A stretch of DNA of 36,673 bases from Escherichia coli (GTDB lineage: Bacteria > Pseudomonadota > Gammaproteobacteria > Enterobacterales > Enterobacteriaceae), in assembly GCF_003334315.1 (NCBI RefSeq), contig NZ_QOWR01000049.1. One strand, 5' to 3'. Below are positions 1 through 36,673 of the stretch, one piece after another. The notes below the pieces were generated by a model that was given only the letters and a program-made list of their open reading frames with translations, was not told the origin of the DNA and did not search any database. A program made the translations under genes and the position numbers. Positions within the stretch are counted from its first letter, which is position 1, and every line of letters starts with the position of its first letter.

Positions 1-310
1 ATTATATCGAATGTGATTACAATCGGTGGCGGCGGCACAGTTGGTGTGGCGGCCTCAGTCCGGAACAATTTGAAAACCAGAACCTCGCTTAGGCCTGTGT
101 CCATATTACGTGGGTAGGATCAACTTTCAAAAGGCTGGAACTGATTGACAGAATTAACGATATAATAGCCAGGTACTTTCCTTCTGTACTCTCAGCCTGA
201 TCCCAAGTGTGATTCCCTTTCGATATCAAAAGGGACTGCGGGTATAATTGAGGGTACATTTTTAATCAAACCAAGTAAATTATATTAATATCAATATGAT
301 AAAAGAAATT

Positions 311-332
311 TTCGATTCCGAGTCCGGCACCA
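311..332 (+). other. Orphan 3'-terminal fragment of tRNA-Phe (T-arm/acceptor 3' strand ending CACCA), no tRNA body upstream; att-like direct repeat
   Basis: ttcgattccgagtccggcacca matches the last ~22 nt of E. coli tRNA-Phe (GGTTCGATTCCGAGTCCGGGCACCA) with one G fewer; the preceding 54 nt are AT-rich non-tRNA sequence. Confidence 0.6.
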
Positions 333-342
333 AATTCATATA

Positions 343-370
343 AACGGACCTCCACGGAGGTCCGTTTTTC
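343..370 (+). terminator. Intrinsic terminator following the tRNA-Phe 3' fragment
   Basis: Inverted repeat acggacctcc / ggaggtccgt followed by TTTTT. Confidence 0.7.
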
Positions 371-948
371 GTTTCAGGACGCCACTATTTAAGCGTTCTG
401 CCTCCAAATCAATTCTCCCGAACTCAACCAGATTCTCCCCACATCACCAGCAATTTGCGGGCATATCCCAATTCGGGAAAATTTGTTCCTGAGCGATAGC
501 ACTAACTGACGTGAAATGTCGTGCGGCCCCGTGATGTTGTTGAACGTCAAATGACGTCATCAGGAGCGTAACGCATCCATAAAGCACAACACCGGTCTGA
601 ACGCCGACTGATGAGATTTTCTGAATGAGAACAAAGAGAAATGTATCAGTCCGCTTGCTCATGCAAAGACTAACAATCCATTAAAATAGTAAGCGCTCCG
701 GACAATTTTCCATGGATTATTTTCTGAACATTTTTCTTTGGCAAAGATGATGAATTTTGATGGTAAGGAATATTACTTCTGGTTCTCAGTAAAATCCTTT
801 CTTAATACCATGTAATCAAGAAGTTTATGGCTGGTAAAAATAACGTCTTGCATTCACCAATAATATGTAAATAAACCCATCTATAGATGGTAAAAATAGG
901 TTGTGGCAATTATCATTGCATCATTCCCTTTTCGAATGAGTTTCTATT

Positions 949-2487
949 ATGCAACAACCTGTAGTTCGCGTTGGCGAATGGCTTGTTACTCCGTCCATAA
1001 ACCAAATTAGCCGCAATGGGCGTCAACTTACCCTTGAGCCGAGATTAATCGATCTTCTGGTTTTCTTTGCTCAACACAGTGGCGAAGTACTTAGCAGGGA
1101 TGAACTTATCGATAATGTCTGGAAGAGAAGTATTGTCACCAATCACGTTGTGACGCAGAGTATCTCAGAACTACGTAAGTCATTAAAAGATAATGATGAA
1201 GATAGTCCTGTCTATATCGCTACTGTACCAAAGCGCGGCTATAAATTAATGGTGCCGGTTATCTGGTACAGCGAAGAAGAGGGAGAGGAAATAATGCTAT
1301 CTTCGCCTCCCCCTATACCAGAGGCGGTTCCTGCCACAGATTCTCCCTCCCACAGTCTTAACATTCAAAACACCGCAACGCCACCTGAACAATCCCCAGT
1401 TAAAAGCAAACGATTCACTACCTTTTGGGTATGGTTTTTTTTCCTGTTGTCGTTAGGTATCTGTGTAGCACTGGTCGCGTTTTCAAGTCTTGATACACGT
1501 CTTCCGATGAGCAAATCGCGTATTTTGCTCAATCCACGCGATATTGACATTAATATGGTAAATAAAAGTTGTAACAGCTGGAGTTCCCCGTATCAGCTCT
1601 CTTACGCGATAGGCGTGGGTGATTTGGTGGCGACATCACTTAACACCTTCTCCACCTTTATGGTGCATGACAAAATCAACTACAACATTGATGAACCGAG
1701 CAGTTCCGGTAAAACATTATCTATTGCGTTTGTTAATCAGCGCCAATACCGTGCTCAACAATGCTTTATGTCGATAAAATTGGTAGACAATGCAGATGGT
1801 TCAACCATGCTGGATAAACGTTATGTCATCACTAACGGTAATCAGCTGGCGATTCAAAATGATTTACTGGAGAGTTTATCAAAAGCGTTAAACCAACCAT
1901 GGCCACAACGAATGCAGGAGACGCTCCAGCAAATTTTGCCTCATCGTGGTGCGTTATTAACTAATTTTTATCAGGCACATGATTATTTACTGCATGGCGA
2001 TGATAAATCATTGAACCGTGCCAGTGAATTATTAGGTGAGATTGTTCAATCATCCCCAGAATTTACCTACGCGAGAGCAGAAAAAGCATTAGTTGATATC
2101 GTGCGCCATTCTCAACATCCTTTAGATGAAAAACAATTAGCAGCACTGAACACAGAAATAGATAACATTGTTACACTACCGGAATTGAATAACCTGTCCA
2201 TTATATATCAAATAAAAGCGGTCAGTGCTCTGGTAAAAGGTAAAACAGATGAGTCTTACCAGGCGATAAATACTGGCATTGATCTTGAAATGTCCTGGCT
2301 AAATTATGTATTGCTTGGCAAGGTTTATGAAATGAAGGGGATGAACCGGGAAGCGGCTGATGCATATCTCACCGCCTTTAATTTACGCCCAGGGGCAAAC
2401 ACCCTTTACTGGATTGAAAATGGTATATTCCAGACTTCTGTTCCTTATGTTGTACCTTATCTCGACAAATTTCTCGCTTCAGAATAA
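949..2487 (+). CDS. cadC: CadC, membrane-integrated ToxR-like pH/lysine-responsive activator of cadBA
   Basis: 512 aa ORF; N-terminal winged-helix DNA-binding domain, single TM segment (FTTFWVWFFFLLSLGICVALVAF), periplasmic sensor domain; sequence recognised as CadC. Confidence 0.95.
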   Translation: MQQPVVRVGEWLVTPSINQISRNGRQLTLEPRLIDLLVFFAQHSGEVLSRDELIDNVWKRSIVTNHVVTQSISELRKSLKDNDEDSPVYIATVPKRGYKLMVPVIWYSEEEGEEIMLSSPPPIPEAVPATDSPSHSLNIQNTATPPEQSPVKSKRFTTFWVWFFFLLSLGICVALVAFSSLDTRLPMSKSRILLNPRDIDINMVNKSCNSWSSPYQLSYAIGVGDLVATSLNTFSTFMVHDKINYNIDEPSSSGKTLSIAFVNQRQYRAQQCFMSIKLVDNADGSTMLDKRYVITNGNQLAIQNDLLESLSKALNQPWPQRMQETLQQILPHRGALLTNFYQAHDYLLHGDDKSLNRASELLGEIVQSSPEFTYARAEKALVDIVRHSQHPLDEKQLAALNTEIDNIVTLPELNNLSIIYQIKAVSALVKGKTDESYQAINTGIDLEMSWLNYVLLGKVYEMKGMNREAADAYLTAFNLRPGANTLYWIENGIFQTSVPYVVPYLDKFLASE

Positions 2488-2562
2488 GTAACTCCCGGGT
2501 TGATTTATGCTCGGCAATATTTGTTGTTGAGTTTTTGTATGTTACTGTTGGTATAATATGTT

Positions 2563-2592
2563 GCGGCAATTTATTTGCCGCATAATTTTTAT
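2563..2592 (+). terminator. cadC intrinsic terminator
   Basis: Palindrome gcggcaa-tttat-ttgccgc followed by a T-rich run, ~75 nt after the cadC stop. Confidence 0.6.
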
Positions 2593-2599
2593 TACATAA

Positions 2600-2852
2600 A
2601 TTTAACCAGAGAATGCCCCGCAATTTATTGTAAACATTGAATGTTTATCTTTTCATGATATCAACTTGCGATCCTGATGTGTTAATAAAAAACCTCAAGT
2701 TCTCACTTACAGAAACTTTTGTGTTATTTCACCTAATCTTTAGGATTAATCCTTTTTTCGTGAGTATTCTTAGCGCCAGTTTGGTCTGGTCAGGAAATAG
2801 TTATACATCATGACCCGGACTCCAAATTCAAAAATGAAATTAGGAGAAGAGC
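2600..2852 (+). promoter_or_regulatory. Pcad promoter / CadC- and H-NS-bound regulatory region upstream of cadBA
   Basis: AT-rich intergenic region between cadC and cadB; position matches the known Pcad region; individual binding sites not resolved by eye. Confidence 0.5.
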
Positions 2853-4187
2853 ATGAGTTCTGCCAAGAAGATCGGGCTATTTGCCTGTACCGGTGTTGTT
2901 GCCGGTAATATGATGGGGAGCGGTATTGCATTATTACCTGCGAACCTAGCAAGTATCGGTGGTATTGCTATCTGGGGTTGGATTATCTCTATTATTGGTG
3001 CAATGTCGCTGGCGTATGTATATGCCCGACTGGCAACAAAAAACCCGCAACAAGGTGGCCCAATTGCTTATGCCGGAGAAATTTCCCCTGCATTTGGTTT
3101 TCAGACAGGTGTTCTTTATTACCATGCTAACTGGATTGGTAACCTGGCGATTGGTATTACCGCTGTATCTTATCTTTCCACCTTCTTCCCAGTATTAAAT
3201 GATCCTGTTCCGGCGGGTATCGCCTGTATTGCTATCGTCTGGGTATTTACCTTTGTAAATATGCTCGGCGGTACTTGGGTAAGCCGTTTAACCACTATTG
3301 GTCTGGTGCTGGTTCTTATTCCTGTGGTGATGACTGCTATTGTTGGCTGGCATTGGTTTGATGCGGCAACTTATGCAGCTAACTGGAATACTGCGGATAC
3401 CACTGATGGTCATGCGATCATTAAAAGTATTCTGCTCTGCCTGTGGGCCTTCGTGGGTGTTGAATCCGCAGCTGTAAGTACTGGTATGGTTAAAAACCCG
3501 AAACGTACCGTTCCGCTGGCAACCATGCTGGGTACTGGTTTAGCAGGTATTGTTTACATCGCTGCGACTCAGGTGCTTTCCGGTATGTATCCGTCTTCTG
3601 TAATGGCGGCTTCCGGTGCTCCGTTTGCAATCAGTGCTTCAACTATCCTCGGTAACTGGGCTGCGCCGCTGGTTTCTGCATTCACCGCCTTTGCGTGCCT
3701 GACTTCTCTGGGCTCCTGGATGATGTTGGTAGGCCAGGCAGGTGTACGTGCCGCTAACGACGGTAACTTCCCGAAAGTTTATGGTGAAGTCGACAGCAAC
3801 GGTATTCCGAAAAAAGGTCTGCTGCTGGCTGCAGTGAAAATGACTGCCCTGATGATCCTTATCACTCTGATGAACTCTGCCGGTGGTAAAGCATCTGACC
3901 TGTTCGGTGAACTGACCGGTATCGCAGTACTGCTGACTATGCTGCCGTATTTCTACTCTTGCGTTGACCTGATTCGTTTTGAAGGCGTTAACATCCGCAA
4001 CTTTGTCAGCCTGATCTGCTCTGTACTGGGTTGCGTGTTCTGCTTCATCGCGCTGATGGGCGCAAGCTCCTTCGAGCTGGCAGGTACCTTCATCGTCAGC
4101 CTGATTATCCTGATGTTCTACGCTCGCAAAATGCACGAGCGCCAGAGCCACTCAATGGATAACCACACCGCGTCTAACGCACATTAA
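2853..4187 (+). CDS. cadB: CadB lysine:cadaverine antiporter (APC superfamily)
   Basis: 444 aa polytopic membrane protein recognised as CadB; paralogous to AdiC at 25853-27190. Confidence 0.95.
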   Translation: MSSAKKIGLFACTGVVAGNMMGSGIALLPANLASIGGIAIWGWIISIIGAMSLAYVYARLATKNPQQGGPIAYAGEISPAFGFQTGVLYYHANWIGNLAIGITAVSYLSTFFPVLNDPVPAGIACIAIVWVFTFVNMLGGTWVSRLTTIGLVLVLIPVVMTAIVGWHWFDAATYAANWNTADTTDGHAIIKSILLCLWAFVGVESAAVSTGMVKNPKRTVPLATMLGTGLAGIVYIAATQVLSGMYPSSVMAASGAPFAISASTILGNWAAPLVSAFTAFACLTSLGSWMMLVGQAGVRAANDGNFPKVYGEVDSNGIPKKGLLLAAVKMTALMILITLMNSAGGKASDLFGELTGIAVLLTMLPYFYSCVDLIRFEGVNIRNFVSLICSVLGCVFCFIALMGASSFELAGTFIVSLIILMFYARKMHERQSHSMDNHTASNAH

Positions 4188-4204
4188 TTAAAAGTATTTT
4201 CCGA

Positions 4205-4250
4205 GGCTCCTCCTTTCATTTTGTCCCATGTGTTGGGAGGGGCCTTTTTT
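4205..4250 (+). terminator. Intercistronic hairpin with U-tract between cadB and cadA (possible partial terminator / processing site)
   Basis: ggctcctcc ... ggaggggcc (9 bp stem with one G-U pair) followed by TTTTTT, immediately upstream of the cadA SD/ATG. Confidence 0.4.
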
Positions 4251-4266
4251 ACCTGGAGATATGACT

Positions 4267-6414
4267 ATGAACGTTATTGCAATATTGAATCACATGGGGG
4301 TTTATTTTAAAGAAGAACCCATCCGTGAACTTCATCGCGCGCTTGAACGTCTGAACTTCCAGATTGTTTACCCGAACGACCGTGACGACTTATTAAAACT
4401 GATCGAAAACAATGCGCGTCTGTGCGGCGTTATTTTTGACTGGGATAAATATAATCTCGAGCTGTGCGAAGAAATTAGCAAAATGAACGAGAACCTGCCG
4501 TTGTACGCGTTCGCTAATACGTATTCCACTCTCGATGTAAGCCTGAATGACCTGCGTTTACAGATTAGCTTCTTTGAATATGCGCTGGGTGCTGCTGAAG
4601 ATATTGCTAATAAGATCAAGCAGACCACTGACGAATATATCAACACTATTCTGCCTCCGCTGACTAAAGCACTGTTTAAATATGTTCGTGAAGGTAAATA
4701 TACTTTCTGTACTCCTGGTCACATGGGCGGTACTGCATTCCAGAAAAGCCCGGTAGGTAGCCTGTTCTATGATTTCTTTGGTCCGAATACCATGAAATCT
4801 GATATTTCCATTTCAGTATCTGAACTGGGTTCTCTGCTGGATCACAGTGGTCCACACAAAGAAGCAGAACAGTATATCGCTCGCGTCTTTAACGCAGACC
4901 GCAGCTACATGGTGACCAACGGTACTTCCACTGCGAACAAAATTGTTGGTATGTACTCTGCTCCAGCAGGCAGCACCATTCTGATTGACCGTAACTGCCA
5001 CAAATCGCTGACCCACCTGATGATGATGAGCGATGTTACGCCAATCTATTTCCGCCCGACCCGTAACGCTTACGGTATTCTTGGTGGTATCCCACAGAGT
5101 GAATTCCAGCACGCTACCATTGCTAAGCGCGTGAAAGAAACACCAAACGCAACCTGGCCGGTACATGCTGTAATTACCAACTCTACCTATGATGGTCTGC
5201 TGTACAACACCGACTTCATCAAGAAAACACTGGATGTGAAATCCATCCACTTTGACTCCGCGTGGGTGCCTTACACCAACTTCTCACCGATTTACGAAGG
5301 TAAATGCGGTATGAGCGGTGGCCGTGTAGAAGGGAAAGTGATTTACGAAACCCAGTCCACTCACAAACTGCTGGCGGCGTTCTCTCAGGCTTCCATGATC
5401 CACGTTAAAGGTGACGTAAACGAAGAAACCTTTAACGAAGCCTACATGATGCACACCACCACTTCTCCGCACTACGGTATCGTGGCGTCCACTGAAACCG
5501 CTGCGGCGATGATGAAAGGCAATGCAGGTAAGCGTCTGATCAACGGTTCCATTGAACGTGCGATCAAATTCCGTAAAGAGATCAAACGTCTGAGAACGGA
5601 ATCTGATGGCTGGTTCTTTGATGTTTGGCAGCCGGATCATATCGATACGACTGAATGCTGGCCGCTGCGTTCTGACAGCACCTGGCACGGCTTCAAAAAC
5701 ATCGATAACGAGCACATGTATCTTGACCCGATCAAAGTCACCCTGCTGACTCCGGGGATGGAAAAAGACGGCACCATGAGCGACTTTGGTATTCCGGCCA
5801 GCATCGTGGCGAAATACCTCGACGAACATGGCATCGTTGTTGAGAAAACCGGTCCGTATAACCTGCTGTTCCTGTTCAGCATCGGTATCGATAAGACCAA
5901 AGCACTGAGCCTGCTGCGTGCTCTGACTGACTTCAAACGTGCGTTCGACCTGAACCTGCGTGTGAAAAACATGCTGCCGTCTCTGTATCGTGAAGATCCT
6001 GAATTCTATGAAAACATGCGTATTCAGGAACTGGCTCAAAATATCCACAAACTGATTGTTCACCACAATCTGCCGGATCTGATGTATCGCGCATTTGAAG
6101 TGCTGCCGACGATGGTAATGACTCCGTATGCTGCGTTCCAGAAAGAGCTGCACGGTATGACCGAAGAAGTTTACCTCGACGAAATGGTAGGTCGTATTAA
6201 CGCCAATATGATCCTTCCGTATCCGCCGGGAGTTCCTCTGGTAATGCCGGGTGAAATGATCACCGAAGAAAGCCGTCCGGTTCTGGAGTTCCTGCAGATG
6301 CTGTGTGAAATCGGCGCTCACTATCCGGGCTTTGAAACCGATATTCACGGTGCATACCGTCAGGCTGATGGCCGCTATACCGTTAAGGTATTGAAAGAAG
6401 AAAGCAAAAAATAA
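4267..6414 (+). CDS. cadA: CadA inducible lysine decarboxylase (PLP-dependent, fold type I)
   Basis: 715 aa from MNVIAILNHMGVYF...; the ORF-track start at 4228 is an upstream in-frame extension; internal ATG at 4267 has GGAG spaced upstream; ends ...VKVLKEESKK. Confidence 0.95.
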   Translation: MNVIAILNHMGVYFKEEPIRELHRALERLNFQIVYPNDRDDLLKLIENNARLCGVIFDWDKYNLELCEEISKMNENLPLYAFANTYSTLDVSLNDLRLQISFFEYALGAAEDIANKIKQTTDEYINTILPPLTKALFKYVREGKYTFCTPGHMGGTAFQKSPVGSLFYDFFGPNTMKSDISISVSELGSLLDHSGPHKEAEQYIARVFNADRSYMVTNGTSTANKIVGMYSAPAGSTILIDRNCHKSLTHLMMMSDVTPIYFRPTRNAYGILGGIPQSEFQHATIAKRVKETPNATWPVHAVITNSTYDGLLYNTDFIKKTLDVKSIHFDSAWVPYTNFSPIYEGKCGMSGGRVEGKVIYETQSTHKLLAAFSQASMIHVKGDVNEETFNEAYMMHTTTSPHYGIVASTETAAAMMKGNAGKRLINGSIERAIKFRKEIKRLRTESDGWFFDVWQPDHIDTTECWPLRSDSTWHGFKNIDNEHMYLDPIKVTLLTPGMEKDGTMSDFGIPASIVAKYLDEHGIVVEKTGPYNLLFLFSIGIDKTKALSLLRALTDFKRAFDLNLRVKNMLPSLYREDPEFYENMRIQELAQNIHKLIVHHNLPDLMYRAFEVLPTMVMTPYAAFQKELHGMTEEVYLDEMVGRINANMILPYPPGVPLVMPGEMITEESRPVLEFLQMLCEIGAHYPGFETDIHGAYRQADGRYTVKVLKEESKK

Positions 6415-6427
6415 TTAGCTCGTACAA

Positions 6428-6455
6428 GGGAAGTGGCTTGCCACTTCCCTTTTTT
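6428..6455 (+). terminator. cadBA intrinsic terminator
   Basis: gggaagtgg-cttg-ccacttccc followed by TTTTTT, 14 nt after the cadA stop. Confidence 0.8.
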
Positions 6456-6472
6456 GCTCATAAGGAGAACAC

Positions 6473-7930
6473 ATGAAAACACCCTCACAGCCGCGCGCGA
6501 TATACTATATCGTGGCGATCCAAATCTGGGAGTACTTCAGTTTTTACGGCATGCGTGCCTTACTCATTCTCTATCTCACCCATCAGCTTGGTTTTGATGA
6601 TAACCATGCCATCAGCCTGTTCAGCGCATATGCTTCTCTGGTTTACGTTACCCCTATTCTCGGCGGCTGGCTTGCCGACCGCCTGCTCGGCAACCGCACT
6701 GCAGTGATTGCCGGCGCGCTGTTAATGACCCTTGGCCATGTGGTGCTGGGTATTGATACAAATTCAACCTTTAGCCTGTATCTGGCGCTGGCAATCATTA
6801 TTTGTGGCTACGGTTTATTCAAATCAAACATCAGCTGTTTGCTTGGCGAGCTCTACGACGAGAACGATCATCGACGTGATGGCGGTTTTTCGCTGCTGTA
6901 TGCTGCGGGCAATATCGGTTCTATCGCCGCCCCAATCGCCTGCGGCCTGGCTGCTCAGTGGTATGGATGGCATGTTGGCTTTGCCCTTGCGGGTGGCGGC
7001 ATGTTTATCGGTTTGTTGATTTTCTTAAGCGGGCATCGTCATTTCCAGTCCACGCGTAGTATGGATAAAAAAGCGCTCACTAGCGTGAAATTTGCCTTAC
7101 CGGTATGGAGCTGGTTAGTGGTGATGCTCTGTTTAGCCCCAGTATTTTTTACCCTGCTGCTGGAGAACGACTGGTCCGGATATTTGCTGGCGATCGTTTG
7201 CCTCATTGCCGCACAAATCATTGCCCGCATGATGGTCAAATTCCCCGAACACCGCCGTGCTCTTTGGCAAATTGTATTGTTGATGTTTGTCGGGACATTG
7301 TTCTGGGTACTGGCACAACAGGGCGGCAGTACCATCAGCTTGTTTATCGATCGCTTTGTGAATCGTCAGGCATTCAATATTGAAGTACCTACAGCACTAT
7401 TCCAGTCGGTGAATGCAATTGCGGTGATGCTCGCTGGGGTTGTACTGGCCTGGCTGGCGTCGCCAGAAAGCCGCGGCAACTCAACATTGCGCGTCTGGCT
7501 GAAGTTTGCCTTTGGCTTACTGCTGATGGCTTGTGGCTTTATGTTGTTGGCATTTGATGCCCGACATGCAGCGGCTGACGGTCAAGCGTCAATGGGCGTG
7601 ATGATATCCGGGTTGGCGCTAATGGGCTTTGCCGAACTCTTTATTGACCCGGTGGCGATTGCGCAAATCACGCGTCTGAAAATGTCTGGCGTATTAACCG
7701 GGATTTATATGCTGGCAACAGGCGCGGTCGCCAACTGGCTGGCAGGCGTAGTGGCACAGCAGACGACAGAGTCGCAAATTAGCGGTATGGCAATTGCAGC
7801 TTACCAGCGATTCTTTTCTCAGATGGGAGAGTGGACGTTGGCTTGTGTCGCGATCATCGTCGTATTGGCCTTTGCTACCCGTTTTCTGTTTAGCACGCCG
7901 ACGAATATGATACAGGAGAGTAACGATTAA
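6473..7930 (+). CDS. dtpC: DtpC (YjdL) proton-dependent di/tripeptide permease, POT/PTR2 family
   Basis: 485 aa polytopic membrane protein recognised as YjdL/DtpC; AAGGAG SD upstream. Confidence 0.9.
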
Positions 7931-8166
7931 CTGTCGTAAAAACAATTGGTTATGAATAAATTAACTTTCAGTTTATCACACTAGTAAATCGAGATTAATA
8001 AGTCATTTAAACCATTTTGATGGTTATTTATTAGTGATATCAACTTGAGGTAAGCGTTAGTTTCGATAAGATAAACTGAGTTATTAATAGTCGAGGCAGA
8101 TAATACAGTGTACCGATCTGTCTCTTTATCTACGCTAAATTGAAAGCTGGATTTAGAGGAACCAAA

Positions 8167-9684
8167 ATGTCTGAACAAGAAACACGGGGAGCCAATGAGG
8201 CTATTGATTTTAACGATGAACTGAGAAATCGCCGCGAAAAACTGGCGGCACTACGTCAGCAAGGTGTGGCGTTTCCCAATGATTTTCGCCGCGACCATAC
8301 CTCTGACCAGTTGCACGAAGAGTTTGATGCGAAGGATAACCAGGAACTGGAATCCTTAAACATTGAAGTCTCGGTTGCTGGCCGAATGATGACCCGTCGT
8401 ATCATGGGGAAAGCCTCCTTTGTAACGTTGCAGGATGTCGGTGGCCGTATTCAACTGTACGTTGCACGAGATAGCCTGCCAGAAGGTGTTTATAACGATC
8501 AGTTTAAAAAATGGGATCTGGGTGACATTATCGGTGCCCGCGGTACGCTGTTTAAGACGCAAACGGGTGAGCTTTCCATTCACTGTACTGAGCTGCGCCT
8601 GCTGACTAAAGCACTACGTCCTTTACCAGATAAATTCCATGGTCTGCAGGATCAGGAAGTCCGTTATCGTCAACGTTATCTGGACCTCATCGCTAACGAT
8701 AAATCCCGTCAAACGTTTGTTGTCCGTTCAAAAATTCTGGCCGCTATCCGTCAATTCATGGTCGCGCGCGGCTTTATGGAAGTAGAAACCCCGATGATGC
8801 AGGTAATTCCAGGTGGGGCATCTGCTCGCCCGTTTATTACCCATCATAATGCTCTGGATTTAGATATGTATCTGCGTATCGCGCCGGAGCTGTATCTGAA
8901 ACGTCTGGTTGTAGGCGGTTTTGAACGGGTATTCGAAATCAACCGTAACTTCCGTAATGAAGGTATTTCTGTTCGCCATAATCCTGAGTTCACAATGATG
9001 GAACTCTACATGGCGTATGCGGATTACCACGATTTGATTGAACTGACAGAGTCACTGTTCCGCACCCTGGCACAAGAGGTTCTGGGTACCACTAAAGTCA
9101 CTTATGGCGAGCATGTGTTTGATTTCGGCAAACCGTTTGAAAAACTCACCATGCGCGAAGCAATCAAAAAATATCGTCCAGAAACCGATATGGCCGACCT
9201 GGATAATTTTGATGCTGCTAAAGCATTAGCTGAATCTATCGGTATTACGGTAGAGAAAAGCTGGGGGTTGGGACGTATTGTCACAGAGATCTTTGATGAA
9301 GTGGCAGAAGCACATCTGATTCAGCCAACCTTTATTACGGAATATCCGGCAGAAGTGTCCCCGCTGGCACGCCGTAATGATGTTAACCCGGAAATCACCG
9401 ACCGTTTTGAATTCTTCATCGGTGGTCGTGAAATCGGTAATGGTTTTAGCGAATTAAACGACGCAGAAGATCAGGCTGAACGTTTCCAGGAACAGGTTAA
9501 TGCTAAAGCTGCAGGTGACGACGAAGCCATGTTCTATGACGAAGATTACGTGACTGCGCTGGAATATGGTCTGCCGCCAACCGCTGGTCTGGGTATTGGT
9601 ATCGACCGAATGATTATGCTGTTTACTAACAGCCATACTATTCGCGACGTTATTCTCTTCCCGGCGATGCGCCCACAGAAATAA
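8167..9684 (+). CDS. lysU: LysU, inducible lysyl-tRNA synthetase (class II)
   Basis: 505 aa from [40 protein letters not shown] (the LysU-type N-terminus); the ORF-track start at 8140 is an upstream extension. Confidence 0.93.
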
Positions 9685-9696
9685 ATTTCACTTTAA

Positions 9697-9728
9697 TGAA
9701 CGAAGCAGTCAGGCGACTGCTTCGTTCA
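9697..9728. terminator. Perfect 13-bp stem-loop between convergent lysU and ghoT (probable bidirectional terminator)
   Basis: gaacgaagcagtc-aggc-gactgcttcgttc; A/T-rich flank on the ghoT side. Confidence 0.55.
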
Positions 9729-9802
9729 TCGTTCCGCAAATCCAGTTTTGAGGAGAGACGCTTCGTTTCACGATAACCAGCGGGTCCACTCAACTACAGC
9801 TC

Positions 9803-9976
9803 CTAAAAGAGAGAAAAAAGTAATGCCACAGGCAGACTCATTGGCCAGGTTATTCCGACCAGGAATGCACTAAGTAAACGAATATGTGTTTTCTCATGTG
9901 AGATAAACCAGATAATGACAAAGGATATGTTCACACCAATCACATAAAAAATTAATATTTTAGAGAATAGTGCCAT
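9803..9976 (-). CDS. ghoT: GhoT, small membrane-lytic toxin of the type V toxin-antitoxin system
   Basis: Hand-translated 57 aa ORF MALFSKILIFYVIGVNISFVIIWFISHEKTHIRLLSAFLVGITWPMSLPVALLFSLF (below the 60-aa ORF-track cutoff); two hydrophobic helices; 27 nt downstream of ghoS. Confidence 0.8.
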   Translation of the reverse strand: MALFSKILIFYVIGVNISFVIIWFISHEKTHIRLLSAFLVGITWPMSLPVALLFSLF

Positions 9977-10003
9977 TTTTTATGTTCTTCTTATCCTTCC
10001 TGG

Positions 10004-10300
10004 CTACTTGTAAAACTGACGGAAATAGTCATCAACTGTCATAATGTTGAGGTCAAAATCAATATCCGGTAAGTCTAAGCATTTGAGCCTGATTAAATCT
10101 TCGATTTCACTTGCGGCTAACGATGTCGTTATTGCGAAGGAGTTTTCATTCAATTGTCGTGGTATCCCATATTCATCAGCCACGATAGAAGAGAAATTCA
10201 TATCATACATCAATGATCTTAACCTTAAGAACACTGAGGAATAAGATGATGGATAATCAAAAGAAACAACATAAGTATTGAACTTGTTTTTACCTTCCAT
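10004..10300 (-). CDS. ghoS: GhoS, antitoxin endoribonuclease of the type V TA system
   Basis: 98 aa ORF recognised as GhoS (YjdK), immediately upstream of and co-oriented with ghoT. Confidence 0.88.
   Translation of the reverse strand: MEGKNKFNTYVVSFDYPSSYSSVFLRLRSLMYDMNFSSIVADEYGIPRQLNENSFAITTSLAASEIEDLIRLKCLDLPDIDFDLNIMTVDDYFRQFYK

Positions 10301-36673: not shown

Follow-up and report, generated by a model that had tools for sequence, protein, structure and literature searches.

The 22 nucleotides at positions 311–332 are very probably the attR core of a genomic island that has entered the tRNA-Phe gene pheU of Escherichia coli at its 3' end; attR is the right-hand junction of such an island. 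They lie near the left end of the analysed DNA, a stretch of 36,673 nucleotides that is here called the window. They constitute the distal repeat of islands of the GI-pheU type, which belong to the P4-type integrase family. The features around the junction are collected in Table 1.

Table 1. Features at the left end of the window, in order from the IS3 end to the first intact core gene.
Feature	Positions	Strand	Basis
Right (3') end of IS3: last 29 codons of orfB and terminal inverted repeat	1..122	+	Match to the e14 IS3 of K-12; RefSeq annotation
Last 25 codons and stop of the terminal island gene (DUF4942), cut by IS3	123..200	+	Translation; protein of HCP6S3_I2
AT-rich non-coding right arm of the island, ~30% GC; attP-derived side of the probable attR	201..310	+	Absent from K-12, kept in relatives
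Probable attR core: orphan tRNA-Phe 3' end (23 nt minus one G)	311..332	+	Match to K-12 pheU; published attR strings
Intrinsic-terminator-like hairpin and T tract	342..375	+	Same as behind the intact pheU of K-12
Relic leader/promoter region of an ancient P4-like integrase, common to K-12	376..495	+	Similarity to attL in HCP6S3_I2
yjdQ' integrase fossil	496..688	+	tblastn with the live integrase; K-12 and RefSeq annotation
cadC, the nearest intact core gene on the right	949..2487	+	Gene annotation; colinearity with K-12

A tRNA-Phe 3' end without a tRNA body

The sequence at 311–332 is TTCGATTCCGAGTCCGGCACCA, and this 22-mer occurs only once in the window. The full sequence of pheU in K-12 is GCCCGGATAGCTCAGTCGGTAGAGCAGGGGATTGAAAATCCCCGTGTCCTTGGTTCGATTCCGAGTCCGGGCACCA, and its 3' end reads ...GGTTCGATTCCGAGTCCGGGCACCA. 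Compared with this gene, 311–332 (TTCGATTCCGAGTCCGG-CACCA) corresponds to the final 23 nt, except that one G of the GGG run is absent. No tRNA body is present in the window, because neither ARAGORN (0 tRNA genes in the whole 36.7 kb) nor an Rfam search of the window finds a tRNA. Instead of a complete cloverleaf, only the 3' half of the T-arm and the 3' strand of the acceptor stem are seen at 311–332. The 54 nt on the 5' side of the repeat (257–310) have a GC content of 14.8% and cannot be aligned to a tRNA body. The fragment is without coding or RNA function. Its sole role is that of a substrate for excision of the island, should such excision occur at present.

Downstream from the repeat, a hairpin is formed by 342–367, with a perfect stem of 11–12 bp that includes 6 GC pairs, and it is followed by TTCGTTTC. 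A folding energy of −20.5 kcal/mol (z = −2.9) is computed for it. A GC-rich hairpin with a T tract is predicted, based on the sequence, to be an intrinsic (Rho-independent) terminator, and the hairpin is base-for-base the same as the one located 3' of the intact pheU in K-12. The distance from the CCA end to the start codon of cadC is 617 nt both in the window and in K-12. In its present position, the terminator would keep transcripts that leave the island from running into cadC. A scan of 1–1000 for repeats that could be arm sites of the integrase gave, beyond the terminator stem, just short pairs at the level of chance.

An earlier note on this DNA had described 311–332 as the end of tRNA-Phe with one G fewer, followed by a hairpin/T-run terminator and preceded by 54 nt of AT-rich, non-tRNA sequence. 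All three descriptions agree with the comparisons above. It can be asked whether the 22-mer resembles tRNA-Phe by chance, or whether an assembler made a chimeric join here, as the window starts in an IS3 repeat, which is typical of the ends of draft contigs. Both are extremely improbable. In 100 dinucleotide-preserving shuffles, 0 matches to the 22-mer were seen with up to 3 mismatches, and the same junction exists in hundreds of independently closed genomes.

The junction in other genomes

The closest complete genomes are those of strains HCP6S3_I2 (pig, UK) and 210221272 (swine, USA), for which an identity of 100.0% is reported over window positions 119–20000. Between HCP6S3_I2 and the window, 6 substitutions and 2 one-base indels are seen over 119–20999. 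Both genomes have the same order: dicD, intact pheU, a 420-aa integrase, cargo, an end module (antirestriction/RadC/YeeU-CbtA/DUF957/DUF4942), the 22-nt repeat, the terminator, yjdQ' and cadC. Three domains, Arm-DNA-bind_3, Phage_int_M and Phage_integrase, give the integrase a P4-type architecture. The proximal end of the island, an intact tRNA-Phe gene with an adjacent P4-type integrase, is thus found in each of the two closest complete genomes; that of the source strain would lie outside the window. From pheU to the identical junction, the island measures 38.9 kb in HCP6S3_I2 and 34.3 kb in 210221272. That islands of 34–39 kb in the nearest relatives end at this very junction bears out the earlier proposal of a distal att junction of an element at pheU.

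The empty site is also seen. An uninterrupted site of the K-12 type, in which dicD, pheU and yjdQ' are contiguous, is present in 3,722 of the 5,426 complete genomes; the intact pheU that the earlier note had placed at this position in K-12 is there in the K-12 sequence as well as in these genomes. The remaining ~1,700 genomes (~31%) do not have one uninterrupted pheU site. Among the split-site rows that were sampled, the matches begin at the TTCGA base (query position 207) in eight of eight, and the site that is contiguous in other strains is broken at the att core. The stretch composed of the DUF4942 end, attR and cadC is common to 1,043 complete genomes. The 51-nt junction (290–340) is found in 1,731 genomes, always on chromosomes. 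The rows listed are a few dozen among several thousand matching records in the searches for the junction and the site. None among the matches listed or sampled has 123–310 as an ordinary core flank with an intact pheU directly upstream. Most likely, the junction was inherited in this lineage rather than newly made.

These comparisons also bear on another origin of the fragment, in which no island was ever inserted. The 5' two thirds of pheU could have been deleted, for example by an IS, and unrelated DNA joined to the stub. The end of IS3 is just 189 bp off, as such an event might leave it, but the breakpoint itself is 188 bp to the right of the IS3 end, at the very base from which the occupied site starts in each of the eight samples. 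Moreover, 123–310 belongs to a known island module, of which it forms the conserved end (DUF4942 with its non-coding arm); this end stands beside attR in 1,043 genomes, and the stub is identical to a published attR, the missing G included. A simple deletion of pheU is therefore highly improbable.

Integration of an island remains the preferred reading, and its steps can be outlined as follows. P4-type tyrosine integrases use an attP that carries a copy of a tRNA 3' end, and recombination with attB restores the tRNA at attL. Here, the tRNA-Phe copy in attP of the island would be an imperfect one, covering the last 23 nt and having GG in place of GGG. A P4-type tyrosine integrase would catalyse recombination between this attP and the 3' end of the chromosomal pheU (attB). 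A complete pheU would be rebuilt at the left end (attL) beside the integrase, with its 3' sequence derived from the island. The displaced partial copy would stay at attR, joined to the old terminator of pheU, the yjdQ' fossil and cadC. Later, a copy of IS3 would have been inserted inside DUF4942, the last gene of the island. Consistent with this outline, attL has GGG followed by downstream sequence of the island type, and attR has GG followed by the chromosomal terminator, yjdQ' and cadC.

DNA on the two sides of the repeat

The leftmost 122 nucleotides come from a copy of IS3, of which they form the right end. They are identical to the IS3 copy in e14 of K-12 (1258 bp) at 121 of 122 nt. Both the terminal inverted repeat (IRR), which ends ...GGGTAGGATCA at position 122, and the C-terminus of orfB, encoded at 3–92 in reading frame 3 and ending ...YIECDYNRWRRHSWCGGLSPEQFENQNLA before the stop codon, assign the sequence to IS3. 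The right end alone lies in the window. In RefSeq, the matches to this end are labelled "IS3-like element IS3 family transposase" in 3,990 genomes.

The island itself occupies only 123–310 (188 bases) in the window, so that IS3 lies ~188–189 bp to the left of the repeat. The translation of 123–200 is TFKRLELIDRINDIIARYFPSVLSA, followed by a stop codon, and corresponds to the C-terminus of an intact 280-aa DUF4942 protein of strain HCP6S3_I2. The similarity to the intact DUF4942 gene ends at the boundary with IS3. In the intact gene, the part located 5' of the insertion point ends ...CACATCACT, and the left end of IS3 is TGATCTTACCCAGCAATAGTGG.... Because the C-terminus of DUF4942 abuts the end of IS3, IS3 was inserted into the last gene of the island or caused a deletion up to it. 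The arm at 201–310 is missing from K-12 and identical in HCP6S3_I2 and 210221272. It is kept, with variation, in other genomes that have an island ending with DUF4942 at pheU.

The DNA directly inside the repeat has a GC content of 34%, compared with 48.8% for the core, as is expected of island DNA. The earlier note had suggested this comparison of GC content, as well as an alignment against K-12 and strains with islands at pheU. Both point the same way, since homology to K-12 starts at 311 and 123–310 is island DNA in the relatives. The note had regarded 1–310 as the end of a single element; this holds for 123–310, and 1–122 belongs instead to IS3. The novel cargo that the note had hoped for in this element is not in the window, where the part at 1–310 consists of the IS3 end, the C-terminus of DUF4942 and the non-coding arm.

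None among the matches listed has IS3 at this position, the search covering 5,426 complete E. coli genomes, and the best matches to 1–1000 all start at 119. An origin of the IS3 copy from within the island of a relative was considered and rejected, as window positions 1–118 have no match in the island of 210221272, whose copies of IS3-family elements are different elements. Since IS3 at this spot is unseen in complete genomes and abuts the last 188 bp of the island, a partial deletion or rearrangement is conceivable, and the island in the source strain may be partly deleted or rearranged at IS3. In the extreme case, the junction would be a relic. The island would have been integrated, and IS3 would then have deleted, inverted or transposed away most of it, so that neither integrase, cargo nor pheU would be found directly to the left. 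IS3-family elements promote adjacent deletions. The end of IS3 at 122, which truncates DUF4942 at a spot occupied by IS3 in none of the matches listed, could be explained in this way, and related pheU islands are full of IS copies and partial transposases. Nevertheless, simple insertion explains the data equally well, with a precise IS3 end after which the island sequence resumes in register, and the closest relatives retain full islands of 34–39 kb. A relic is thus rather unlikely, and the island in this strain would be complete if IS3 was simply inserted. Simple insertion is distinguishable from IS3-mediated deletion or rearrangement only by the left junction of IS3, at which a 3-bp ACT target duplication would be present or absent.

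The start of the window inside a multi-copy IS suggests that it coincides with a contig break of the draft assembly at IS3. Contigs assembled from short reads break at multi-copy repeats such as the 1.26-kb IS3. Extension of the contig across this repeat is probably not possible.

On the right side, the match to K-12 sets in at precisely position 311, within pheU. From there to the end of the window (311–36673), the sequence aligns colinearly with that of K-12; 155 substitutions and 4 one-base indels leave an identity of 99.56%. The colinear part runs from the interior of pheU through cadCBA, dtpC, lysU, ghoST, dcuSR, dcuB, fumB, melAB, adiAYC, eptA-basRS, proP and rdcAB to yjdM.

The earlier note had taken this side as the original flank with cadC. 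This flank is not pristine core, as it holds yjdQ'. The fossil was delimited by a tblastn search of 1–1000 of the window, the query being the live integrase from a related island at pheU. Three pieces were obtained: codons 1–11 at 496–528, with the start codon mutated to ATA, codons ~359–391 at 530–613, and codons 397–420 at 615–686. The fossil is internally deleted and frameshifted, and contains an internal stop. In K-12, yjdQ' (b4654) is annotated as a pseudogene, and in RefSeq genomes as a partial tyrosine recombinase. It is the same fossil at the same place in K-12 and the window. The presence of an integrase fossil beside pheU indicates that an older P4-like element was inserted there, decayed, and was fixed before the present island arrived. 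yjdQ' is thus no part of the newer island but what is left of an older insertion at pheU that was fixed in E. coli. At 311–465, the sequence shares 92% identity with the part of attL of HCP6S3_I2 that begins in the 3' end of pheU and extends into the DNA preceding the live integrase. Because of the yjdQ' relic, the similarity between attL and attR in island-bearing strains extends beyond the 22 nt to ~155 nt at ~92%, covering the terminator and the integrase leader.

Some observations concern the core genes farther to the right. melB (18095–19515, minus strand) has a one-base deletion at 19064, where a run of seven A is shortened to six, and it is split into ORFs of 161 aa and 312 aa. No other gene in the window is broken when compared with K-12 and the nearest relatives. 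A single JGI metagenome contig of 8.4 kb (sample 3300076537), which covers adiC-melB, encodes the identical truncated 161-aa MelB product. Because the same truncated MelB is seen in a metagenome, the frameshift may be a real allele rather than a sequencing error in a homopolymer. At 30672–30837 (minus strand), the 3' end of basS and the small gene pmrR are overlapped by a full-length match (178 bits) to the enterobacterial sRNA STnc630, a feature that is already known and is conserved in K-12. At the right end, 36496–36673 consists of tandem units of ~100 nt that match Rfam naRNA4, a nucleoid-associated RNA of the REP/BIME type, and run off the end of the window. The yjdM-yjdN intergenic region of K-12 contains at least five to six copies of naRNA4.

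Known islands at tRNA-Phe genes and the missing G

An attR identical to the fragment has been published. The string TTCGATTCCGAGTCCGG-CACCA is listed as attR of GI-pheV in Table 1 of PMC11537424, for strains including APEC O1, S88, ED1a, H10407, 12009, 55989, 536 and REL606. According to PMC6174562, a 22-bp direct repeat of the tRNA gene, shifted by one base compared with K-12, terminates insertions at pheU and at pheV alike. As the attR repeat, missing G included, is already printed for islands at pheV and pheU, the junction is already known, an ordinary published feature that the earlier note recognised correctly.

The note had also called pheU and pheV recurrent hot spots of island insertion, in line with the literature (PMC7545054; PMC11537424; PMC6174562). 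Insertions at pheU include PAI-CFT073-pheU, LEE variants, SHI-3 of Shigella boydii, and ICEEc2 (PMC7545054; PMC11537424). The island in question uses the same attachment site as the named pheU islands PAI-CFT073-pheU, LEE variants and SHI-3, and the same principle of duplication of the tRNA 3' end (PMC7545054). GI-pheV and GI-pheU carry intP4 and, at the right end, a "yee module" with antirestriction, RadC, YeeU/CbtA and DUF4942 (PMC11537424; PMC6174562). The likeness to these islands consists of the attR string, the terminal DUF4942 module and the tRNA-Phe target, and in the nearest relatives it extends to the left end, where the tRNA is followed by a P4-type integrase. Unlike GI-pheV, the site here is pheU beside cadC, the last gene is cut by IS3, and the body of the island lies outside the window.

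CP4-6, CP4-44 and CP4-57 of K-12, as well as phage P4, have an Arm-DNA-bind_3 integrase beside a tRNA or tmRNA gene, as in the island of the relatives. The CP4 prophages and P4 use other attachment genes, namely thrW and ssrA, and leuX for P4 itself. In line with a remark in PMC11537424, the CP4 cryptic prophages also have a right module resembling YeeU/CbtA/DUF4942, with a short repeat of the tRNA 3' end at the far boundary.

The GG variant accompanies the family of islands that end with DUF4942 (L009–L011 among the sampled occupied sites). L008 is a different type of pheU island with a RelE/ParE gene at its end, and its repeat is TTTCATTCCGAGTCCGGGCACCA, with GGG and a length of 19–20 nt. 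A third type is an element bearing ParA at pheU in E. coli A41 (L012, 271–349), with a tRNA-Phe repeat of 49 nt that is labelled "tRNA-OTHER" in RefSeq. In all, three or more att types make use of the pheU site. The missing G is characteristic of the island family and already in the literature; it is not a private mutation.

In HCP6S3_I2 and 210221272, attL contains ATATCAACGG and attR contains the K-12-like ATATAAACGG. Bracketing of the crossover between the G run and the SNP that separates attL from attR was attempted and dropped. In two other genomes, L009 and L011, attR has C at this SNP, which therefore does not separate island from chromosome cleanly. GG is found on the attR side in every case and accompanies the island family, at pheU as well as at pheV. 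This suggests that GG was borne by attP and that strand exchange took place 3' of the G run, although selection for a functional tRNA at attL could cause the same pattern of GG and GGG. Imperfect repeats are associated with a lower frequency of excision (PMC11537424), and with its mismatched repeats this type of island is probably fairly stable.

The islands of both relatives contain a Yeh-like fimbrial operon and Phd/Doc. Only HCP6S3_I2 has a MADS-type defence cluster, SNF2, AIPR/Abi and a methyltransferase, and only 210221272 (L005) has a restriction endonuclease, a DUF262 protein, an H-NS paralogue and several IS. The cluster of HCP6S3_I2 (L003, 39600–50000, and L001, 1–1757) encodes a DEAD/DEAH helicase, a DNA methyltransferase, AIPR, Abi and an SNF2-related protein, and includes a gene annotated as methylation-associated defence system MAD1. 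As the cargo differs between nearly identical core backgrounds, a fast turnover of defence genes in these islands is indicated. Such cargo, with its fimbrial operon, Phd/Doc and restriction/defence genes, differs from classical virulence cargo, and none of the pap, LEE and aerobactin genes is found in the annotated pheU islands of the nearest relatives. It is distinctly unlikely that the island of the source strain, beyond IS3 and outside the window, carries cargo not yet described; the content of the window is neutral on this point.

The finding matters mainly for correct annotation. Position 311 is the boundary between accessory DNA (1–310) and the core genome, and at the junction there is neither a tRNA nor an integrase gene to call. 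With its occupied pheU site, the source strain resembles roughly one third of E. coli. The region is a textbook case of layered reuse of a hotspot, with IS3 in a young island and the island beside yjdQ', an older fossil integrase. Each of these layers, IS3, the island and yjdQ', is already documented for E. coli.

Follow-up and report, generated by a model that had tools for sequence, protein, structure and literature searches.

A conserved, covarying stem-loop in the cadB-cadA spacer of Escherichia coli and its possible role as a boundary between cistrons

We analysed a stretch of Escherichia coli DNA of 36,673 nucleotides (contig NZ_QOWR01000049.1 of assembly GCF_003334315.1; hereafter the window) that contains the spacer between cadB and cadA. 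Between 3900 and 4600 the sequence matches E. coli K-12 MG1655 at 100% identity, and it is annotated there as cadB and cadA. In NC_000913.3 both genes lie on the minus strand, cadA at 4356470-4358617 and cadB at 4358697-4360031, and a window position p was converted to genome position 4358617 + (4267 - p). The cadBA genes form a classic operon of the acid-stress response that is also widely used to produce cadaverine, and their regulation has been studied almost wholly at the promoter (CadC, LysP, H-NS). The hairpin described here is an uncharacterised element of a known kind within this well-studied operon. The parts of the locus are as follows.

2853-4187, + strand: cadB, lysine:cadaverine antiporter, the upstream cistron (ORF list, K-12 annotation); its stop codon is TAA, 4185-4187
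4188-4266, + strand: cadB-cadA spacer of 79 nt, the area flagged in the original prediction (sequence, RefSeq)
4203-4214, + strand: 5' arm of the hairpin, pyrimidine-rich, with the core 4205-4213 = GGCUCCUCC (folding, covariation)
4215-4234, + strand: large apical region, 22 nt when the stem is taken as 9 bp (folding, alignment)
4235-4246, + strand: 3' arm of the hairpin, G-rich, with the core 4236-4244 = GGAGGGGCC (alignment, pair counts)
4245-4250, + strand: T6 run (U-tract), restricted to E. coli and its closest relatives (sequence)
4252-4281, + strand: best predicted pairing site of AzuR (AzuCR) (duplex calculation)
4255-4259, + strand: cadA Shine-Dalgarno sequence (SD) GGAGA, within a conserved YCNGGAGA motif (alignment)
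4267-6414, + strand: cadA, lysine decarboxylase, the downstream cistron, with its ATG at 4267 (ORF list, K-12 annotation) and a RefSeq length of 2148 nt
6426-6451, + strand: canonical intrinsic terminator hairpin 3' of cadA, for comparison (consensus scan, folding); an 11-bp stem with a 4-nt loop followed by a T-run, hairpin -17.6 kcal/mol

Within the spacer, GGCTCCTCC (4205-4213) base-pairs with GGAGGGGCC (4236-4244) to form a 9-bp stem with a single G-U pair, U4208-G4241. The stem encloses a 22-nt loop (4214-4235) and is followed directly by TTTTTT at 4245-4250, which is exactly the arrangement between the cadB stop and the cadA SD that the original prediction had described. Folding with ViennaRNA lengthened the stem to 12 bp (4203-4214/4235-4246) and placed a further 3-bp helix, CAU/AUG, in the loop. 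This hairpin has a free energy of -23.8 kcal/mol, compared to -12.5 +/- 2.5 kcal/mol in 200 dinucleotide shuffles, none of which was as good (z = -4.5). When the pairs that involve the U-run are removed, the core has -20.3 kcal/mol and is stronger than the terminator hairpin after cadA. The antisense strand folds much less well (-15.5 kcal/mol, z = -1.8), so the structure is specific to the sense RNA. Since the hairpin begins 16 nt 3' of the cadB stop codon, it lies beyond the reach of a terminating ribosome. We also considered an N-terminal extension of cadA that would start from an in-frame ATG in the hairpin loop (4228-4230, giving a 728-aa ORF). This ATG is not kept in other genera and is probably incidental.

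To place the hairpin among its orthologues, we scanned one genome per species and obtained 80 cadB loci, in each of which the cadB stop and the cadA start were located and the spacer was folded. Most of the 80 spacers were 76-96 nt long. A stable hairpin was found in nearly all of those of at least 70 nt, across Enterobacterales, Vibrio and Aeromonas, and some cadBA operons whose spacer measures just 25-49 nt have none. In nearly all species, 19-24 nt separate the 3' end of the hairpin from the cadA ATG and 7-12 nt separate it from the SD. Fourteen representative hairpins, drawn among others from Klebsiella, Salmonella, Serratia, Yersinia, Edwardsiella, Hafnia, Vibrio, Aeromonas and Plesiomonas, had z-scores of -1.6 to -5.3. 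Thirteen of these fell between -2.3 and -5.3, and the weakest (-1.6) came from one Citrobacter freundii locus. The stem reads GCUCCUUCC/GGGAGGGGC in Enterobacteriaceae, GCCCCUUGC/GCAAGGGGC in Serratia and Yersinia, GCCUCUCUC/GAGAGAGGC in Edwardsiella and Hafnia, GGCGCUC/GAGCGCC in Vibrio and GCGCUCUUC/GGAGAGCGC in Aeromonas. Stem and loop sequences are thus wholly different in Serratia, Edwardsiella and Vibrio, and the structure is kept. An intercistronic hairpin appears to be a recurrent feature of cadBA-type operons.

Covariation was assessed with a covariance model built from 35 Enterobacteriaceae sequences; its 59 matches were re-aligned and 55 distinct sequences were scored. RNAalifold on the raw MAFFT alignment returned the upper helix alone, because the 5' arms were shifted and the outer stem was missed, and re-alignment with the covariance model recovered it. 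In the resulting alignment, which is itself fitted to the model, 87% of the cells of the 12-pair outer stem were paired and 10 of the 12 pairs showed changes on both sides. At most 1 of 500 column shuffles attained any of the observed measures, and controls with slid partners scored far lower. U-G pairs are frequent, and as these would be A-C mismatches on the opposite strand, the structure belongs to the sense RNA. Orthologue conservation and covariation together confirmed that the hairpin is beyond chance.

The outer stem of Enterobacteriaceae carries an upper helix, GUCAC/GUGAC, which covaries from U-A to C-G and stacks across a 5' bulge of 5-7 nt, and two registers of a GGG triplet are equally supported. 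The apical region of E. coli retains only the 3-bp CAU/AUG helix in place of this upper helix, and it is this loss that gives E. coli its 22-nt loop. In Enterobacteriaceae, the 3' arm GGGAGGGGC hardly varies and the loop motif CCUGUCA is conserved. Such conservation exceeds a purely structural need and hints at sequence-specific recognition. Among 5205 complete E. coli genomes, 4847 (93%) share an identical 79-nt spacer, T6 included. Of two variants that were sampled, C4210T replaces a C-G pair by U-G and G4242A disrupts a pair.

The tail that follows the stem behaves differently from the stem itself. It reads UUUUUUAC in E. coli (longer, UUUUUUACC), UUUCUUUA in E. albertii (longer, UUUCUUUACC), UUUCUACA in Klebsiella (longer, in K. 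pneumoniae, UUUCUACAUC), CACUUUAC in Salmonella (longer, CACUUUACC), UCGCAUUA in Serratia (longer, UCGCAUUACC) and CUCAUUCG in Vibrio (longer, CUCAUUCGCC). The corresponding tails are UCCCCAUACC in Buttiauxella, UCUCCAUAUC in Raoultella and CGCAUUUUGCC in Edwardsiella. In this comparison, Salmonella, Buttiauxella, Raoultella, Serratia, Edwardsiella and Vibrio retain the hairpin and have no U-run after it. Since T6 belongs to the spacer that most E. coli share and the tails of other lineages vary, the U6 is, on this comparative ground, a derived, Escherichia-level trait that was added to an older hairpin.

Published transcript levels bear on the function of the structure. In the RNA-seq data of Schumacher et al. 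2023 (PMC10746267), the RPKM values of three replicates were 2827/1973/2165 for cadA and 1412/1795/1200 for cadB at pH 4.4, 492/698/414 and 290/355/289 at pH 5.8, and 5.1/2.6/2.3 and 7.5/1.6/1.6 at pH 7.6. Mean values for cadA and cadB were therefore 2322 vs 1469, 534 vs 311 and 3.3 vs 3.6, which gives cadA/cadB ratios of 1.58 (pH 4.4), 1.72 (pH 5.8) and 0.93 (pH 7.6, uninduced). The columns were matched to conditions by way of translation efficiency, which equals Ribo/RNA, and the fold changes agree with the tables of that paper. Ribosome footprints on cadA exceeded those on cadB 4.5-fold at pH 4.4 and 2.5-fold at pH 5.8, and the translation efficiency of cadA was ~0.9, above that of cadB (PMC10746267). 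An excess of cadA RNA on induction, together with equality when the operon is off, argues against both an efficient terminator and a constitutive internal promoter. Instead, the pattern suggests that the two segments differ after transcription. The same ratio could also be explained by a general instability of membrane-protein mRNA or by RNA-seq bias, with the hairpin uninvolved.

Data from other species follow the same direction. In Edwardsiella tarda, cadBA is co-transcribed by RT-PCR, RT-qPCR gave cadA > junction > cadB, and a cadC mutant showed a more than 2000-fold decrease in each of cadA and cadB (PMC8438976). The authors of that study describe similar results for V. parahaemolyticus (PMC8438976). 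In our folding of the E. tarda spacer, the hairpin has no adjacent U-run. The curated Term-seq data of Adams et al. 2021 (PMC7815308) contain no 3' end at genome 4358500-4358799. They likewise contain none in the ranges searched around the canonical cadA terminator, and no entries that name cadA, dtpC or lysU. Since the operon was silent in those media and the cadA terminator is missing too, the missing 3' ends say nothing on the spacer. The same study places a Rho-dependent termination region inside cadB, at genome 4359249 (~window 3635), under non-inducing conditions (PMC7815308, supplementary file 2).

The original prediction had proposed a partial intra-operon terminator that would set the CadB:CadA transcript ratio. 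It named equal coverage of the two genes under induction, with no 3' ends near 4250, as refuting; cadA in fact stands at 1.6-1.7 times cadB, and a terminator that sets the ratio would give the reverse. A bearing of the hairpin on the ratio remains probable, and it is termination as the means that is disfavoured by the unconserved U-run, the 22-nt loop and the higher cadA RNA. The E. coli sequence does have the stem and U-tract of an intrinsic terminator (9-12 bp, a core of -20.3 kcal/mol, U6 at 4245-4250). It departs from one in three features, namely loop size, U-tract conservation and a downstream drop in RNA. The loop is 22 nt with an inner helix of just 3 bp, where 3-8 nt is typical, and a consensus terminator scan with loops of 3-8 nt flagged the terminator after cadA and did not flag the spacer hairpin. 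The hairpin is probably not a ratio-setting terminator.

Our preferred explanation, which we hold tentatively, is that the conserved intercistronic stem-loop works after transcription as a boundary of stability or processing, to the advantage of the cadA segment. The element would form constitutively in the cadBA mRNA, ~20 nt ahead of the cadA start codon, as a stem-loop with a G+C-rich outer stem of ~9-12 bp (5' arm rich in pyrimidines, 3' arm rich in G) and an upper part that is irregular. Most likely, it would act as a boundary between the cistrons and shield the cadA segment from decay that begins in the poorly translated, membrane-protein-coding cadB segment. The shielding could take the form of an obstacle to 5'-end-dependent RNase E scanning or, after cleavage of the mRNA upstream, of a protective 5' hairpin; the mechanism of stabilisation and the nuclease are what we infer here. 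The pyrimidine-rich linker and the SD would be left free for ribosomes, transcription would mostly read through the hairpin, and the expected outcome would be more RNA and protein from cadA than from cadB, from one promoter. The U6 of E. coli, as a recent Escherichia feature, would give the hairpin its terminator look and may add leaky termination, and would not be part of the conserved function. A constitutive hairpin that is held at a fixed distance from the ribosome binding site (RBS), conserved in shape and not in tail, and followed by the more abundant segment fits a boundary element. It counts against this explanation that a hairpin at a 3' end is expected to protect the upstream cadB and not cadA. 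The original prediction had offered a processing site as its alternative, and a role as a processing or stability boundary is probable.

Known systems resemble this proposal in part. Rhodobacter puf operon hairpins, the malE-malF REP and papB-papA processing are examples of intercistronic stabilisers or processing sites. The cadBA hairpin shares with intercistronic mRNA-stabilising hairpins a stable stem-loop in the spacer, no need for a U-run, structure kept over sequence and unequal cistron levels. As in these systems, we found a covarying spacer stem-loop between co-transcribed genes and unequal abundance of the flanking segments, the latter on promoter induction only. The classic intercistronic stabilisers differ in that they mostly protect the upstream segment from 3' exonucleases, whereas in cadBA the downstream segment is the more abundant. 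The hairpin in the ompA 5' UTR is a 5' stem-loop that stabilises its mRNA or obstructs RNase E scanning. Like stem-loops of this type, the cadBA hairpin sits a short, fixed distance upstream of an RBS, and the coding region downstream would be expected to be protected. Unlike them, it is internal to a polycistronic mRNA and would have to act after upstream cleavage or as a roadblock. A further example of intercistronic stabilisation is given by the stem-loops of the cip-cel operon (PMC10311766).

An unlikely alternative is that in E. coli the hairpin and its U6 act as a leaky intrinsic terminator, an attenuator after cadB, whose loss of transcripts is masked by a more stable cadA segment. Thermodynamically the hairpin is adequate, with a G+C-rich stem whose core surpasses the hairpin that ends the operon. 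The geometry is also right, as six U follow the stem directly and the U-run ends 7-8 nt past the stem. Of the E. coli genomes, 93% carry the T6 allele, and with its start 16 nt past the stop codon the hairpin should not be blocked by the terminating ribosome. However, a loop of 22 nt exceeds the usual 3-8 nt and would be expected to delay nucleation of the hairpin, most orthologues that keep the hairpin have no U-run, and induced cadA RNA is 1.6-1.7 times cadB RNA. The Term-seq data show no 3' end either (PMC7815308), though the operon is silent in that dataset. Placement ahead of the gene that is needed in the greater amount would moreover be counter-intuitive. Compared to intrinsic terminators and intra-operon attenuators, of which the rplL-rpoB attenuator is an example, the likeness is a G+C-rich hairpin with an immediate U-run, between co-transcribed genes and just out of range of a ribosome that stands on the upstream stop codon. 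The difference again lies in the loop of 22 nt, the orthologues that mostly have no U-run and the higher downstream RNA. The mccA-mccB terminator of the microcin C operon (PMC4231749) differs in addition, as in cadBA the gene needed in excess is downstream.

It is less probable still that the hairpin is a docking site for a trans-acting factor (Hfq, ProQ, CsrA or another protein or sRNA) that tunes cadA translation or decay. The E. coli hairpin with its U-run resembles the Hfq- or ProQ-binding module of sRNA 3' ends, and the near-invariant GGGAGGGGC arm and the CCUGUCA motif of Enterobacteriaceae would suit recognition by such a factor. The sRNA AzuR represses cadA through pairing near the RBS, and this repression depends on ProQ and/or Hfq (PMC8915982). 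In our calculation, the best AzuR duplex (sRNA nt 84-114; -28 kcal/mol) spans 4252-4281: it starts right behind the U-run, includes the SD and the start codon and extends over the first 15 nt of cadA. The stem itself was rejected as an AzuR target, as windows over it score only -14 to -19 and the best site is adjacent to the stem and excludes it. The AzuCR-regulated cadA RBS (PMC8915982) and the hairpin thus share a spacer and a gene, with a pairing site that abuts hairpin and U-run. They differ in that the predicted pairing excludes the stem and in that conservation of the hairpin extends much further than that of AzuCR, whose gene is described as not broadly conserved (PMC8915982). Docking is further opposed by the complete change of stem and loop sequence in Serratia, Edwardsiella and Vibrio, where the structure persists. 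A search of the accessible literature found no binding data for the hairpin site.

A broader proposal would admit either a stable cadA segment or recognition by a factor, and we regard it as possible, if doubtful. In this proposal, an undescribed cis RNA element, widely conserved in Enterobacterales, Vibrionaceae and Aeromonas, would set the CadA:CadB stoichiometry post-transcriptionally, through a separately stable cadA segment or an RNA-binding factor recruited by way of the invariant GGGAGGGGC arm and the CCUGUCA loop motif. In E. coli the newly gained U6 would have turned this element into an Hfq/ProQ-type module beside the pairing site of AzuR, an sRNA that is equally young.

Very improbable, by comparison, is a hairpin that holds the pyrimidine-rich 5' flank against the SD of cadA, with translational repression as the result, or with coupling if a terminating cadB ribosome opens the structure. 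The E. coli ensemble does pair GGAG with UUUCC (4198-4202) at a probability of 0.93, and the median P(unpaired) of the SD is 0.26 across 65 spacers. However, when the 5' flank is shuffled, the SD is sequestered to the same or a greater degree. Real flanks stood at a median percentile of 0.70 (n = 63), and just 8% of species fell under the 20th percentile. Pairing of the SD is therefore due to the pyrimidine-rich composition, and an anti-SD clamp or translational coupling was rejected. The SD partner also shifts position between genera and, where spacers reach 90-150 nt, lies a long way from the cadB stop, and a cadA translation efficiency of ~0.9, higher than that of cadB (PMC10746267), fits repression poorly.

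A feature of the DNA, either an inverted-repeat operator or the second promoter before cadA on which the E. tarda authors speculated (PMC8438976), is scarcely credible and was rejected, since our scan found no sigma-70-like site near the spacer on the + strand, basal levels of cadA and cadB are equal at ~3 RPKM when uninduced, and frequent G-U pairs and a much weaker antisense fold point to RNA. A REP or other dispersed repeat was likewise rejected, with exactly one site per genome in 5205 E. coli genomes. Searches with Rfam 15 gave no + strand match to E = 10 that overlaps the spacer or hairpin, and the few weak matches in 3800-4700 are due to chance. Gathering-level matches were absent from six orthologous loci and, in a search of the whole window, from the hairpin site. 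In the accessible literature, we found no description of a cadB-cadA hairpin, terminator or ProQ site.

Should the boundary explanation hold, a conserved intergenic RNA structure would explain how more RNA and protein of the decarboxylase than of the antiporter arises from one promoter. This excess of cadA over cadB has been seen by several groups and ascribed to a hypothetical second promoter. The element would then also be a simple handle to tune the CadA:CadB ratio. For annotation, the locus calls for caution, as the hairpin has a terminator look in the best-studied species and cross-species comparison shows the U-run to be incidental to the conserved function.

Several further structures were observed at cadBA-type spacers. 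Second-copy cadBA-like operons of Edwardsiella and Pluralibacter (L058 2821-2893, L059 2854-2935 and L061 2821-2892) carry unrelated, very G+C-rich spacer hairpins that lack a U-run. Longer spacers of 138-150 nt from Edwardsiella and Hafnia (L043, L047, L051, L057 and L080) have an additional upstream hairpin, GUAAUC...GAUUAC, beside the conserved one. The same five spacers have a long closing helix between the 5' flank and the SD-to-ATG segment.

Elsewhere in the window, positions 30672-30837 on the minus strand gave a gathering-level Rfam match to the enterobacterial sRNA STnc630 (178 bits). Tandem naRNA4 matches lie at 36503-36579 and 36603-36673 on the plus strand, the second truncated by the window end; naRNA4 is a nucleoid-associated ncRNA and a REP-type element. 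Between 22360 and 27190 on the plus strand, ORFs of 756, 253 and 445 aa match adiA, adiY and adiC in size and were assigned by size and map position only. These three are genes of arginine-dependent acid resistance. An sRNA that comes out of the adiA 3' UTR, AdiZ, has lately been described in Salmonella (bioRxiv 10.1101/2025.06.06.658255).

Follow-up and report, generated by a model that had tools for sequence, protein, structure and literature searches.

Some operons carry intrinsic terminators between their genes that stop only part of the transcripts reaching them. Such attenuators lie between rplL and rpoB in the rplKAJL-rpoBC operon and between rpsU and dnaG in the rpsU-dnaG-rpoD operon. 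The proximity of a stop codon can affect intrinsic terminators. We know of no regulator of the terminator that follows cadA, at the end of the cadBA operon of Escherichia coli. This operon is activated by CadC, responds to low pH and lysine, and is usually called bicistronic.

The gene that follows cadA, dtpC (formerly yjdL), encodes an atypical proton-coupled oligopeptide transporter (POT/SLC15) that favours dipeptides, notably ones ending in lysine or arginine. The proposed determinants of this specificity are D392 and the R21Y substitution (PMC3478282, PMC9309889). The same structural and transport papers give no cad link, regulation or physiological role for DtpC. Mice are colonised normally by a dtpA dtpB dtpC triple mutant (PMC10936423).

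Here we analyse a 36,673-nt stretch of E. coli DNA (GCF_003334315.1, NZ_QOWR01000049.1), which we call the window, and compare its cadA-dtpC junction with these systems. Given that the gap between the two genes has no room for a promoter, and that dtpC is induced alongside cadBA at about 1-3% of its level, dtpC is most likely a third, strongly damped cad gene.

The cadA-dtpC junction and its conservation

Gene identities were assigned from 100% identity to annotated E. coli chromosomes, and positions 5900-8400 are identical in many complete genomes. The locus contains the following features.

949-2487, plus strand: cadC, encoding the membrane-bound protein that activates the cadBA promoter (annotation on E. 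coli chromosomes with identical DNA).
2853-4187, plus strand: cadB, lysine/cadaverine antiporter; it leads the transcript that acid induces (annotation).
4267-6414, plus strand: cadA, inducible lysine decarboxylase, with its stop codon TAA at 6412-6414 (annotation, sequence).
6426-6455, plus strand: intrinsic terminator of cadBA, with an 11-bp stem, a CUUG tetraloop and U6 (pattern scan, RNA fold, covariation).
6462-6467, plus strand: dtpC Shine-Dalgarno sequence AAGGAG, 5 nt upstream of the ATG (sequence; cross-genus conservation).
6473-7930, plus strand: dtpC, atypical POT permease, with its ATG at 6473-6475 (annotation).
7931-8166, plus strand: dtpC-lysU spacer, AT-rich, 236 nt (pattern scan).
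8167-9684, plus strand: lysU ('lysS' in PGAP), inducible lysyl-tRNA synthetase, a lineage-specific neighbour (annotation).

A sequence-only reading of the window had placed dtpC directly after the cadBA terminator, and the coordinates bear this out: the intergenic region measures 58 nt, of which the terminator takes up 30 nt, and the last T of the T-run is separated from the dtpC ATG by 17 nt. The core of the GC-rich hairpin, GGGAAGTGG and CCACTTCCC on either side of CTTG, occupies 6428-6449, and A-T pairs extend the stem to 6426-6451, so that the hairpin starts 11 nt from the cadA stop codon. The T-run TTTTTT (6450-6455) lies directly 3′ of the stem. By pattern scan the stem has 11 pairs, six of them G-C, around a loop of 4. 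The RNA fold is stable, at -18.2 (centroid) to -20.2 kcal/mol with z = -3.45, and an equally good fold was found in 0 of 200 shuffles.

We considered and rejected a bidirectional terminator: the reverse complement of the hairpin is followed by TTGTACG, with no T-run, and there is no convergent gene. An Rfam search of 5500-8400 found no RNA family (riboswitch, leader or sRNA) at the junction. The sole Rfam match in that interval was a chance snoRNA at 7944-8017 (E = 0.56).

For a comparison across species we used DtpC as query and took one genome per species, which gave 54 loci spread over about 20 Enterobacterales genera and representing about 50 other species. The search patterns were derived from E. 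coli DtpC, and within the sample so defined, which covers loci that carry a dtpC gene close to that of E. coli, the order cadB-cadA-dtpC was found in all 52 informative loci; the remaining two of the 54 are cut at an edge. Within E. coli itself, the 96-nt junction was found in 5210 of 5426 complete genomes, with at least 99% identity in 5147 of these. The cadA-dtpC spacer is mostly 54-72 nt across genera, the distance from the cadA stop codon to the start of the hairpin is 5-12 nt in every genus, and the T-run has 5-7 T in most Enterobacteriaceae and is weaker in Serratia (TTTTG or TTTG). Between the T-run and the ATG there are 17-31 nt across genera, in which AAGGAG is the sole conserved motif.

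All 42 distinct versions of the junction from other genera fold into a hairpin of 9-13 bp, at -14.6 to -24 kcal/mol, with loops that are mostly CUUG- or UUCG-type tetraloops. Compensatory changes are frequent in this set of 42 sequences: 97.6% of cells are paired, as against 47-70% in slid controls, and five of the 11 pairs show changes on both sides, in 33 cells. The covariation score was 0.317, compared with 0.156 in shuffles, and was reached by 0 of 500 shuffles. The pair counts come from a plain MAFFT alignment (A1); a covariance-model alignment (A2) was left out because, the hairpin being palindromic, it had minus-strand matches mixed in. We conclude that conservation of the hairpin exceeds chance.

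The terminator is not retained everywhere. REP-like palindromes replace both the hairpin and the T-run in three Pseudescherichia-like genomes and in one other, and REP-like palindromes inserted after the terminator are tolerated in several lineages. The three Pseudescherichia-like genomes also have dtpC followed by lysU across a gap of 17 nt that includes a Shine-Dalgarno sequence, an arrangement that amounts to a four-gene, operon-like layout. These natural variants count in favour of dtpC belonging with the cad genes.

The protein encoded next to cadA is of the DtpC type throughout. D392 and Y21, the tyrosine that replaces the canonical arginine, are present in the DtpC of the window and in 50 of 50 full-length orthologues, in which Y25, Y58, K117, W278 and A281 are likewise invariant, and cadA adjoins dtpC for every one of these 50. 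The preference of DtpC for X-Lys dipeptides matches the substrate of CadA, and it is reasonable to suppose that import of such dipeptides could serve as an extra source of lysine for CadA.

The lysine-themed cluster described in the sequence-only reading, cadBA-dtpC-lysU, is real, and its parts differ in reach. Linkage of cadBA to dtpC is universal among the 52 informative loci, whereas only about 21 loci, in Escherichia, Klebsiella/Raoultella, Buttiauxella and Pseudescherichia, have lysU after dtpC, and in E. coli it stands behind the 236-nt spacer. A scan of this spacer (7931-8166) found no canonical terminator, only a weak AU hairpin (8010-8025) with ATTTATT after it. As cited in PMC5078493, LysU is reported to be acid-induced and tolerant of (less sensitive to) cadaverine. 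For lysU, then, the theme is lineage-specific and has already been noted by others.

Expression of dtpC alongside cadBA

We re-analysed the RNA-seq and Ribo-seq values of Schumacher et al. 2023 (PMC10746267, Tables S3 and S5; nine samples). Values in rpkm at the three pH levels are as follows.

cadB, RNA-seq (Table S5): 1469 at pH 4.4, 311 at pH 5.8, 3.6 at pH 7.6.
cadA, RNA-seq: 2322 at pH 4.4, 534 at pH 5.8, 3.3 at pH 7.6.
dtpC, RNA-seq: 79 at pH 4.4, 11 at pH 5.8, 4.8 at pH 7.6.
cadA, Ribo-seq: 2176 at pH 4.4, 460 at pH 5.8, 2.5 at pH 7.6.
dtpC, Ribo-seq: 133 at pH 4.4, 9.3 at pH 5.8, 5.9 at pH 7.6.

Levels of dtpC RNA followed those of cadA RNA across the nine samples (Pearson r = 0.977, slope 0.033), and within each pH cadA RNA and dtpC RNA were highest in the same replicate. 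Induction of dtpC at pH 4.4 was 16-fold in RNA and 22.5-fold in Ribo-seq. The message is translated: the translation efficiency of dtpC in Ribo-seq was 0.9-1.7, with the value of about 1.7 at pH 4.4.

After subtraction of the baseline, dtpC RNA amounted to 3.2% of cadA RNA at pH 4.4 and 1.2% at pH 5.8. If both messages decay similarly, a ratio of 1-3% is what would be expected for a terminator that is 97-99% efficient. Steady-state mRNA ratios of cadA and dtpC mirror decay rates besides termination. That the RNA-seq signal falls roughly 30-100-fold between cadA and dtpC is indirect support for termination at the U-run.

Two features of these data disagree with a leak of constant size. First, baseline-subtracted dtpC rose about 12-fold from pH 5.8 to pH 4.4, as against 4.4-fold for cadA, and this steeper rise requires either that terminator efficiency (and so read-through) or mRNA stability changes, or that another acid-dependent input acts on dtpC. 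Second, dtpC (4.8 rpkm) was not below cadA (3.3 rpkm) at pH 7.6, indicating that some cad-independent transcription of dtpC exists.

An independent microarray time course after acid shift (Kannan et al. 2008, PMC2270276, Table 1) gave the following log2 ratios.

cadB: 3.1 at 5 min, 4.7 at 10 min.
cadA: 1.2 at 5 min, 3.2 at 10 min.
yjdL: 1.2 at 5 min, 2.6 at 10 min.

None of the three genes recovered after the acid shift in that study. In two independent datasets, PMC10746267 and PMC2270276, acid thus induces dtpC together with cadBA, in line with the tie between dtpC expression and cad that had been proposed from the sequence, and dtpC passes without comment in both papers. The published expression data are consistent with read-through of the cadA terminator.

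Candidate starts of dtpC transcripts

The sequence-only reading had seen no room for a conventional promoter between the terminator and the dtpC Shine-Dalgarno sequence and ATG. Two promoter scans agree with it, and the Shine-Dalgarno sequence is the only part of the gap that is conserved. A consensus pattern scan of the plus strand from 5400 to 6473 gave no sigma-70-like site. A matrix scan for a -10 element within 6430-6468, using a sigma-70 matrix approximated from textbook consensus frequencies, gave nothing sigma-70-like except TTGCCA(6438)-17-TAAGGA(6461), a match at the 99.6th percentile whose -10 element agrees at 2 of 6 positions and whose predicted start, at about 6473, falls on the ATG and would give a leaderless message. 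No independent sigma-70 promoter was found between the terminator and the ATG, and cadA and dtpC, co-oriented and separated by a short gap without a sigma-70- or sigma-E-like promoter, are arranged as a single unit would be.

Further upstream, within the 3′ coding region of cadA, the approximate matrix did pick out one site.

6332-6360, plus strand: sigma-70-like site in cadA, TTGAAA-17-TACCGT, with a predicted start at about 6367 (approximate matrix scan, 99.995th percentile of the window).

It is quite unlikely, in our judgement, that an acid-responsive promoter of this kind drives dtpC on its own, in parallel with cadBA rather than by co-transcription. The high rank of the 6332-6360 site in the approximate matrix scan, the cad-independent basal dtpC signal at pH 7.6 and the steeper rise of dtpC than of cadA from pH 5.8 to pH 4.4 all speak for such a promoter. 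However, the motif is not specifically conserved. The bases of TTGAAA and TACCGT are fixed by conserved CadA residues (F-E-T and A-Y-R), whereas synonymous positions of the site vary among species, which mostly have TTC, not TTT, and in which TAC alternates with TAT and CGT with CGC. Synonymous diversity over the last 70 codons of cadA is 0.42-0.62, which is normal for the gene (median 0.53, 5th percentile 0.39), and the 3′ end of cadA therefore gives no sign of selection for an embedded promoter. We rejected a hidden conserved promoter there as a conserved element, there being no dip in synonymous diversity and the best match being explained by amino acids. The sequence-only reading had allowed for a promoter in cadA, and a promoter-like site does exist; its bases, though, are set by the protein, and where they are free to vary they do. 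The site is a possible weak basal promoter behind the low dtpC signal.

Because yjdL appears, 2-fold up, in a published sigma-E induction list, which would also favour separate control of dtpC, we looked for a sigma-E motif near the junction. No GAAC-N17-20-TCNAA motif was present there, and a sigma-E promoter for dtpC was rejected.

A start within cadA would in any case leave the terminator in place. A transcript that begins anywhere upstream of 6426 includes the hairpin and U-run in full, so it would be cut by the same factor and must read through too, and under induction transcripts from the cad promoter dominate the polymerase flux at the terminator. The sequence-only reading had offered read-through or a promoter in the cadA 3′ coding region as alternatives. 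Read-through fits the co-induction; the two are not true alternatives, since starts upstream of 6426 retain the hairpin.

We regard as likewise quite improbable a second explanation, in which the terminator insulates dtpC from cadBA, the acid-dependent dtpC signal is non-adaptive leakage and the adjacency of the genes is a historical accident without a functional Cad link. In its favour, the stable tetraloop hairpin and the six U make a strong terminator, dtpC peaks at only about 80 rpkm, the triple mutant lacking dtpC has no colonisation defect in mice, and the papers on DtpC structure and transport make no cad connection. Insulation and accident do not, however, account well for a synteny that extends from Escherichia to Serratia and holds in all 52 informative loci, for the conserved Shine-Dalgarno sequence and intact reading frame with D392 and Y21 invariant in 50 orthologues, or for a leaked message that is efficiently translated at pH 4.4. 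They fit equally poorly with the outright loss of the terminator in some lineages and with a substrate preference of DtpC that suits CadA.

Extremely improbable, finally, is transcription of dtpC from a point within the hairpin or shortly past it (6429-6472), which would bypass the terminator and might give a leaderless or very-short-leader mRNA: the weak TTGCCA-17-TAAGGA match is missing from the consensus scan, its start at the ATG conflicts with the conserved Shine-Dalgarno sequence, and that sequence, as the sole conserved motif in a gap that is otherwise not conserved, is presumably itself transcribed.

A damped read-through model and its relation to known systems

We consider it likely that cadB, cadA and dtpC form one unit under the CadC-dependent cad promoter, in which dtpC is the third and most distal cistron and is strongly damped. 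From the covarying terminator, the promoter-free gap and the co-induction we infer that the transcript continues from cadA into dtpC and that dtpC expression requires CadC and the cad promoter. This promoter, which lies upstream of cadB, would produce the cadB-cadA message, and RNA polymerase that has passed cadA would meet the intrinsic terminator, where about 97-99% of transcripts would end, 11-40 nt past the stop codon. The 1-3% of RNA that reads through would bear an exposed Shine-Dalgarno sequence, 7 nt past the U-run, from which DtpC would be translated. With read-through of cad transcripts at 1-3%, DtpC would therefore be confined to conditions in which the Cad system is strongly on, and its message would reach about 1/30 to 1/100 of that of CadA. 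A very low cad-independent dtpC background, of about 5 rpkm, is also present.

A more elaborate model, which we think unlikely, treats the cadA terminator as a graded valve and not as a fixed leak, and DtpC as a conserved but unrecognised third component of Cad acid resistance that supplies lysine from X-Lys dipeptides when free lysine is short. In every genus the hairpin begins only 5-12 nt from the stop codon, so that its 5′ arm could be covered by a ribosome that is terminating on cadA, which would then hinder its folding. Read-through might in that case increase with cadA translation and with acid severity, as the values of 1.2% at pH 5.8 and 3.2% at pH 4.4 may suggest.

The damped cadB-cadA-dtpC unit invokes an ordinary, textbook mechanism, a leaky operon-internal terminator, and the link it describes is conserved and little noticed. 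Our literature search for a link between cadA and dtpC, or between cadBA and yjdL, found none; a cadBA-dtpC unit or a dtpC transcription start may already be recorded in curated E. coli databases. What is new relative to the literature searched is the combination of a damped third cad gene, a linkage universal among DtpC-bearing Enterobacterales, and invariant lysine-selecting residues. The evidence would place DtpC under the acid- and lysine-responsive cad promoter, and it raises the question of whether, under acid stress, DtpC supplies CadA with peptides that contain lysine. It is also relevant to quantitative models of the Cad module and to cadaverine production strains, both of which treat cadBA as a two-gene unit; the production strains usually keep the native cadA 3′ end.

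Among known systems, the tyramine cluster of Enterococcus (PMC3315439) resembles this locus in having a synthetase gene for the decarboxylated amino acid, tyrS, near the decarboxylase and antiporter genes. Like lysU, tyrS is induced at acid pH. The arrangement differs: tyrS lies upstream and is tyrosine-regulated, whereas lysU lies downstream, behind a 236-nt spacer, and in only some genera. Compared with the atypical POTs DtpC and DtpD, the protein of the window is DtpC itself, and its gene context suggests a regulation and a role for it.

The attenuators between rplL and rpoB and between rpsU and dnaG resemble the cadA-dtpC junction in placing a hairpin and U-run between co-oriented cistrons, the distal of which has no promoter in the gap. 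They also resemble it in that expression of the distal gene stays at a small, fixed fraction of that of the proximal one and follows its regulation. The read-through that we infer for cadA-dtpC is lower, at about 1-3%. With the cadBA operon the proposed dtpC cistron would share promoter, regulator and inducing conditions. Papers such as PMC2270276 end that operon at the cadA terminator, whereas the evidence presented here argues for extending it, in damped form, to dtpC.

Expression of dtpC and cadA across pH

We considered whether a fixed leak, that is, constant read-through of the cadA terminator giving dtpC mRNA at ~1-3% of the cadA level, would account for published RNA-seq values (PMC10746267). 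Between pH 5.8 and pH 4.4, dtpC RNA rises 7.2-fold, whereas cadA RNA rises 4.3-fold; after baseline subtraction, the increases are about 12-fold for dtpC and 4.4-fold for cadA. At pH 7.6, the level of dtpC is not below that of cadA. We conclude that a fixed leak explains neither the steeper rise of dtpC from pH 5.8 to pH 4.4 nor its level at pH 7.6. Under its former name, yjdL, the gene is listed as 2.0-fold up upon sigma-E induction (PMC2731931); we found no sigma-E-like promoter motif near the cadA 3′ end or dtpC.

Synonymous-site diversity within cadA was compared across 48 species. It reaches its minimum, 0.28 as against a gene median of 0.53, in two stretches of the + strand:

about 5845-5901, +, codons 527-545, low-diversity stretch 1
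about 5935-5988, +, codons 557-574, low-diversity stretch 2

Codon bias might account for these stretches, as might RNA structure or an embedded element.

The cadA-dtpC junction in E. coli and its relatives

The junction (6395-6490) is missing from 216 of the 5426 complete E. coli genomes (about 4%), and 3 of 5210 matches in the E. coli genome collection lie on plasmid-labelled records. Among the DtpC-bearing loci of other Enterobacterales (L-numbers, with locus-internal coordinates), four lack the cadA terminator hairpin and T-run, and carry REP-like palindromes instead:

about 3907-4000, REP-like replacement in three Pseudescherichia-like genomes (L026, L029, L032)
3876-4000, REP-like replacement in one other Enterobacteriaceae genome (L017)

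Six further loci, from Trabulsiella, Citrobacter, Pluralibacter, Buttiauxella and Superficieibacter (L009, L024, L048, L036, L035, L033), have cadA-dtpC spacers of 92-212 nt, with insertions of large, GC-rich, REP-like palindromes that separate the cadA terminator from dtpC; in L035 and L036, no T-run is left 3′ of the cadA hairpin. Two genomes, those of Kluyvera genomosp. 3 (L038, 795-5367) and Serratia rubidaea (L051, 1965-5406), each carry a cadA and a dtpC that both seem to be fragmented or frameshifted; the module could have decayed as a whole, or the long-read assemblies could contain indel errors.

The dtpC-lysU region

The gene at 8167-9684 (+) is labelled lysS by RefSeq (PGAP), but its place beside dtpC and cadA marks it as lysU, the inducible paralogue. 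The spacer separating dtpC from lysU (7931-8166) lacks a canonical terminator; its sole hairpin is weak and AU-rich (8010-8025) and is followed by ATTTATT. Transcription that reaches dtpC might extend into lysU. In the three Pseudescherichia-like genomes (about 5461-5490), the lysU ATG lies 17 nt past the dtpC stop codon, with AAGGAG within the gap, and cadB-cadA-dtpC-lysU therefore looks like a single operon.

Wider neighbourhood

Just upstream of cadC lie a tRNA-Phe gene and, after it, a tyrosine recombinase fragment with a frameshift (257-689); the pair looks like the scar of an element integrated at a tRNA site. About 16 kb from cadBA, in the same window, are adiA, adiY and adiC (22364-27191), which belong to the arginine decarboxylase system of acid resistance; thus, two of the inducible decarboxylase systems are near neighbours.
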